Below, in pieces: positions 1 to 64,000 of a stretch of DNA of 64,000 nt. Source of the stretch: Candidatus Limnocylindria bacterium (GTDB lineage Bacteria; Chloroflexota; Limnocylindria; QHBO01). Below the pieces are notes generated by a model, which was not told where the DNA came from, searched no databases, and worked only from the letters and a program-made list of their open reading frames with translations. Every line of letters starts with the position of its first letter. The first letter of the stretch is position 1. Position numbers and translations under genes: made by a program. Where the stretch lies: positions 22,993 to 86,992 of the forward strand of contig JBHENJ010000037.1 of the NCBI GenBank assembly GCA_046262115.1. The letters are read 5' to 3'.

Positions 1-586
1 CGGGCTCGCCCTGGAATTCGCGGTGGCCGTCATGCTGGTGGCGCTCGGCGTGCTCAACCTGACCGGGGTCCTGAGCGCGATCACCGCCCGGCTGACCCCT
101 CCGGCGCCGCTGCACGGGCACGCCCATCACCATCTGCACGCGCACGACGCCCGAGGCGAGCCGCACGGGCACGCGCATGCCCACCTGCACGGTCACGGCG
201 TCGACGAAGACCTCGACGCGCCCCATCCGGGGTGGCTGGCACAGCTCGGGTGGTACCAGCTAGTGCGGCCGGTCTTCGTCGGCCTCGTGCACGGTCTGGC
301 GGGAAGCGCCGCGATCGCCCTTCTGGTGCTCAGCACAATTCACGACACGTCGGCCGCGCTGCTCTACCTGCTGATCTTCTCGGCCGGCGTCGCCACCGGC
401 ATGGCGCTGCTGACGACGCTGCTCGGGCTGCCGATCGCCTACGCGAACGTTCACTACCGCCAGGTCAACCGATGGCTCACTGTCGGATCGGGGGTGCTCT
501 CGATCGCCTTCGGCCTCTATCTCGGCTACCAGATCGGCGTAGTCGACGGGCTGTTCACCGGCGACTTCAGGTGGGAGCCGGCCTGA
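1..586 (+). CDS. NicO/RcnA-like nickel/cobalt transporter (5' partial)
   Basis: ORF runs off window start; polytopic membrane protein with long His-rich loop (HGHAHHHLHAHD...HGHAHAHLHGHG) typical of Ni/Co permease/efflux families. Confidence 0.6.
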   Translation, partial: GLALEFAVAVMLVALGVLNLTGVLSAITARLTPPAPLHGHAHHHLHAHDARGEPHGHAHAHLHGHGVDEDLDAPHPGWLAQLGWYQLVRPVFVGLVHGLAGSAAIALLVLSTIHDTSAALLYLLIFSAGVATGMALLTTLLGLPIAYANVHYRQVNRWLTVGSGVLSIAFGLYLGYQIGVVDGLFTGDFRWEPA

Positions 587-1557
587 CCTCCGACGCACGT
601 ATCGAGATCCAGCGCGTCGATCGCGTCGGAGACCGCGACGCGGCCGCGATCGCGGCGTTGGTCGAGCGGGCAGCCGCTCACGAGCGCCACCCGCCGCTCG
701 GCGAGGACAAGTTCCTCCGGCTGCGCCACGGCGACCCGGACACGTTCGGGCTTGTGGTCCGCGACGGGGACCGACTCGCGGCGTACGCCCACGCCACGCG
801 ATTCGCAGCGCACGGTGCGATGCCGGAGCGCCTGGCGGCGGAGCTCGCGGTGGACCCGCCACGCCGCGGCCGCGGCATCGGTCGACGGCTGTTCGCGGCG
901 GTCGTCGATGCGGCGCGCTCGGCGGGCGTGGAGCGCGTAGACCTCTGGGGCCACCGGGCGGAGGCACCCTGCGCGGCACTCGCCCAGGCGTTCGGCATGC
1001 GCGCGACGCGAGCGCTCTGGCAGCTGTCGCTGGACGTCGACAACGTTCCGCACGAGCTACGAAGCGAGCCGCTGCCCGCCGGGGTGGCGATGCGCTCGTT
1101 CCGGCCGCGGCGCGACGAGGACACCGTGGTCAAGCTCGTCCGCCGCGCGTTTCCGGATCACCCGGAGAACGCGACCTGGACGCGCGGCGACCTTGACGAG
1201 CGTACGACCCAGCCCTGGTTCGATCCATCCGCCGTCCTGCTCGCGGAGTCGGAGTCCGGACAGCTCCTCGGGGTGCACTGGATGAAGCTCGCCGGCGGGG
1301 ACGCGGCGGCGGGCGAGGTGTACATGCTCGGCGTGGCGCCGGAGATGCAGGGCCACGGACTGGGACGGGCGCTGTTGCTCGCAGGGCTGGCCGAGATGCG
1401 CCGGCGCGGGATCGGCCGGGCCTTTCTCTACGTCGAGGCCGACAACGACGCCGCGCTGCATCTGTATCGCGAGGCCGGCTTCCGCCGCGAGCACCTCGAC
1501 ACGTGCTACTCGCTCGACCTCTCCCTCTCGGACGGGACGCGCGGCGTCAGCGGCTAG
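571..1557 (+). CDS. mshD: mycothiol synthase-like acetyltransferase (two tandem GNAT domains)
   Basis: Two GNAT acetyl-CoA motifs (RRGRGIGRRLF; QGHGLGRALL) in ~330 aa; in-frame GTG at 571 overlapping upstream stop; longer listed ORF start at 232 overlaps upstream gene and is rejected. Confidence 0.65.
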   Translation: MGAGLTSDARIEIQRVDRVGDRDAAAIAALVERAAAHERHPPLGEDKFLRLRHGDPDTFGLVVRDGDRLAAYAHATRFAAHGAMPERLAAELAVDPPRRGRGIGRRLFAAVVDAARSAGVERVDLWGHRAEAPCAALAQAFGMRATRALWQLSLDVDNVPHELRSEPLPAGVAMRSFRPRRDEDTVVKLVRRAFPDHPENATWTRGDLDERTTQPWFDPSAVLLAESESGQLLGVHWMKLAGGDAAAGEVYMLGVAPEMQGHGLGRALLLAGLAEMRRRGIGRAFLYVEADNDAALHLYREAGFRREHLDTCYSLDLSLSDGTRGVSG

Positions 1558-1769
1558 CCGTCAGTCCCCCGGCGCTCGTTCAGCACCTGAACGACGACGA
1601 CCACGGCGGCCGCGACGAGAAGCAGGTTCACCAGCGGGCCGAGCTCCAGCAGGAGCCCGATAAGCCACAGCACCAGGATCGCCGCCAGCAGCGCCCAGAG
1701 CGTCACGCCGTGGTCACTCCAGCGGCGACAGGAGCGCCACGAAGCCGAGCACGAGCAGCAGCACCCCAA
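1554..1769 (-). CDS. small hydrophobic membrane protein (hypothetical)
   Basis: C-terminal 50 aa form two strongly hydrophobic helices; Cys-rich N-term may be out of real CDS. Confidence 0.3.
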   Translation of the reverse strand: MGCCCSCSASWRSCRRWSDHGVTLWALLAAILVLWLIGLLLELGPLVNLLLVAAAVVVVVQVLNERRGTDG

Positions 1770-1823
1770 TCCCTGCGGCGGCCACGATCGCGGTCAGCGC
1801 GACCGTGCGCCGATCGAAGCGCA

Positions 1824-2294
1824 TCAGGCGAGCGCGGCAAGCAACTGCCCGGCGTGCTCTGCGGCCTTGACCCGCGGGAAGACGTGCTCGACTCGACCAT
1901 CCGGGCCGATGACGAAGGTCGTTCGCTCGACGCCCATGTATGTGCGACCGAACGAGCTCTTCTCGACCCAGACGCCGTATGCGTCAGCGACGCGATGGCC
2001 CTCATCGGCGAGCAGGCGAAACGGCAGGGCGAACTTCCGCCGGAACTTCACGTGGCTGGCGATCGTGTCGGGCGAGATGCCGAACACCTCGACCCCCAGG
2101 TCGCGGAACGCGGCGAACTCGTCGCGGAGGCCGCATGCCTCGGTCGTGCATCCCGGCGTGTCGTCCTCGGGGTAGAAGTAGAGGACGAACCGACGGCCGG
2201 CGAGCGACTCGAGCGAGACCTCGCTGCCGTCGTCCGCCGGCAGCCCGAAGTCCGGAGCGCGCTCGCCCGGAAGCGGGTAGGTCACGGAACGCAC
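1824..2294 (-). CDS. bcp: thiol peroxidase Bcp (peroxiredoxin)
   Basis: AhpC/TSA motif YFYPEDDTPGCTTEAC; GTG start inferred at VRSVTYPLPG giving ~156 aa. Confidence 0.85.
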   Translation of the reverse strand: MRSVTYPLPGERAPDFGLPADDGSEVSLESLAGRRFVLYFYPEDDTPGCTTEACGLRDEFAAFRDLGVEVFGISPDTIASHVKFRRKFALPFRLLADEGHRVADAYGVWVEKSSFGRTYMGVERTTFVIGPDGRVEHVFPRVKAAEHAGQLLAALA

Positions 2295-2361
2295 CTCACG
2301 TGCTCCATGGACAGGCAGGCCGCCATCGTAGCCCGCTTTAGGTCCGGCGCACGGCGCCCCA

Positions 2362-3354
2362 TCAGCGGTCCTCGTCGATGGCAAGCAGGACCGGCGGCAG
2401 CGCCCTCGGGACGAGGCGTGCCGCCATGTCCGCGGCCAGGTCGTCAATGACGGCGTCGGCCGCCTCGCGCAGGTCGTGGTCTGCGGTCGGGATCACGCGG
2501 AGCGATGGCTCGTTTCCCGCATCCCGCAGCGTGCGCTCAAGGATGCGCACCTCGGCGACCGGCACCCAGCTGTCCGACTCGCCGTGGACGAGCGTCACGG
2601 AGCGGTGCAGCATCGTCGCCAGCGCGAGGGGCGGCGTGTGAAACGCCTCGTGCCACCCCACGAGCGAGAGCGGCACCCGCTCGACCGTCACGCCGCCGTC
2701 CGCCGTCCGGACCGACAGCTCGAAGCTCTCCTCTCGGCGATCGGCGCGTTCGACGATGTCCTCGCTCCATCGGTCGAGCGCCGCGATCAGCGGATCGCGC
2801 AGCGGACGGTGGCGGCGCACGGCGACCTGACGACGGAACACGTCGCGGAACGAGCGGGCCGCCGCGCCGACGAGCGTGAGCGCTCCGACCGCCGGATCGC
2901 CGATCGCGACGCTCAACGCGATCGCCGCTCCTTCGCCGTGCCCGACGATCCCGGTCCGGGCCAGGTCGAGCTCGCGCCGTGAGCGTATGAAGCCGATCGC
3001 GTCGCGCGCGTCGTCGACTAGGGTGAACCAGTCGGCGGCCTCCCACGCACCGGCCGACGCGCGGCAGCCGCGCTTGTCGTAGCGCAGGCTCGCGACGCCC
3101 TGCCTGGCGAGTGCCTCGGCGACGCGCGCCAGCAGCCCGCGCTCCGTCCTCCGCGAGTCGAACCAGCGCGGGTGGCCCCGACGGTCAAGGTCACCATCGC
3201 GATCGCGCGGGTACCAGCTCGGGAGGAGGAGCACGCCCGGCGGTCGGCCACGCCGATCGGCCGCCTGAGTCGCGCTGCTGTCGGGGAGCGTCAGCGTCCC
3301 GGCGAGCGTCACGTCCCCGGCCGTGAAGCGCAGTTCCTCCTCGCGGCCGGCCAT
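2362..3354 (-). CDS. alpha/beta-hydrolase fold protein
   Basis: Hydrolase-like layout (LLLPSW..., VGHGEGAAIA elbow, C-terminal HD...); elbow reads G-H-G-E-G rather than GxSxG. Confidence 0.65.
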   Translation of the reverse strand: MAGREEELRFTAGDVTLAGTLTLPDSSATQAADRRGRPPGVLLLPSWYPRDRDGDLDRRGHPRWFDSRRTERGLLARVAEALARQGVASLRYDKRGCRASAGAWEAADWFTLVDDARDAIGFIRSRRELDLARTGIVGHGEGAAIALSVAIGDPAVGALTLVGAAARSFRDVFRRQVAVRRHRPLRDPLIAALDRWSEDIVERADRREESFELSVRTADGGVTVERVPLSLVGWHEAFHTPPLALATMLHRSVTLVHGESDSWVPVAEVRILERTLRDAGNEPSLRVIPTADHDLREAADAVIDDLAADMAARLVPRALPPVLLAIDEDR

Positions 3355-3455
3355 GCGCCGATGATGCCACCGTTCGGCGGCGCGTCGTCCTCGCAGCCGC
3401 CGCCGAGCGGCCGAGCGCCGAGGCGCCGCGCTCGCCGCGCCGTAGACTGCCCGCC

Positions 3456-4745
3456 GTGACGAGCGCGCTGCGCCTCACGCCACCCGCCGAGCCGGTTGGG
3501 TTTGTGCCCGACCCGGGCGCCGAGCTGCCGCGCTCCGCGGACGCGGTCATCGTGGGCGCCGGGCTGGTCGGTGCCTGGACCGCGTACCACCTCACGCGAC
3601 GCGGCGTCCGTCCCCTCCTGATCGAAGCCAATTCGCCGGCGAGTGGCGCCAGCGGCAGGAATGCCGGCATGCTGCTCCAAGGGCTGGGCGGCCACTTCAC
3701 GCGCGTCACGCGGCTGGCGCAGTCCGCCGGCGCGCGCTCGATCCTCGACTACACGTGTCGCTCGCGTGAGCTCGTCATCGCCGCGCACGACGAGATCCGC
3801 GGCGGCGTCGAGCTCGACCAGGCCGGATCGCTCGACCTGTTCCTCACCGATGACCAGGCGGCCGATGCCGACGCGACGATCGACGCGAAGCGGCGCGAAG
3901 GATTGGACGTGCGCCGCATCGGTCCATCTGATCTCGCCGACATGGAGCCCGCGCTCGACACGAGCCGCGTGGTGGGCGCCTCGTGGACGCCGTCCGATCT
4001 GCTCGTCAACCCGTTTCGCCTCAACCTCGGGTTGCTGCATGCCGCGGTGCGCGCCGGTGCGACGGTCGCCACCGGCGTCCGGGTCGAGCGGCTTCTCGAG
4101 GCCGGAGACGGTGTCGCCGGCGTGCGAACGACACACGGCGACGTGTCGGCACCGCGAGTGGTGGTCGCGGCCAACGCGTGGACGCCTGCGCTCGTCCCCA
4201 CCCTGACCGCCGGCCTGACGCCCATCCGCGAGCACGTCTGCGTCACGGAACCGCTTGCGCGCACGCTGGGTGCGGGCTTCGAGACGAACCGCTGCAACGA
4301 GTACTGGCGACAGATGGCGAGCGGCCAGATCGTGATCGGCGGGTTCGCAGTCGCGGACGAGGGGATGGGGATCGGCACGTACTCGATGGAGACGCGGCCA
4401 CCGGTGCCGCCGCTGCTCGCCGTCCTGCTGGCCGAGCTGTATCCCTCGCTGGCGAACGTCCGGATCGTCCGATGCTGGGCCGGTCTCCTGGACTTCGCGA
4501 CGCTCGAGATCCCGATGGTCGGGCCGCTCCCCACGGTCGACGGAGGCCGCATTGACGGCGCCTTCGTCGCCTGCGGGCTCACCGGCCATGGCATGCCGTA
4601 CGCCCCGATCATCGGGCTCCTGCTTTCCGAGCTCATCGCCGATGGCGGGGCGGCGACGCTCCCGCTCGCTCCGTTCGACCCCGCGCGATACGCCGGCGCC
4701 GCGTACGCCCCGACGTGGCTCGAGCCCTTCGGCGTCTCGAGCTGA
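3456..4745 (+). CDS. FAD-dependent oxidoreductase (DAO/glycine-oxidase family)
   Basis: N-terminal Rossmann GxGxxG (VIVGAGLVGAWTAY), DAO-family length and C-terminal GHGM motif. Confidence 0.8.
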   Translation: MTSALRLTPPAEPVGFVPDPGAELPRSADAVIVGAGLVGAWTAYHLTRRGVRPLLIEANSPASGASGRNAGMLLQGLGGHFTRVTRLAQSAGARSILDYTCRSRELVIAAHDEIRGGVELDQAGSLDLFLTDDQAADADATIDAKRREGLDVRRIGPSDLADMEPALDTSRVVGASWTPSDLLVNPFRLNLGLLHAAVRAGATVATGVRVERLLEAGDGVAGVRTTHGDVSAPRVVVAANAWTPALVPTLTAGLTPIREHVCVTEPLARTLGAGFETNRCNEYWRQMASGQIVIGGFAVADEGMGIGTYSMETRPPVPPLLAVLLAELYPSLANVRIVRCWAGLLDFATLEIPMVGPLPTVDGGRIDGAFVACGLTGHGMPYAPIIGLLLSELIADGGAATLPLAPFDPARYAGAAYAPTWLEPFGVSS

Positions 4746-4751
4746 ACGCGC

Positions 4752-5525
4752 TCAGCCCAGCACGAAACGCCAGGTGCCTGCCGCGACACTGACCGCCGTG
4801 GCGGCCGCTCCGGTCGCGGCGGCGCCCGCCAGCACGAGCCAATCGGCGGCCCCGAATGCGCGGTCCCGGGCCGAGGTCCGGCACGGAAGGGCGCCGAAGC
4901 CGCGAGCGTCCATCGCGTAGGCCAGCCGGAGCCCGCGCCGAATGGCGCCGGTGAGCAGCGTGTGGCTTCGGCTGCCGAAGAGGCTAACCGCAGCGACGGG
5001 TGAGCGGCCGGCGTCGATCCCGCGCGCTCGCCGGGCAAGCCCGAGGATCTCCCACTCCATCCGGAAGAGCGGTACCAGTCGTGTGGCGGCGAGCGCGCCG
5101 ATCGCGAACCGCGCCGGGAGGTGGAGCTGCTGGGTCAACGCGTCGGCGAGCTCGGTCGGCTCGACCCGCGCCAGCCCGACGAGGGCGGTGACCGCGATCG
5201 CGACGAGCCGGACGGCGAGCGACGCGCCGTTCAACAGGCTCGTGTCAGTGAGGCGGAGCGGACCCACGGCCCACAGGAGCTCGCCTGGGCCGCCCGCCGA
5301 CAGGAGTGCGTTCAGCAGGCCGATCGCGATCGCCGCGACGACGACCGGCCAGGCCCGGCTGGCGACGGAACGCAGGGGGACGCCCGATGGCGGCATCGCG
5401 ACGATCACTACTGCGAGCACGAGGGCGGCCGTCACGCCGTCCAGCGCAACGAACACGAAGAGCATGAGCACGAACGCCGCGCCCAGCCTCGCGAGTGGGT
5501 GCCGTCGCGCGAGCGCGCCGCTCAC
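4752..5525 (-). CDS. ykoC: ECF transporter transmembrane (T) component
   Basis: CbiQ/EcfT-like polytopic protein; GTG start at 5525 overlapping ATPase stop (GTGA). Confidence 0.8.
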   Translation of the reverse strand: MSGALARRHPLARLGAAFVLMLFVFVALDGVTAALVLAVVIVAMPPSGVPLRSVASRAWPVVVAAIAIGLLNALLSAGGPGELLWAVGPLRLTDTSLLNGASLAVRLVAIAVTALVGLARVEPTELADALTQQLHLPARFAIGALAATRLVPLFRMEWEILGLARRARGIDAGRSPVAAVSLFGSRSHTLLTGAIRRGLRLAYAMDARGFGALPCRTSARDRAFGAADWLVLAGAAATGAAATAVSVAAGTWRFVLG

Positions 5526-6988
5526 GGCGCCGGTGCCGCGGGTGCGAGCGCCGTGACCCGGTCTGCCACGGCCGCGACGAGGAGCCTGTCGTGCGTCGCC
5601 ATGCACACCGCTCGCCCATCGTCACGGAGCCGGCCGAGCAGCCGGCAGAGCTCGGCATGCGCGCGGCGGTCGAGGCCGAAGGTCGGCTCATCGAGGATCA
5701 GCACATCGGGCCGCGTGGCAAGCGCGGTCGCCACACTCAGGCGGCGCTGCTCGCCTCCCGACAGGGTGTGGGGGTTCGCGGCGGCCAGATGCGTGAGGCG
5801 GAGCAGGTCCATGAGCTCCTGCGCGCGGCGCGTCGCCTCTCGGAGGTCGACGCCGGCACGCACGGGGCCGATGATCATCTCCTCGTCGACGCGCCCCGCG
5901 ACGAACTGGTGGCCGGGTTCCTGAAACACCGAGCCGATGTGCCGGACCAGCCGGCGCGCGGTCCACCGAGCGATCTCGAGCTCGCGCTCGGCGGGCGCGA
6001 GAGCCTTTCCGGCTCGGACGACGCCCGCCGTCGCCCGCCGCAGGCCGCCGAGCAGGTGGGCGAGCGTCGACTTTCCGGAGCCGTTTGGACCCATCACGGC
6101 GACCGCCTCGCCCCGCCGCAGCGTGACGTCGATGGCGGGGAGCGCATCGGCCTGCGAATCACGATGACGGTACGTGACCGCGTCCGCGACGACGAGCTCG
6201 GGACGCGCGCGATTACCGACGTCCACGATCGGTGGCGCCGGCCGCGCTGTTGCCGATGCGCCGAGCGGCGTCCAGACGCCGAGCTCGTCGAGCGCGGTTG
6301 CGTGCCTGCCGAAGACCTCGTCCGGGCGGCCGTCGGCGACGACGCCGGCCTCTCCCCCGAGAACGACCACCCGATCTACGAGTTGGAGCGACTCGTCGAC
6401 GCGATGCTCGACGAGGAGGAGCGTTGTGTCGCCGCCGGCAAGCAGCTCGCGAAGGACCGACCGGAACGCCGCGGCGCCGTCGTCGTCGAGGTTCGAGGTC
6501 GGCTCGTCGAGGAGCAACACCCTCGGCCGCATGGCGAGCACGCCGGCCAGCGCGAGCCGCTGCCGCTCGCCGCCCGAGAGCGCCGACGTCGGATGGCTCG
6601 GCCGGTGCGCGAATCGAACGTCCGCGAGCGCGCGTTCGACGCGTGGCCAGATCTCCGCGCGAGGCACGCATCGGTTCTCTAGGCCGAAGGCGACGTCATC
6701 GCCCGCAGTCGACAGGATGATCTGGCTCTCCGGGTCCTGGAAGACAAGACCGGTGCGGCCGCGACCGCGGTCCGGTGCAATGCCTTCCACGCGAAGGGTC
6801 CCCTCTGCCTCCCCGCCGCGCGACGGGTCGAGCAGCCCGGCCAACGCCATCATGAGCGTGCTCTTCCCGGATCCCGAAGCGCCGAGCACGAGCACGCGCT
6901 CGCCGCAGCGCACCTCGAGATCCACGCCGCGGATCGCCCACCGCTCGCGACCGGGGTGACGCCAACCCCAACGACGCGCCTCGACCAC
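5522..6988 (-). CDS. ykoD: ECF transporter ATPase, duplicated (two ABC ATPase domains)
   Basis: Two Walker A (GASGSGKST; GPNGSGKST), two LSGGE signatures, two Walker B; start reassigned to GTG 6988 (~33 aa before first P-loop); listed N-terminal 170 aa overlap the upstream gene and look non-coding. Confidence 0.85.
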   Translation of the reverse strand: MVEARRWGWRHPGRERWAIRGVDLEVRCGERVLVLGASGSGKSTLMMALAGLLDPSRGGEAEGTLRVEGIAPDRGRGRTGLVFQDPESQIILSTAGDDVAFGLENRCVPRAEIWPRVERALADVRFAHRPSHPTSALSGGERQRLALAGVLAMRPRVLLLDEPTSNLDDDGAAAFRSVLRELLAGGDTTLLLVEHRVDESLQLVDRVVVLGGEAGVVADGRPDEVFGRHATALDELGVWTPLGASATARPAPPIVDVGNRARPELVVADAVTYRHRDSQADALPAIDVTLRRGEAVAVMGPNGSGKSTLAHLLGGLRRATAGVVRAGKALAPAERELEIARWTARRLVRHIGSVFQEPGHQFVAGRVDEEMIIGPVRAGVDLREATRRAQELMDLLRLTHLAAANPHTLSGGEQRRLSVATALATRPDVLILDEPTFGLDRRAHAELCRLLGRLRDDGRAVCMATHDRLLVAAVADRVTALAPAAPAP

Positions 6989-7011
6989 CGGCGCGCCCGT
7001 GGCTCGAGCAG

Positions 7012-7617
7012 TCAGACGCGGCGCTGAAGTCGCCCCGAGGGGAACGCGGCGAGCACGCCTGTCTGCGCGAGCGAGCGCACCAGGAGCCACGAGCCGAGAC
7101 CCGCGATGACCACCCCGCTGGCGAGCATGAACGCCCCGATCGCGAGCTGCAGGTCGAAGGAGAGGCCGGGGTAGTAGAGCGGAACGTCGTGCAGCCACTC
7201 GCCCACCGCCGCCGCGGCGCCGGCGAGGATCGCGATCGGCAGGTTCCAGAGCCGGTACAGCGTGAAGGCGAAGACGAGCTCCGCGGCCGCGCCCTGCAGG
7301 AAGCCCGACACGATCGTGTCGAGCCCCCACACCGACCCGAGAAGGGCGGAGACGGTCGCGGCCACGACCTCGGTGAACACGCCCGCGCCGGGTCTGCGGA
7401 TCACGAGTGGACCGACGACCGCGGGCATCAGCCACACACCGGATATCACGTATCGCGCCGGCGCGAGCGCGAGGAACGCCGGCTCGGCCGCGGCCCACAC
7501 GAATCCCCACGCCCAGAACACGACGCCGAACGCGGCGGCGATCACCGCGGCCACCACGATGTCCTCGGTGCGCCAGCCGCGCTCGGCCGTCAGGTCAGGC
7601 GTCATCGGCCGCTTCAT
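7012..7617 (-). CDS. ykoE: ECF transporter substrate-capture (S) component, YkoE-like (thiamine/HMP)
   Basis: ~200-aa 6-TM protein immediately upstream of duplicated ATPase and T component; ykoEDC arrangement under a TPP riboswitch. Confidence 0.7.
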   Translation of the reverse strand: MKRPMTPDLTAERGWRTEDIVVAAVIAAAFGVVFWAWGFVWAAAEPAFLALAPARYVISGVWLMPAVVGPLVIRRPGAGVFTEVVAATVSALLGSVWGLDTIVSGFLQGAAAELVFAFTLYRLWNLPIAILAGAAAAVGEWLHDVPLYYPGLSFDLQLAIGAFMLASGVVIAGLGSWLLVRSLAQTGVLAAFPSGRLQRRV

Positions 7618-8272
7618 CGCGTGCCTCGCGCGGCGACGTCCGTATCTCGAAGACCAGCAGCGCGCCCGAAGCGAGCGCTACGGACGCCGGCCTCGCGACC
7701 ACCTCGTTGCTCACCCCGCGCGCGCGGCCGAAGCGGAGCCGCTCGCCGTGCAGCGGATACCGAAGCCCTTCGGTCACCACGCCGTCTGCGTCGCCGTCGA
7801 TCGGCAGCAGGCTGACGATGTCGCCGACGCCTGCCTCGAGCACGGCGGAGTCGCCGCCGCGGACCGCGCGCACACGGGTCAGGCCATGGGCGATCTCGAC
7901 CGTCCGTCCGGCGAGCGCGGTATCGCCCAGCAGGAGGAGGTTGGCGACCGCGTGGTCGATGCGGAGCCCGCCGAGGCCACCCAGCAATACGATCCGATCC
8001 GCTCCGGCCTCTACCGCCGCATCGACCGCCAGCTCCATGTCCGTCTCGTCCTTGTCCGGTGGCACGGACCGGAGGCGCGTCCCGGACGCACCGAGACGCC
8101 GCGCAACGGCCTCGTCTATTGAGTCGAAGTCGCCGACCACCAGCGCCGGCCGCCGGTCGAGGCGGTCGAGCGATGACGCGCCACCATCCGCCGCCACGAC
8201 GAGGTCCGCACCCGACAGATGCTCCACATCCGCAGGCGCAAGATCGCCGGCTGCCACGACGACGGCTCTCAC
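7595..8272 (-). CDS. thiN: thiamine pyrophosphokinase
   Basis: TPK motifs (VVVAAGDL..., GDFDSI, DKDETDMELAV, LLGGLGGRIDHAVANL); GTG start at 8272 placed 3' of the riboswitch aptamer; listed ATG at 8365 lies inside the aptamer. Confidence 0.8.
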   Translation of the reverse strand: MRAVVVAAGDLAPADVEHLSGADLVVAADGGASSLDRLDRRPALVVGDFDSIDEAVARRLGASGTRLRSVPPDKDETDMELAVDAAVEAGADRIVLLGGLGGLRIDHAVANLLLLGDTALAGRTVEIAHGLTRVRAVRGGDSAVLEAGVGDIVSLLPIDGDADGVVTEGLRYPLHGERLRFGRARGVSNEVVARPASVALASGALLVFEIRTSPREARDEAADDA

Positions 8273-8337
8273 GTGCTCATCGGTCCTCCGATTCGGCAAC
8301 GAGAAGGCGGCGCGTTGGTGGAACGCGCCGCCTGCCG

Positions 8338-8440
8338 ATCGGTACCCGACTCCCTGCGCTGGCATTACCCAGATCAGGTGTGAGGGTCAGCGGAAGATCC
8401 GCACTCTCAGCGCTTGTCGCGCTCCCCTGTCGTCTTCAGT
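8338..8440 (-). promoter_or_regulatory. TPP (thiamine pyrophosphate) riboswitch
   Basis: Minus-strand read: ACAGGGGAGCGC...GCGCUGAGAGUGCGGAUCUUCCGCUGACCCUCACACCUGAUCUGGGUAAUGCCAGCGCAGGGAGUCGGG contains the CUGAGA, ACCCU, ACCUGAUCUGGGUAAUGCCAGCG and AGGGA hallmarks of the THI element. Confidence 0.85.
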
Positions 8441-8488
8441 TGCGTTGCCAGCGTAGCACGCGTCCGGGCGTGGGGCGCTTGCCGCCGC

Positions 8489-9478
8489 CTACGCGCAGGT
8501 CGCGCAGCCGGACGACGTGACGCGGATGGGGACGTAATACCCACCCAGCGTCGCGTAGTCGAACCACCACAAGGCATTGGCGCGCAGGTTGAAGTACTCC
8601 GTGTACCAGCCGACCGGTGGGGTGGCCTTCAACCCGAAGGTGAACGTCCCGATGCCGTCGGGCGGTATGGAGGACTGCTCGGGCCCACTCGCGAGCCACG
8701 CGCTCGACCAGTCGGCGGCCTGGAACGCACTGTTGCGCGTCGCACCGCCGTTCGACGTCGTCGCCGCGAGCATGATGCGGCCGCGCCCGTAGCCGTCGTT
8801 CCCCGCAGTCCAGGTCCGTCCGCCCGCATTCCTGAACTTCACCCAGTGCGCGACGGTCGTGCCCTGCGTGATGTACTCGGTGCCCCCGTTGCTTTCGCTC
8901 GAGTACACGGCGAGCCACGGCACCCGGCCCGGATCAGTCGTCCAGGTCCCGTTCGGGTTGATCGCGTTGGCGGCGAGCCACCAGTCCCGCGCGGTCAAGA
9001 GGGCGTAATGGAGGTGCGGCGCGCTCGAGACCCCGGTGTTCCCGGACAGAGCGATGTTCTGTCCGGCCGACACCGTGGCGCCGATGCCGGCGGAGTACAC
9101 ACCGTTGTTCTGCAGGTGGTAGTAGAGCGTGAACCGGCTGCTGCTGTGCTCGACGAGGACGTAGTTCCCGCCACGGGGATCGCTGTGGTTGTCCGCGGCG
9201 ACGGCCTCGAGCATCGCCGCGACCTTCCCGGCGCGCGCCGCGGCGACCGGCGCATACCAGAGGCCATAGTCGATCCCGGCGTGCCAATGCGCACAGCTTC
9301 CGTAGGCCGGCTCGGAGGACACGCCGGTGCATCCATACGGCTGCGTCACCGCGACCTTGGGGTCGAAGAACGGGAGTGTGTACGGCCCGGTCGCGCCCGC
9401 GACGGGACCGGGCCGGAGCAGCAGCCCGGCGAACAAGATTGCGAGTGAGCCGACCACAGCGGCGATCCGTACGGTCAT
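8489..9478 (-). CDS. secreted M23 family metallopeptidase with C-terminal domain
   Basis: HxxxD (HWHAGIDY) and HLH (APHLHY) M23 motifs; N-terminal signal peptide from MTVRIAAVVGSLAILFAG; ATGA overlap with upstream gene. Confidence 0.8.
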   Translation of the reverse strand: MTVRIAAVVGSLAILFAGLLLRPGPVAGATGPYTLPFFDPKVAVTQPYGCTGVSSEPAYGSCAHWHAGIDYGLWYAPVAAARAGKVAAMLEAVAADNHSDPRGGNYVLVEHSSSRFTLYYHLQNNGVYSAGIGATVSAGQNIALSGNTGVSSAPHLHYALLTARDWWLAANAINPNGTWTTDPGRVPWLAVYSSESNGGTEYITQGTTVAHWVKFRNAGGRTWTAGNDGYGRGRIMLAATTSNGGATRNSAFQAADWSSAWLASGPEQSSIPPDGIGTFTFGLKATPPVGWYTEYFNLRANALWWFDYATLGGYYVPIRVTSSGCATCA

Positions 9479-10599
9479 GGAGCACATCCTTCCGGGCACT
9501 GCACCCACGCCGCCAGCGGCGACGGGGTTCGGGACAGTTCACGGCCGCCGAGGTCGAGCGCACGGGTGACGCCCGTATCGAGGTCCAGGACACTCAGGCG
9601 GTCACTCGTCGGCGCAAAGCGCGGTCGCGCGCCTCTTCCGAGGTTCCGCGTCAAGCCTCCATCGACCGCGATCAGCTCGACGGTGCCGTCACCGCGCTCG
9701 ACCGCGACGTGGCGGCCGTCAGGACTGACGTCCACGGCGGCGGTCTGGCCGAGCTCGGCCAGCGTCGTCTCGCTCCGGCCGGACAGGAGGCGGAGCGCCG
9801 TGGATCCGTCGGGATTCGAAGCGAAGTAGGCGATCGATCCATCATCCAGGGACGTCGGCTGATACGCCATTCCCGCCTCGGACAGTACGTCCACTCCGCC
9901 GGACTCGACGTCGACGGCGACGACGCGCGACGGGACCGGGACGGTGACCGACGCGACCTGGGCGAGCAGCAACCGGCTGTCGGGGAGCGTGTCGATGGTC
10001 AGGCCGTAGACGAAACCGTCCGACCCGCCGGAGATGAGCGACGGCGCGGCGCTTCCAAGATCGACACGCCACAGCCCGCCCGCGCCGTCCACGGCCGCGA
10101 GCCAGCTCGCATCGGGGGCGAACGCCGCTGCCAGTGGCGCAGCGCCTCCGGACGGCCCAACCGCGACGTCGGCGTCCGAACCATCCGCGTCCAGGACGTG
10201 GAGCGGCCCCGGTGCGCCGAATCGGTCGACGAACGCGGTGAGATCGGCATCGGCGGAGACGCCTAGGAGCCTCGCCGCTTCGTCTCGCGGAGCCGGCCGC
10301 CCGCCGGGCGCGCCAGGCAGAGAGATGGGCACCAGCCGCAACTCACGGAATGCGAAGCTCGCGCTAGACGACGGCGCCGTTGAAGGTGACGGAGTTGCGG
10401 CTGCCGTGGCCGTCTGCGCAGGCGCGGCGGGCGGCCGGCCGACCAGCGTCGGCTCGTCGCTTTGGATCAGGCGAATACCGGCAAGCGTCGCCACGGCGGC
10501 AGCCGTGATGGCGAGCGCGCCGGCCGCAAGCGCGGGGAGTTGACGCCGAAGCCGGCTCGTCTGCCGAGCCGCCCGCGGCGTGCGGGCCCGATGGGGCAT
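9475..10599 (-). CDS. signal-anchored beta-propeller (TolB/WD40-like) protein
   Basis: N-terminal TM anchor, Pro/Ala/Thr linker, repeated DG/GS beta-strand blades; translationally coupled to M23 peptidase. Confidence 0.55.
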   Translation of the reverse strand: MPHRARTPRAARQTSRLRRQLPALAAGALAITAAAVATLAGIRLIQSDEPTLVGRPPAAPAQTATAAATPSPSTAPSSSASFAFRELRLVPISLPGAPGGRPAPRDEAARLLGVSADADLTAFVDRFGAPGPLHVLDADGSDADVAVGPSGGAAPLAAAFAPDASWLAAVDGAGGLWRVDLGSAAPSLISGGSDGFVYGLTIDTLPDSRLLLAQVASVTVPVPSRVVAVDVESGGVDVLSEAGMAYQPTSLDDGSIAYFASNPDGSTALRLLSGRSETTLAELGQTAAVDVSPDGRHVAVERGDGTVELIAVDGGLTRNLGRGARPRFAPTSDRLSVLDLDTGVTRALDLGGRELSRTPSPLAAWVQCPEGCAP

Positions 10600-10668
10600 T
10601 GGGGACCTCCTCAGAAGATGTAGGGCTCGGATGGAGGTCCGTGTGGGGCTCGATCACCGTCCTGGCGT

Positions 10669-11541
10669 GTGGGAAGCTGCCGTGACGCTATGCGACCTGT
10701 CCTTACCGCGCGCTTATCGAGCGACGGCAGGCGCAGCAACCAGCCAGGGGGGAGGCTCCAGCGAGGTGAGACTGCCGCGCCAACGGCCACCGCGCGGGTG
10801 ACTCCGGTCGCTCTCGCCGTCTTCGTGCTGGGTCTCGCGTTGCTGGCGGGCGGCGCATGGCTGGTCCGGCGGAGCGGCGCCCGCGTCCGGATGGCGATCC
10901 GCTTCGCACGAGCGCCGATGATGCGGGTCGGCGATCTCGCTGCGGCGCGTCGGATTCCGCGCGAGGGCGAGGTCCGAGTCGCGGGGCGGGTCCGCTGCTC
11001 GCAGCCCCTCGTGACGCCGGATGGCGAGCGCCTCGTGCTGCTTCACCGCAGGGTCGAGGTCCGGCTGCCCACCGGGACGTGGCGGACCGTCGAGCAGCTC
11101 CGTGAGGCACGCGACTTCGAGCTGTGGGATCACGCCGGACAGCTGACGATCGACGCGGCTCGGTGCACCGAGCCGCTGCTTGCGATCCCCGCAGTGTGGC
11201 GCGGCGGCCCAGACGAGCTCCCGGCGGGGTATCGGGCGGAGATTGCGGCGGTCGAGGAACTGGCCGGGGTGAAGGCCGATGCGGCGCGCGCCGAGACGCG
11301 CGCCGTGAGCGTGGTCGACCGTCTGCTGGTCCTCGCACGCCCTGAGCTCGCTCCGGACGGGTCGGTCTCGCTCGCACCGCCGGAGACCGGGTACGTCATC
11401 AGCGCCGTTCCCATGGACGCTGCGATGCGGCTGCTCGGTGGGACGCGGCGGTTGCTGCTCGCGGGCGTGGCGGCCGCAGCCATCGGCATCGCGGCGCTCG
11501 GTGCCGCGACCCTCATGGCCCTGGCCGACCTGGTCCTCTGA
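10669..11541 (+). CDS. membrane protein (hypothetical)
   Basis: N- and C-terminal TM helices; start uncertain (alternative GTG near 10798 at VTPVALAVFVLGL). Confidence 0.45.
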   Translation: MGSCRDAMRPVLTARLSSDGRRSNQPGGRLQRGETAAPTATARVTPVALAVFVLGLALLAGGAWLVRRSGARVRMAIRFARAPMMRVGDLAAARRIPREGEVRVAGRVRCSQPLVTPDGERLVLLHRRVEVRLPTGTWRTVEQLREARDFELWDHAGQLTIDAARCTEPLLAIPAVWRGGPDELPAGYRAEIAAVEELAGVKADAARAETRAVSVVDRLLVLARPELAPDGSVSLAPPETGYVISAVPMDAAMRLLGGTRRLLLAGVAAAAIGIAALGAATLMALADLVL

Positions 11542-11624
11542 CCTCACGCGGCGATCGTGGCACCCACCCGACGGGTACCTTCGGGTCATGGCGGGGACCC
11601 GCGCCGCGCGCGTAGCGTCACTGC

Positions 11625-12242
11625 GTGGGCACTCCGAGCGCACGCACGCGGACGACGCGGCGAGCGACGAGCGATACCGCCACGCTCGTCGAGCTGGAGC
11701 GTGCCGCACGCGACCTCGGCATCGGCGACGCCGTCTGGCGAGCGACCGTCGAGACCCTTTCCCGCCACCTCGGCGGCACCGTCGCGCTCTACCTCGTCGA
11801 GAACGGGACGATCGAGCTGCGCGCCTCCGCTCTCCGCGACCCTGGAACGCGGCTCGGCTGGACTCCGGGTGACGGCGGCCCGCTGGACGGCGCCCTCCTC
11901 AGCGGTCGCCCGGCGATCTTCCTCCCGCGGCGCCACGCGCCCGCGGAGCCGGTCGGGCAACCGATGATCTGCGTGCCGCTCCGTCACGGAGCGGACGTCA
12001 TCGGGGTCCTCGTCGCGGCGGACGCGCGACCGGGCGCGCTCTCCGAGCGCGACGCGTGGTTCCTGGGAGACGCGGCGCGGCGGATCGCACGCTGGCTCGA
12101 AGCCGACACGTCGATGCAGCCCGTGAGCGACCCCAGTGGCGCATCGGCTCACGAACACCCGCGGCCGCCCGACGTGCGCAGCGTCACGTGGCTCGAGGAC
12201 GCGCGGACCGGTGAGCCGATCGTAACGTCGGGAGCCGCCTAG
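11625..12242 (+). CDS. GAF domain protein
   Basis: GAF-like core (GTVALYLVENGTIELRA...ICVPLRHGADVIGVLVA). Confidence 0.5.
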   Translation: MGTPSARTRTTRRATSDTATLVELERAARDLGIGDAVWRATVETLSRHLGGTVALYLVENGTIELRASALRDPGTRLGWTPGDGGPLDGALLSGRPAIFLPRRHAPAEPVGQPMICVPLRHGADVIGVLVAADARPGALSERDAWFLGDAARRIARWLEADTSMQPVSDPSGASAHEHPRPPDVRSVTWLEDARTGEPIVTSGAA

Positions 12243-12283
12243 ACCCGATCCCTCGGGCGGCACGTGCTACGATCGCGCCTCCC

Positions 12284-12937
12284 ATGACGGCCGCCCCATA
12301 CGTGCCGTGGCGCGCTGCGGCACCGCTCCTGGTCGCGGCTGTCGGGCTTTCCGCGTGCTCCGGGCTCCTCAACGTCGAATCCGGCCCGCCGCCGACGGCC
12401 ACGCCGCTCGCGACCCCCACCCTGACGCCGGTCCCGAGCCCGTCGCCGACCCCCACGCCGTCGCCGACGCCCACCTACACGAATGTCCCCGAACCCGAGC
12501 TGCTGGCCGTCATCCCCGACACCGTCGGTGGCGTCGCGGTCCAGAAACCCAATGCGGTGGCCCTCACACCGGGCGACGTTGGCGAGGTCTTCGGTCCGGT
12601 CGGTGCGCGATTCCGCTCGCTGGTCGTCGCATTCACCGAGGACCCGCGCCTGACGCTGTTCGCCATGCGGATGGACCCGCCCGCAACCACCACGCGGCGT
12701 CTTCGACCGTACCTCGGCGAGATCGGTCAGTACGTGGGCATCGAGAAACCGGATCGCGAGCCGTGGACGCTCGAGACCATCGGCGACAAGGAGGTCTGGA
12801 CGCGGGGCGAGGACGCAGCCACGCTCGTCGGAACCAGCATCTACACCTGGGTCGCGGACGACATGGTGTTCCTGATGGTCGGGACCGATGAGGCAACCAA
12901 CGCGGCGATGCTCGCCGCACTGCCGGGCCAGCCGTGA
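12284..12937 (+). CDS. lipoprotein with Pro/Thr-rich linker (hypothetical)
   Basis: Signal peptide plus lipobox LSAC|S; PT/SP repeat linker; stop overlaps next start (GTGA). Confidence 0.55.
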   Translation: MTAAPYVPWRAAAPLLVAAVGLSACSGLLNVESGPPPTATPLATPTLTPVPSPSPTPTPSPTPTYTNVPEPELLAVIPDTVGGVAVQKPNAVALTPGDVGEVFGPVGARFRSLVVAFTEDPRLTLFAMRMDPPATTTRRLRPYLGEIGQYVGIEKPDREPWTLETIGDKEVWTRGEDAATLVGTSIYTWVADDMVFLMVGTDEATNAAMLAALPGQP

Positions 12938-14004
12938 CGCGCGTCGCGTACGTTGTCAGCGCCGCCGGCTCCGCGGTCGCGATCGTCCTTCGCGTGCTGA
13001 ACGCCGATGCGTCGCTGACCTTCGCCGTCGCCGCGTTCGCCATCCTCGGACTTGCGTACGTCCTCGGCCACGCCACCGAGCAGCTGGGCGCGGTGCTCGG
13101 GCCGCGCGCCGGCGGCGTGCTCAACGCGACCGTCGGCAACATCGGCGAGATCATCATCGCCGGCTTCCTGATCGCGGCGGGCGAGCTCGAGGTGGTGAAG
13201 GCCTCGATCACGGGCTCGATCATCGGCAACCTACTGCTGGTGCTCGGCCTCTCGCTGCTCGTCGGCGGGGTCCGCAACGGGATCCAGCGCTTCGACACGC
13301 GCCTGACCGGGATGAACGCCGCGTCGCTCATCCTCGCCACCATCGGCCTGGTCGTGCCCGCGACGTTCGCCCTGCTGATCGGCGGCGGCGCGGAGACGGG
13401 CGCGGACGAACGCCAGTTCTTTTCGATCGAGGCGCTCAGCGTTGGGGTCGCGGCGCTGCTCATCACCATCTATGGCCTCTCGCTGGTGTACCAGTTCCGC
13501 ACGCCGGGAGCGGCGCCTCCGGACGAGGCTGAGCATGCCGCGGCGTGGCCGTGGAGGCTCTCGCTCGCGGTGATGCTGGGCTCGGCCATCGTGCTCACGG
13601 CAGTCTCGGAGGTCCTGGTCCACACCATCGACCCGGTGGTCGAGACGCTCGGCATCAGCCGCTTCTTTCTCGGGATCATCTTGATCCCGTTCATCGGCAA
13701 CCTCGCCGAGCACGTCGTGGGGATCACGCTCGCCTACAAGAACAAGATGGACTTCAGCCTGTTGACCTCGATCGGCTCGTCCACCCAGATCGCGCTCTTC
13801 GCGGCGCCGGTGCTCGTCTTCTTCAGCCTCCTTATCGGCCAGCCGCTGACGCTCGTGTTTACGACCCTCGAAGTCGTGGCCGTCGCGGTCGGCACCTTCA
13901 TCGCCGCGTACATCGCGGTCGACGGTGAGTCGAACTGGCTCGAGGGGGCGCAGCTCGTCTCGGTCTACCTCATCCTGGCAATCGCCTTCTTCTTCCTGAC
14001 CTGA
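12934..14004 (+). CDS. Ca2+/H+ antiporter (CaCA/ChaA family)
   Basis: Two alpha-repeat motifs (GNIGEIIIAGF; GNLAEHVVGIT), ~11 TM. Confidence 0.85.
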   Translation: MTRVAYVVSAAGSAVAIVLRVLNADASLTFAVAAFAILGLAYVLGHATEQLGAVLGPRAGGVLNATVGNIGEIIIAGFLIAAGELEVVKASITGSIIGNLLLVLGLSLLVGGVRNGIQRFDTRLTGMNAASLILATIGLVVPATFALLIGGGAETGADERQFFSIEALSVGVAALLITIYGLSLVYQFRTPGAAPPDEAEHAAAWPWRLSLAVMLGSAIVLTAVSEVLVHTIDPVVETLGISRFFLGIILIPFIGNLAEHVVGITLAYKNKMDFSLLTSIGSSTQIALFAAPVLVFFSLLIGQPLTLVFTTLEVVAVAVGTFIAAYIAVDGESNWLEGAQLVSVYLILAIAFFFLT

Positions 14005-15029
14005 TGGACGATCGACCGATGGATGGGAGCGAGCGCCGCAAGCGCGATCGCCTGGCGCGTCTCCTGTCCGTTGTCTCGATCCTCTACACCGCCGCCGAGC
14101 GCGACGACGAGGGCGTCGCCGCGATCGAGATCGCGCGGCTCACCGGGATGAACGTGCGCACCGTGTACCGCGACCTGCGCGCGCTGGAGGAGGAGCTCGA
14201 CGTCCCGATCTTCTCGTCCGGCCGCGGCCGCTTCGGGATCGAGCGCAAGTTCTTCCTGCCACCGCTCCGGCTGACCGTGCCGGAGGCGATCGTGTTCTTC
14301 GTCGCGGCGCGGCTCATCACGCAATCCTCGGACGAGTACGACGCGGTCGTGGTCAGCGCGTTCATGAAACTCGCCGATGCGCTCCCGCAACCGATCGCGC
14401 GCCACATCGCGCAGACGATGCTGGCGATCGGCGAGCGGCGCCGGGACGAGGCGTTCACCAGCAATTTCGCCGCGGTCGCACGCGGCTGGGCCGAGGGGCG
14501 TGTCGTCGAGTTCACGTACGAGGGCGGGCACGAGCGGCGGGGCCCGCTCCGGCTGCGCCCGTACTTCATCGAGCCCTCAGCGGCCGGACGGAGCGTCTAC
14601 GTCATCGGCTTCGAGGAGACGAACGGCGGGATGCGGACGTACAAGATCGAGCGCATCCGCCAGGCAAGCGTCACTCTCGACCGATACGAGATACCCCTCG
14701 ACTTCGACGCGGACCGATGGCTTGCGCCGGCGTGGGGCATCTGGTCGGCGGACTCGACACCCCCAGTGACGGTGCGGCTCCGCTTCGATGCCGCAGTCGC
14801 GCGGCGAGTCCGCGAGTCCATCTGGCACCGATCGCAGCGACTGGTCGAGTTGCCGGACGGCCGGGTAGAGCTCCACATGGAAGTCGCAGGCACGGTCGAG
14901 GTGCGGCCGTGGATCCTGGGCTGGGGCGACTCGGTCGAGGTGCTCGAGCCGCCGGAGCTTCGCGCCGCGGTGGCGCAGGCGGTGGGCGCCGCGGCCGACC
15001 ACTATCGCGCCGGCGGGAACGGAGGCTAG
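14004..15029 (+). CDS. WYL-domain transcriptional regulator (HTH-WYL-WCX)
   Basis: N-terminal HTH (IARLTGMNVRTVYRDL), central WYL region (VVEFTYEGGHERRGPLRLRPY...), C-terminal WCX; TGATG overlap with antiporter gene. Confidence 0.8.
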   Translation: MDDRPMDGSERRKRDRLARLLSVVSILYTAAERDDEGVAAIEIARLTGMNVRTVYRDLRALEEELDVPIFSSGRGRFGIERKFFLPPLRLTVPEAIVFFVAARLITQSSDEYDAVVVSAFMKLADALPQPIARHIAQTMLAIGERRRDEAFTSNFAAVARGWAEGRVVEFTYEGGHERRGPLRLRPYFIEPSAAGRSVYVIGFEETNGGMRTYKIERIRQASVTLDRYEIPLDFDADRWLAPAWGIWSADSTPPVTVRLRFDAAVARRVRESIWHRSQRLVELPDGRVELHMEVAGTVEVRPWILGWGDSVEVLEPPELRAAVAQAVGAAADHYRAGGNGG

Positions 15030-15030
15030 C

Positions 15031-15135
15031 TCAGACCTCGCGCGCCACGCGGTCGCGCATCGCCTGCTCGCGTTGCCGCTTGACCAGCTTGCGCAGCCAC
15101 CACACCAGTCCGAAGAGAGCGAGGAATCGGATCAT
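15031..15135 (-). CDS. 34-aa single-TM microprotein (hypothetical)
   Basis: ATG preceded by GAGG 4 nt upstream; MIRFLALFGLVWWLRKLVKRQREQAMRDRVAREV; just downstream of the large membrane protein gene. Confidence 0.3.
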   Translation of the reverse strand: MIRFLALFGLVWWLRKLVKRQREQAMRDRVAREV

Positions 15136-15172
15136 CGCCTCGGGTCAGCGCAAGAACCGCGCCGTGCCGTGG

Positions 15173-17545
15173 TCACCGGCACCAAGCGAGCGGCGCGCGA
15201 GGCGCGCCGCGCCCGGCCGCTCCCCGGGGATCACGCAGCCACTCGCTCGCGCCACCCGCGGACGTCGGCAGAACGACCTGCCGGTTGATGTCGGGAAGGC
15301 TCTCGCGTCGGTACATCCGGCCATCCTCCTCGGGGTCGGCGATCGGGGAATACTCCGGCGGGACGGCGGTGGCGAGATAATAGAGGTTCCCCGAGCGAAC
15401 CCGGGTCAGCGCAAGCACCCGGGCCTCGTTCGCGGCGTCTCGCGCGACGCGACCGGCGACGATTCGCGCGGCCCAGTAGTCCGCGGCGTGCGACTCCGTC
15501 CCGGCTGCACGCTCGAGCAGATCGATCGCTTCCTTGCCGCCGCACGAGAGCGCCAGCGTCAGTGATTCCGCTGCCGCCGGCGTCGCGATCGCCTCGGCGT
15601 GTGCCGTGTCGGCGAGATCGGACCGGCCCGCGAGCCCAACGAGCCAGGTGGGCTGCATGCTGACGATGACGGACGTCCCCTCGCCCGACGCCCACTCGTC
15701 CGCGGCGCTGGACAGCAGGGCGGCCAGGTCGTTGCCGGTGGCGAAATACCGCCCCCACTGACGCGAGCCGGGAAGCCACGGAGCAAGCTGGAGCGCCTCG
15801 CGCAGGTGCTCGTCGGCGGGGGCGCTCCTCCCGCCGCGCTGCTCCACGAGGGCGAGCGTCAGGAGGTTCGCGGTGTCGATCCGCTCGACGGCGACCGCGT
15901 GACGCGCAGCGTCGATCGCCTCTGCGTGGCGTGCGTCGAGCGAGCGGATGATGGCAAGCGCGCGGAACGCGGCATCGTCTACGGGGTTGAGGGCGCTCGC
16001 GCGCTCCAGCTCGGATTCCGCACGTTGCGCATCGCCGATGACGAGCGCCACTGCGGCACGTTCGCGGTGGTACAGCGCGAACGACGGGTCCAGGGCCAGC
16101 GCCACGTCGAGGTCGTGCGCGGCGGCGGCCGGATTGCCCGCGTACAGCTCACGCCGTGCCTCATCGAACCGGGCCGACGCGACGAGCGTCATGCTCATCC
16201 CGACCGCCACGACGGCGAGCACCGTCACGGCGGCGGCCCGCAGCCGGCGCGACGCGACGCCTGGTGAGCCCGAGCCGCGTGGCTCGGCCGCGCCCCCGGC
16301 GGGCGGGCCGACAACGGCCGGCCTGGGTGCCGCGAACGCCGCCCACACCAGGAGAACACCGACGAGGTAGGCGGTGTCGGTCGGGTTGTCGCCCAACGAA
16401 GCGAGCATGAAGAAGCTCACCGCCCAGGCGGCGGCGCCGGATCGCGCCGAGGCGCCGCGGCGGAAGACCATCGAGAACCACACCACGCACGCCGCGAGCA
16501 CCCCGGCCGCTGCGACAAGCCCGCCCTCCGCCAGCAGCTGGATGAGGGCGTTGTCCGCGTGCCGCGGCGTGAACGGCGACTCGTCGTAGAAGCCGGATGT
16601 GCCCAGCGTCATGACGAAAGTCCCCGGGCCGGCGCCGGTCAGAAGACTCTCCATCAACGTCCCGAACGCGCTCGCCCATATCCGGCCGCGGGCACCCAAC
16701 GTCGAGATGTCCGTGAGCCGCTCCGCGGCGTCACCCGCGCCGCCCGGCGAGGCGACCATCAGCGCAACCACGACCATGACCACGAGACCGGCCGCGACGG
16801 ATCCCGCGACGGTCCGCCACCCGATGCGCGACCGATGCGAGCTGGCGCGGAGGGCCAGTGCGGCCGGCACGCAGAGCGCGACGGCCGCCGCGAGCCAGGT
16901 GGTGCGCGAACCGCTCATCACCATGACAGCAAGCGTGGAGACGATCGCGACGATCGCGACGCCCCGCGCAGCGGGCCGTCCCGCTCGCAGGACGAGCACC
17001 TGCGCCGGAAGCAGCAGCGCCACGAACATGCCGATCACCTGGGGGTGCCGGTACGCGCCGGCCGGAAGCGGGAGATCTGTAAACGGCAGCGTCCGGAAGT
17101 CCGTGAGCCGAAGCCACTCGAGCCATACGAGGCTCCACGCGAGCGCAAAGCTCAACGAGATGCCGAGCGACAGGCCCGCCAGCGCCCCGACTACGAGACG
17201 TCGTGCGTCGGGTCGGGCCAGGAGCCGCCGCGCCAGGTAGAACGCCGCAACGTACGCCGTCGCCGCGACGCCGGCGTCGAACGACTGACGGGCGAACCTC
17301 GAAAAGGTACACGCCGCCAGGAACCCGAGGAGCGCGAGGAGCGCGATTCGATCGAGCGCGTCTGCCTCCCTGGGCATCCGTTGCACCCAGAGCCAGATCA
17401 GGACGCCTCCGATCGCGGCGTCGAGCGCACGGAGCAACGTCCCGGTCACCGCCAGCTCGGTGCCGCCCAGGAGGACGAAGAAGACCAGGAGCCCGAGCCA
17501 GGCCAGCAGGGACCGGTCGGCTATCCTGCGGCGGATGAGCATCCG
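15173..17545 (-). CDS. O-antigen ligase (Wzy_C)-like polytopic membrane protein with C-terminal TPR repeats
   Basis: ~12 TM helices with large loop, then ~300 aa of TPR-like helices; start set at MLIRRR (17545), alternative 17653. Confidence 0.65.
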   Translation of the reverse strand, partial: RMLIRRRIADRSLLAWLGLLVFFVLLGGTELAVTGTLLRALDAAIGGVLIWLWVQRMPREADALDRIALLALLGFLAACTFSRFARQSFDAGVAATAYVAAFYLARRLLARPDARRLVVGALAGLSLGISLSFALAWSLVWLEWLRLTDFRTLPFTDLPLPAGAYRHPQVIGMFVALLLPAQVLVLRAGRPAARGVAIVAIVSTLAVMVMSGSRTTWLAAAVALCVPAALALRASSHRSRIGWRTVAGSVAAGLVVMVVVALMVASPGGAGDAAERLTDISTLGARGRIWASAFGTLMESLLTGAGPGTFVMTLGTSGFYDESPFTPRHADNALIQLLAEGGLVAAAGVLAACVVWFSMVFRRGASARSGAAAWAVSFFMLASLGDNPTDTAYLVGVLLVWAAFAAPRPAVVGPPAGGAAEPRGSGSPGVASRRLRAAAVTVLAVVAVGMSMTLVASARFDEARRELYAGNPAAAAHDLDVALALDPSFALYHRERAAVALVIGDAQRAESELERASALNPVDDAAFRALAIIRSLDARHAEAIDAARHAVAVERIDTANLLTLALVEQRGGRSAPADEHLREALQLAPWLPGSRQWGRYFATGNDLAALLSSAADEWASGEGTSVIVSMQPTWLVGLAGRSDLADTAHAEAIATPAAAESLTLALSCGGKEAIDLLERAAGTESHAADYWAARIVAGRVARDAANEARVLALTRVRSGNLYYLATAVPPEYSPIADPEEDGRMYRRESLPDINRQVVLPTSAGGASEWLRDPRGAAGRGAPRAPLAWCR

Positions 17546-18530
17546 ACTCGACCCGGTGCCGGACGGCGCGCCCTCGTCCGCGAGCGAGTCCCTGTTGTAC
17601 GACCCCGCCTCGGAGGGGCGCGCCCTCGGGCGACTCGCCGCCATCGCGATCACCGCCTACCTGCTGCTCGTGGCGTACGCGATGATCCTGACCGGGACCT
17701 GGGTCACGCCCGACCTCCTCGTGATCGCCATCGGCATCGTCGCGATCCTGATCGGGCAGGCCCGGCTCTTCGTGCGCGACTGGGTCCCGTTCATTCTGAT
17801 CTTCCTCGCCTGGGAGGCGATGCGCGGGTACGCCGACAACCTCGGCGCGCCGGTCCACTCGGACGGCGTGATCGCCCTGGAGCGCCTCATCTCCTTCGGC
17901 ACCGTGCCCACCGTGGAGCTTCAGCGTCTGCTGCATCGCGCCGATGTGGTCACGCCGCTCGACATCGCGACGTCGCTGATCTACGCCGCGCACTTCGTCT
18001 TCCCGCTCGCGGTCGCGTTTATCTTCTGGCTCCGCGACCGGCGGCTCTACTACCGGTTCGTCGGAACGCTGATGCTCATGGCGCTCGTTGGGTTTGTCTT
18101 CTACCTGCTGCTTCCCGTGGCGCCGCCGCGCTTCGCACTCCTCCACGGCGAAAACCTGCACGTCCAGGACGTCATTCACAACACGCTGGTCAACCTCGGC
18201 CTCAACGCGAACGCGGACTGGGTCTACTCGAACCTGAACCCGAACGACAACGCGGCCTTCCCGTCACTCCACGCGGCGTTCCCCGTGCTTGCGTTCCTCT
18301 TCGTCCGGCGCATCGCGCCGCGTGCGGCATGGCTGCTCGCGGTGTACGCGTTAGCGGTCTGGTTCGCGATCGTCTACCTCGGCCACCACTACATCGTCGA
18401 CGTCCTTGGTGGCGTGGCGCTCGCCTTGGCAGCCTACTGGGTCGTGATCCGCAAAGGCATACTGGATCGCCTGCTGGTGAGGCTGATGGCGATCCGCATC
18501 CACCCGCCGGCACGAGCCGGGGCCGGCTGA
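17535..18530 (+). CDS. PAP2-superfamily membrane phosphatase/phosphotransferase
   Basis: PAP2 motifs PSLHAAF and GHHYIVDVLGG; start uncertain (17460 or 17535). Confidence 0.65.
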   Translation: MSIRLDPVPDGAPSSASESLLYDPASEGRALGRLAAIAITAYLLLVAYAMILTGTWVTPDLLVIAIGIVAILIGQARLFVRDWVPFILIFLAWEAMRGYADNLGAPVHSDGVIALERLISFGTVPTVELQRLLHRADVVTPLDIATSLIYAAHFVFPLAVAFIFWLRDRRLYYRFVGTLMLMALVGFVFYLLLPVAPPRFALLHGENLHVQDVIHNTLVNLGLNANADWVYSNLNPNDNAAFPSLHAAFPVLAFLFVRRIAPRAAWLLAVYALAVWFAIVYLGHHYIVDVLGGVALALAAYWVVIRKGILDRLLVRLMAIRIHPPARAGAG

Positions 18531-18557
18531 GGGGGACGCCGCGGCGGGCGGCGACCG

Positions 18558-19244
18558 TCAGAGCGGGAGCTTCTGGATGACGCTCAGCGTCGGCCGCACG
18601 GCGCGCGGCGCGGGCTGCGCGATCGGCAGACGGATCCACGCGTCGCCCGCCGGACCGGGCCGATAGCGCGCGGACAGGCGCCGCGCCGAGATCGCTTCCA
18701 TGCCGAGCTCTCCGAGCGCCTCGGCGACGGTCATGCCCTCCTCGCGGAACCCGCGGCCCACGATCGTGGTCTCGCCCCTGCGGACGAGCGCTCGAAGGCG
18801 GTCGCGGCGCTCGACGAACGGTCGGGACGCGAGCGTCTGGCCCTCGAGATAGAGCAGGTCCGTCGCGACGAATGCGGCGCGGCCGGCGGTGACGCCGCGG
18901 ACCGCCAGACGGCGGCGCAGGAGCTCCGGGTCGGGACGGCCGTCGCCGTCCAGCACGAGGAGCGTCCCATCCATGACCACCGCGTCGCCGCGAAGCTGCT
19001 CGCCCAGCGAGCCGAGCTCGGGGAAGCTTTCCAGGAGGTCGGTGAGCTGCTCGCTCTGGAGCCGGACCTGGCGAGACTCGACGAAGGGCAGGGCGCGCAC
19101 GCCAGGCCACCACGGCTCGAAGTAGTACCCCGGGTCATCGAACGGACCGACGCCATCGGTCGCCTGCATCGGTCGCACGTGGAGCGGCAGCCGGCCGCCC
19201 GAGTCGGGTGTGTCGATCGAGAGCGGAAGCTGCACGGCCCCCAC
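18558..19244 (-). CDS. ATP-dependent DNA ligase-fold protein lacking catalytic lysine (LigC/LigD-ligase-domain-like, probably inactive)
   Basis: Nucleotidyltransferase-domain homology (motifs III, IIIa, IV, V recognisable), but motif I KxDG reads EPWWPGVRAL and motif V Lys is Arg; no OB domain; 17 nt downstream of ku. Confidence 0.6.
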   Translation of the reverse strand: MGAVQLPLSIDTPDSGGRLPLHVRPMQATDGVGPFDDPGYYFEPWWPGVRALPFVESRQVRLQSEQLTDLLESFPELGSLGEQLRGDAVVMDGTLLVLDGDGRPDPELLRRRLAVRGVTAGRAAFVATDLLYLEGQTLASRPFVERRDRLRALVRRGETTIVGRGFREEGMTVAEALGELGMEAISARRLSARYRPGPAGDAWIRLPIAQPAPRAVRPTLSVIQKLPL

Positions 19245-19261
19245 CGTGGCTGACCGCCGGG

Positions 19262-20104
19262 TCAGGCGGTCTTGCGCGCCGCTCGCCGCTGGGTGGCGGG
19301 CTCCTCGCCCGCACCCTTCCGGCGCGACTCTCGTGCGGCCGCCACGCTCGCCTCGAGCGCCTGCATCAGGTCGGTGAGCTTGGTCGCCGGCGCGCGCTCG
19401 ACGCGTACGGGCGCCTGCCCCTCGACCTTGGCCTGGATGACGTTCATCAGCGCCTGCCGGTATTCGTCGTGGTACTGGTCGATCTGGAACTCGCCTGTCA
19501 TGGATTCCACGAGCTGCTCGGCCATCTTGCGCTCCGCCGGCTTGAACTCGTGCTCCTCCTCGGGAAGGTCCAGGTCGCGCACGGCACGGATCTCGTCCGG
19601 CCAGTGGAGCGTGGTGAGCAGGAGCGTCTTGTCGAACGGGTTGAGCGACGCCAGCTGCTCGCGATCCTTGAGGACGATCTTGGCGATCGCGGTCCTGCCG
19701 GTGTCATCGAGCACCGATTTCAGCAGGTAGAACGCCTTGCGGCCGATGGGCTCCGGCTCGAGGTAGTAGGCCTGCTTGACGAACTGCACGCCCTGCGTGT
19801 CGCGCCTGGCCTCGGTGAAGAGCTCGATATCGATGGCACGCATCGTCTTGAGCGGCAGCGAGTCGAGGTCCTCGTCGGTGACCACCACGTACTGGCCCTT
19901 CGACCACTCGTAGCCCTTCACCGTGTCGGTCCGGCTGATGACCTCGTCGTCGTACGGACAGTAGGTCTTCATCTGGATCCGGTTCAGACATTTGGCGTGC
20001 AGCATGTTGAAGCCGATGCCGCCGCTTTCGGTGGCGAGGTACAGCTTGACCGGGATCGTCACCAGCCCGAACTGGATCGCGCCCCGCCACATCGGACGTG
20101 CCAT
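19262..20104 (-). CDS. ku: Ku (NHEJ DNA end-binding protein)
   Basis: Canonical start MARPMWRGAIQFGLVTIPVKLY, Ku core and C-terminal basic tail. Confidence 0.9.
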   Translation of the reverse strand: MARPMWRGAIQFGLVTIPVKLYLATESGGIGFNMLHAKCLNRIQMKTYCPYDDEVISRTDTVKGYEWSKGQYVVVTDEDLDSLPLKTMRAIDIELFTEARRDTQGVQFVKQAYYLEPEPIGRKAFYLLKSVLDDTGRTAIAKIVLKDREQLASLNPFDKTLLLTTLHWPDEIRAVRDLDLPEEEHEFKPAERKMAEQLVESMTGEFQIDQYHDEYRQALMNVIQAKVEGQAPVRVERAPATKLTDLMQALEASVAAARESRRKGAGEEPATQRRAARKTA

Positions 20105-20295
20105 GGATCTCCTCGAAGTTCGTGATCGGGTGTGCCCTCCCCGATCGGCCGCAAGACGATACGCCAAACAAGCAAGCCCTTGATGGCATTTCCATGCTCG
20201 CACGGCTGATGCCTGCGGGCAACGATCTTCAGTACCAGCCGCACCGGACGCTGCGGCCATTGTTCGGGCATACCGAAACGACGAGATTCCCGCCG

Positions 20296-20706
20296 ATGGA
20301 ACACGCGCACCTGCCCGTCGCCCAGCGGGCATACGTCCTCGAGGACGAGCCCGCGATCGCCGCGATGGAGGCCGACCTTCTTCGCGAGATGGGGTTCTCG
20401 GTCGTCACCTGCAGCCGGATCGTCGAGCTTGGCGACCTGATCGAGCTGTCACTGCCACACCTACTGATCGTCGACCTGAACCTGCCGGACGGCGACGGCG
20501 ATCAGGTGGCTCGGCTGCTCGCCCACGAGTGGCCGGGCATCCCGGTCGTGTTCGTGAGCGGGGCGCGACGCGAGCGCCTCTACCCGTTGCGCGAGCTCGG
20601 CCCGGTAGTCCAGAAGCCGTTCGACCTCGATGACTTCACCAGCGCGGTGCAGGAGGCGCTCGATCACCCGTACGCCGCGCGGCTCGGTCTCGCGTCAGGA
20701 GGCTGA
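20296..20706 (+). CDS. single-domain response regulator (CheY-like receiver)
   Basis: Receiver motifs (VLEDEP, LLIVDLNLPDGDG, KPFD); start at MEHAHL inferred. Confidence 0.65.
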   Translation: MEHAHLPVAQRAYVLEDEPAIAAMEADLLREMGFSVVTCSRIVELGDLIELSLPHLLIVDLNLPDGDGDQVARLLAHEWPGIPVVFVSGARRERLYPLRELGPVVQKPFDLDDFTSAVQEALDHPYAARLGLASGG

Positions 20707-20713
20707 GCGCCGG

Positions 20714-21199
20714 CTAAATCACCCGGTCGCCTTCCGGTCCCGTGACCGCGACGAGCGCCGACGCCACCTCGCCACCGGCGCGGCTCAGTCGGTATCGGTG
20801 CTCGATCTCGAGCGCCTTCGACAGCATCCTGCTCACCGGGCAGTACTTCATCGCGGAGAGTTCGACCGCGCGACGCACCGCTTCCGCCTCGATCTCGCCT
20901 TCGACCTGGTGCTCGACGACGATGTGGAGGAAGACTGACGGGGTCTCGTCCGCCTTCTGAGCGGTGATCGCGACGCCGTAGCGTGCCGGCGCCTGTCGTT
21001 TCTTGCCGAGGATGCTGACCACGTCGACCGCGGTGCACGACGCGAGGGCGGCGAGCACGAGCTCGGTCGGGCGCGCGGCGCTGTCGCCGCCGGTGGGCGG
21101 GAGCACGTCGGCAACGACCTCGTGACCCGACGCGGTGCGTGACTGGACGCGCGCGCCGCCGTCGAGCGAGACACTCGCCTCGAGCCGGACCTCAGCCAT
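20714..21199 (-). CDS. OsmC/Ohr family peroxiredoxin-like protein
   Basis: OsmC fold signature (ELVLAALASCTAVD... AMKYCPVS). Confidence 0.8.
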   Translation of the reverse strand: MAEVRLEASVSLDGGARVQSRTASGHEVVADVLPPTGGDSAARPTELVLAALASCTAVDVVSILGKKRQAPARYGVAITAQKADETPSVFLHIVVEHQVEGEIEAEAVRRAVELSAMKYCPVSRMLSKALEIEHRYRLSRAGGEVASALVAVTGPEGDRVI

Positions 21200-22916
21200 C
21201 AGCCGCGATCGTATCCTCGCGGATCCCCTTCGTCGCACCGGCGACGCCCTCGGCCAGCAGCACGCGCCCCCCGGCCAGGGACTCGTACAACGCCTCGACG
21301 CGCTCGAGCGTGTCGATCTCGTCGGGCGTCTTGTCGTCGCGAATGCGCACGATGCGCGGAAAACGCATCGCGAAGCCGCTCTTGTGGCGGTTGCTGCGCT
21401 GGATCAGGTCGAAGGCGATCTCGACGACGACCTCCGGCGCGACGCTGCGGAAGCGCCCGAAGTCACGGATCGTGATCGCCTGGAAGTGCTCGGTGTACGC
21501 AGTGATCTCCGCATCTGTCAGCCCGGTGTAGGCCTTGCCTATCGTGACGAGCCGGTCGTTGGCGGTGTCCCGCACGGCGAACGTGTAGTCGGAGAGCACC
21601 GCCCGCCGCTTGCCGTGGCCCCATTCCACGCCGACCACCACACAGTCCAGGGTTGCGAGCGCGCGCTTCAGCTTCAGCCAGCCGAGCCCGCGGCGCCCTG
21701 GCTGATACACCGACGACGGGTTCTTGATCATCAGCCCCTCGTTGCGCCGGGCCTGCGCGTCGTCGAACAACCGGTCGACCTCCTCCGCCGAGCGCGCCTG
21801 GACGAGGTGCGTGTAGAGCAGCCGCTCGCCGCTGCACTCCGGGAGCTCGAGCGCCTCCAGGGCAGCCCGGCGTTCTCTCAGCGGCTCGTCCAGCAGGTCG
21901 CGTCCGTCGAGGTGCAGCACGTCGAACGCCACGAAGACGACCGGTATCCGCTCCTGGAGCGCGGCGTCCGGCGCGACGCGTCCAAGCCGCTGCTGGAGGT
22001 CCTTGAACGAAAGCGCCGCACCTTCGCGGTATGCGAGCAGCTCACCGTCCAGAACGATCTCGCGGCCGAGCGCGGCTCCCGCGGCTGCTGCCTCGGGGAA
22101 TGAGCGCGTCACCTCCTTGAGATCTCGACTGAAGAGGCTCGCCCGTCCGGCGGCGGCGTGCAGTTGGGCACGCACGCCGTCGTACTTGTCCTCGACCCAC
22201 GCCTCGGCGCCGACACGCCGCATGACCTCGTCCGCATCCTCGACCGGCGAGGCGAGCATGAACCGGAGCGGCCTGCCGAGCTGGAGCCGCGCCTCGTCGA
22301 GCCGCCCGGCGCGGGCAAACGTCGCGGCGACACCGATGTCGCCGACGACCATCACCGCCCGCCGGAGCTCGTCGAGCGCCACGTCGAACGCGGCCGCCAC
22401 GGCCTCCTCCAGCAGCCCCTCGCGCAGCCCGATGCGCAGGTCGCGCTGGAGGATCTTGGCGATGTAGCGCGCCTCGCCTCCGCTCGCCCGGCCGAACAGC
22501 GTCGCGAGGCGCGCCGCGCGCTGCTCCCCGCTCGACGACCGCGATATCTCCTCAAAGGCGTCGTGCACGTCCGCCAGTGTCAGCGGCCGCGAGTCCGGCG
22601 TCCGACCCTCCAGGAGCTCGCCGGCCACGTCGCCCAGATCCGAGTGGCGGAGGTAGCTGTCGCCGAATCGTTCGACGTCGACGCCGGCGAGCCCGGTCAG
22701 CGCCGCCGACACCTGGACCCAGCCCAGCCCGAGCCGGTCATCGGCGCCCGGAAGCGGCCTCCCTGCCAGGAAGGTGCAGGCGATCCGCAGGTCCTCGTCG
22801 CGAAGAGCACGGAGGTAGTCGGCCAGGACCGCGCGCTTGCGGAGCTTGCTGGTCGTCGCGGCGGCCGCATCGGCCGCAACCACGAAGTCGGCGAGGGCGG
22901 CCGATCGGGCGGTCAC
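21192..22916 (-). CDS. ligB: ATP-dependent DNA ligase (LigB/Lig I type: DBD-NTase-OB)
   Basis: Motif I EDKYDGVRAQ, motif V/VI present, 574 aa. Confidence 0.85.
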   Translation of the reverse strand: MTARSAALADFVVAADAAAATTSKLRKRAVLADYLRALRDEDLRIACTFLAGRPLPGADDRLGLGWVQVSAALTGLAGVDVERFGDSYLRHSDLGDVAGELLEGRTPDSRPLTLADVHDAFEEISRSSSGEQRAARLATLFGRASGGEARYIAKILQRDLRIGLREGLLEEAVAAAFDVALDELRRAVMVVGDIGVAATFARAGRLDEARLQLGRPLRFMLASPVEDADEVMRRVGAEAWVEDKYDGVRAQLHAAAGRASLFSRDLKEVTRSFPEAAAAGAALGREIVLDGELLAYREGAALSFKDLQQRLGRVAPDAALQERIPVVFVAFDVLHLDGRDLLDEPLRERRAALEALELPECSGERLLYTHLVQARSAEEVDRLFDDAQARRNEGLMIKNPSSVYQPGRRGLGWLKLKRALATLDCVVVGVEWGHGKRRAVLSDYTFAVRDTANDRLVTIGKAYTGLTDAEITAYTEHFQAITIRDFGRFRSVAPEVVVEIAFDLIQRSNRHKSGFAMRFPRIVRIRDDKTPDEIDTLERVEALYESLAGGRVLLAEGVAGATKGIREDTIAADG

Positions 22917-22932
22917 GCGCGGAGTCTAGGAG

Positions 22933-23166
22933 TCAGCCCTCCGCCAGGCTTCGCTTGCCCTTGTCGATGAGGTCGGCCACCTTGCGGCCGCCCTTGCGTC
23001 CGATGGCTTGGAAGTGCTCGTGCGAGTACTTCTGGCTGACGGTCTTGCCGCCCTTCTGGCCGATCTCCTGGTAGAACTCCGGGCCGTACTTGGCTCGCGT
23101 CGTCTTGCCGCCCTTGCGGCCGGCTTCCCGGACGCTCATGTTCCCATTGCCACCGGTGTCGACCAT
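22933..23166 (-). CDS. KGG-repeat general stress protein
   Basis: Repeated GxKGGKT motifs (GRKGGKT, GQKGGKT, GRKGGRK). Confidence 0.6.
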   Translation of the reverse strand: MVDTGGNGNMSVREAGRKGGKTTRAKYGPEFYQEIGQKGGKTVSQKYSHEHFQAIGRKGGRKVADLIDKGKRSLAEG

Positions 23167-23247
23167 GCGGGCTCCCGGGTGCAGAGCGAGCTGTGGACCC
23201 CAGCGCGCGACGGGTTGCAAGATCGATACCGCCTAGAATGCGCGCCC

Positions 23248-23568
23248 ATGCACCCCCTGCTGCGCAACGCCGTCGTCGGCGCAGTGGGGTTCCTGATCGC
23301 CGCCAGCCTCGCCGTGCTTGCCCTGCTCGGCGCCGAGACGCCCAGCTTCCAGGTGCTCGCCATGATCGCCGCCGCAGTCCTTGCGGTGGGCACCGCCGCC
23401 TACCTCTTCGTGCAGGCGTGGCGCTGGTCGGTCCTCGCCTACCGCGAGGGATATACCGGCCGATCGGTGGCGATCGCCTTCGCCGGCGGACTCGTGGCGC
23501 TCGTCGGAATGGCCGCCCTGGCGGGCGCGGTGATCATGGTGCTGCTGTTCGCCGGAACGCTCGGATAG
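23248..23568 (+). CDS. small membrane protein (3 TM, hypothetical)
   Basis: ATG at 23248; 106 aa, hydrophobic helices. Confidence 0.45.
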   Translation: MHPLLRNAVVGAVGFLIAASLAVLALLGAETPSFQVLAMIAAAVLAVGTAAYLFVQAWRWSVLAYREGYTGRSVAIAFAGGLVALVGMAALAGAVIMVLLFAGTLG

Positions 23569-23574
23569 CGACGC

Positions 23575-23796
23575 CTAGGTTCCCGGCTCCTCGTCGTCCT
23601 CGTAGCGGAACGAGATCTTGAGCGAGACGCGGTAGCGCACGATCTCGCCCTGCTCGACGTCCGCCGTCGACTTCACGACCTCGATGCCCTCGATGTTGCG
23701 GACCGTCTTCGCGGCCGTCTCGACGGCCCGCCGGGCCGCGTCGGACCAGCTGCGCGGCGACAGGCCGACCATCTCGCGGACGATGATCACGGACAC
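23575..23796 (-). CDS. dodecin-family flavin-binding protein
   Basis: ~70 aa, dodecin-like sequence (VVKSTADVEQGEIVRYRVSLKISFRY). Confidence 0.65.
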   Translation of the reverse strand: MSVIIVREMVGLSPRSWSDAARRAVETAAKTVRNIEGIEVVKSTADVEQGEIVRYRVSLKISFRYEDDEEPGT

Positions 23797-23861
23797 GGCG
23801 GGACTCCTCTCACGGGCGGGTCGCGAAGCGGCTCGTTGCTAGCATAGGTTCGATCGTCCGC

Positions 23862-23938
23862 GCCCCCATCGTCTAGAGGCCCAGGACGCCACCCTTTCAA
23901 GGTGGAGATCAGGGGTTCGAATCCCCTTGGGGGCACCA
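23862..23938 (+). tRNA. tRNA-Glu (anticodon UUC), CCA encoded
   Basis: Cloverleaf: acceptor GCCCCCA/TGGGGGC, anticodon stem CCACC/GGTGG, loop CTTTCAA, T-loop TTCGAAT, 3' ACCA. Confidence 0.9.
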
Positions 23939-24118
23939 CTAGACATGGTTGATCTCGACGCGGTCCCCGCAGTCGGGGCAGTACAGCATCACGAGCTTGG
24001 GATTCTCGGGATCGGGACGCCAGACCGATACGTCCTTCTCGTACACCCGCTCCCCGCAGTGCGGGCACTCCGCGCCGATCTCGAGCCACTGCTCGCGCGG
24101 GACGTTCTGGCGGCCCAC
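23939..24118 (-). CDS. C4 zinc-ribbon microprotein (59 aa, hypothetical)
   Basis: GTG immediately after upstream stop (TAGGTG); two CxxC pairs (CPHCGERV ... CPDCGDRV); abuts tRNA-Glu 3' end; below the ORF-track length cutoff. Confidence 0.4.
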   Translation of the reverse strand: MGRQNVPREQWLEIGAECPHCGERVYEKDVSVWRPDPENPKLVMLYCPDCGDRVEINHV

Positions 24119-24469
24119 CTAGCGGCGACCCCGGGACTCTTCGCGCGGCTGCGGAGGAGCGATGAGCGGGTAGGCATGCGCCTCGTACCCCCGCCAGCGA
24201 CCCACGTCGCCCTGGCGGATCATGACCTGGCGCTTGATGAAGCGGCCCGTCACGTCGCCGCTGCTGCGGTCGAGCACCTGGAGGTCGGTCCGTCCGGTCA
24301 CCTCTCGGAGTGCCCCGGGCAACGTCTCGACCAGGTACGCGGGGTCCGGGTTCTCGCGCAGCGCGATGTCGAGCGCCGCGACCACGTCCTCGTCGGGGAG
24401 GTCCCGGGGCAGCGGCCGGCTGATGTAGGCCATGCGGACGTCGTTGCTCGGCCCCCGGAAGGTCCGCAT
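24119..24469 (-). CDS. hypothetical protein
   Basis: C-terminal ~116 aa of listed ORF look protein-like; start set at MRTFRGP; divergent from galU. Confidence 0.4.
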   Translation of the reverse strand: MRTFRGPSNDVRMAYISRPLPRDLPDEDVVAALDIALRENPDPAYLVETLPGALREVTGRTDLQVLDRSSGDVTGRFIKRQVMIRQGDVGRWRGYEAHAYPLIAPPQPREESRGRR

Positions 24470-24653
24470 CAGCCCTCGAAACACGCCGGCATGATACGGG
24501 CGAGACCGGCGTGCGTCAGCGAGCAGTGACCGCCGGGCGAGGCGTCGGCTCGTGGGGCCCCGCCTATAATGTGACGCCCCCGGAGCTCGTCCTCCGACTG
24601 CGCGCGGCCGCCGAACGGCCCGGCGTGGCGGCGGCCCACCAGGGAGGAACAGC

Positions 24654-25526
24654 GTGCGCGTCAGAAAGGCAGTCCTCCCGGCGGCGGGATTCGGGACGCG
24701 CTTCCTCCCGGCGACCAAGGCGCTCCCCAAGGAGATGCTGCCGCTCGTCGACCGGCCGATCATCCAGTACGCGGTGGAGGAGGCGGTTGCCTCCGGGATC
24801 GAGCAGCTCATCATCGTTGTCGCGCCGGGCCGGACGGCCATCGCCGATCACTTCGACGCGAATCCGGAGCTCGAGCGCTGGCTCGAGGAGCGCGGCGACA
24901 TCGAAATGCTGCGCTGGGTGCGCCGGATCACCGAGATCGGCCCCATCGCGTTCGTCCACCAGAAGGAGCAGCTCGGTCTCGGCCACGCGGTGCTGATGGC
25001 CAAGGAGCTGGTCGGCAACGAGCCGTTCGCCGTGCTCCTCTCCGACGACGTGATGATCAACCCGCAGCTCCCGATCACGCGGCAGCTGATCGAGACGTAC
25101 CAGGCCCACCGCGGATCGGTGGTCGCGGTGCAGACAGTGCCGCGCGAGGAGGCGACCCGCTACGGCATCATCGTCCCCGTGCGCGAGGAGGGGCGGCTGT
25201 ACGAGATCGGCCGCCTGGTCGAGAAACCGCCCGTCGACGAGGCACCATCGGACCTCGCGGTGTTGGGTCGGTACGTCCTGACGCCCAAGATCTTCGACAT
25301 GCTCGAGCACACCCAGCGCGGCGCCGGCGGCGAGATCCAGCTCACCGACGCGATCAACATGCTGATGGGCGAGCAGCCGGTCTTCGGCTACCGCTTCGAG
25401 GGCACGCGGCACGACGCGGGCACCCGCATCGGCTGGCTCAAGGCCAACGTGGCGATGGCACTCGACTCGACGGACGTGGCCGACGACTTCCGCAGCTACG
25501 TCCGAGGGCTGGACCTGCGCGACTGA
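24654..25526 (+). CDS. galU: UTP--glucose-1-phosphate uridylyltransferase
   Basis: N-terminal KAVLPAAGFGTRFLPATKALPKEMLP motif. Confidence 0.9.
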   Translation: MRVRKAVLPAAGFGTRFLPATKALPKEMLPLVDRPIIQYAVEEAVASGIEQLIIVVAPGRTAIADHFDANPELERWLEERGDIEMLRWVRRITEIGPIAFVHQKEQLGLGHAVLMAKELVGNEPFAVLLSDDVMINPQLPITRQLIETYQAHRGSVVAVQTVPREEATRYGIIVPVREEGRLYEIGRLVEKPPVDEAPSDLAVLGRYVLTPKIFDMLEHTQRGAGGEIQLTDAINMLMGEQPVFGYRFEGTRHDAGTRIGWLKANVAMALDSTDVADDFRSYVRGLDLRD

Positions 25527-27127
25527 TGGACATGATCGGCAGGGTGATCGGCGGTCGCTACACCCTGCAGGCGCCGCTCGGCGAGGGCGGCATGGCCACG
25601 ATCTACCGCGCCCACGACACGCAACTCGACCGCGACGTCGCGGTCAAGATCCTCCGTCCGCAGTACGGCACCGATTCCGGGTTCGCCGCCCGCTTCCGCC
25701 AGGAGGCGCGCAGCGCCGGGTCGCTGTCACACCCGAACATCGTCAGCGTCTACGACTACGGGACCGATGGCGATGCGCACTACATCGTCATGCAGCTGGT
25801 CGACGGACGCGACCTCTCCAGCGTGCTGGCGGAGCGGGGACGCCTGCCGCCCAACGAGGCAGCCGGAATCGCCGCGCAGGTCGCGCTCGCGCTCGAGGCC
25901 GCTCACCGCAATGGGATCGTCCACCGCGACGTGAAGCCGGGAAACATCCTGCTCACCGAGGAGGGCGAGGTTCGCGTCACCGACTTCGGGATCGCGCGCG
26001 CCGTCAGCGAGGCGTCGATGACGATCACCGGCACCACGCTCGGCTCGGTGCACTACTTCAGCCCCGAGCAGGCGCGCGGCGACGAGGTCACCGGCGCCAG
26101 CGACGTATACGCGCTCGGCATCGTGCTGTACGAGATGCTCACTGGCCGGCGGCCGTTCACCGGTGACTCGGCCGCCGGTGTGGCGCTCAAGCGCCTGTCG
26201 GAGGACCCGCCGCCGCCATCGGTCTTCGACCGGTCGCTGCCGCCCGGACTGGTCGCGATCGTCATGCGCGCGCTGGAGCGCGAGCCTGAGGATCGCTTCC
26301 GCGGCGCCAATCCGTTCGCCGAGGCGCTCCGACGGTGGCAGCGTGATCCCGGCGCGATGCCGGTGCCATTCCCGCCGCCACGCCCGCCGACCGGGGACCC
26401 GACGGTCTACATGCCGCGTCCCACGCCGCCGATCCGCCAGGTGAACGTCGCGCCGCCGCCGCCCCGCTACGTCGAGGAAGAGCGCCGCGGCCAGCCGTGG
26501 TGGATCTGGCTGCTCGTCCTTCTCGCGCTCGGCATGCTCGGCGTGGTGGGCTTCATCGGCGTCCAGATCTTCACAGGCTTCGGACCCGGTGGATCACCCA
26601 CGCCGGCCGCCGATGAGTTCGAACTCCCGAACTGGGGAGGCGACCCGATCACCGCCGTGCGGCTGGACGCCGACCGGCTCGGCGTCGACCTCGACGAGGA
26701 CACCGAGAACAGCGACGACGTCGCGGCCGACAGCGTCATCCGCACCGAGCCGGAGGCGGGGACCCTCGTCTCGCGCGGCGACATCGTCCGCGTGATCGTC
26801 AGCAGCGGAGAGGAGACGGTCGCGGTTCCTCCCCTCGCCGGCCAGACGCGGAGGGAGGCGCGCGACACGCTCCGGAATCGTCAGCTCGAACTCGGAAGCG
26901 TCACTTCGGAGGCATCGGGAGCGCCGGAGGGCACTGTGCTGCACAGCACTCCGGCCGAAGGCGTCGAGGTCCCGGTCGGCAGCTCGGTCAACATCGTGCT
27001 GTCCAGCGGCCCGACGCCGACGCCCAGCCCGACCCCCACGCCGACCCCGACGCCGACCCCCACGCCGACCCCCACGCCGACGCCCACTCCGGTCCCGCCG
27101 CCGATCACCCCGCTGCCCAGCTTCTAG
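25526..27127 (+). CDS. Ser/Thr protein kinase with TM segment, two PASTA-like domains and C-terminal (PT)n tail
   Basis: Hanks kinase motifs (VAVKIL, HRDVKPGNILL, DFGIA, APE), TM helix, PASTA-like repeats. Confidence 0.9.
   Translation: MDMIGRVIGGRYTLQAPLGEGGMATIYRAHDTQLDRDVAVKILRPQYGTDSGFAARFRQEARSAGSLSHPNIVSVYDYGTDGDAHYIVMQLVDGRDLSSVLAERGRLPPNEAAGIAAQVALALEAAHRNGIVHRDVKPGNILLTEEGEVRVTDFGIARAVSEASMTITGTTLGSVHYFSPEQARGDEVTGASDVYALGIVLYEMLTGRRPFTGDSAAGVALKRLSEDPPPPSVFDRSLPPGLVAIVMRALEREPEDRFRGANPFAEALRRWQRDPGAMPVPFPPPRPPTGDPTVYMPRPTPPIRQVNVAPPPPRYVEEERRGQPWWIWLLVLLALGMLGVVGFIGVQIFTGFGPGGSPTPAADEFELPNWGGDPITAVRLDADRLGVDLDEDTENSDDVAADSVIRTEPEAGTLVSRGDIVRVIVSSGEETVAVPPLAGQTRREARDTLRNRQLELGSVTSEASGAPEGTVLHSTPAEGVEVPVGSSVNIVLSSGPTPTPSPTPTPTPTPTPTPTPTPTPTPVPPPITPLPSF
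27010..27095 (+). repeat. (PT)n-encoding tandem hexanucleotide repeat inside kinase gene
   Basis: ccgacgcccacg-type units encoding PTPSPTPTPTPTPTPTPTPTPTP. Confidence 0.6.
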
Positions 27128-27211
27128 GTCCGCCCGCCCGGGTTCGAGTCCCACGTCGTGCTACGATTCGAGGGCATTTCCGCGTTTCCCATGGAGGTTC
27201 CCACGCTCATC

Positions 27212-27535
27212 ATGTCTGCCCCGGTCACGGTCGAGGAATCGACCTTCGAGGAGCAGGTCCTCAAGGCTGAGAAGCCGGTGCTCGTCGACTTCTGGGCTCC
27301 CTGGTGCGGCCCGTGCCGCCTGGTCTCCCCGGTCATCGAGGCCGTCGGTCAGGCGCACAGCGAGAAGATCTCGGTCGCCAAGGTCAACACCGATGAGAAC
27401 CAGCAGCTGGCCTTCAAGTACAACATCTTCAGCATCCCCACCCTGATCGTCTTCCAGGGCGGCCGGGAGGTGGAACGCCTCGTCGGCTACATGCCGCAGG
27501 AGGCGATGGAGCGAAGGCTGGCGCAGTACCTCTAG
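27212..27535 (+). CDS. trxA: thioredoxin
   Basis: WCGPC active site; start at MSAPVTVEE gives 107 aa. Confidence 0.85.
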   Translation: MSAPVTVEESTFEEQVLKAEKPVLVDFWAPWCGPCRLVSPVIEAVGQAHSEKISVAKVNTDENQQLAFKYNIFSIPTLIVFQGGREVERLVGYMPQEAMERRLAQYL

Positions 27536-27560
27536 CTGTTGCCAACTACCCTCAATGACC

Positions 27561-27584
27561 GATGGCCGGCGGCAACGCCGGCCA
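27561..27584 (+). terminator. GC-rich hairpin downstream of trxA (candidate intrinsic terminator)
   Basis: Perfect 10-bp inverted repeat atggccggcg-gcaa-cgccggccat; weak U-tract. Confidence 0.4.
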
Positions 27585-27685
27585 TCATGCTGTTCGGTAC
27601 AAGCTGGCCCCCGAGTGGACGCCGCCAACGGCTACACTCCGCACGCTTTCCCGCCCGCAGCCTCCCGCAGGAGCTCTCGCCCTGA

Positions 27686-28243
27686 ATGATCATCAAGCCC
27701 GACCGCCGCGAGCAGGAGCGGAGGCGCAGCGAGGCGGCGGGGACGCCGGCCACGGAGCGCCGACAGAGCGATCGCCGCACGATGTGCTGGGAGGTCGAGC
27801 AGTGCGACCTCACCATCCGGTACCGGTGCCCGGCCTTCATCCTCCGCAGGCCGTGCTGGGAGCTGTGGGCGGTCGAGGGTGTCGGTCCGGCGCGCGCCTG
27901 TTGTTACAACGACAAGGAGTGCGAGCCCGGTCGCTGCGTCATCGCCGAGAAGCATCTCGCCGAGCGGCAGCCGTTGCCGGTCCACGTCGGGCGACGCGGC
28001 GTCCCGCTCGGCTACGGCCGGCCGCGTCGCCACCACTGCCCGCACTTCTACGTGACCGCGGGCAGCAGAGGGCCGATCCCGATCCAGGCGCCACAGCTGA
28101 TGCGGACCGTCATGAAGCAGGAGGGCACGGTGGCGCGTTGCGAGCTGCGCGGCGGCGTGCACCTCGACGGCGGGTACGTCAACGACCTGTGCCTGACGTC
28201 GCAGTTCAACCAGTGCGTCTTCTACGAGGACGAGCGGGAGTGA
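27686..28243 (+). CDS. Cys-rich protein with duplicated CWE motif (hypothetical metal/redox protein)
   Basis: 12 Cys in ~150 aa incl. MCWEVEQC, PCWELW, ACCYNDKECEPGRC, HHCPH; basic N-terminal tail; alternative start at M33 (27782). Confidence 0.5.
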   Translation: MIIKPDRREQERRRSEAAGTPATERRQSDRRTMCWEVEQCDLTIRYRCPAFILRRPCWELWAVEGVGPARACCYNDKECEPGRCVIAEKHLAERQPLPVHVGRRGVPLGYGRPRRHHCPHFYVTAGSRGPIPIQAPQLMRTVMKQEGTVARCELRGGVHLDGGYVNDLCLTSQFNQCVFYEDERE

Positions 28244-28256
28244 CGCGCCGGGCGCG

Positions 28257-29579
28257 GTGAACTACGCCGCCGCGGTCGGCGAGCTCCAGCGGCGCGGCCG
28301 GTTCCGGATCAGCCTGGGTTTGGCGCGCATCGAGCGGCTGCTCGACGAGCTGGACCACCCGGAGCGTGCGCTCCGCGGCGCGCTCGTGGCGGGGACCAAC
28401 GGCAAAGGAAGCGTCGTCGCGCTGGTGACCGCGGCGCTGCACGCCGCCGGCGTGCGGACCGGCAGCATGCCGAGCCCGCACCTGGTCACGTACCGCGAGC
28501 GCATCGCCGTGGACGGCACGCCGATATCCGAGCCGCGCTTCGCGACCGCGGTCGAGCGGGTGATGCCGGCGGTCGATGCCGTGGCCACGACGCTTGGCGA
28601 GCCGACCGAGTTCGAGCTGCTCACCGCGGCCGCGGTGGCTGAGTTCACCGCGGCCCGCGTGGACGCCGCGATCGTGGAGGTCGGGATGGGCGGCCGGCTC
28701 GACGCCACGAACGCGCTCGACCTGGGCGTGGCCGCGATCACCAACGTGCAGCACGACCACGAGCGCCACCTGGGGAGGAGCCTGCGCGCGATCGCGGTCG
28801 AGAAGGCGGCGATCGTGAAGCGTGGCGACCTTGCCGTGACCGGCGCCCGCGGATCAGGATTCACCGTGGTCAGCGAGCGTTGTGCCGCCCTTGATGTCCC
28901 GCTCCGGCGCGCCGGCGGTTCCTCGGCCGACTATCGGACGACGGTACGCCATACCGGCTGGGACGGCGTCGTGGTCGATCTCGCGCGCCCGTCCGGCGAG
29001 CTCGGAGCGCTCCGCATAGGTCTGCTCGGTAGGCACCAGGCGGACAACGCCGCGGTGGCGGTGGCGATCCTGGACGCGCTGGGCGAGCGATTCGGCGGAC
29101 GGCTACGGACGGACGAGCGCGCCGTGCGTCGTGGCTTCGCCGTCGCGCGCTGGCCGGGCCGACTGGAGGTCGTGACTCCGTCGCGCGGCGTGCGCGTCGT
29201 GCTCGATGGCGCCCACAACCCGGCCGGGTGCGCGGTCCTGCGACGCGCGCTCGAGGAGCTCGGGGTGCGGCGCCCGGCCATCGTCTTCGGCGCGATCCGC
29301 GGCAAGCGGGTGACGGCCATGCTGCGGACGCTCGCCGCGCTGGAGCCGACTCCCGTGTTCACCTCGGTCCCGGAGGCGAACGCGATCCCGACCGAACGGC
29401 TCGCCGCGACGTGGCGGCGCCTCACCGGCCGGCGCGCGCGCGTCCGCGAGGCGCCGGTCGAGGCTATGGCGCTTGCGGCGGACCTGGCGCCGGCGGACAC
29501 GCCGGTGGTCGTCTGCGGCTCGCTCTACCTGGTCGGCGCCGTGCGGCGCGCGCTGGTTGGCGACGGCGCCGCCGCATGA
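28257..29579 (+). CDS. folC: folylpolyglutamate synthase / dihydrofolate synthase
   Basis: Mur-ligase P-loop GTNGKGS, FolC family length. Confidence 0.85.
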   Translation: MNYAAAVGELQRRGRFRISLGLARIERLLDELDHPERALRGALVAGTNGKGSVVALVTAALHAAGVRTGSMPSPHLVTYRERIAVDGTPISEPRFATAVERVMPAVDAVATTLGEPTEFELLTAAAVAEFTAARVDAAIVEVGMGGRLDATNALDLGVAAITNVQHDHERHLGRSLRAIAVEKAAIVKRGDLAVTGARGSGFTVVSERCAALDVPLRRAGGSSADYRTTVRHTGWDGVVVDLARPSGELGALRIGLLGRHQADNAAVAVAILDALGERFGGRLRTDERAVRRGFAVARWPGRLEVVTPSRGVRVVLDGAHNPAGCAVLRRALEELGVRRPAIVFGAIRGKRVTAMLRTLAALEPTPVFTSVPEANAIPTERLAATWRRLTGRRARVREAPVEAMALAADLAPADTPVVVCGSLYLVGAVRRALVGDGAAA

Positions 29580-30466
29580 GCACCGCCGTGGCGGAGACGC
29601 GGGCCGGCAGCCACACCCTTCGCTGGGGTGAGCGGACCTACGTCATGGGCATCATCAACGTCACGCGAGACTCGTTCTCGGGCGACGGCCTGCTCGCGGG
29701 AGGTCGCGGCCCCGATGAAGCGGTGGCCGCGGCCGTGGATCTCGCGCGGCGCTTCGTCGACGAGGGCGCCGACATCCTGGACGTCGGGGCCGAGTCGACG
29801 CGTCCACGGGCGGTCTACGGAGAGCACCCCGAGGTCGGCGCCGCCACCGAGGCCCGCGCTGCCGTGCCGGTCGTCGCAGCGCTTGCCCGTGAGCTCGGCG
29901 AGCACGTCCCGATCAGCATCGACACGTCGAAGGGCGAGGTTGCGCGCCAGGCACTCGCCGCCGGCGCCAGCATCGTCAACGACGTGTGGGCAGCACGCCG
30001 CGACCCACGAACCGCCGAGGCCGCCGCCGAGACGGGCGCCGCGCTGGTCCTGATGCACAACAAGGAGCGCGCCGAGTACCCGGGCGGCATGATGGCCGAG
30101 ATCACCGCCTGGCTCCGCGACGCGGTCGACGGCGCGCTCGCCGCCGGCGTGCAGCGGGGGCAGCTGATCGTGGATCCGGGGATCGGCTTCGGAAAGGACT
30201 CGGCGATGAACCTCGAGCTGCTGCACCGGCTGGGCGAGCTGCGGGCCCTGGGGCTGCCGATCCTGGTGGGGCCCAGCCGCAAGCGCTTCATCGGGGAGCT
30301 GCTCGATGACGCTCCTCCGGGCGATCGTCTCGAAGGGACCGCCGCGGCCGTATCGCTGGCGATCTCCGCGGGGGCGGACATGGTCCGCGTCCACGATGTC
30401 CGCAAGATGGCCCGGGTCGTCCGTGTCGCCGACGCGATCACGCGGCTGACGCCGAGCTTTGGATAG
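29576..30466 (+). CDS. folP: dihydropteroate synthase
   Basis: ATGA overlap with folC; pterin-binding motifs (MGIINVTRDSFSGDG, DVGAESTRP). Confidence 0.9.
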   Translation: MSTAVAETRAGSHTLRWGERTYVMGIINVTRDSFSGDGLLAGGRGPDEAVAAAVDLARRFVDEGADILDVGAESTRPRAVYGEHPEVGAATEARAAVPVVAALARELGEHVPISIDTSKGEVARQALAAGASIVNDVWAARRDPRTAEAAAETGAALVLMHNKERAEYPGGMMAEITAWLRDAVDGALAAGVQRGQLIVDPGIGFGKDSAMNLELLHRLGELRALGLPILVGPSRKRFIGELLDDAPPGDRLEGTAAAVSLAISAGADMVRVHDVRKMARVVRVADAITRLTPSFG

Positions 30467-30842
30467 CGGCGTGCCACAGGCCGATCGTCTGACCCTGACC
30501 GGCATGGTCTTCCGAGCGCGCCATGGCGTGCTGCCAGAGGAACACGTCGAGCCCCAGCGCTTCGTGGTCGACGTGGAGCTGTCGGTTGACGCGGCCGCCG
30601 TCGCGGCGCGCGACGAGGTCAGCGCCGCGGTCGACTACCGCGAGGTGTTCGAGGCCGTGCGTGGCCTCGTGGAGGATGCCAGCCATCGGCTGATCGAGAC
30701 GCTCGCAGAGTCGATCGCCGGCGAACTGCTCCGCCGCTTTCCCGTCGAAGAGGTCGAGGTCCGGGTGCGCAAGCCCGACGCTCCGCTACCGGGCCCCTTC
30801 GATCACGTCGAGATCGCGATCCGCCGTCCCGTCAGCCGCTGA
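30459..30842 (+). CDS. folB: dihydroneopterin aldolase
   Basis: FolB motif LTGMVFRARHGVLPEE...VDVEL; alternative GTG start at 30471. Confidence 0.8.
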   Translation: MDSGVPQADRLTLTGMVFRARHGVLPEEHVEPQRFVVDVELSVDAAAVAARDEVSAAVDYREVFEAVRGLVEDASHRLIETLAESIAGELLRRFPVEEVEVRVRKPDAPLPGPFDHVEIAIRRPVSR

Positions 30843-32138
30843 TCACGGCTGATCCGGCATCGTGCCGAGCGTCACACGCATGTTCCGCTCCGTGTCGCCA
30901 CGCAGCACGCGCAGCGTGACGACGTCGCCCGGCTGGTAGCCGAGCACCAGCGCCGAGAGCTCATGCTGCGTGTCGATCTGGACTCCGTCGATGGACACGA
31001 TCACGTCGCCCTCGCGGAGGCCTGCTTCCTCGGCCGGACTGCCCGGGATGATCGCCGGGCTGTCGGTGCTCGTCGGCGCGCTGAGCAGGACGCCGTTCGA
31101 GACAGGAAGGTCGCGCTCCGCGCGCAGCTGCTCGGTGACCGGCACGTAGTAGATCCCGATCCACGGGCGCCGGATCTCCTGCCCGTTGCGCGCCTGCTCC
31201 ATCACGGGCTTGGCGATGTCGATGGGGATAGCGAAGCTGATGCCCTGCGCCGTGGCCGCCACGGCGGTGTTGATTCCGATGACCTGCCCGCCGCTGTTGA
31301 TCAGCGGCCCGCCCGAGTTGCCACGGTTGATCGCGGCATCGGTCTGGATCAGGTTGTTCAGCTGCTCGGAGGTGGTGCCCGTCACGTCTCCGGCCTGGAT
31401 CTGGCGGCCAAGGCCGCTCACCACGCCGGTCGTCACCGAGTTCGGGTAGTTGCCCAGCGGGCTGCCGATGGCGATCGTCAACTGCCCGACCTGGAGGTCC
31501 TGGCTGCTGCCGATCGGCGCCGGCGGCAGGTCGTTCCCCTCGATCTTGACGATGGCGAGGTCGGTGAGGGTGTCCACGCCGATGACGCGACCCTCGAACT
31601 GGCGCGTGTCCTGGAGGACGACGGTCAGTGCCTCGGCGCCCTCGACGACGTGCCGGTTGGTTACGATCCAGCCGTCGGAGTCGTAGATGAAGCCGGATCC
31701 GACTCCCTCGGCGCCGAACAGGTCGCCGCTCTGCGTTCTGATCCGGACGACGGCCGGACCGACCTTCTCGGTGGCGCTGATGACCGCCGAGGACTCGTCG
31801 ATGCGCAGGCTCTGATGCGCCGGCTCGGCGTTCGGTGTCGCGGCCGCCCCCGGCGCGCCGCCACTCGGCCGCACGACGTTGGTGACCGCGAGAGCGCTCA
31901 GCGCACCGGAGATGATGCTGGCCAGGAGCGCGACGAGGAGCACCGGTCCGAGCCCCAGCCGGACACCGCGGTCGCGACGCTCCGCCTCCACGGCGCGCTG
32001 CTGCGGCCACGCTGGGGCGGCCTGCCACGTTGCGGGTCGCTGCGCCTCTACCGGGGGTGGCCCGTAATGCTGGTACTCGATCAGTTCGGTCGGTTCCTGG
32101 CCGCTGCGCGGCTTGTCGGGTTGGTCGGGGAAGCTCAT
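30843..32138 (-). CDS. HtrA/DegP-family serine protease with TM anchor and PDZ domain (PepD-like)
   Basis: Trypsin-like catalytic triad region incl. GNSGGPL; C-terminal PDZ; Pro-rich cytoplasmic N-term. Confidence 0.85.
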   Translation of the reverse strand: MSFPDQPDKPRSGQEPTELIEYQHYGPPPVEAQRPATWQAAPAWPQQRAVEAERRDRGVRLGLGPVLLVALLASIISGALSALAVTNVVRPSGGAPGAAATPNAEPAHQSLRIDESSAVISATEKVGPAVVRIRTQSGDLFGAEGVGSGFIYDSDGWIVTNRHVVEGAEALTVVLQDTRQFEGRVIGVDTLTDLAIVKIEGNDLPPAPIGSSQDLQVGQLTIAIGSPLGNYPNSVTTGVVSGLGRQIQAGDVTGTTSEQLNNLIQTDAAINRGNSGGPLINSGGQVIGINTAVAATAQGISFAIPIDIAKPVMEQARNGQEIRRPWIGIYYVPVTEQLRAERDLPVSNGVLLSAPTSTDSPAIIPGSPAEEAGLREGDVIVSIDGVQIDTQHELSALVLGYQPGDVVTLRVLRGDTERNMRVTLGTMPDQP

Positions 32139-32238
32139 CTCGTGTCTCGTGCGGTGCGGGATAGATGAAGGCGGGACTTGCCGTTTGACTCAGCGTAGGC
32201 GGCGCCGATTGCGCGTGATGCGTTTGGTCCATGAAGTT

Positions 32239-33726
32239 TCATTGATCTTGCTCCGCCGGAAGGTGGACGCGGAAGGTGGTGCCGGCGCCAACCCGGCTCT
32301 CGACCTCGATCGTGCCGCCGTGCATCTCGACGATCGACCTGGCGATGGCGAGCCCGAGACCGCTCCCCGCGCCACGCGCCTCACCGATGTTCGTGCCCCG
32401 GTAGAACCGCTCGAAGATGCGCGGTAGCTCCTCGGCCGGGATGCCAGGTCCCGTGTCGCGCACCTCGAGGATGGCGCCCTCGGGACGTTCCATGAGGCGC
32501 ACGTCGACCACGCCGCCGGGTGGCGTGAACTTCAGCGCGTTTCCGATCAGGTTCGTGAGCAGCTGCACGATGCGCTGACGGTCGAATGGCAGCTGCACCG
32601 GCGCCCCGGGGACCTCGGCGCTGAGCGAGATGTGCCGTTCCTCGGCGATGGCGGCATGCGCCTCGACCGCGGCCCGGATCGGGTCGCGCAGGTCGCCGGG
32701 ACGGACGTCGAGCGGGAAGATGCCCGCCTCGATGCGCGACAGGTCGAGCAGGTTGGAGCTCAGCCACTCGAGGCGGCTGATCTGCTCCGCGGAGCGGTCG
32801 AGAAACTCGCGGCGCGTGCCTTCGTCCACCTCGCCGTCGCGCTGAAGCTCGGTGAAGGTTCGGAGCGCGGCGATGGGCGTCCGCAGCTCGTGGCTCACGT
32901 CGGCGACGAATTCACGGAGCCGATCTCGATCGGCGCTGGTGTCGGTCAATGAGTCGCGTAGGCGGTCGGCCATCACGTTGAAGCGCTCGGCGAGCTGGTC
33001 GAACTCGGCGATCCCGGAGGGCCGGACACGCTCGTTGAGGTCTCCCTGCGCCAGCCGCGTCGACGCCCTCTGCACGCGCTCGAGCGGGGTGGTGACGCGG
33101 CGCGCGGCGATCACGCCCACGATGAACGAGACCGCCAGCGCCAGGACGCTCGCCGCGAGGAGCGCGCTACGCACACCGTTCAGTGTCTCCATCCGCGACG
33201 TGAACGGCTCACTCAGCTCGACGGTGAGTCGGAGCACCGCATCGGGCCCCGTCAGCGCCGGCTCCGGCGCGGGGAGCTGCACGTCGAACGGGCGCGCCTG
33301 CGCCGGCACGAGTGGGTCGCCGGCCAGCCCCTGGTCGCGGAGCGCCGCGACGTTTCTCGGCTCGGCGTGCGCGAAGACCGATCCATCCGGGTTGCTGACC
33401 TCCACCGTCGCCGGCGTCTGGTCCGCCACGAGCTGCGTCAGCCGCGGGATCAGGCTGCCCTCACGCAGCTCCCGCGTGCCCAGCATCTCGGGACGGGCCA
33501 CGCCCAGAATCTGTGTGAGGAAGGCCGCGGAGCTGTCCGCGGCCTGCGCGAGCCGCCGGCCCTCCTGCTCTTCGAAGTACGAGTTGAGGATCTGGTTCAG
33601 CGCGACGCCGAGCACGAGCAGCGCGATGAGCGAGACGACACTCAGGAGCAGGATGAGCCGAAATCGCAGTCCGGCGAGGGCGCGAAGCAGCCGGCGTCGC
33701 GCGGCGTCAGTCCTCGGCGAAGGCAT
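32239..33726 (-). CDS. sensor histidine kinase (HAMP-HisKA-HATPase; MprB-like)
   Basis: H-box HELRTPIAAL, N/G1/G2 boxes; 2 TM; start at MPSPRT inferred. Confidence 0.85.
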   Translation of the reverse strand: MPSPRTDAARRRLLRALAGLRFRLILLLSVVSLIALLVLGVALNQILNSYFEEQEGRRLAQAADSSAAFLTQILGVARPEMLGTRELREGSLIPRLTQLVADQTPATVEVSNPDGSVFAHAEPRNVAALRDQGLAGDPLVPAQARPFDVQLPAPEPALTGPDAVLRLTVELSEPFTSRMETLNGVRSALLAASVLALAVSFIVGVIAARRVTTPLERVQRASTRLAQGDLNERVRPSGIAEFDQLAERFNVMADRLRDSLTDTSADRDRLREFVADVSHELRTPIAALRTFTELQRDGEVDEGTRREFLDRSAEQISRLEWLSSNLLDLSRIEAGIFPLDVRPGDLRDPIRAAVEAHAAIAEERHISLSAEVPGAPVQLPFDRQRIVQLLTNLIGNALKFTPPGGVVDVRLMERPEGAILEVRDTGPGIPAEELPRIFERFYRGTNIGEARGAGSGLGLAIARSIVEMHGGTIEVESRVGAGTTFRVHLPAEQDQ

Positions 33727-34411
33727 ACCCCGCCCCGCGCAGCGTCTTGATGTAGCGCGGCTGGGACGGGTCCGGCTCGATCTTGTCGCGGATGTGGCTG
33801 ATGTGGACGTTGATGGTGCGCTCATCCTGGTCGAGGGAGTCGTAGTCGCGCACAAGCTCGAGCAGCTCACGGCGGGTATAGACGCGGCCCGGTCGCGCGG
33901 CGAGATAGCGGAGCAGCTCGAACTCGGTCGTGGTGAGGCTGATCCGATCGCCGTTCCGGCTGACCCGCCGACGCTCGAGGTCTATCAGCAGGTCGCCGCG
34001 GCGGATGAGGCGGCCGCTCTGCGTATCGGCCAGCTCGCCATACGCCCTGCGCAGTTGCGCCTTGACGCGTGATACGAGCTCACGCACGGAGAAGGGCTTG
34101 ACGAGGTAATCGTCGGCACCGATCTCGAGGCCGACGACCTTGTCGACCTCGTCCGCCCTCGCGGTCAGGAAGATCACGGGCGCGCGCGTGCGCGACCGGA
34201 GGCGGCGGCAGACCTCGAAGCCGTCAATCCCCGGCAGCCGCACGTCGAGCAGGACGAGGTCCGGCGCGACGTCCTCGAACGACTCGAGCGCCTGCTCCCC
34301 GTTAGGCACGACCGTGACCGAGTGGCCCTCGCGCTCGAGCGCGAACTGCACGCCGCGCGCGACTGCGGCCTCGTCCTCGACGACCATCACGGTTCCCGCC
34401 ATGCCGGCCAT
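33707..34411 (-). CDS. OmpR-family response regulator (MprA-like)
   Basis: Receiver (MVVEDE..., LLDVRLPGIDGF) plus winged-helix output; start among three clustered ATGs (34387-34411). Confidence 0.85.
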   Translation of the reverse strand: MAGMAGTVMVVEDEAAVARGVQFALEREGHSVTVVPNGEQALESFEDVAPDLVLLDVRLPGIDGFEVCRRLRSRTRAPVIFLTARADEVDKVVGLEIGADDYLVKPFSVRELVSRVKAQLRRAYGELADTQSGRLIRRGDLLIDLERRRVSRNGDRISLTTTEFELLRYLAARPGRVYTRRELLELVRDYDSLDQDERTINVHISHIRDKIEPDPSQPRYIKTLRGAGYAFAED

Positions 34412-34460
34412 TATCGGCGCCTTGCCGCTGCACGGCACCGCTGCTACCCTTCGCGGGCCC

Positions 34461-35144
34461 ATGGAACTCGAGCTCTCCGTCGACGCGCGCACGATCTCCG
34501 GCAAAGCCAACAAGCGCCTCCGACGGGAGGGCATCGTGCCGGGCGTCGTGTTCGGCAAGGGCAGCGACTCGCAGCTGGTGCAGCTGGACGCCAAGGAGCT
34601 CGACGCGCTGTATCGGGCCGCCGGGAAGACGTCCATCGTGCGCCTCCGCATGCCCGATGGCGGCCGCCCCAAGAGCGTGCTCATCAAGGACCTCCAGCGC
34701 CACCCGCTCACCGGCCGGCCGCTGCACGTCGACCTGTTCCTGGTCGACCTGACCCAAGAGATGCAGGCGGACATCCCGCTCGTGTTCACCGGTGAGGCGC
34801 CTGTCGTCACGCTGGGCGAGGGCACGCTGCTCACCAACCTCGACCACCTCAAGGTACGCGCACTCCCCGTCGACCTGCCTCACCAGCTCGACGTCGACAT
34901 CGCCTCCCTGGTCGATCTCGATGCCACGATCCACGTCCGCGACATCCCCGTGCCGGGCGAGGGGAAGGTGACCGTCCTCAACGACCCGGACGAGCTCGTG
35001 GCGAAGGCGACGCCGCTGCGCGCGAAGGAGGTCGTCGAGGTGCCCGAGGCCGAGGCTGCCGAGGCAGTGGAAGGCGAGGAGCCGGCAGAGGGCGGCGTCG
35101 GCGAAGAGGGTGGCCGCCAGGCGGCCGCGGAACCGGAGAGCTAG
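34461..35144 (+). CDS. rplY: 50S ribosomal protein bL25 / general stress protein Ctc
   Basis: ATG at 34461; L25 N-terminal and Ctc C-terminal domain with acidic tail. Confidence 0.85.
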   Translation: MELELSVDARTISGKANKRLRREGIVPGVVFGKGSDSQLVQLDAKELDALYRAAGKTSIVRLRMPDGGRPKSVLIKDLQRHPLTGRPLHVDLFLVDLTQEMQADIPLVFTGEAPVVTLGEGTLLTNLDHLKVRALPVDLPHQLDVDIASLVDLDATIHVRDIPVPGEGKVTVLNDPDELVAKATPLRAKEVVEVPEAEAAEAVEGEEPAEGGVGEEGGRQAAAEPES

Positions 35145-35199
35145 CCGGCCCTCGTAGGTCGCCTACTGCACCTCGTACAGGTAGCCGCGGGGTCGCGCC

Positions 35200-35349
35200 G
35201 CTACCGACGATCGCGGCCGCCACGTCGCGTCCGACGTACCGGTAGTGCCACGGCTCGTAGTCGTATCCGTCATGACTCGCTGCATGCACCCACGATCGAT
35301 CGCGGCGGCGGCCGCTCGACACGTCCGGACGACCCGATTTGAAGCTCAA
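35200..35349 (-). pseudogene. remnant of M15-family D-Ala-D-Ala carboxypeptidase (VanY-like) C-terminus
   Basis: Short reading frame ...SWVHAASHDGYDYEPWHYRYVG... matches conserved C-terminal YEPWHYRYVG motif of peptidase M15B; no upstream catalytic domain. Confidence 0.3.
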
Positions 35350-35516
35350 CGTTTGCGCGAGGCGGTGCGCGATCGGCGTACGTCCAATGCCCGCTCCGGC
35401 GCTCGACCGATACGTCGAACGTCACATCCTCGGTCGCGTCAGATCGCCCGCATCCGGTTGTTGCGCGGGTTGTGCTCGACGTCCGCGAGACCCAGCGCCT
35501 CGAGAAGCGGCGGCAT

Positions 35517-35591
35517 TGGAGCCGAAGGTGGGATTCGAACCCACGACCGACGGTTTACGAAACCGTTGCTCTACCCCTGAGCTACTTCGGC
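35517..35591 (-). tRNA. tRNA-Thr (anticodon CGU)
   Basis: Minus-strand cloverleaf GCCGAAG...TTCGTAA loop...GTGGGTTCGAATCCCAC...CTTCGGC-T-CCA. Confidence 0.85.
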
Positions 35592-35661
35592 CTCGGCGCG
35601 AGGCCGGATTCTAGCAGGGGCCGCCGTCCCGGCAGCTGGTCGAGCGAGGACTGAGTCGCGG

Positions 35662-36810
35662 TCAGCGCGACGCGAGCGCTGCGCCGAGCGAGATGGTGCG
35701 CGCAAGGCGGGCCGCGGCCGCCCCGAGCAGCGCCTGAGTCGACCTCATTGCGTCATCGAGCGACATCGGCCGGTCCGCGATCGGTTGGACGAGCGCGAAC
35801 CCGGCGTCGTCGAGCGCCGCGGCGCCCTCACCGAGCGCGCCGCACAACAGGACCACCGGCGTGCCGCCCACGAGCGCCAGGACCCCGGCCGCGGTCTTGC
35901 CGCTCAGCGTGGATGCGTCAGCGCGGCCCTCGCCGGTGATGACCAGGTCGCTGGTCGCCAGCGCCTCACCGAGACCGATGACCTCCGCCACGACCTCGAA
36001 CCCCGGCCGGAGCACTCCGTGCGTGAAGGCGAGCAGGCCGAACACCGTCCCTCCCGCGGCGCCCGAGCCGGGCACGTCCGCGACGCGGCGCCCGTTCATG
36101 GCCGCCACGACGGCAGCGAGCCGGCCGAGACTTGCATCGAGCTCGGCCACGGCCGCGGGATCGGCGCCCTTCTGCGGACCGTACACGGCCGATGCGCCGT
36201 GCGGGCCGCACAGCGGGTTGGTGACATCGGTCGCGATCACGAGCTCGACCGATGCCAGTCGCGGGTCGAGCCCGGAAGCGTCGACGCGCTCCAGACCAGC
36301 GAGCGCGGCGCCGCCCTCCGGCAGCTCGTGACCTTCGGCGTCGAGAAAGCGCATGCCCAGAGCCGCGAGCAGCCCGGTGCCGCCGTCGTTCGTCGCGGAG
36401 CCTCCGACACCGATCGTGATCCGGTCGACGCCGGCATCGAGCGCCGCGCGGACCAGCATGCCGGTCCCGCGGGTCGTCGTGCGCCGCGGATCCCGCTCTT
36501 CGGGCCGCAGCATCGCCAGGCCGCTGGCCGCGGCGAGCTCCACGAACGCGGCTCGCCCGCCCTCGAGCACGAGCCACTCCGCGGAGAGCGGCCGGCCCAG
36601 TGGGTCGAGCGCGGCGGCCGTTCGGAGCTCGGCGTCGTCGAGGAGCGCGGCCCGGATCGCGCGGAGCGTGCCCTCGCCGCCATCGGCCATCGGGCGGCGG
36701 ATCAGCTCGTCGTCGCCGCGAACGCCGCTCCAGCCATCCGCGATCGCGTCCGCGGCGTGCACCGAGTCGAGCGCACCGCCGAACGAATCGGGCGCGACGA
36801 CGACCCTCAT
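35662..36810 (-). CDS. glxK: glycerate kinase
   Basis: Glycerate kinase family motifs (MRVVVAPDSFGG, GGSATNDGGTGLLAALG); start at MRVVVAP. Confidence 0.85.
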   Translation of the reverse strand: MRVVVAPDSFGGALDSVHAADAIADGWSGVRGDDELIRRPMADGGEGTLRAIRAALLDDAELRTAAALDPLGRPLSAEWLVLEGGRAAFVELAAASGLAMLRPEERDPRRTTTRGTGMLVRAALDAGVDRITIGVGGSATNDGGTGLLAALGMRFLDAEGHELPEGGAALAGLERVDASGLDPRLASVELVIATDVTNPLCGPHGASAVYGPQKGADPAAVAELDASLGRLAAVVAAMNGRRVADVPGSGAAGGTVFGLLAFTHGVLRPGFEVVAEVIGLGEALATSDLVITGEGRADASTLSGKTAAGVLALVGGTPVVLLCGALGEGAAALDDAGFALVQPIADRPMSLDDAMRSTQALLGAAAARLARTISLGAALASR

Positions 36811-36820
36811 GCCGCCGCCG

Positions 36821-37438
36821 TCAGCCTTCGGGCATCGAGTCGCGATCGCGGCGGCCGAACATGACGTCCAGCATCCCGGGCTGGCGCACGCGGTCGATGG
36901 CGATGCGCACCCACTCCTCATTGCGCTCGCCCGCGAGATAGCGCGAGTTGGCGTGCTTGGCGAGGCTGGCGCGGAATCCCTGTGCGCGCCAGATCGCGAA
37001 CTGCGGACCGAGCGGGGCGCGGACCGCGGGTGTCACCCGCAGCACGTCGCTCTCCGCGACGATCGCCTCGAGCAGCCGCCGGCGCTCGAGGAGCGGGATG
37101 TCCAGCAGCTCCTGGCCGTCGACGACGAGCAGGTCGAGCGCGATGAGCAACGGACGCCCATCCGTGGCGCCCTCCGCGGGAATCCAGCTCTGCGCCCACA
37201 CCGCGTCGATCACGGCGTCATCGGCCTGCACGCCTGCACGCAGTGCGGCGATCGCATCCGGGAAGGAGCGGTCGACGCGCGCGCCGCCCGGATCGGTCAG
37301 ATGAACGGCACCGCCGCGGACGAAGCCGAGCAGCCGCTCACCGTTCCAGTACGGCTCGAAGAGCCACTCGGCACCGGTGCGGACGGATTTGGCCCTGCCC
37401 GCGTACTGCGGAAGGAGCACCCGCCCGGCCACGGTCAT
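36821..37438 (-). CDS. ATP-dependent DNA ligase-fold protein lacking catalytic lysine (paralog of 18558..19244)
   Basis: Motif I reads EPYWNGERLL (K->Y, D->N); motifs III (LDLLVVDG), V (LAKHANSRYLAG) recognisable; no OB domain; ATGA-coupled to DEAD-box helicase gene. Confidence 0.6.
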   Translation of the reverse strand: MTVAGRVLLPQYAGRAKSVRTGAEWLFEPYWNGERLLGFVRGGAVHLTDPGGARVDRSFPDAIAALRAGVQADDAVIDAVWAQSWIPAEGATDGRPLLIALDLLVVDGQELLDIPLLERRRLLEAIVAESDVLRVTPAVRAPLGPQFAIWRAQGFRASLAKHANSRYLAGERNEEWVRIAIDRVRQPGMLDVMFGRRDRDSMPEG

Positions 37439-38712
37439 GCCACGTCGTAGAGCTTCAGGCGTCCCTGCTCGATGTCCGCGTCCAGGCTGGCCATCATCTC
37501 CTGCCACGGCTGGATGTCCCACTCCGCGACGAAGGTGATGGCGGTGCCTTCCTTGCCGGCGCGGCCAGTGCGGCCGATGCGGTGCACGTACGTCTCCGCG
37601 TCCTCCGGGATGTCGTAGTTCAGGACGTACGGAAGGTCGGTGATGTCCAGGCCGCGCGACGCGACGTTCGTGGCGATGAGGAGCTGGAACTTGCCGGCCT
37701 TGAAGTCGGCGAGCGTCCGGTCGCGCTCTCGCTGCGAGAGGCCGCCGTGGAGCGCCGCCGCGCGCTTGCCGCGCCCTTTGAGGCTCGCGGCCAAGCGGTC
37801 GACGCCGATCTGGGTGTGCCGGAAGACGAGCAGCCGATCGAAACCGAAGTCCTCGACCAGCTCGATCAGCGCCGCGACCTTATCCCGCTCCGCGACCTCG
37901 TAGTAGAGCTGCTTCACGGTGTCGACCGGCTGGAGCATGGGCGCGACGCTGATGTGATCGGCGTCGTGGCGCATGAATCGGTCGCAGATGCGGAGGATGG
38001 CGTACGGCATCGTGGCGCTGAAGAGCGCCGTCTGCCGATGGCGAGGGCACCGCGCCAGGATCGTCTCGACGTCGACGATGAAGCCCATGTCGAGCATGCG
38101 ATCGGCCTCGTCGAGGATGACGACCGATACGTGCGCGAGGTCGAGCTCGCGACGCCGGATGAGATCGAGGACGCGCCCCGGCGTGCCGACCACCATCTGT
38201 GCCCCGGCGGCGAGGCCGCGGATCTGGCGGTCCATGCTCGAGCCGCCGTAGATGGCGACCGGTCGCACGTTGCGGAACTGACCGAGCTTGGCGATCTCGT
38301 CGGTGACCTGCACGCACAGCTCGCGCGTCGGAGTGAGGATGAGCGCCTGAACGTGGCGGGCGGCGGGGTCGATGTGCTGCACGATGGGAATTCCGAAGGC
38401 GGCGGTCTTGCCCGTGCCCGTCTGCGCCTGTCCGATCAGGTCGTGCCCCGCCTGGAGCACCGGGATCGAACGCGCCTGGACCTCGGTCGGCTCGGTGTAG
38501 CCCATCCGCTCGAGGGCGCGCGCGATGGTCACCGGGATCGGAATCTCGCCGAACCGATGGGCCGGGAAGGCGGCGACCGCTGCGGTCAGCTCGTCTGCGT
38601 CCGGGGCTGGTGCGTTGCCTGCGCCGTTGGTGTGGTCTGGTCGTTGGGCGGGAGCGGAGCGGCCCCTGCGCCTTGGTGGCCCTGTGGGGGCCCGGCGATG
38701 TGTTTCTAGCAA
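37435..38712 (-). CDS. DEAD-box ATP-dependent RNA helicase
   Basis: Q motif, AQTGTGKT, DEAD, SAT, HRIGRTGRAG motifs. Confidence 0.85.
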   Translation of the reverse strand: MLETHRRAPTGPPRRRGRSAPAQRPDHTNGAGNAPAPDADELTAAVAAFPAHRFGEIPIPVTIARALERMGYTEPTEVQARSIPVLQAGHDLIGQAQTGTGKTAAFGIPIVQHIDPAARHVQALILTPTRELCVQVTDEIAKLGQFRNVRPVAIYGGSSMDRQIRGLAAGAQMVVGTPGRVLDLIRRRELDLAHVSVVILDEADRMLDMGFIVDVETILARCPRHRQTALFSATMPYAILRICDRFMRHDADHISVAPMLQPVDTVKQLYYEVAERDKVAALIELVEDFGFDRLLVFRHTQIGVDRLAASLKGRGKRAAALHGGLSQRERDRTLADFKAGKFQLLIATNVASRGLDITDLPYVLNYDIPEDAETYVHRIGRTGRAGKEGTAITFVAEWDIQPWQEMMASLDADIEQGRLKLYDVA

Positions 38713-38774
38713 ATCTTCTCCATTACTTCGCGCACCGTACCACGCGAAGGGCCGATCGCGCGAGCGGCGTGCGC

Positions 38775-39530
38775 TCAGTCGAGCGTCAGCAGGAGGGCCA
38801 TGATCGCCACGCCGCCGAGCACGCCGGCGAGCTGGAGGACGGAACGGAGCGCCTCGGGCTCCTTGTGGAGCTCGGGGAAGAGATCGGTGCTGGCGATGTA
38901 GATGAAGCCGCCGGCGGTGATCGGCAGCAACACCCGCTCGAAGCCGGCCGTGGCCGAGGCGACAACCAGGGTCACGCCAGCTCCCAGCACTGCCGCCAGC
39001 GCGCTGAGCAGGTTAAGCGCGAGCGCGCGCCGCGTGCCGAGGCCGGCGTGGATCAGGATCCCGAAGTCGCCGAGCTCCTGCGGGATCTCGTGGAGCGCGA
39101 CGGCGAGCGCGGTCGCGACCCCGAGCCCCGGCGACAGGAGGAATGCGCCGGCGACGATCCCGCCGTCGATGAAGTTGTGGAGCGCATCGCCCACGAGGTT
39201 GGTCGCAGCCACGGGATGCAGCACGCGCGGGTCCTCGGACGGTACGTGCGCGTGGTGCCAGTGCAGGATCTTCTCGAGGACGAAGAACAGCACCATCCCG
39301 CCCAGCAAGCCGAACGACGCGAACAGGTCGAGCCCGGACTCGGACTCGGCGAGCTCGGGGATGAGATGGAGGAACGCGTCGCCGAGAAGGGCGCCGGCGG
39401 CGAACGCGATCAGCGTGGGAAGGACCCGGCGCAGCGTGCCCGGCCGCAGGACGAGCGTGATCGCACCGACGAGCGAGACAAGGCTGATCCCCAGGACCGC
39501 GACGAGGGTGGATGCCCAGACGGTCAGCAT
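38775..39530 (-). CDS. ZIP-family zinc/iron permease (ZupT-like)
   Basis: ZIP signature HEIPQELGDF, His-rich loop; start at MLTVWAS. Confidence 0.8.
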   Translation of the reverse strand: MLTVWASTLVAVLGISLVSLVGAITLVLRPGTLRRVLPTLIAFAAGALLGDAFLHLIPELAESESGLDLFASFGLLGGMVLFFVLEKILHWHHAHVPSEDPRVLHPVAATNLVGDALHNFIDGGIVAGAFLLSPGLGVATALAVALHEIPQELGDFGILIHAGLGTRRALALNLLSALAAVLGAGVTLVVASATAGFERVLLPITAGGFIYIASTDLFPELHKEPEALRSVLQLAGVLGGVAIMALLLTLD

Positions 39531-39570
39531 GCCGTCCGGTTCCGCGGGCGAGCGCGCGTCGGATTGCCCC

Positions 39571-40668
39571 TCAGAAGAGGGGTGCGGTGTGCCCCGCCGC
39601 CGCTGCCGCCTCTTCGGCCCGGCTCTCGCGGCCGTCCCCGACCGGCTGGTACTGCCCCTCGTCGCCGGGCACCGCGGGCGGCGCATCCTCGTACCCGTTC
39701 GGATGCGCCTGCTTCCACGCCCAGGCGTCAGCGATCATCTCGTCGAGCTTCGAGACGCGTGGCTGCCAGCCGAGCTCGCGTCGCGCTCGACGGGAGCTCG
39801 CCACGAGCACGGGCGGGTCACCCATGCGGCGCCGAACGACGCGGGCCGGGATCGCGCGGCCGGTAACGCGGCGCGCCGCCTCGATGACCTCCTTGACGCT
39901 GAACCCGGCGGCAGAGCCGAGGTTGTAGACCTCGAGACTCGCTTCGCCCTCGCCGGTGGCGTCGAGCGCGAGCAGGTGCGCCTGCCCGAGGTCGCGGACG
40001 TGGATGAAGTCGCGGATGCACGAGCCGTCCGGGGTCGGGTAGTCCTGCCCGTAGATCTGGACGTGACCGCTCTCGCCGGCCGCGACGCGCAGCACCAGCG
40101 GAATGAGGTGCGTCTCGGGGCGGTGGTCCTCCCCGTTGCGCTCGGTCGCGCCGGCGCAGTTGAAGTACCGAAGACTGATGCAGCGGAACCCGTGCGCGGC
40201 CGCGAACCAGCGCATCGCGCCCTCGAAGGCGAGCTTGGTCGCGCCGTACGGGTTGATGGGGTCGGTGCGATCGGACTCCGCGATCGGCACGCGGCGCGGC
40301 TCGCCGTACACCGCTGCGGTCGAGCTGAACACGAGACGGGTGACGCCGGTGTCACGCATGGCCTCGAGGAGGCTCACGCCGGCCGAGACGTTGTTGCGGT
40401 AATAAGCCGCCGGGTCGTTCATCGACTCCGCGACGAGCGAGCGAGCGGCGCTGTGCAGGACGGCATCGATGCGCTCGCCGCGCAGGATGTGCGCAATCCG
40501 GTAACGGTCCGCCATCTCCCCGACGACCAGGCGCGCGCCGGATAGATCGGCCTTCGGGTGTCCGGTGCTGAGGTTGTCGAGGACGACGACCTCATGGCCC
40601 GCTTCGACGAGGGACTCGACGGTGGTTGAGCCGACGTAGCCCGCTCCGCCCACGACGAGGATCCGCAA
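39571..40668 (-). CDS. galE: UDP-glucose 4-epimerase
   Basis: N-terminal GGAGYVGS Rossmann, YxxxK SDR motif. Confidence 0.9.
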   Translation of the reverse strand: MRILVVGGAGYVGSTTVESLVEAGHEVVVLDNLSTGHPKADLSGARLVVGEMADRYRIAHILRGERIDAVLHSAARSLVAESMNDPAAYYRNNVSAGVSLLEAMRDTGVTRLVFSSTAAVYGEPRRVPIAESDRTDPINPYGATKLAFEGAMRWFAAAHGFRCISLRYFNCAGATERNGEDHRPETHLIPLVLRVAAGESGHVQIYGQDYPTPDGSCIRDFIHVRDLGQAHLLALDATGEGEASLEVYNLGSAAGFSVKEVIEAARRVTGRAIPARVVRRRMGDPPVLVASSRRARRELGWQPRVSKLDEMIADAWAWKQAHPNGYEDAPPAVPGDEGQYQPVGDGRESRAEEAAAAAGHTAPLF

Positions 40669-40762
40669 TAGGGCCTCCCTTGTGCACGGAACGAGGCTAT
40701 CCCGCCGGTCGAGGTTGGTTCGGGCGCACGATTGTAGCAGCCACTCGCCGGCTGCAACCCGA

Positions 40763-42172
40763 CTACTTCGTCGGCTCGCCGGCCTCGGTCGATGGCGCCA
40801 ACCTTCCCGAAGCGGAAAGGTCTTCGCGGGCGATCGCGAGCAGCTCGTCGCGACGGTTGCGCGTGGGATCCTCCATCACGACGTCGAGCAGCCGATGCAG
40901 CAGCCTCCCGATGCGCGGGCCGGCCTCGAGCCCCAGCTCGTCCATCAAGACTTTCCCGTCGATGGCGAGCTGGCGCGTCTCGACCGCTGCGTCGCGCATC
41001 GCCACGTCGATGCGCCGCTCCAGCTCGGAGAGGCCGCCGCGCGGGGGCTCCGCGACGCCTGACGCGGCGTTGTCTGCGCGCCGCAACGCGAAGAGGTCGG
41101 CGAGCTGGTCGCTGCCGACGCGGCGGACGAAACGGCGCACGGCCGCATCGGTCCAATCGGGTGCATAGGCGAACATGTGGTGCCGAACCAGGTGCGTGAC
41201 ACGTTCGATCTCGGCGCGCGAGTACCGAAACCGCTCGAGGATGCCGCGCGCGAGGTCCGCGCCCACGACCTCGTGGCCGACGAACCGATCCTCGACCAGA
41301 GTCTGCGGCTTTCCGAGGTCGTGCAGCAGACCCGCTAGCCGCAACACCGGGTCGTCGGCGGGCAGCGCGTCCATCGTTCGCAGCGAGTGGTCGAGCGCAT
41401 CGCCCGGGAGCGCCTTGGCCTGCAGGACGCCGCGCAGCGCGGCGACCTCCGGCAGCAGCTCGCCCAGGAGCCGCAGCTCCTCCATCAGCGCGAACGCGAC
41501 CGATGGGGGCGGCTCACGCGAGCCGAGGATGCGGCCTAGCTCGTCGCGCACGCGCTCCCCGGAGAGCAGGCGCGCGTCGGCGGCGCGGCGGGCGATCGCC
41601 TCGCGCGTCGCGCTCTCCAGACGCAGGCCGAGCCGGAACGCGAAGCGGACCGCGCGCAGGAGGCGGAGCGCGTCCTCGGAGAGGCGTCGATCCGGGTCGC
41701 CGACCGCGCGCAGGATGCCCGCCCGCAGGTCATCTCGCCCGCCGTGCGAGTCGATCAGCTCCCCGTCCCGCGCCACGCCGCCGTCGGTCGCGTCGCCACG
41801 CCCGGTCGGCGACCATGCCATGGCGTTGATCGTGAAGTCGCGGCGCTGGAGATCCTGGAGCAGACCCGCGCCGAAGCGGACGACGTCGGGGCGGCGGTGA
41901 TCGGCGTACGTGCCCTCGCTCCGGAACGGTGTGACCTGGAGGACGACGCCGTTACGCCGCACCGTGACGGTTCCGAATCGGTTCTCGAGCGAGGACCCCG
42001 CGAAGAGCTCCAGGGTGCGCTCGGGATCGGCCGCCGTCGCGACGTCCCAATCCCCCGGCCGCTCGCCGCGCACGAGGTCGCGCACGCACCCGCCGACCAG
42101 GACAGCCTCGTGCCCGGCGTCGATCAGCACGTCGAGCGCCTCCGACACGGGCGCCGGCAACTCCAGCCGCAT
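40763..42172 (-). CDS. cca: CCA tRNA nucleotidyltransferase (Pol-beta NT + HD domain)
   Basis: LVGGCVRDLV head motif, HD domain (HDLGK). Confidence 0.8.
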   Translation of the reverse strand: MRLELPAPVSEALDVLIDAGHEAVLVGGCVRDLVRGERPGDWDVATAADPERTLELFAGSSLENRFGTVTVRRNGVVLQVTPFRSEGTYADHRRPDVVRFGAGLLQDLQRRDFTINAMAWSPTGRGDATDGGVARDGELIDSHGGRDDLRAGILRAVGDPDRRLSEDALRLLRAVRFAFRLGLRLESATREAIARRAADARLLSGERVRDELGRILGSREPPPSVAFALMEELRLLGELLPEVAALRGVLQAKALPGDALDHSLRTMDALPADDPVLRLAGLLHDLGKPQTLVEDRFVGHEVVGADLARGILERFRYSRAEIERVTHLVRHHMFAYAPDWTDAAVRRFVRRVGSDQLADLFALRRADNAASGVAEPPRGGLSELERRIDVAMRDAAVETRQLAIDGKVLMDELGLEAGPRIGRLLHRLLDVVMEDPTRNRRDELLAIAREDLSASGRLAPSTEAGEPTK

Positions 42173-42192
42173 CGGCGCCCGGCGATCGGCGC

Positions 42193-42732
42193 TCAGTCGC
42201 TCCGCGGCAGAGCCTCCTGCCCGGCGAGGACGAGATAGTTGCGCCACGGGTCGTTGTGCTCGTCTGCGAGGTACGACCCGAACAGGTAGGCGTGGTCGGC
42301 GCGCGGCACGCGCGGCTCGCGGAGGAGCTTCATGCGCGCGTCAGACAGCGTCTTGGACCCCTTCCGGTGGTTGCACACCCGACAGGCCGCGACCAGGTTG
42401 TCCCAGTCATGCCGCCCACCGCGATGCTTGGGCACGACGTGGTCAAGCGTGAGGTCGCGCGTCGATTGCCCGCAGTACTGGCAGGTGTGCCGGTCGCGGG
42501 TGAAGACCTCGCGGCGCGTGAGACGGACGCGCGGGCGGGGCCGCTTCACCAGGTAGACCAGGCGGATGACCGAGGGCGCGTGGAGGCTGCGCGACGGCGT
42601 GTGGATGATCAGGTGGTTGAGCTCGAGCACCTCGGCCTTCTCCGCGCCGAGCAGATTGAACGCACGGCGGATGTCGCACACGTTGAGTGGCTCGTAATTC
42701 GAGTTGAGCACTAGTACCGGTGCGTTCGTCAC
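42193..42732 (-). CDS. HNH endonuclease family protein
   Basis: CQYCG...LDHVVP...H...[11 protein letters not shown]/zinc motif. Confidence 0.7.
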
Positions 42733-42872
42733 GGGAAGCCTCCGCGCGGGATGATAGCCGAGACGCGGCGTTGTCCCCGGGAGACGCGAATTCGGCTCGC
42801 CAGAGCAGTCGCCGGCGCGGCTGCGGCGGAGGAAGGCCTCGTGGAGGGCGGCGGTACAATGTCAAGCACACC

Positions 42873-43763
42873 ATGACCACCATCGAGACCTCGACCTGGG
42901 TGACCAAGGTCGGCCTGGCCAAGATGCTCAAGGGCGGCGTCATCATGGACGTCGTCAACGCCGAGCACGCCCGCATCGCCGAGGACGCGGGGGCGGTGGC
43001 GGTGATGGCGCTCGAACGCGTGCCGTCCGACATTCGCAAGTTCGGTGGCGTGGCGCGCATGAGCGATCCGCGGATGATCGAGTCGATCATGGGCGCGGTG
43101 AGCATTCCGGTGATGGCCAAGTGCCGCATCGGTCACTTCGCGGAGGCGCAGATCCTCGAGTCGCTGGGCGTCGACTACATCGACGAGTCCGAGGTGCTCA
43201 CGCCCGCCGACGAGGAGCATCACATCGACAAGACCCAGTTCAAGGTGCCGTTCGTGTGCGGCTGCCGCGACCTCGGGGAGGCGCTGCGCCGCATAGGCGA
43301 GGGTGCCGCCATGATCCGGACGAAGGGCGAGGCGGGCACCGGCAACATCGTCGAGGGCGTGCGCCACATGCGCGCCGTACAAAGGGGCATCCGCCAGCTC
43401 CAGTCGATGCGTGAGGACGAGCTCTTCGCCGCCGCGAAGGAGCTGCGCGCGCCAAACGAGGTGGTCAAGGAGACCGCGGAGCGCGGTGAGCTTCCGGTCC
43501 CCAACTTCGCCGCGGGCGGGATCGCCACGCCGGCGGACGCCTCACTCATGATGCAGCTCGGCGCCGAGGCGGTCTTCGTGGGGAGCGGGATCTTCAAGAG
43601 CGAGGACCCCGAGCGCGTGGCCAAGGCGATCGTCAAGGCCACCACCCACTATCAGAATCCCGACGTGCTGGCCGAGGTCAGCGCGGGCCTGGGTGAGCCG
43701 ATGCGCGGACTCGAGCTCTCGGAGATCCCCGTCGAGGAGCGCCTGGCCGTCCGAGGCTGGTGA
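42873..43763 (+). CDS. pdxS: pyridoxal 5'-phosphate synthase lyase subunit
   Basis: ATG at 42873 (MTTIETS...[18 protein letters not shown]). Confidence 0.9.
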
Positions 43764-44395
43764 CGCGGGCGATGGCCCATCGAGATCCGTCGACGCCCGC
43801 GCGCGTGGGCGTCCTCGCGCTGCAGGGCGCGGTCCGCGAGCACGCCGAGGCGATCCGCGATGCGGGCTGCGAGCCCGTGGAGGTGCGACTCCCCGAGGAC
43901 CTGCGCGACGTCGACGCGCTCATCCTTCCCGGTGGCGAGAGCACCGCGATCCGGAAGCTGATCGACCACGCCGGTCTCCGCGAGCCGATCCTGGACGCGG
44001 CACGCGAGGGACGGCCGATGCTCGGCACCTGCGCCGGGATGATCCTGCTGGCGTCCGAGATCGCCGATGGCGACGAGTGGGTCTTCGGCCTGCTCGACAT
44101 CACCGTGCGAAGGAACGCCTTCGGCCGTCAGATCGCCTCGTTCGAGACCGATCTCGACGTTCCGTCGTTGGGCGACGCTCCGATGCACGCCGTATTCATC
44201 CGCGCGCCGGTGGTCGAGCATGCTCGGCCGGGCGTGGAGGTGTTGGCGCGCGACGAGCGCGGCCGCGCGGTCGCGGTGCGCCAGGGCTCGCTGCTCGCGA
44301 CCGCGTTCCACCCCGAGCTCACGCCGGACCGCCGGTTCCACCGGCTGCTCGCGTCACTCATCACCGAGCCGGCGCCCGCCGAGGCGCCGGCTTGA
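43760..44395 (+). CDS. pdxT: pyridoxal 5'-phosphate synthase glutaminase subunit
   Basis: [23 protein letters not shown] motifs; start overlaps pdxS stop. Confidence 0.9.
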
Positions 44396-45390
44396 TCCGT
44401 AACGCGCGCCTCACCGACCGCCCTGCGCTCGCCGAGCTGGCGCGGCGCGTCGCTGAGCGCGGCAACGACGACCGCCACACGCTGGGCCTCCCCGGTCGGC
44501 GCGAGGACACCGAGCGCGTCCCCCTGGCGACGCTGATCCCTTCGTGGCTGCCGCTGCGCGCGCCGTCGCTGCATCTCGTGTACGAGGAAAACGGGCGCAT
44601 CATGGGGAGCTGCCGCGCGCTCGAAGAGCCACACCGCCCGGACTGGGTGATCGTCGAGCTCGACGCCGGCGACCATCCGATGGCCTCGGAGGTCCGCTTC
44701 CAGCTCCTCCAGGGCGTCGTCGCGGAGGGTGCGCAGCGTCACGTCGCGCGCTTCCACGCCGCGTGCTCGGCAGCGCCCGAGAACCTCGAGCTATTCAACC
44801 AGCTCGCGTTCGTCGCGTATGCCGAGGAGCAGATCCTCTACCGCGCGCCTGACGCCACACGCAGCGGCGCTAACGGCGCGCCCGGCGGCGGCGCCGACGA
44901 GTTCGTCCCGGCCCAGCCGGCGCATGCGTGGCACATGTTCCGACTCTGGTCGGAGGTGACGCCACCCACGGTCGCGCGCACCGACGGGTATCGCGCCGCC
45001 GACTGGGAGACCGCCGATCGCGAGGCGGTCGTGCCGCGCAGCAGCCTGACGCCGCTGCTTCGCTTCGCCGACGTCCGGTCGTGGCTGCTCCCCGACGACG
45101 GTGGAGCGGCGGCGTTCGTCCAGCACGGGCTCAGCCGGCGCGGACCGCACTACCTGCGCATGCTCGCGGGACCCCGGATCGATCCGGCGCGCGTCGTGGC
45201 CGCCGCGATCTCGGCAGCCGGTCCGGCGGCGCGGCGCGCCGGGATCCTGACCCCGGTGCGGACCTACGAGCCGCCGCTGCGGATCGCGGCAGAGGACGTA
45301 GGATTCGAGCTCGCCGGCGTCGTGACGCTGCTGATCCGCGAGGTGCGCGCCTCGGTCCGACAGCCCGCCATGGTTCCGGCGGTACAGTGA
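44392..45390 (+). CDS. GNAT-like acetyltransferase-fold protein (two-domain, hypothetical)
   Basis: TTG start overlapping pdxT stop; N-terminal GNAT-like region; listed longer ORF N-terminus overlaps pdxS/T and is rejected. Confidence 0.45.
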
Positions 45391-45398
45391 CCGGCGCC

Positions 45399-47204
45399 AT
45401 GCAGGAACAACCTCAGCGACCGCACGACCGTCGCGAGGCGACCGACGACCTCGACGCGCTCATGGCGGCGCTGCCGCCGGAGATCACCCAGCGCCTCGCA
45501 TCGTTCGTGAACCGCGCGGACCTGCTCGAGATCGTCCTCGACCTGGGACGCAAGCCGGAGGCGCGCTTCATCCACGGCGAGGAGGTGCTGCTCGACCGTG
45601 AGGTCGAGGAAGCCGATCTCGCCTACGTGACGGGGCACATCGGCGTCTTCGGCGACGACAACCGCGCCGGCATCGAGCGCACGCTCCACCGCATCAGCGC
45701 CCTGCGCAATCGAGCCGGCAAGATCGTGGGCCTGACGTGCCGCATCGGTCGCGCGGTATTCGGGACGATCGACATCATCCGCGACATCGTCGAGTCGGGG
45801 CAGAGCATCCTGATCCTGGGACGCCCCGGCATCGGTAAGACGACCATGCTCCGCGAGGTCGCGCGGGTGCTGGCCGATGACGCCGGGAAGCGCGTGATCG
45901 TGGTCGACACCAGCAACGAGATCGCCGGCGATGGCGACATCCCGCACCCCGGCATCGGCGACGCGCGGCGAATGCAGGTCCGCACGCCGAATCTCCAGCA
46001 CAACGTGATGATCGAGGCGGTCGAGAACCACATGCCCGAGGTCATCGTGATCGACGAGATCGGCACGGAACTGGAGGCGCAGGCGGCGCGCACGATCGCC
46101 GAGCGCGGCGTCCAGCTTGTCGGCACGGCGCACGGCAAGACGCTCGACAACCTGATGCTCAATCCGACCCTCTCCGACCTCGTGGGCGGCATCCAGACCG
46201 TCACGCTGGGCGACGAGGAGGCGCGCCGCCGCGGCACGCAGAAGAGCGTGCTCGAGCGCAAGGCGCCGCCCACGTTCGACGTATTGGTCGAGATCGTCGA
46301 CCGCGACCGGGTGATCGTGCACCGCAACGTGGCCGAGACCGTCGACGCCATCCTGCGCGGCCAGATGGTCCCGCCCGAGGGGCGATGGCGCGACGAGAGC
46401 GGCGAGCTGCAGGCGGCCGTTCGCTATGACTACCAGATCAGCGAGACCGCGGCCGGCAACCCGGCCTTCCTGCCGCTCGAGCCGGCCGGCGGATACGGGA
46501 GCTTCGGCCGCAACTCGAGGAGCGGCTACGGCCGCGAGAGCTCGACGCGGACGCTTTCGGGGTTCAACGGCGGGCGGAGCAGGGGACGCACGCCGCACGG
46601 GGCGCGCGGCGACAATCAGCCCGACCTGCGCGAGGTGACGAGCGCGATGCCGCCCGCGGACGACGTCGGACAGGGCGCGGCGGCGGTGACGTTCGGCGAG
46701 GCGGCCGCGCCACGCGCGAGCGGAAGCCATCGGCCGATGACCGTCTTCCCGTTCGGTGTGAGCCGCAAGCGTTTCGAGCAGGCAGTGCGCGAGCTTGCCG
46801 TCCCGGTGACCGTGGCGCGTGACATGGACGACTCCGATGCGGTCATCACGCTGCGCAACTACTACCGCCGGAAGCCGGCCGTGCTGCGCGAGGCGGAATC
46901 GGCGGGCGTCCCGATCTACGTCCTCAAGAGCAACACCATCCTCCAGATCCAGAACATGCTGGCCAGCCTGTTCGATCTCGACGTCGACCCGCGGGAGGCC
47001 GCGCTGCGCGAGACCGAGGAGGCGATCGGCATCGCGCAGACGAGCGGACGGCCCGTGGAGCTGGCGCCGCAGAACGCGTACATCCGCCGCCTCCAGCACC
47101 AGATGGCCGAGCGGCACAACCTGATGAGCCGATCGCGCGGGAGCGAGCCGCACCGTCGCGTCGAGCTCGTGCCGGAGGACGGCAGCTCGGCGTCGTGGCG
47201 CTGA
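45399..47204 (+). CDS. Ycf45/SpoIIIAA-like AAA ATPase with C-terminal R3H domain
   Basis: P-loop GRPGIGKTT, Walker B VIVIDEIG; long low-complexity linker; C-terminal R3H-like motif ([13 protein letters not shown]). Confidence 0.65.
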
Positions 47205-47905
47205 ACGCGCTCACTCACGCCGACGCCGCGCACAGCCGCGGCCGATTCATCACCCTCGAGGGTCCCGAGGGAAGCGGAAAGACGACCGCGGCGCGCCACC
47301 TCGCCGACTGGCTGCAGCAGCGCCGCGAGCCGGTCCTGCTCACCGGGGAGCCAGGCGGGACGCCGCTCGGCCAAGAGCTGCGCCGGCTGCTCCTTCACCT
47401 CCGGGACCTGAGCCTGGACCTCGACCCGCGCGCCGACGCGCTGTTGTTCGCCGCGGGCCGCGCGCAGCACGTGGCGCGGCGGATCACGCCGTCACTCGAG
47501 AGCGGCTCGTGGGTCGTGTGCGCCCGCTACCTCGACTCGTCGATCGCGTACCAGGGCTATGGCTACGGCCTGGACGTCGACGCGCTGCGCCAGATCCAGC
47601 GCTTTGCGACACACGACCTGACACCCGACCTCACGATCCTGCTCGACGTGCCGGTGGAGATCGGCCTCACCCGCAAGCAGAGAGAGGCATGGAACCGATT
47701 CGAAAACGAGGCGGGCGCGTCCTTCCTCGACCGCGTTCGCGAGGGCTACCGCCAGCTGGCGAGCGCCGAGCCCGATCGGTTCGTGGTGATCGACGGCTCG
47801 CGGACGGTCGCCGCGGTCGACGCGGACATCCAGCGGCTGCTCCTCGAGCGGTACCCGGCCCTGACACGACCGATGGAGCCCGAAACGTCCAGAACGCCGC
47901 ACTGA
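47195..47905 (+). CDS. tmk: thymidylate kinase
   Basis: [15 protein letters not shown]-loop, DRY-like and lid motifs. Confidence 0.85.
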
Positions 47906-47944
47906 CGGTGCGATAATCGGGCGCCCACGGAGGACCGCTCTGGC

Positions 47945-48274
47945 GTGAAGCTCGTCGCCGCCATCGTCCACAACGAAGACGCCGGCAGCCTGGTCGACGC
48001 GCTCCTCGAGCGCGAGCACCGCGCCACGCGCCTGCACAGCTCGGGCGGCTTCCTCAAGCAGGGCAACGCGACCATCCTGGTCGGCGTCGAGGACGACCGC
48101 GTCGACGACGTGCTCGGGATCATCTCGGCGAACTGCCACTCGCGGCGCCAGTTCGTGAACCCCATGCCGCCGATCCTCGAGCCCGGCGAGTTCTACATGC
48201 CGTACCCGGTCGAGGTGGAGGTCGGCGGCGCGACGGTCTTCGTCGTGCCCGTCGAGCGCTTCGAGCGCATCTAG
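47945..48274 (+). CDS. darA: cyclic-di-AMP receptor DarA/PstA (PII-like)
   Basis: Strong match to YaaQ/DarA incl. C-terminal YVPYPVEVEVGGATVFV; conserved tmk-darA synteny. Confidence 0.8.
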   Translation: MKLVAAIVHNEDAGSLVDALLEREHRATRLHSSGGFLKQGNATILVGVEDDRVDDVLGIISANCHSRRQFVNPMPPILEPGEFYMPYPVEVEVGGATVFVVPVERFERI

Positions 48275-48300
48275 CGCTCGCTCCGCCGTCCGATTGACCG

Positions 48301-48873
48301 ATGGCCGGCTGGATCGACGCCCTGGAGTCCAAGGCGCCGGACGTCGTGGCCGTGTGGCACGTCTGCGACGGCCCGTTCCGCGAGTTCCGTCGCGAGTTGC
48401 GGCGGCGTGCGAGCCGCGAGACGGCGGCGGGCGTACTCAAGCAGCAGGAGGCCGTCGCCGACGTGCTCCGCGACGTGCTCAAGTCGCTCCCCGACGCCGC
48501 CCTGCTGTTGCCCGGCAACGAGGGCGACTGGAACGTGGCGCAGACGTTCGCGCACACCACGGCGGCACGCCGCTTCCTCGCCCGCGGCGCCGCGCTCGCC
48601 GCGACCGGCGGCTGGCCTGCTGACGACCCGCCGACCCCGATCGCCGGCATCCCAGGCCGTGACGCCGACCGGGAGATGCTGCTCGCGCTGCTCGAAAAGT
48701 CCCGGCGCTCGATCGCGGAAAGCGCGGCGCTGATCGCCGGCCACGAAAGCGATCCATGTCCGATGGATCACCCGCTGGTCGGCCATTTGCGCTGCGGAGA
48801 GTGGCTGCTGTTCATCGGCGTCCACGACCTCATGCACCTGGAGCAGCTCGAGACGCTCGCCGCTCGTGTCTGA
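48301..48873 (+). CDS. DinB/YfiT-like (DinB_2) metal-dependent protein
   Basis: His-containing four-helix-bundle motifs (FAHTTAARRF..., HDLMHLEQ). Confidence 0.55.
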   Translation: MAGWIDALESKAPDVVAVWHVCDGPFREFRRELRRRASRETAAGVLKQQEAVADVLRDVLKSLPDAALLLPGNEGDWNVAQTFAHTTAARRFLARGAALAATGGWPADDPPTPIAGIPGRDADREMLLALLEKSRRSIAESAALIAGHESDPCPMDHPLVGHLRCGEWLLFIGVHDLMHLEQLETLAARV

Positions 48874-49957
48874 CGCGCGTGGCGCGCCGGATCGCGCGCC
48901 GCTGGTCCTCCTCGCCGAGCCCGCGGTGGCTGTGACGGGCCCCTACACCGCGCTGGCCGCCGAGGGACGCAGGCTCCTGGGCGACGAGCTGGCGCGGCGG
49001 TTGACGCGAGCTGGAGCTCGGGTCGTGCCAGTCGCCGCCGCGCCCGAGGAGGGCTTCCGGTGGGGGCGCTGGTTCGCCAACGCGGCGCGCCCGCTGCTCG
49101 CCGAGGGCGACGTCGACATGCTCGGATACGCGACCGCGGGGTCGCTCGCACTCGTCGACGACGAGTTCCTGCGCGCGTTGCTCTCACCGGACGACGTCGT
49201 CGTCGTCGCGAACAACCGCTTCAGCGCCGATGCCTTCGTGGTGCGCGGCGACGTGGCGCGCGCCGTATCGGTCCTCGAGGAGGTGGCGAGCGACAACGCC
49301 GCGGTCCGTTGTCTTGCCGACGCCGGTTTCGCCGCCACCGACCTGTCGGACCGACCATTCGCGAGCGCCGATGCGGACACGCCGCAGGACCTCGAGCTGC
49401 TTCGCCTGGGCGGAGCGACAACCGCGTCGCGGTCGATCGCGGAGCTGCCGCGCGTCGGTGATCTCGGGCGCGTTGTTCGCGATCGCAACGCCGAGATCGT
49501 GGTCGCGGGCCGAGTCTCCACGTCCACGGCGCGCTACGTCGAGAGTGAGACGGCGTGCCGGGTGCGGCTCTTCATCGAGGAGCGCGGCATGCGCGCCGGA
49601 CCGGGGGCGCCTCGATCGCTGCTGGCGGCGTGGCTGGATCGTCACGGCGCGACGGCGCTGATCGAGCAGCTCGGATCGCTCGGTGACGCCGTCGTGCTCG
49701 ACACGCGCGTGCTGATGGCGACCATCGGCCGCTCGTCGGATGCGGCGGCCTGGCCGCCGGCCGAGGAACGCTTCGCGTCCGACTTCCTCGACGCGAGCGT
49801 CATCGAGACACCCTGGCTGCGAGACCTGACCGAGGCGGCGAGCGCGAGCCAGATCCCCGTCCTCGTCGGCGCTCACCTGCTCGTCAACGACGGGTTGCGC
49901 ATCCTCGTCCAGCGCGCCTGGGAGGCCGCGGACCTGTCCGAGTCCGCTCCGCGCTAG
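48866..49957 (+). CDS. hypothetical protein
   Basis: 363-aa ORF with coding-like composition, no recognisable motif. Confidence 0.45.
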   Translation: MSDARGAPDRAPLVLLAEPAVAVTGPYTALAAEGRRLLGDELARRLTRAGARVVPVAAAPEEGFRWGRWFANAARPLLAEGDVDMLGYATAGSLALVDDEFLRALLSPDDVVVVANNRFSADAFVVRGDVARAVSVLEEVASDNAAVRCLADAGFAATDLSDRPFASADADTPQDLELLRLGGATTASRSIAELPRVGDLGRVVRDRNAEIVVAGRVSTSTARYVESETACRVRLFIEERGMRAGPGAPRSLLAAWLDRHGATALIEQLGSLGDAVVLDTRVLMATIGRSSDAAAWPPAEERFASDFLDASVIETPWLRDLTEAASASQIPVLVGAHLLVNDGLRILVQRAWEAADLSESAPR

Positions 49958-50069
49958 GACTGCACGTGCCAGGTCGCCGGCCGGCGCAAAAACCGACCGA
50001 AGGAGCGAGCAAGCGCCGGGTCACTCATCGGCCGTGGACCGCCCCCGATGCTAGACTCAACTCAGGACG

Positions 50070-50429
50070 ATGGATCTGACCGGGCTGCTCTACGTCATCG
50101 GTTTCGCGGTGGCCACGACGATCTTCGTGGGCGCCACGATCGCGTTCGCGTGGCTCATCTCGCATCGGCGGCAGCGACCGCAGAAGGGGCTGCCGTACGA
50201 GTCGGGGATCGATACCATCGGCGACACCTGGTCGCGCTTCGGCCTCGCGTTCTACCTCTACGCGCTGCTGTTCGTGGCCTTCGACGTCGAGATCATCTTC
50301 GTGTACCTGTGGGCGACCGTGATCCGGGCGATCTCGATCGAGGGGATCGTGCTCATGGGGATCTTCCTCACGATCCTGATGTTCGGTGAGCTGTACGCAT
50401 GGAAGAAGGGTGACCTTCGATGGCACTAG
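50070..50429 (+). CDS. nuoA: NADH-quinone oxidoreductase subunit A
   Basis: 3-TM NuoA signature. Confidence 0.9.
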
Positions 50430-51082
50430 ATCAGACCGATACGACCCTCACCGGGTCGTCGACGAATGGCGGGAACGGCGGCGGGCCGCTGGTCATCCGT
50501 GACGAGGCCGGCGAGGATCCGGCGCTCCGCGAGTTCGGCATGGAGGACCACCCCCGGGGCGGCTTCCACGGCCTGCTCGAGGTCATCCCCACCAAGGCCG
50601 ATTACGTCCTCGACCTCATCCGCGCGAACTCGCTATGGCCGCTGCTGTCGGGGTTGAGCTGCTGCGCGATCGAGATGATGAGCACGGCGACGGCGGTCAA
50701 CGACATCGACCGATTCGGGATGTTCCCGTTCCGCGCCAGCCCGCGGCAGGCGGACGTGCTGATCGTCGCCGGGACCCTGACGACCAAGATGGCCGGGCCG
50801 CTGGTCCGGCTGTGGGAGCAGATGCCCGAGCCCAAGTGGTGCGTCGCGATGGGAACCTGCACGACGTCGGGCGGTCGCTTCAAGCGGAGCTACAGCGTCG
50901 TGCAGGGCGTGGATCGGCTGATGCCGGTGGACGTCTACGTGCCCGGCTGCCCGCCACGCCCTGAGGGGCTGATCTACGGGATGATGAAGCTCCAGGAGCT
51001 GATCAAGCAGCGCCGCGGCCAGTGGCGCGAGTACGTCGATCGCGGCCCGCAGCGCCAGTCCTGGGAGGGAGACGTCCGATAG
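50420..51082 (+). CDS. nuoB: NADH-quinone oxidoreductase subunit B (N2 cluster)
   Basis: [23 protein letters not shown] cluster-ligand motifs. Confidence 0.9.
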
Positions 51083-51726
51083 CCACCGCCGCTCCGCCGA
51101 GCTCGGGGAGGCTCATCCGGCTCCTCCGCGACCGCTTCGAGATCGACCCGGACCAGGTCTGGGCCGATGGAGGCATCGACGGCGGGCAGGTCGAGATCGA
51201 GATCGGCACTGACCGCATCCACGCCGTGCTGCAGGCGCTGCGCGACGAGGAGGCGTTCGACTTCTACTTCCTCGCCGACCTCGCCGCGGTCGACTACGGG
51301 CCGGGCAATTGGTTCGAGGTGGTCTACCACCTCCACTCGGACCGCCATCCGGCATGGCTGCGCATCCGCACCCGCGTCGACCGGGAGGAGCCGCACGTCC
51401 CGAGCGTCACCGACCTGTGGAAGGGCGCGATGTTCCACGAGCGCGAGGCCTACGACATGATGGGCATCGTCTTCGACGGCAACCGCGACCTGCGGCGGAT
51501 CTTCATGTCGCCGGACTACCGCAGCTTCCCGCAGCGACGCGACTTCCTACTGCCCGATGACGCCGCCGACTCGTCGGCGGCGGGGATCAACCCGCTCGAG
51601 CGTCCCGAAACGTGGGACCTGGGCGCCTTCGCCACCGCGGTCGATCCGGCGGGCACGTGGCCGGCCGCCGACGCGGCATCGGTCGAGGACTCGACCACGC
51701 TGGCCGACGAGAGCCGGCCACGCTGA
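51022..51726 (+). CDS. nuoC: NADH-quinone oxidoreductase subunit C (30 kDa)
   Basis: NuoC core ([26 protein letters not shown]); only in-frame start is GTG 51022 (61-nt overlap with nuoB); CTG at 51061 alternative. Confidence 0.8.
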
Positions 51727-51730
51727 CGCC

Positions 51731-53056
51731 ATGACCGAGTCTACGACGCGACCCGCGACGCCGCCCGAGGAGACCTCGGACGCTCGGCAGGACCAGGCCC
51801 GCGACGAGGACCTGCGGCTCCGCCGCGCGGCAGGCCTCGAGCCGGCGGCGGAGAGCGCGGCGGCGGTCAGGCGGCGGCCCGCGTTCGAGTCGGCGGGCTT
51901 CGAGCAGATCGGGCTTCCGGATCGGCCGCCGCAGACGGAACGCGAGCGCGACTTCTTCACCCTCGGAGAGGGCGAGATGCTGCTCAACATGGGCCCGCAG
52001 CACCCGTCTACGCACGGGGTGATGCGGCTCCTCGCCAAGATCCGCGGCGAGGTCGTGACCGACATGGACCCGGTGCTGGGCTACCTGCACCGCGGGATCG
52101 AGAAGATCTGCGAGAACGCGACCTATACCACCGTCCTGACCTACGTCGACCCGATGGACTACCTGTCGGCGATGCACAACGAGCACGCGCCGGCGATCGC
52201 GTTCGAGAAGCTCTACGGGGTCAAGTGCCCGCCGCGCGCCGAATACATCCGCGCGCTGGTGGTCGAGCTGAACCGCTGCTTCAGCCACGGCCTGATGATC
52301 GGCTTCCTGGGGCTCGACATGGGCGGGCTCACGCCGATTCTGTACAGCTTCATCAACCGCGACGAGATCGTCGACATGCTGTCCGCGATCTCCGGGCAGC
52401 GCATGCTCTTCAACTTCTTCCGCGTCGGCGGGGTGAACTTCGACACCAACGACGAGTTCCTCTCCCGCCTGGGCCGCTGGATGAGCCACGCGCTCAGCAC
52501 GGTGGAGTACAACGAGCGCCTACTCACACAGAACGAGATCTTCACCGCCCGCACGCGTGGGATGGGCGTGCTGACCGGCAGGGAGGCCATCGCGCTGGGC
52601 GTCAGCGGGCCGAACCTGCGCGCCAGCGGCGTGCCGTTCGACGTCCGCAAGGCGCACCCGTACTCGATCTACCCGGAGCTCGAGTTCGACGTCATCACCC
52701 ACGAGAACGGCGACGTCTACGCCCGCTACCTCCAGCGCATCGCCGAGATCAAGCAGAGCATCCACCTGATCGACCAGATCATGGACAAGATGCCGCACGG
52801 TCCCGTGCAGGCGCAGGTGCCGGGCATCATCCGGCCGCGGCCCGGCCGGGCATACGCGGCCATCGAGAGCCCGCGCGGGCTGTACAGCGTCTACGTCATC
52901 AGCGACGGCGGCCCCAACCCGTATCGGTTCCGCATGCGCGACCCGAGCTACATCAGCCTCCAGGCCATCCCGCACCTCATGCCCGGGCACCTGCTCGCCG
53001 ACACCATGGCGATCATGGCGAGCTTCGACCCGGTCATGGGTGGCGTCGACAAGTAG
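51731..53056 (+). CDS. nuoD: NADH-quinone oxidoreductase subunit D (49 kDa), with ~60-aa N-terminal extension
   Basis: GPQHPSTHG, no [NiFe] Cys motifs; ATG 4 nt after nuoC stop. Confidence 0.9.
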   Translation: MTESTTRPATPPEETSDARQDQARDEDLRLRRAAGLEPAAESAAAVRRRPAFESAGFEQIGLPDRPPQTERERDFFTLGEGEMLLNMGPQHPSTHGVMRLLAKIRGEVVTDMDPVLGYLHRGIEKICENATYTTVLTYVDPMDYLSAMHNEHAPAIAFEKLYGVKCPPRAEYIRALVVELNRCFSHGLMIGFLGLDMGGLTPILYSFINRDEIVDMLSAISGQRMLFNFFRVGGVNFDTNDEFLSRLGRWMSHALSTVEYNERLLTQNEIFTARTRGMGVLTGREAIALGVSGPNLRASGVPFDVRKAHPYSIYPELEFDVITHENGDVYARYLQRIAEIKQSIHLIDQIMDKMPHGPVQAQVPGIIRPRPGRAYAAIESPRGLYSVYVISDGGPNPYRFRMRDPSYISLQAIPHLMPGHLLADTMAIMASFDPVMGGVDK

Positions 53057-53076
53057 CCACGCCCCCGGGCTGACCC

Positions 53077-54096
53077 ATGGACTTCGAGCTCGTCCTGGGG
53101 ATCCTTCGCTTCCTCCTGGCGACCACGCTGCTGCTCCTGCTCACCGTGCCGAGCGCGTTCCTGATCATCTACCTCGAGCTGAAGGTGATCGCGCTCATGC
53201 AGCTGCGCATCGGTCCCAACCGGGTCGGCCCGTATGGGATCTTCCAGGCTGCGATCCACGGCTTCAAGGTGCTCGGCAAGGAGGACGTCAGTCCGGACCA
53301 GGCCGACAAGCCGATGTTCACCATCGCCCCGTGGATGGTGTTCATGGCCTCGGCGATGAGCATGCTCGTCATCCCGTTCGCGCCCGGGCTGATCGCCGCG
53401 GACTTCAACATCGGCGTCATCTACTTCTTCGCCGTCATCGGCCTCTCGGTGGTCGGGCTGCTGGTCGCCGGCTGGGCGAGCTACAACAAGTACTCGCTCC
53501 TCGGCGGGCTGCGCAGCGCGGCGCAGATGGTGAGTTACGAGATCCCGCTGACGCTCTCCGTGGTCGGCGTGGTGATCCTCGCGGGAACCCTGTCGTTCAG
53601 CGACATCATCGAGTGGCAGCGGCTGCACGGCTGGGCGGTGCTGTGGCAGCTGCTGGGCTTCCCGATCTTCTATATCGCATCGACGGCCGAGATCAATCGG
53701 GCGCCGTTCGACCTGGTGGAGGCCGATTCGGAGATCGTCGCCGGCTTCGCCACCGAGTACTCCGGCATGCGCTTCGGCTTCTTCTTCTTCGCCGAGTACG
53801 TGAGCCTGTTCATCATGAGCGCGATCGTGGTGGCGCTCTTCTTCGGCGGCTGGCTGGCGCCGTGGCCGTTCCCCGCCGAGCTCGACCCGGAATGGGGCAT
53901 CCTGCGCTCGATCTACGGGCTGCTGTGGTTCTTCGGCAAGACCTACTTCTTCGTCTTCGTCTCGATCTGGCTGCGCGCCACGCTGCCGCGAGTGCGGGTC
54001 GACCAGCTGATGGGGCTGGCGTGGAAGGTGCTCCTGCCGCTGGCGCTGGTGAACCTGTTCGTGACCGCGATCGTCGTCGCGGTCTTCGAGCTCTAA
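53077..54096 (+). CDS. nuoH: NADH-quinone oxidoreductase subunit H
   Basis: 8-TM NuoH/ND1 signature. Confidence 0.9.
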   Translation: MDFELVLGILRFLLATTLLLLLTVPSAFLIIYLELKVIALMQLRIGPNRVGPYGIFQAAIHGFKVLGKEDVSPDQADKPMFTIAPWMVFMASAMSMLVIPFAPGLIAADFNIGVIYFFAVIGLSVVGLLVAGWASYNKYSLLGGLRSAAQMVSYEIPLTLSVVGVVILAGTLSFSDIIEWQRLHGWAVLWQLLGFPIFYIASTAEINRAPFDLVEADSEIVAGFATEYSGMRFGFFFFAEYVSLFIMSAIVVALFFGGWLAPWPFPAELDPEWGILRSIYGLLWFFGKTYFFVFVSIWLRATLPRVRVDQLMGLAWKVLLPLALVNLFVTAIVVAVFEL

Positions 54097-54117
54097 CCGC
54101 AAGGAGCGCATAGGCAA

Positions 54118-54957
54118 ATGGCTGTGGTCGGCGTCGGGATCCTCAAGGGCATGGCGACGACGCTGCGCAACCTGTTCGCGGCCAAGGTCACGCGCCAGTA
54201 CCCCGAGGTCCGGCCGGAGATCCCCGACCGATGGCGTGGCCGCCTCGACCTGATCTACGACGCCTTCGGCGAGCACAAGTGCGAGGTCTGCTTCCAGTGC
54301 GCGCAGGTCTGCCCGGTCGAGGCGATCGACATGAGCGGCTTCGACCAGGAGGGGAACCGGATCCGCTACGGCGTCCCGGAGATCTACGACGAGCGCAAGG
54401 ACCCCAACGCCTACCGCCGGGCGGGCCTGCCGGCGCGGCCGATGCGCAACCCGGCCCGCTGGGACGAGGGAATCGACACGCCGTTCGTGACCGAGGTCGT
54501 CGCGCGCTATCACGCGCGTCCCGAGGCACTGGTGGCGATCTTCAACGCCGTGCAAGCGCGGTTCGGGTACCTCCCCGAGCGGGCGCTGCGCATCATCAGC
54601 GACCGCATGACGATCCACTGGGCGCAGGTCTTCGGCGCCGCCGGGCTCGGCGGGTTCCGCCTGCTCCCCGCCGAGGGCCACGTCATCACCGTGTGCGACT
54701 GCGCCGCGTGCCGCTTCGCGGGCGGCGATCGCCTGCTGGCGGCGCTGCGCGAGCAGCTGGGCGTGGCGCCGGGCGAGACCACCGCCGACGGCCGCTTCAC
54801 GCTCGAGGTCGACTCGGATGTCGCTGCCGGCACCATCGCGCCGGCGATCCGCGTCGACACCCTGGTCTACGGGCCCGTGACGCCGGACCAGGCGCTGCAC
54901 ATCCTGAACGAGCGCCGTCGGACCGCGGACGAGCGCACCGCAACGCCCGTCAGCTGA
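54118..54957 (+). CDS. NuoI-like (single 4Fe-4S motif) fused to NuoE-like thioredoxin-fold domain
   Basis: AAGGAG RBS; N-half matches NuoI but only one CxxCxxCxxxCP (CEVCFQCAQVCP); C-half matches NuoE but has only CDCAAC (second Cys pair absent). Confidence 0.7.
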   Translation: MAVVGVGILKGMATTLRNLFAAKVTRQYPEVRPEIPDRWRGRLDLIYDAFGEHKCEVCFQCAQVCPVEAIDMSGFDQEGNRIRYGVPEIYDERKDPNAYRRAGLPARPMRNPARWDEGIDTPFVTEVVARYHARPEALVAIFNAVQARFGYLPERALRIISDRMTIHWAQVFGAAGLGGFRLLPAEGHVITVCDCAACRFAGGDRLLAALREQLGVAPGETTADGRFTLEVDSDVAAGTIAPAIRVDTLVYGPVTPDQALHILNERRRTADERTATPVS

Positions 54958-54959
54958 CC

Positions 54960-56357
54960 GTGGCGACCAACCTCTCGCCCGGCATCACCAGCGTGCCGGG
55001 CGGCGAGCCGCGGCTGCTGACCGACATCGGTCGGGTGGACCCGGACACCATCGGCAGCTATCTCGAGCTCGGCGGATACGCCGGACTGCGGCGCGCGATC
55101 GAGCAACTATCGCCCGAGCAGGTCATCACGGAGGTGGAGGCCGCTGGCCTGCGTGGCCGCGGCGGAGCCGGCTATCCCGCGGCGGCCAAGTGGCGCGTCG
55201 CGCGCGGCGAGGAGGCGGCCCGCAAGATCGTCGTCGCCAACGTGATGGGCGCCGATCCCGCCGCGCTGGGCGACCGGGCGCTCGCCGAGGGCAACCCTCA
55301 CCTGATCCTCGAGGGGCTGCTGATCGCGGCGTTCGCTGTCGGCGCCGGCGAGGCGATCATCGCGGTGCGCCGCGACTGGACGCTCGCCATCGAGCGGCTG
55401 CGCCGCGCCATCGCTGAGGCCGATGAGGCCCATCTCGGCGGACCGCTGATTCTCGGCACCGACGTCAGCGTCGCGGTCAGCGTCTGGGAGGGATCGGGCG
55501 CCTACGTCGCCGGCGAGGAGACCGCACTGATGCACGCCCTCCAGGGCGACCGAGGCATGCCCATGATCCGGCCGCCCTACCCCGCCGAGCGCGGCCTGTG
55601 GGGCGTGCCGACCGTCATCCAGGGCGCCGAGACGCTGGCGCACGTGGCGTGGATCCTCCTGCACTCCGAGGAGGCGTTCCGCTCGGTGGGCAGCGAGGCG
55701 TCGCACGGCACGAAGCTCGTCACGCTCCAGGGCCGCGTCCGGAACCCCGGCCTGATGGAGATCGCGATGGGCACGCCGCTGCTCGCAGTCCTCGAGGCAG
55801 CGGGCGGCGGGAGCGGCGTCACCAAGGCGCTCTTCGTGGGCGGGCCCGGCGGCGGGGCGATCGCCGACGAGGGGCTCAACACGCCGTTCGACTACGAGCC
55901 ACTTGCCGCGGCGGGCGCCGTCGTCGGCTCGGGCTCGATCCTCGTGACCGACACCGACACCTGCATGGTCGACACGGCACGCTTCTTCCTGAACTTCTCG
56001 TCGCGTGAGGCCTGCGGCAAGGCGGTCCCGTGTCGCATCGGCACCAAGCGTCTCGTCGAGGCGCTGGACCGCGTGCTGGCTGCGCGCCCGCGGCCAGACG
56101 ACTTCACGCTCCTCCGAGCCCTCTCACGCAAGGTGGCCGATACGGCCCTCTGCCAGCTCGAGGCGCTCGCGCCTCAGCCGATGCTCACCACGCTCGCTCT
56201 CTTCCCGGAGGAGTACCGCGCGCACGCCGAGCGCGGCGAGTGCCTTGCCGGCGCATGCGACGTGAGCGGCGTGACGCCGCTCCTCCAGCCGCTTACCGAC
56301 CTCGACCCCACCCCGCAGCTCGCGACCGAGGCCGATACCGCGCCGCCCGCGAACTGA
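54960..56357 (+). CDS. NuoF-like (51 kDa) subunit, divergent
   Basis: GLRGRGGAGYP NADH-binding loop, FMN-region AGEETALMHAL...PTV; Fe-S motif reads ACGKAVPC (second Cys replaced by Ala); GTG start at 54960. Confidence 0.75.
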   Translation: MATNLSPGITSVPGGEPRLLTDIGRVDPDTIGSYLELGGYAGLRRAIEQLSPEQVITEVEAAGLRGRGGAGYPAAAKWRVARGEEAARKIVVANVMGADPAALGDRALAEGNPHLILEGLLIAAFAVGAGEAIIAVRRDWTLAIERLRRAIAEADEAHLGGPLILGTDVSVAVSVWEGSGAYVAGEETALMHALQGDRGMPMIRPPYPAERGLWGVPTVIQGAETLAHVAWILLHSEEAFRSVGSEASHGTKLVTLQGRVRNPGLMEIAMGTPLLAVLEAAGGGSGVTKALFVGGPGGGAIADEGLNTPFDYEPLAAAGAVVGSGSILVTDTDTCMVDTARFFLNFSSREACGKAVPCRIGTKRLVEALDRVLAARPRPDDFTLLRALSRKVADTALCQLEALAPQPMLTTLALFPEEYRAHAERGECLAGACDVSGVTPLLQPLTDLDPTPQLATEADTAPPAN

Positions 56358-56710
56358 CCGCAACGGCGCCACCGCGCCGACTCGTACTGAGCCGCGATAC
56401 GGCATGACTCCATCCAGCCGGCGGCATAACGGCACCCGCGTGTCGCTGCATCCGGTTGAGATATGGAGCGTATGCCAGTTAGTAACGTCGGCGACCGCCG
56501 GGGGCGCTCGGATATGCCAGGCATCCATGTTCTCGCGCCGCGATCGCGCGAGGCATGTCAGTAATAAGGCACGACTGCATATCTGCGCCCCGATCCCGGC
56601 TGGGAGCGTTGGATTAGGCGCCCGGTGCATACACCGCCGCCAGGCGGGCAAAACGGACCCTTGGCGCGCGATGAACGGCTCGCCGAAAGTGCCGGTACCA
56701 TAGCGGCGCG

Positions 56711-59167
56711 ATGACGTTCGGCTCGACCAACGGTCACGGCCCCGGCGGCCCCGGCGGCCCCGGCGGACCCGGCGGACCCGGCGGCGACGGAGTGGGCGCG
56801 CGCGAGGGCGACGGCGTCCACGCCACGCGATCGGTCGTCGACGAGTACACGCCCCTGTGGCCGATGGTCCCGGGCACGAAGCCACTTGCCGTCACCCTGA
56901 ACGGCGCGGAGGTGCTCGCCGAGGAAGGGCAGACGATCCTCCAGCTCTGCCGCGTGCAGAACGTGGAGATCCCTACGCTGTGCTACGAGCCCAAGCTCGC
57001 GCCGTACGGCGCGTGCCGCATCTGCGTCGTCGAGGTCGAGGGCGCCGCCGGAACGCCGATCTCCTGCGGCACCCAGGTCGAGGAGGGGATGGTCATCACC
57101 ACCCACTCCGACCGCGTGCTCGAGAACAGGCGCATGGTCCTGGAGCTCATCTTCAGCGACCACGACGCGTACTGCCTGCCGCCGTGCCAGTTCAAGTGCC
57201 CGACCCGCGTCGACATCCCGGGCTACCTGAAGCAGAACACGCTGGGCAACTGGGAAGAGGCAACGCGCATCCTCAAGCGCTCCCTGCCGTTCCCCGCGAT
57301 CCTGGGCCGTGTCTGCCCCGCGCCGTGCGAGACGCACTGCCGGCGCGAGGAGGTGGACACGCCGATCGCGATCCGCGACAGCCACCGGTATTGCGCGGAC
57401 CGCGTGCTCGAGGTCGACGCCCCGGCGCCGATCCCGTGGCCCAAGGAGCCGCCGAGCGGCAAGCGGGTGGCAGTCATCGGCGCCGGACCGGCGGGACTGG
57501 CAAACGCCTACTACCTCCAGCTGCGCGGCCACCAGTGCGACGTCTACGAGGCCGATCCGGAGCAGGGCGGCATGCTGCGCTACGGCATCCCGCAGTACCG
57601 GCTGCCCAAGGGCTGGATGGACCGCGAGCTGAACCACGTCTGGGAGCTGGGCGCGACGTTCCACCCGAACATGCGGCTGGGCCGCGACTTCCACCTCGCC
57701 GATCTGAAGGCCCAGGGCTACGACGCGATCTACGTGAGCATCGGCTGCTACAAGCCCAACGAGCTGGGCATCCCGGGCGAGGACGCCGACGGCGTCATCA
57801 ACGCGCTCGAGAACCTCTACAACTCGACGCGCGGCATCCCGATCCCGCGGCTGCGCGACTCGCGGATCGTGGTCATCGGCGGCGGGTTCACGGCGATCGA
57901 CTGCACGCGGACCAGCATCCGCCAGGGCGCCGCCGAGGTGAACCTCGTCTACCGCCGCGACCTGAAGGACATGCCGGCGCAGGACGAGGTGCACGAGGCG
58001 ATCGAGGAGGGGGCGCGGGTCATCTTCCAGGCCGCGCCGACGCGGATCATCACCGACGAGCGCAATCGCGTCACCGGCATGGAGTTCCAGCGCATGAAGC
58101 TGGGCGAACCCGATGAGAAGGGCCGCCGCCGCCCGACGCCCATGGCGGGCACCGAGTTCGTGATCGAATGCGACGTGGTACTGGGAGCCATCGGTCAGGG
58201 ACCCGAGCTGTCATGGATCGAGAGCGAGCCGGAAGAGATCCGCAACGGCCTCACGGTGAGCCGGCGCAACACCCTCGAGTCCGAGGAGGACACCTTCCGC
58301 ACCGGGGTCGACGGCATCTTCGTCTCGGGCGACGTGCGGACCGGGTCGGCGACCGTGGTCGAGGCCATCGGGGAGGCGCGGCGCGCCTCGTACGCCATGG
58401 ACTACTGGCTGCGCGGCCACGACCTGGACGATCCGCAGGTGCGCCGCATCGTCGCCGAGCCGCAGCCGCAGTTCCTGACCATCGTGCCCTTCACGGACGA
58501 CGTGAAGGAGCCGCGCGCGATCATGGGCAAGCTGGGCGCCGAGGACCGCAAGACGAACTTCGGCGAGTACGAGCACGGCTACACCCACGACCAGGCGATG
58601 GCCGAGGCGGGCCGATGTCTCCAGTGCACCTGCGAGGCCATCGGCCACTGCGACCTCCGCGAGGCGGCGATCGAATACGAGACGACGCTCAACATGGCGA
58701 TCGACGAGCGCTCGATCCAGGACAACCCGTACGTCGGGGTCAACCACGGCTACGGCCGGGACGAGACGCACTCCTTCATCCTGCGCGACTACTCGCGCTG
58801 CATCGACTGCGGCCGATGCGCGCAGGTCTGCAAGGACATCGTGGGCGCCGGCTGTTACGACTTCATCCGCAAGGGCTTCGACTCACTGGTCACGACGGCC
58901 GATGAGGTCTCGCTCAACGAGACCCCGTGCGTCTCATGCGGCCGGTGCGCGGAGACGTGTCCGGTCGGCGCGCTCATGCCGCGGCCGCGGATCCTGGAGA
59001 CGTATCAGCTCGACGTCGCGCGCTGCATCTTCTGCGGCATCTGCGCCGATGCCTGCCCGTACGACGCCCTGCGCTGCGGGCCGGAGTTCGAGTTCAGCGA
59101 GTACCAGCGCGACCTGCCGATGCTCGACATCCTGGAGATGTCCGACCGGGAGCGGCCAACGCGCTGA
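56711..59167 (+). CDS. mosaic redox protein: NuoG-type 2Fe-2S N-terminus + GltD-like NAD(P)H/FAD oxidoreductase + NuoG/NuoI-like 4Fe-4S ferredoxin C-terminus
   Basis: LCYEPKLAPYGACRICVVEV (2Fe-2S); GltD-like Cys clusters, VAVIGAGPAGL and GGGFTAIDC dinucleotide motifs; C-terminal CIDCGRCAQVC, CVSCGRCAETCP, CIFCGICADACP motifs. Confidence 0.75.
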   Translation: MTFGSTNGHGPGGPGGPGGPGGPGGDGVGAREGDGVHATRSVVDEYTPLWPMVPGTKPLAVTLNGAEVLAEEGQTILQLCRVQNVEIPTLCYEPKLAPYGACRICVVEVEGAAGTPISCGTQVEEGMVITTHSDRVLENRRMVLELIFSDHDAYCLPPCQFKCPTRVDIPGYLKQNTLGNWEEATRILKRSLPFPAILGRVCPAPCETHCRREEVDTPIAIRDSHRYCADRVLEVDAPAPIPWPKEPPSGKRVAVIGAGPAGLANAYYLQLRGHQCDVYEADPEQGGMLRYGIPQYRLPKGWMDRELNHVWELGATFHPNMRLGRDFHLADLKAQGYDAIYVSIGCYKPNELGIPGEDADGVINALENLYNSTRGIPIPRLRDSRIVVIGGGFTAIDCTRTSIRQGAAEVNLVYRRDLKDMPAQDEVHEAIEEGARVIFQAAPTRIITDERNRVTGMEFQRMKLGEPDEKGRRRPTPMAGTEFVIECDVVLGAIGQGPELSWIESEPEEIRNGLTVSRRNTLESEEDTFRTGVDGIFVSGDVRTGSATVVEAIGEARRASYAMDYWLRGHDLDDPQVRRIVAEPQPQFLTIVPFTDDVKEPRAIMGKLGAEDRKTNFGEYEHGYTHDQAMAEAGRCLQCTCEAIGHCDLREAAIEYETTLNMAIDERSIQDNPYVGVNHGYGRDETHSFILRDYSRCIDCGRCAQVCKDIVGAGCYDFIRKGFDSLVTTADEVSLNETPCVSCGRCAETCPVGALMPRPRILETYQLDVARCIFCGICADACPYDALRCGPEFEFSEYQRDLPMLDILEMSDRERPTR

Positions 59168-59211
59168 TCTCCGGACCGAACGGCCTTGGCGGATCGGCGG
59201 CTCTCGTCCGC

Positions 59212-59240
59212 GACACCGGATTCGCGGCGCGAATCGGGTG
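59212..59240 (+). terminator. GC-rich hairpin after the 818-aa gene (candidate terminator)
   Basis: ccggattcgcg-gc-gcgaatcggg near-perfect inverted repeat; no clear U-tract. Confidence 0.3.
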
Positions 59241-59264
59241 GTGAAGTGCACGTCCTGCGGCCGA

Positions 59265-59484
59265 GGCGTATTCGTCCGGTGAATGTATCGGTCAATCCTC
59301 GGGCCTCAATCGTCCTTTGGTTGGCCGTCGACGCTCACCGTAGTCGCCTGACGCATGGCGTGATCACGAATGGCCCGTCCGATCCGGCATCGAAGGACGT
59401 CGTTGTCCGATAGATCCGTCGGGCGAATACCGACCCCCTGCGGCGCGTCGACCGTTGCACCGCATTCGTCGGCCGAATCCGATG
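59265..59484 (+). repeat. ~220-bp noncoding repeat element, copy A
   Basis: ~75-80% identical to 61391..61609 in direct orientation with conserved blocks GGTGAATGTATCGG, GAATGGmCCGTCCGA, TTGTCCGATAsATCCGTCGGGCGAATAC, CCGAATCCG; 5' block and internal block are mutually complementary (long-range stem). Confidence 0.55.
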
Positions 59485-59530
59485 GGCGGCGGCGGCCGTG
59501 GATGTGCGACTTGCGACGGTAACGTGGCTC

Positions 59531-60505
59531 GTGAAAGCGATCGTTCGGTCGGAGTACGGGACGCCTGACATCCTCCGGCTCGAGGAGATCCCAACCCCCG
59601 AGCCCGGTGACGGTGAGGTGCTGGTCAGAATCCGGGCGTCATCGGTCAACCGAACGGATCTGGAGTCACTCGCGGGCAGACCGCTGGTGTATCGGGCGTT
59701 CATGGGGCTGCGCAGGCCTCGCAACGGACGGCTTGGGCTGGACGCCGCGGGCGAAGTCGAGGCGGTCGGGCCGGGCGTGGAGCGCTTCAAGCCGGGCGAC
59801 AAGGTGTTCGCGGATCTGCTCTACCACGGGATGTGCGCCTTCGCGGAGTACGCCTGCGCGCGGGAGAAGGCGTGGCGCCCGATCCCTGACGGCGTCGACT
59901 TCGAGACGGCGGCGACGCTGCCGGCGTCGGCGGTGCTCGCGCTCCAGGGACTCGGCGGCCGCGACGGCGTCCGCGCGGGCGAGCGGGTTCTCATCATCGG
60001 CGCCTCCGGGTCGGTCGGGATCTTCGCGGTGCAACTTGCGAAGGCAGCCGGGGCGCACGTGACCGGCGTGTCGAGCGCCGGGAAGTTCGATCTCGTCCGC
60101 TCCATCGGTGCCGACGACGTCATCGACTACGCCCGCGAGAACTACACGCGCGGCGACCGACGCTACGACCGCATCCTCGATGCCGTCGCGATGCACTCCG
60201 TTTTCTCGGTGCGCCGCGCCCTGACCGCTGGCGGCGTCTACGGCGCCCACGGCGGTCGGTCGAGCGGCGGCCTCCTCCAGGCGATGGCGCTCGGGCCTTT
60301 GCTCTCCGTGGGGCGCAAGCGGCGGATCGGGGTCGTGATGGGCAGACCGAACGACGCCGCGGACCTCGCGACCGTGGGCGAGATGGTGCGGGCGGGCACG
60401 CTGGTCCCGCTGATCGATCGCACCTTCACGCTCGCTGGGGTGCCCGAGGCGTTGCGCATCTATGCAGCGGGTGAGGCGCGCGGCAAGCTCGTGATCAGGA
60501 TCTGA
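59531..60505 (+). CDS. zinc-type alcohol dehydrogenase/quinone oxidoreductase (MDR family)
   Basis: MKAIVRSEYG start (GTG), GxGxxG (GASGSVGIFAVQLAK); listed start 59498 extends into repeat A. Confidence 0.8.
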   Translation: MKAIVRSEYGTPDILRLEEIPTPEPGDGEVLVRIRASSVNRTDLESLAGRPLVYRAFMGLRRPRNGRLGLDAAGEVEAVGPGVERFKPGDKVFADLLYHGMCAFAEYACAREKAWRPIPDGVDFETAATLPASAVLALQGLGGRDGVRAGERVLIIGASGSVGIFAVQLAKAAGAHVTGVSSAGKFDLVRSIGADDVIDYARENYTRGDRRYDRILDAVAMHSVFSVRRALTAGGVYGAHGGRSSGGLLQAMALGPLLSVGRKRRIGVVMGRPNDAADLATVGEMVRAGTLVPLIDRTFTLAGVPEALRIYAAGEARGKLVIRI

Positions 60506-60532
60506 CGGGCGCCAAAGTCCAAGGAGGCCGAT

Positions 60533-60946
60533 GTGGAGATCCGACCGAAGCCGCCGTCCAGGAAGGGCGGCTCCGACATGTTCATCGGCGACGTCTGGAT
60601 CGACCAGATCACCGGGGGCGAGGGCGGCTCGCGCATCCGGGTCAACGTCGTGCGCTTCGCACCCGGCGCGCGCAACGCCTGGCACGCGCACGCGCTCGGT
60701 CAGACGCTACACGTGACCGAGGGCCTCGGGCGGACCCAGGCGCGCGGCGGCGACGTCATCGAGATCCGGCCCGGCGACACGATCTATACCGCGCCGCGCG
60801 AGTGGCACTGGCACGGGGCTGGGCCCGACCACTTCATGACCCACGTCGCGATCTGGGAGGCGCCCGCGGAAGGGCCCGAGACCGAGTTCGCCGAGCAGGT
60901 TACGGACGCCGAGTACGACGCCGAGGGTGCGGATCGCGGCCGGTAA
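60533..60946 (+). CDS. cupin-domain protein
   Basis: AAGGAGG RBS; cupin motifs (NAWHAHALGQTLHVTEG, GDTIYTAPREWHWHGA). Confidence 0.7.
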   Translation: MEIRPKPPSRKGGSDMFIGDVWIDQITGGEGGSRIRVNVVRFAPGARNAWHAHALGQTLHVTEGLGRTQARGGDVIEIRPGDTIYTAPREWHWHGAGPDHFMTHVAIWEAPAEGPETEFAEQVTDAEYDAEGADRGR

Positions 60947-60966
60947 CCGACCGTGTACGGCCTCGG

Positions 60967-61332
60967 CTACATCGCTTCCGTCATCGGGCTCATGAGCTGG
61001 AAGTAGTTGCCGTCGGGATCGCTGAACGTGGCGATCAGGAACTCCGGCGGACCACCGGGGTTGTAGGGCTCGCGGACGACGGTCGCGCCGGCGGCGACGA
61101 ATCGGTCGAAATCGGCCTTGACGTCCTCGCTCTCGATGTTCCAGATCAGGCGGCCCGGCTGCGGATTCTTGCCGGTGACCTCATCGTGCGCGCCGATGCT
61201 GATGAAGCCGTTGCCGAGCTGCCACCCGGTGTACGCGCTGTCCTCGAAGCCCGGCTTGCCGAGGACCCTTGTGTAGAACTCCGTCAGGGCCTTTGGGTTC
61301 TCGGAGCCGATCAGGATGCTGTTGAAGTTCAC
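60967..61332 (-). CDS. VOC/glyoxalase-family protein
   Basis: AAAGGAGGAG RBS 5 nt before GTG (MNFNSILIG...); listed longer N-terminus rejected. Confidence 0.75.
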   Translation of the reverse strand: MNFNSILIGSENPKALTEFYTRVLGKPGFEDSAYTGWQLGNGFISIGAHDEVTGKNPQPGRLIWNIESEDVKADFDRFVAAGATVVREPYNPGGPPEFLIATFSDPDGNYFQLMSPMTEAM

Positions 61333-61390
61333 GCTCTCCTCCTTTGACGCTAGTCGGCGATGGATGACCGATCCGTATCGATCGGCGTCG

Positions 61391-61609
61391 GCGCGTTCGT
61401 GCGGTGAATGTATCGGCCATTCTTCGGTCGCGATCGGTACGTAGATCGCCGCCCGACGCGCACCGCAGTCGCTCGGTGCATGCCTTGACGCTGAATGGAC
61501 CGTCCGAGCCACACGGCGACGATCTACTTGTCCGATACATCCGTCGGGCGAATACGGATCGGCGACCGAGCTTTGACCGTTTCACCGTATTCACCAGCCG
61601 AATCCGGTG
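61391..61609 (+). repeat. ~220-bp noncoding repeat element, copy B
   Basis: Direct repeat of 59265..59484; here the 5' GAATGTATCGG and downstream CCGATACATCC are perfectly complementary. Confidence 0.55.
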
Positions 61610-61645
61610 CTAGCGAGGTCCGCCTGGCGACCTGGATCCGCGTCG

Positions 61646-62157
61646 TCACGACGTTGGCGGCACCTCGATGACGCGGCCATTCGCGACGCCGAAGTCCCAG
61701 ACATCGATGTCGGGCGGCTCAACGCCGAGCGCCGTGAGCGCAGTGCAGATCTGGCTCCGATGATCGCTGCCGTGATGCAGCGCCTGCGCGAGCCGGATGC
61801 CGATCGGCGCGTCTCTCTGATACCCGTCGTCCTCGTCGACCTCGCGCACGACGGCGTCGGGATCGAGGCCCTCTGCCAGGAACCGCGACCAAGCGGCGCC
61901 GTTGCGCTCCATGACGCCCCGGAGCTCGGCAAGGCCCATGCGCTCGTCGTCGATGGCGTGGGTCCGATCGCCAGTCAGATAGAACAGGTACCCGGCGTCG
62001 CCGCCGATGAAGTGGCGCTGCGTGTCGAGGATCGAGCCGTAGGTCCCGGGCACGACGCTGTCGAGCTGCTCCGGCTCAGCTCGACGCACGCATCGATCAA
62101 ACGCAGCGTCGCCCACACGTGGTGGGCGAACGCGTCTGCCATCAGGGATCTGCTCAT
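61646..62157 (-). pseudogene. DinB_2-family protein with apparent -1 frameshift
   Basis: N-terminus (MADAFAHHVWATLRLIDACVELS) in one frame, remainder (AEPEQLDSVVPG...HHGSDHRSQI...) in another; switch around 62075-62085. Confidence 0.5.
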
Positions 62158-62167
62158 CTCGTCCGCG

Positions 62168-62908
62168 ACTATAGCGACGAGCGAAGACGCGTCCGCGGCA
62201 GCCGATCAGCCCTTCTCGAGCACCTCCCGAGCTCCAGCAGCCGATCGCGCCAGTAGGCCTTCATCCGGTCGGCCGTCGACTCATCGGGAAGCCACTCGTG
62301 CCCGATCGTGACCACCGTCTTCGCGTCGCCCTTGGCGGTGAAGTAGACGACGACGATCGATGTCGGGTCGTCCCAGTCGAAGCGGACCGATGTTGCCGAT
62401 TTCGTCGGCCGCTGTCGCAGTGAGACGCCCGCGAGCCAGAGGCCCGCTGCGCCGCATCGGTGAAGGCGGCGAACGCACGGTCCGCCGACGCGTTGATCGT
62501 GCGGTTGACCGTGATCGTGAACCCGGTCGCCATCTGTCCCTTGGCGCGGAGGCCCCGTGCTCGCTCATAGCCGACGGTGACGCTTTGCGCCCACCAGCCG
62601 TCGACGCCGTGCTCCTCGCGCAGCCAGTGCGCGATCTCCGGGTGGCGACGTTCCGTGCCACCCCACTCGTCGAGGAGGCCGAACCAATCGGTCCAGCCCC
62701 TGCCGGTCGCGCTGCGGATGGCTTCATCGGTCGTCGGCATCTCGACGGCGGACTCGGCCGGCGCAACGGCCGGCGCCGATGTCTCTCCCGACGCTCCGGC
62801 GCCTGCATCGGCTCGGCGGATCAGCTGGGCCCGAGCCGCGGTGTACGACTCGCCGGTCTTCTCGGAGCGCGCGCGGACGCGGCGCTTGAAGGTCTTCTGC
62901 GTGGGCAT
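62168..62908 (-). pseudogene. DUF4287-like N-domain + SRPBCC/AHSA1-like C-domain protein with apparent frameshift
   Basis: Frame 1 reads MPTQKTFKRRV...TITVNRTINASADRAFAAFTDAAQ then low-complexity; SRPBCC-like continuation (SVRFDWDDPTSIVVVYFTAKGDAKTVVTIGHEWLPDEST...) is in another frame; 3' end uncertain. Confidence 0.4.
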
Positions 62909-63099
62909 GATTCGCTTCCTTCCCGCGACGGCGCTCCGGACTCACGCTCCCTTGCTCCGTCGAGAGAGGGCGAAACACGTCCCGGGGAAGCGAGTTCCCC
63001 TTTTCCCGCGAGGCCGATGGCGTGAGCACCGGATTCGGGGTTCGGCTGGGAGACGCCGTTGCGCGAGAGTCTAGCGCGCAGTCACAGTCGAATGGAAGA

Positions 63100-63627
63100 C
63101 CGATGCTCGACGTCACCATCCGCCCCGAACGCCCGGGCGAGGCCGATGCGGTCCGCGCCGTCAACGACGCTGCCTTCGGCGAGCCCGTCGAGGGCCGCAT
63201 CGTCGACGACATCCGTGGCACGGACCGATGGATCGACGGCGGGTCGCTCGTCGCGGAGGACGCCAGTGGCCGCATCGTGGGCCACCTCCTGCTCAGCGAA
63301 GGCGACCTCGAGACCGATTCCGGCGCGGCGCGCCGGATCTGGATGCTCGGCCCGGTGGCGGTGCTCCCCGCGGTGCAGCGGCGGGGCGTCGGCGCGGCGC
63401 TGATGCGCGCGGCGATCGAGCTCGCGACTTCACGCGGACAGCCGCTGATCTGTCTGCTCGGCCACGCCAGCTACTACCCACGGTTCGGCTTCGAGCCGGC
63501 GCGAGAAATCGGCATCCAACCGCCGCGACCGTGGCGCGACGCGAACTGGATGGCGCTGCGCCTCCCCGCCTGGACGCCGGATCTCCGCGGCGCCGCCCGC
63601 TACCCCTCCGCGTTCCCCGACGACTGA
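63100..63627 (+). CDS. GNAT family N-acetyltransferase
   Basis: Acetyl-CoA motif (VQRRGVGAALMRAAIE); start at MLDVTIRPE. Confidence 0.75.
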   Translation, partial: PMLDVTIRPERPGEADAVRAVNDAAFGEPVEGRIVDDIRGTDRWIDGGSLVAEDASGRIVGHLLLSEGDLETDSGAARRIWMLGPVAVLPAVQRRGVGAALMRAAIELATSRGQPLICLLGHASYYPRFGFEPAREIGIQPPRPWRDANWMALRLPAWTPDLRGAARYPSAFPDD

Positions 63628-63654
63628 CCCTGGGCCACCCGACGCTCGGCACAA

Positions 63655-63690
63655 AGGAAAACGCCCGCTATAGCGGACGTTTCTACGCAC
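63655..63690 (+). terminator. hairpin + T-tract downstream of GNAT gene (candidate intrinsic terminator)
   Basis: aacgcccgc-tata-gcggacgtt stem-loop followed by tct. Confidence 0.4.
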
Positions 63691-63869
63691 CAGGGGCTCG
63701 GAACACTTGTGGAATCTTTAGCAATGATCCCACCCCTTGCGGGGCCGCCCTGTTGTTCCCTGGTGCGCGAGGACCATAGCGGCCGCGCCGAGCGGTCGTC
63801 AAATGCGCACCCTGCGCCGGGTCATCCGGATCTCGTAGCGGCGGCTGCGCCTCGATCTGGTCGGCGACT

Positions 63870-64000
63870 CTAGGCTCGCGGATTCGGCCGATGTTCGAGC
63901 GCCGCCACGGCATCGGTCAGGAAGGCCCTCGCATCCGGGTGCTTGCCTTCGGCGTGGAGCCGGAGCGCGACGTCGAGTGACTCGGCGGCGACCCACCAGT
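63870..64000 (-). CDS. hypothetical protein, 3' end only (runs off window)
   Basis: Reading frame ...AAESLDVALRLHAEGKHPDARAFLTDAVAALEHRPNPRA* helical/TPR-like. Confidence 0.3.
   Translation of the reverse strand, partial: WWVAAESLDVALRLHAEGKHPDARAFLTDAVAALEHRPNPRA

Follow-up and report, generated by a model that had tools for sequence, protein, structure and literature searches.

Two copies of a noncoding repeat, designated copy A and copy B, were studied in a stretch of 64,000 nt of a Candidatus Limnocylindria genome (the window). The nuo operon is split here by a hypervariable accessory island, and both copies lie within it. The gene upstream of copy A (the anchor gene) is 83 to 90% identical in 80 Limnocylindria species, and, depending on the species, 81 bp to 8.2 kb separate its stop codon from nuoJ. 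None of the 80 loci found via the anchor gene carried the ADH, cupin, VOC, DinB-like, DUF4287, or GNAT genes. An earlier note on this DNA had placed the copies around the Zn-ADH, cupin, and VOC genes, with copy A between two plus-strand genes and copy B between two minus-strand genes; Pfam assignments bore out the gene content, and the orientations were as described. Copy B (left edge, 61390) lies 57 nt from the VOC start codon (61332), and neither the ADH-cupin junction (27 nt) nor the cupin-VOC junction (20 nt) carries the repeat. The best non-self match of the DinB-like gene was only 77% identical. Among 48 annotated genes of the window, Pfam identified no transposase, integrase, recombinase, or nearby regulator. 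Ku and LigD are encoded by this genome. Coordinates are collected in Table 1.

Table 1. Genes and repeat features of the island, by position in the window
Feature	Position	Strand	Basis or remark
Anchor gene, 818-aa Fe-S/FAD oxidoreductase, last of the nuoA-B-...-H-E-F block	56711..59167	+	Pfam
Copy A, full-length palindromic element, 275 bp	59212..59486	+	nhmmer, covariance model, arm pairing
Copy A left arm, 84 nt (outer 53 nt beyond the coordinates of the earlier note)	59212..59295	+	Arm HMM, E = 7e-22
P1, outer 27-nt palindrome CACCGGATTCG-N5-CGAATCGGGTG	59214..59240	.	46 nt past the stop of the upstream gene
P2, inner-left ATTCG-N5-TGAAT motif	59270..59284	.	Motif scan
Copy A central segment, 107 nt, not self-complementary	59296..59402	+	Ungapped versus 61421-61527, ~60-65% identity
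Copy A right arm, 84 nt	59403..59486	+	Pairing, arm HMM
P3, inner-right ATCCG-N5-CGAAT motif	59414..59428	.	Motif scan
P4A, outer-right 27-nt palindrome, degenerate, 9/11 per half-site	59458..59484	.	Motif scan
Zn-ADH/quinone-oxidoreductase-like gene	59531..60505	+	Pfam; orthologues after the anchor gene in L089, L090, and L091
Cupin gene	60533..60946	+	Pfam
VOC/glyoxalase gene, 121 aa, GGAGGA ribosome-binding site	60967..61332	-	Pfam; P0121 100% identical
Copy B, homologous to copy A 59265-59486, without outer left arm	61390..61611	+	264 bits
Copy B right arm, best-preserved arm	61528..61611	+	Arm HMM, E = 5.7e-25
P4B, outer 27-nt palindrome of copy B	61583..61609	.	Motif scan, hairpin fold
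DinB-family gene, C terminus intact, ~24 N-terminal residues missing	61646..62116	-	5' truncated

Copies A (59265-59484) and B (61390-61609) aligned in direct orientation (+/+), without gaps and at a fixed offset of 2125, in agreement with the claim of two direct repeats except that copy B was found to start at 61390. Identity was 70% (154/220), lower than the 75 to 80% claimed, and 79% was reached only over the 3' 82 nt; outside the repeat edges, identity between the flanking DNA of A and B was at chance level (20 to 35%). Conserved blocks had been described, but the clustering of identical positions exceeded that at a uniform 70% identity only marginally (longest identical run, 17, P = 0.11; four identical runs of at least 10, P = 0.05). 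Core motifs occurred at two sites only in the 64-kb window, where chance would give 0.00 to 0.06. The G+C content of the repeat was 62% versus a window average of 70.6%. Of the pairings reported earlier, that between GAATGTATCGG and CCGATACATCC, said to be perfect in copy B and to have one mismatch in copy A, proved to be 10/11 in B (with an A.C mismatch) and 9/11 in A, whereas that between GTATTCG and CGAATAC was perfect in copy A but not in copy B, which reads GCGTTCG. Mismatches between A and B were distributed 21/24/21 over codon positions, and no reading frame was open across the full 220 nt in both copies; the sole open stretch common to both copies (~50 codons, minus strand) was without codon-level constraint. 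A hidden small open reading frame was ruled out by the missing codon periodicity and the lack of a full-length frame in both copies.

Copy A is a 275-bp imperfect palindrome, the left arm being an inverted copy of the right, and starts ~53 nt further upstream (59212) than the limit given in the earlier note. Its arms paired at 51 Watson-Crick and 8 G.T of 84 positions, versus 38 ± 1.6 (maximum, 42) in shuffles, and the reverse-strand match of copy A to itself was found with nhmmer (E = 6e-6) as well as with the covariance model (36 bits, E = 5.5e-8). A long inverted-repeat scorer gave copy A 20 versus 14 to 19 for the coding-region background and was without discriminating power (comparison of islands with core). 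Of the left arm, copy B retains just the innermost 34 nt, alongside the right arm and the center; in its outer-left register, pairing was at chance level (17 Watson-Crick of 50). Pairing of the left arm of A with the right arm of B (27 Watson-Crick and 3 G.T, or 30/34) was better than the self-pairing of either copy. On the minus strand, which is the transcribed one here, the right arm of copy B begins 36 nt after the stop codon of the DinB-like gene.

Within each arm of copy A, two palindromes of the ATTCG-N5-CGAAT type lie 50 bp apart. All six matches to this motif in 64 kb (at most one mismatch) lay inside the two copies, where 1.5 were expected. The 27-nt palindromes numbered three in the 64-kb window, all within the two elements, and zero in 98 loci. 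Of their predicted hairpins, P1 had a free energy of -18.8 kcal/mol (z = -2.9) and P4B had z scores of -3.2 on the plus strand and -2.0 on the minus strand, while P4A was weak (z = -0.6 to -1.1). A third exact CACCGGATTCG was found at 63027, at the DUF4287-GNAT junction, and was not significant alone (E = 3.5).

As far as the data searched extend, the repeat appears to be private to this genome. No further copies were found in the remaining 62 kb by whole-element profile, arm-only profile, or covariance model, and none in 1.43 Mb of Candidatus Limnocylindria loci from ~85 related genomes by nhmmer (whole element and arm only) or covariance model; the copy count that the earlier note had proposed thus returned two copies in the window and nothing in the relatives. 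The 22-nt core, with one N, had no exact-pattern match in the genome collection or in the metagenome collection. With the degenerate 19-base arm core, viral contigs gave no match and the metagenome collection eight, all of them chance matches without extension, and plasmid and phage records gave no match (blastn, distant mode). Across all data reached, the repeat was unique to these two sites and showed no structural covariation, the outcome that the earlier note had itself named as speaking against its reading.

We compared the two sites with their orthologous positions in related genomes. ADH orthologues (79 to 84% identical) directly follow the same 806- to 823-aa upstream gene in L089, L090, and L091, and ADH is therefore ancestral at this position. 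The spacer between the anchor gene and ADH measured 48 nt in L089, 48 nt in L090, 167 nt in L091, and 239 nt in L097 versus 363 nt here. The element was absent in all five contexts beside ADH orthologues (these four spacers and the region upstream of ADH in L098) and in the one context upstream of a VOC orthologue (L092), which has a plain 35-nt leader; the adjacency of VOC and DinB is not kept in L092. The anchor-ADH spacers of the relatives consist of unrelated filler, wholly different among relatives, and these empty sites are thus not clean, so that insertion is not distinguishable from spacer replacement. Compared with L089, the additional DNA spans cupin through DUF4287 (~60506-63102), and copy B lies in the middle of this segment and not at an edge. 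The proposal that the copies are recombination scars delimiting an acquired ADH-cupin-VOC cassette finds no support, ADH being ancestral and copy B lying inside the extra segment, and the repeat does not look like a cassette boundary.

The best reading is that of a low-copy MITE/ERIC-like palindromic repeat that is now decaying, with plain local duplication as the main rival. We give about even credence to the copies being a lineage-private intergenic repeat, noncoding and imperfectly palindromic, of the MITE, ERIC, or Correia kind. MITEs measure 70 to 300 bp, carry terminal inverted repeats, have no coding capacity, and fold upon transcription (PMC3733652), a description that the size and features of the element match. 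Both copies are small and noncoding (275 bp for A, ~220 bp for B); terminal inverted repeats are present in copy A, and in copy B with the left arm reduced to its inner 34 nt; and the element is present here and absent at orthologous sites, the empty sites not being sequence clean. In the inner stem, the differences between A and B are uncompensated, which counts for decay over maintained pairing. Of the candidates in the earlier note, a MITE-like element thus fits best, with its noncoding nature, a size of 220 to 275 bp, inverted arms, occurrence in either orientation, and absence in relatives on its side, and two known copies, no convincing target-site duplication, and no cognate transposase against it. 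The sole candidate for a target-site duplication, the low-complexity CGGCGGC at 59195/59487, was asymmetric, lying 10 nt outside the left arm and abutting the right one, and copy B had none. No cognate transposase with matching ends was present in the window. That the known copies number two, 2.1 kb apart in the 64-kb window, counts against a MITE; active MITE families are normally multicopy and near identical.

The closest counterparts are ERIC/IRU of enterobacteria, Correia/NEMIS of Neisseria, and RUP of Streptococcus pneumoniae (summarized in PMC3733652), which are likewise noncoding, 70 to 300 bp long, and bounded by inverted arms. Like the repeat described here, these elements occupy spacers within or at the ends of transcription units in either orientation, are present or absent among related genomes, and are expected to form a hairpin when transcribed. 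The present repeat differs from them in having two diverged copies (70%), no target-site duplication, no related transposase, and no sequence similarity to these families, and its 84-nt arms in copy A are much longer than the 15 to 30 bp typical of MITE terminal inverted repeats. A second likeness is to REP/BIME elements and to the terminal inverted repeats of TIRtrons (Di Nocera et al. 2013, PMC3733652), in which palindromes are also inverted into a larger foldable structure; some TIRtron terminal inverted repeats are self-complementary or "double palindromic" and occur as dimers (PMC3733652). The position of 27-nt palindromes 36 to 46 nt downstream of stop codons is a REP/BIME-like trait. 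However, the unpaired tag (GTAG or CGTC) that abuts one end of the 20- to 40-bp REP palindromes and the GGGGWSAS motif were absent in the 27-nt palindromes (two of the three have CGTC at a distance of 5 to 8 nt, and P4B lacks it), the high copy number of REP/BIME was unmatched (three 27-nt palindromes in 64 kb, none in 98 loci), and no RAYT or TIRYT gene was present within the window. By the tag, copy number, and RAYT criteria of PMC3733652, the repeat was not assigned to REP/BIME.

A plain local segmental duplication without transposition, in which a spacer palindrome was copied 2.1 kb away during illegitimate recombination and then drifted, is possible, although we consider it rather unlikely. 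It would account for there being two copies, close together and in direct orientation, with neither target-site duplication nor transposase, and it would suit an island that is a rearrangement hotspot (81 bp to 8.2 kb between the anchor gene and nuoJ), in which the DinB-like gene is 5' truncated and the anchor-ADH spacers differ wholly among relatives, in a genome that encodes Ku and LigD. It leaves unexplained, however, a palindrome with 84-nt arms and further palindromes nested in them, and a unit that fits a complete spacer in both places, without adjacent coding DNA and with identity falling to chance at its edges.

It is unlikely that the copies serve as a protein-binding array on double-stranded DNA, with four (A) or three (B) ATTCG-N5-CGAAT sites at distances of 50, 144, and 50 bp acting as operators of a dimeric regulator or as res/cer-like subsites that allow excision. 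The palindromic form of the motif and its enrichment in the elements (6/6 window matches versus 1.5 expected) would agree with such a role, as would the direct orientation of the copies and the conservation of the arms as sequence rather than as pairing partners; motif positions were also better conserved in the A/B alignment (~40/45) than positions elsewhere (~114/175), a post hoc comparison given that the motif had been noticed in conserved blocks. Against this role, there is no regulator or recombinase gene nearby or in the window, orthologues of ADH and VOC occur elsewhere without such sites, the 5-bp spacer between half-sites is short for the core sites of tyrosine recombinases, and the 107-nt center, needless for operators, is also conserved (~60 to 65%).

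Somewhat less likely again is a structured RNA, either an sRNA gene on the plus strand or a cis-acting leader or attenuator, as the earlier note had considered. Long-range complementarity and local hairpins are present, the repeat is poorer in G+C (62%) than the window as a whole, and copy A is located in the ADH leader. The Rfam gathering scan of the window, however, returned only a TPP riboswitch and two tRNAs, all elsewhere, and a permissive scan of 59100-61750 (E ≤ 10) gave nothing credible, by which membership in a known RNA family was ruled out. Relative to the genes downstream, the copies are oppositely oriented (A sense to ADH, B antisense to VOC), and the ADH (five) and VOC (one) orthologues lack the element upstream. 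Changes between A and B in the 34-bp inner stem were compensatory in no case, broke a pair in four, made a pair in two, and turned one Watson-Crick pair into G.T, despite 30% divergence; this comparison, the counterpart of the covariance check proposed earlier, covers two sequences. The inner stem holds three G.T pairs on the plus strand and two on the minus strand, with no strand preference, as expected for symmetry at the DNA level. RNAalifold structures differed between strands, z scores of the minimum free energy were weak (-2.5 to +0.2), and the covariance model found no relatives. Neither a sigma-70-like promoter nor an intrinsic terminator was found in 59000-61800 with a scan that may not fit Chloroflexota promoters. 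These results argue against the family of cis-regulatory or sRNA elements proposed in the earlier note.

Very unlikely, finally, are attC-like structural recombination sites at the module junctions of a cassette-capture system, with the nuo operon as its hotspot. As in integron attC and CALIN arrays, the copies are imperfect palindromes in the same orientation between the gene modules of a variable array, whose content differs highly across species; the anchor-ADH junction is variable, VOC-DinB is not kept in L092, and the CACCGGATTCG at 63027 lies at another junction, although that match alone is not significant. Unlike attC, the repeat comes with no integrase in the window, its length (165 to 275 bp) exceeds the typical attC size, gene orientations are mixed, and the ADH-cupin and cupin-VOC junctions are bare. 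No core sites of the R'' (RYYYAAC) or R' (GTTRRRY) consensus were found at the arm ends (...GGTCAA/TTGTCCG... and CACCGG.../...CCGATG). Equally improbable is the related idea that the palindromic units serve for recombination or capture in a cassette-shuffling system, either integrase-independent or distantly encoded, by which the nuo island is built; A, B, and the CACCGGATTCG relic at 63027 would mark junctions and the ATTCG-N5-CGAAT motifs would be subsites for protein recognition.

For the decaying MITE/ERIC-like repeat, the following course may be envisaged. The ancestral unit measured ~275 bp, with two inverted 84-nt arms around a 107-nt center, each arm having an outer 27-nt palindrome (CACCGGATTCG-N5-CGAATCCGGTG) and, 50 bp inward, an ATTCG-N5-YGAAT motif. 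This unit may have entered, or been copied into, two spacers of the accessory island in the nuo operon, and mobility, if it was that of a MITE, would have been conferred by a transposase recognizing the arms. The copies have since diverged by 30% through uncompensated one-sided substitutions, with loss of the outer left arm of copy B. The palindromic anatomy, the pattern of decay, and the presence of the element here but not in the relatives are direct observations. Transcription probably runs through each copy from the gene upstream, copy A being crossed on the way from the anchor gene to ADH and copy B on the way from the DinB-like gene to VOC. By the symmetry of the element, both transcripts would then start with the same well-preserved arm and would place a 27-nt hairpin 36 to 46 nt past the upstream stop codon. 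The present effect, if there is one, would most likely come from an RNA hairpin at the 3' end of a gene, which could stabilize the transcript end or serve as a weak terminator or insulator, rather than from a specific regulatory switch.

On the MITE-like reading, the repeat would change no general concept, and its wider context, a complex I operon split by an island that ranges from 81 bp to >8 kb across species, is perhaps of more interest. The sole outcome of high value, which is unlikely, would be that the palindromes are recombination sites that build the island. If the MITE-like reading is true, recognition of the repeat would prevent these spacers from being mistaken for riboswitches or sRNAs in annotation, and it would also be of use in strain tracking. 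The repeat would then be the first palindromic repeat family to be described for Candidatus Limnocylindria, a soil class of Chloroflexota that is abundant but uncultured, and a small marker of a hotspot in the nuo operon that gains and loses accessory detoxification genes.

The two direct repeats proposed in the earlier note were recovered by repeat search, MAFFT, and base-by-base comparison, which aligned 59265-59484 (in copy A, between the Fe-S/FAD oxidoreductase gene used here as anchor and the ADH gene) with 61390-61609 (in copy B, between the VOC gene and a DinB-family gene) without gaps at a constant offset of 2125. The identities of the genes between the copies (Zn-ADH-like, cupin, and VOC) and the strand arrangement of copies and flanking genes had also been described correctly. 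The claimed sequence identity of 75 to 80% was too high, since 154 of 220 positions (70%) matched overall and 79% was reached only in the 3' 82 nt; beyond the repeat limits, identity was 20 to 35%, i.e., chance. As to the conserved blocks, matches were clustered only marginally above a uniform 70% identity (longest run of 17, P = 0.11; four runs of at least 10, P = 0.05). The pairing of GAATGTATCGG with CCGATACATCC was described as perfect in copy B and as carrying one mismatch in copy A; in fact, copy A shows two mismatches, and a single A.C mismatch interrupts the pairing in copy B. No further site for the two longest motifs common to both copies occurs in the 64-kb window (expected, 0.00 to 0.06).

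A profile from both copies also matched the minus strand at 59296 to 59213 (nhmmer, E = 6e-6); copy A is therefore an imperfect palindrome of 275 bp, an anatomy that goes beyond the earlier description. In the correct register, its arms paired at 51 Watson-Crick and 8 G.T of 84 positions, compared with 38 +/- 1.6 (maximum, 42) when the spacer was Markov shuffled, and a covariance model gave a reverse-strand match on copy A (36 bits, E = 5.5e-8). Each arm holds two short palindromes with 50 bp between them, the outer one of 27 nt (CACCGGATTCG-N5-CGAATCCGGTG) and the inner one ATTCG-N5-YGAAT. All six matches to ATTCG-N5-CGAAT in the window (at most 1 mismatch; 1.5 expected) lay inside the two copies. 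Copy B comprises the right arm and the centre but, of the left arm, just the inner 34 nt, and its outer-left register was at chance level (17 Watson-Crick pairs in 50).

Parts of copy A and other features of the window
Feature	Positions	Strand	Remarks
Copy A left arm	59212-59295		Inverted copy of right arm
Copy A centre			107 nt between the two arms
Copy A right arm	59403-59486		Inverted relative to left arm
TPP riboswitch	8334-8438	-	Rfam RF00059, 68 bits, E=3e-11
WYL/WCX-domain regulator gene	14004-15026	+	
NHEJ gene set	18561-22916	-	Ku and two ATP-dependent DNA ligase genes, OsmC-like gene between
tRNA gene	23862-23935	+	Rfam, 65.8 bits
tRNA gene	35520-35591	-	Rfam, 73.5 bits
HNH endonuclease gene	42196-42732	-	

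The anchor gene, which encodes 818 amino acids and is 83 to 90% identical in 80 species representatives, is the last gene of a nuoA-B-...-H-E-F block, and in relatives 81 bp to 8.2 kb separate its stop codon from nuoJ, so that both copies sit in an accessory-gene hotspot splitting the nuo operon. Across 80 Limnocylindria species representatives, the length of this hypervariable accessory island (59168-64000 in the window; loci L001-L080, L089-L091, and L097-L098 of related genomes) varies between 81 bp and 6.7 kb, and in L091 it reaches 8.2 kb, with wholly different gene content between genomes (ADH, GNAT, APH, AlkZ-like, MFS, sigma factor, and others). The N terminus of the anchor protein (56711-56830, plus strand) has a low-complexity GPGGPGGPGGPGGPGG tract and is variable, as matches in many relatives begin only at residue 24 to 45. 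An apparent three-copy 49-nt direct repeat in the same gene (58783-59056, plus strand) was rejected, being the CxxCxxCxxxC 4Fe-4S motifs of its C-terminal ferredoxin domains.

ADH orthologues (79 to 84% identical) follow the same anchor gene in L089, L090, L091, and L097, with anchor-ADH spacers of 48, 48, 167, and 239 nt, respectively, versus 363 nt in the window; in L098, the region upstream of ADH differs. The element was absent from the ADH-upstream regions of all five loci, and the relatives' spacers were mutually unrelated apart from some 12 nt preceding the start of ADH. ADH is thus ancestral at its present position, and copy A fills a hypervariable spacer in a lineage-specific manner. 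In L089, a GNAT gene lies 17 nt after ADH; in the window, it lies 2.6 kb further on, beyond the cupin and VOC genes, copy B, the DinB-family gene, and a DUF4287 gene. The VOC gene has its closest orthologue in L092 (83%), there with other neighbors and a plain 35-nt leader. The idea that the repeats bracket an acquired cassette fails because the bracket takes in the ancestral ADH and cuts through the additional DNA that L089 lacks. The DinB-family gene (61646-62116, minus strand) lacks about 24 N-terminal residues found in all 170-amino-acid homologues, has an intact C terminus, and was probably 5' truncated at a rearrangement breakpoint, a loss consistent with patchwork rearrangement. Plain local duplication in the course of island rearrangement is a possible, if rather unlikely, origin of the repeat pair.

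The publicly annotated ADH (335 amino acids, GTG at 59498) probably includes 11 codons too many; its orthologues all have 324 amino acids, with starts corresponding to 59531 (M/V-KAIV...), and a GGTRACGTG-like motif 5 to 7 nt upstream of this start is the sole spacer part conserved across them. A third exact outer half-site, AGCACCGGATTCGG, lies at 63025-63038 in the DUF4287-GNAT spacer, where the additional DNA absent from L089 comes to its far end. It matches 14 nt at the outer end of copy B and may be what remains of a third copy, but the profile search gave it no significance (E = 3.5).

The host is a Candidatus Limnocylindria (Chloroflexota) MAG, and the copy count of two holds for the 64-kb window. 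The 22-nt core had no exact match in genome and metagenome collections, and the degenerate arm core had none in viral contigs and eight in metagenomes, all by chance. The element was not found over 1.43 Mb of related loci by nhmmer, an arm-only profile, or covariance model R1, nor in plasmid and phage records, and our literature search found no paper on repeats in Limnocylindria. It is best explained, with our confidence evenly balanced, as a lineage-private, low-copy, noncoding palindromic repeat of the MITE/ERIC/Correia kind that is now decaying. Measured against the published features of MITEs, REPs, and TIRtron TIRs (PMC3733652), it agrees with MITEs in that it is small, lacks coding capacity, has TIRs, and shows presence/absence polymorphism. 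The sole candidate for a target-site duplication is a low-complexity CGGCGGC, two copies occur in the window, and no cognate transposase was found there. Unlike REPs, it has no GTAG or CGTC tag abutting its stems and no high copy number in the window, which also holds no RAYT. Genes for a transposase, an integrase, or a recombinase are absent from the window, as is a nearby regulator, and an array of protein-binding or recombination sites is an unlikely reading.

Hidden coding sequence was rejected, with A-versus-B mismatches of 21, 24, and 21 by codon position and no frame open in both copies across all 220 nt; their sole common open stretch is about 50 codons of Arg-rich, out-of-frame sequence on the minus strand. 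The proposed cis-regulatory or sRNA family matched no described RNA: at Rfam gathering thresholds, the whole window gave only the TPP riboswitch and two tRNAs, all outside the repeat, and a permissive scan of the repeat region gave nothing credible. Neither a sigma-70-like promoter nor an intrinsic terminator was found at the repeat region, MFE z-scores of the element were -2.5 to +0.2, and RNAalifold returned unrelated structures on the two strands. The covariation check, from two sequences, revealed uncompensated changes in the inner stem of 34 bp: of the substitutions between A and B, four break a pair, two make one, one turns a Watson-Crick pair into G.T, and none is compensatory. G.T pairs of this stem had no strand preference. 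The left arm of A paired best with the right arm of B (30 of 34), as predicted if a palindrome that was once better had decayed independently in the two copies. A conserved RNA fold is without support, and we regard a structured RNA as improbable. Sites resembling attC junctions are very improbable, the element having no core sites and the window no integrase.

For the decaying palindromic repeat that we favor, we infer mobility by a transposase recognizing the arms and, likewise, any present function of the copies. Each copy would be read through from its upstream gene, and by symmetry the best-preserved arm would come first in both transcripts. The 27-nt hairpin of copy A (P1) lies 46 nt past the anchor stop codon (z-score, -2.9) and that of copy B (P4B) 36 nt past the DinB stop codon (-3.2 on the plus strand and -2.0 on the minus strand). 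The most plausible residual activity would be that of a 3'-end hairpin acting on transcript stability or termination. With two copies to hand, classification is uncertain; in broad terms, the element is genuine yet of an ordinary kind, a new private member of the wide class of palindromic intergenic repeats, and the hotspot that splits the nuo operon is arguably more interesting than the repeat pair.
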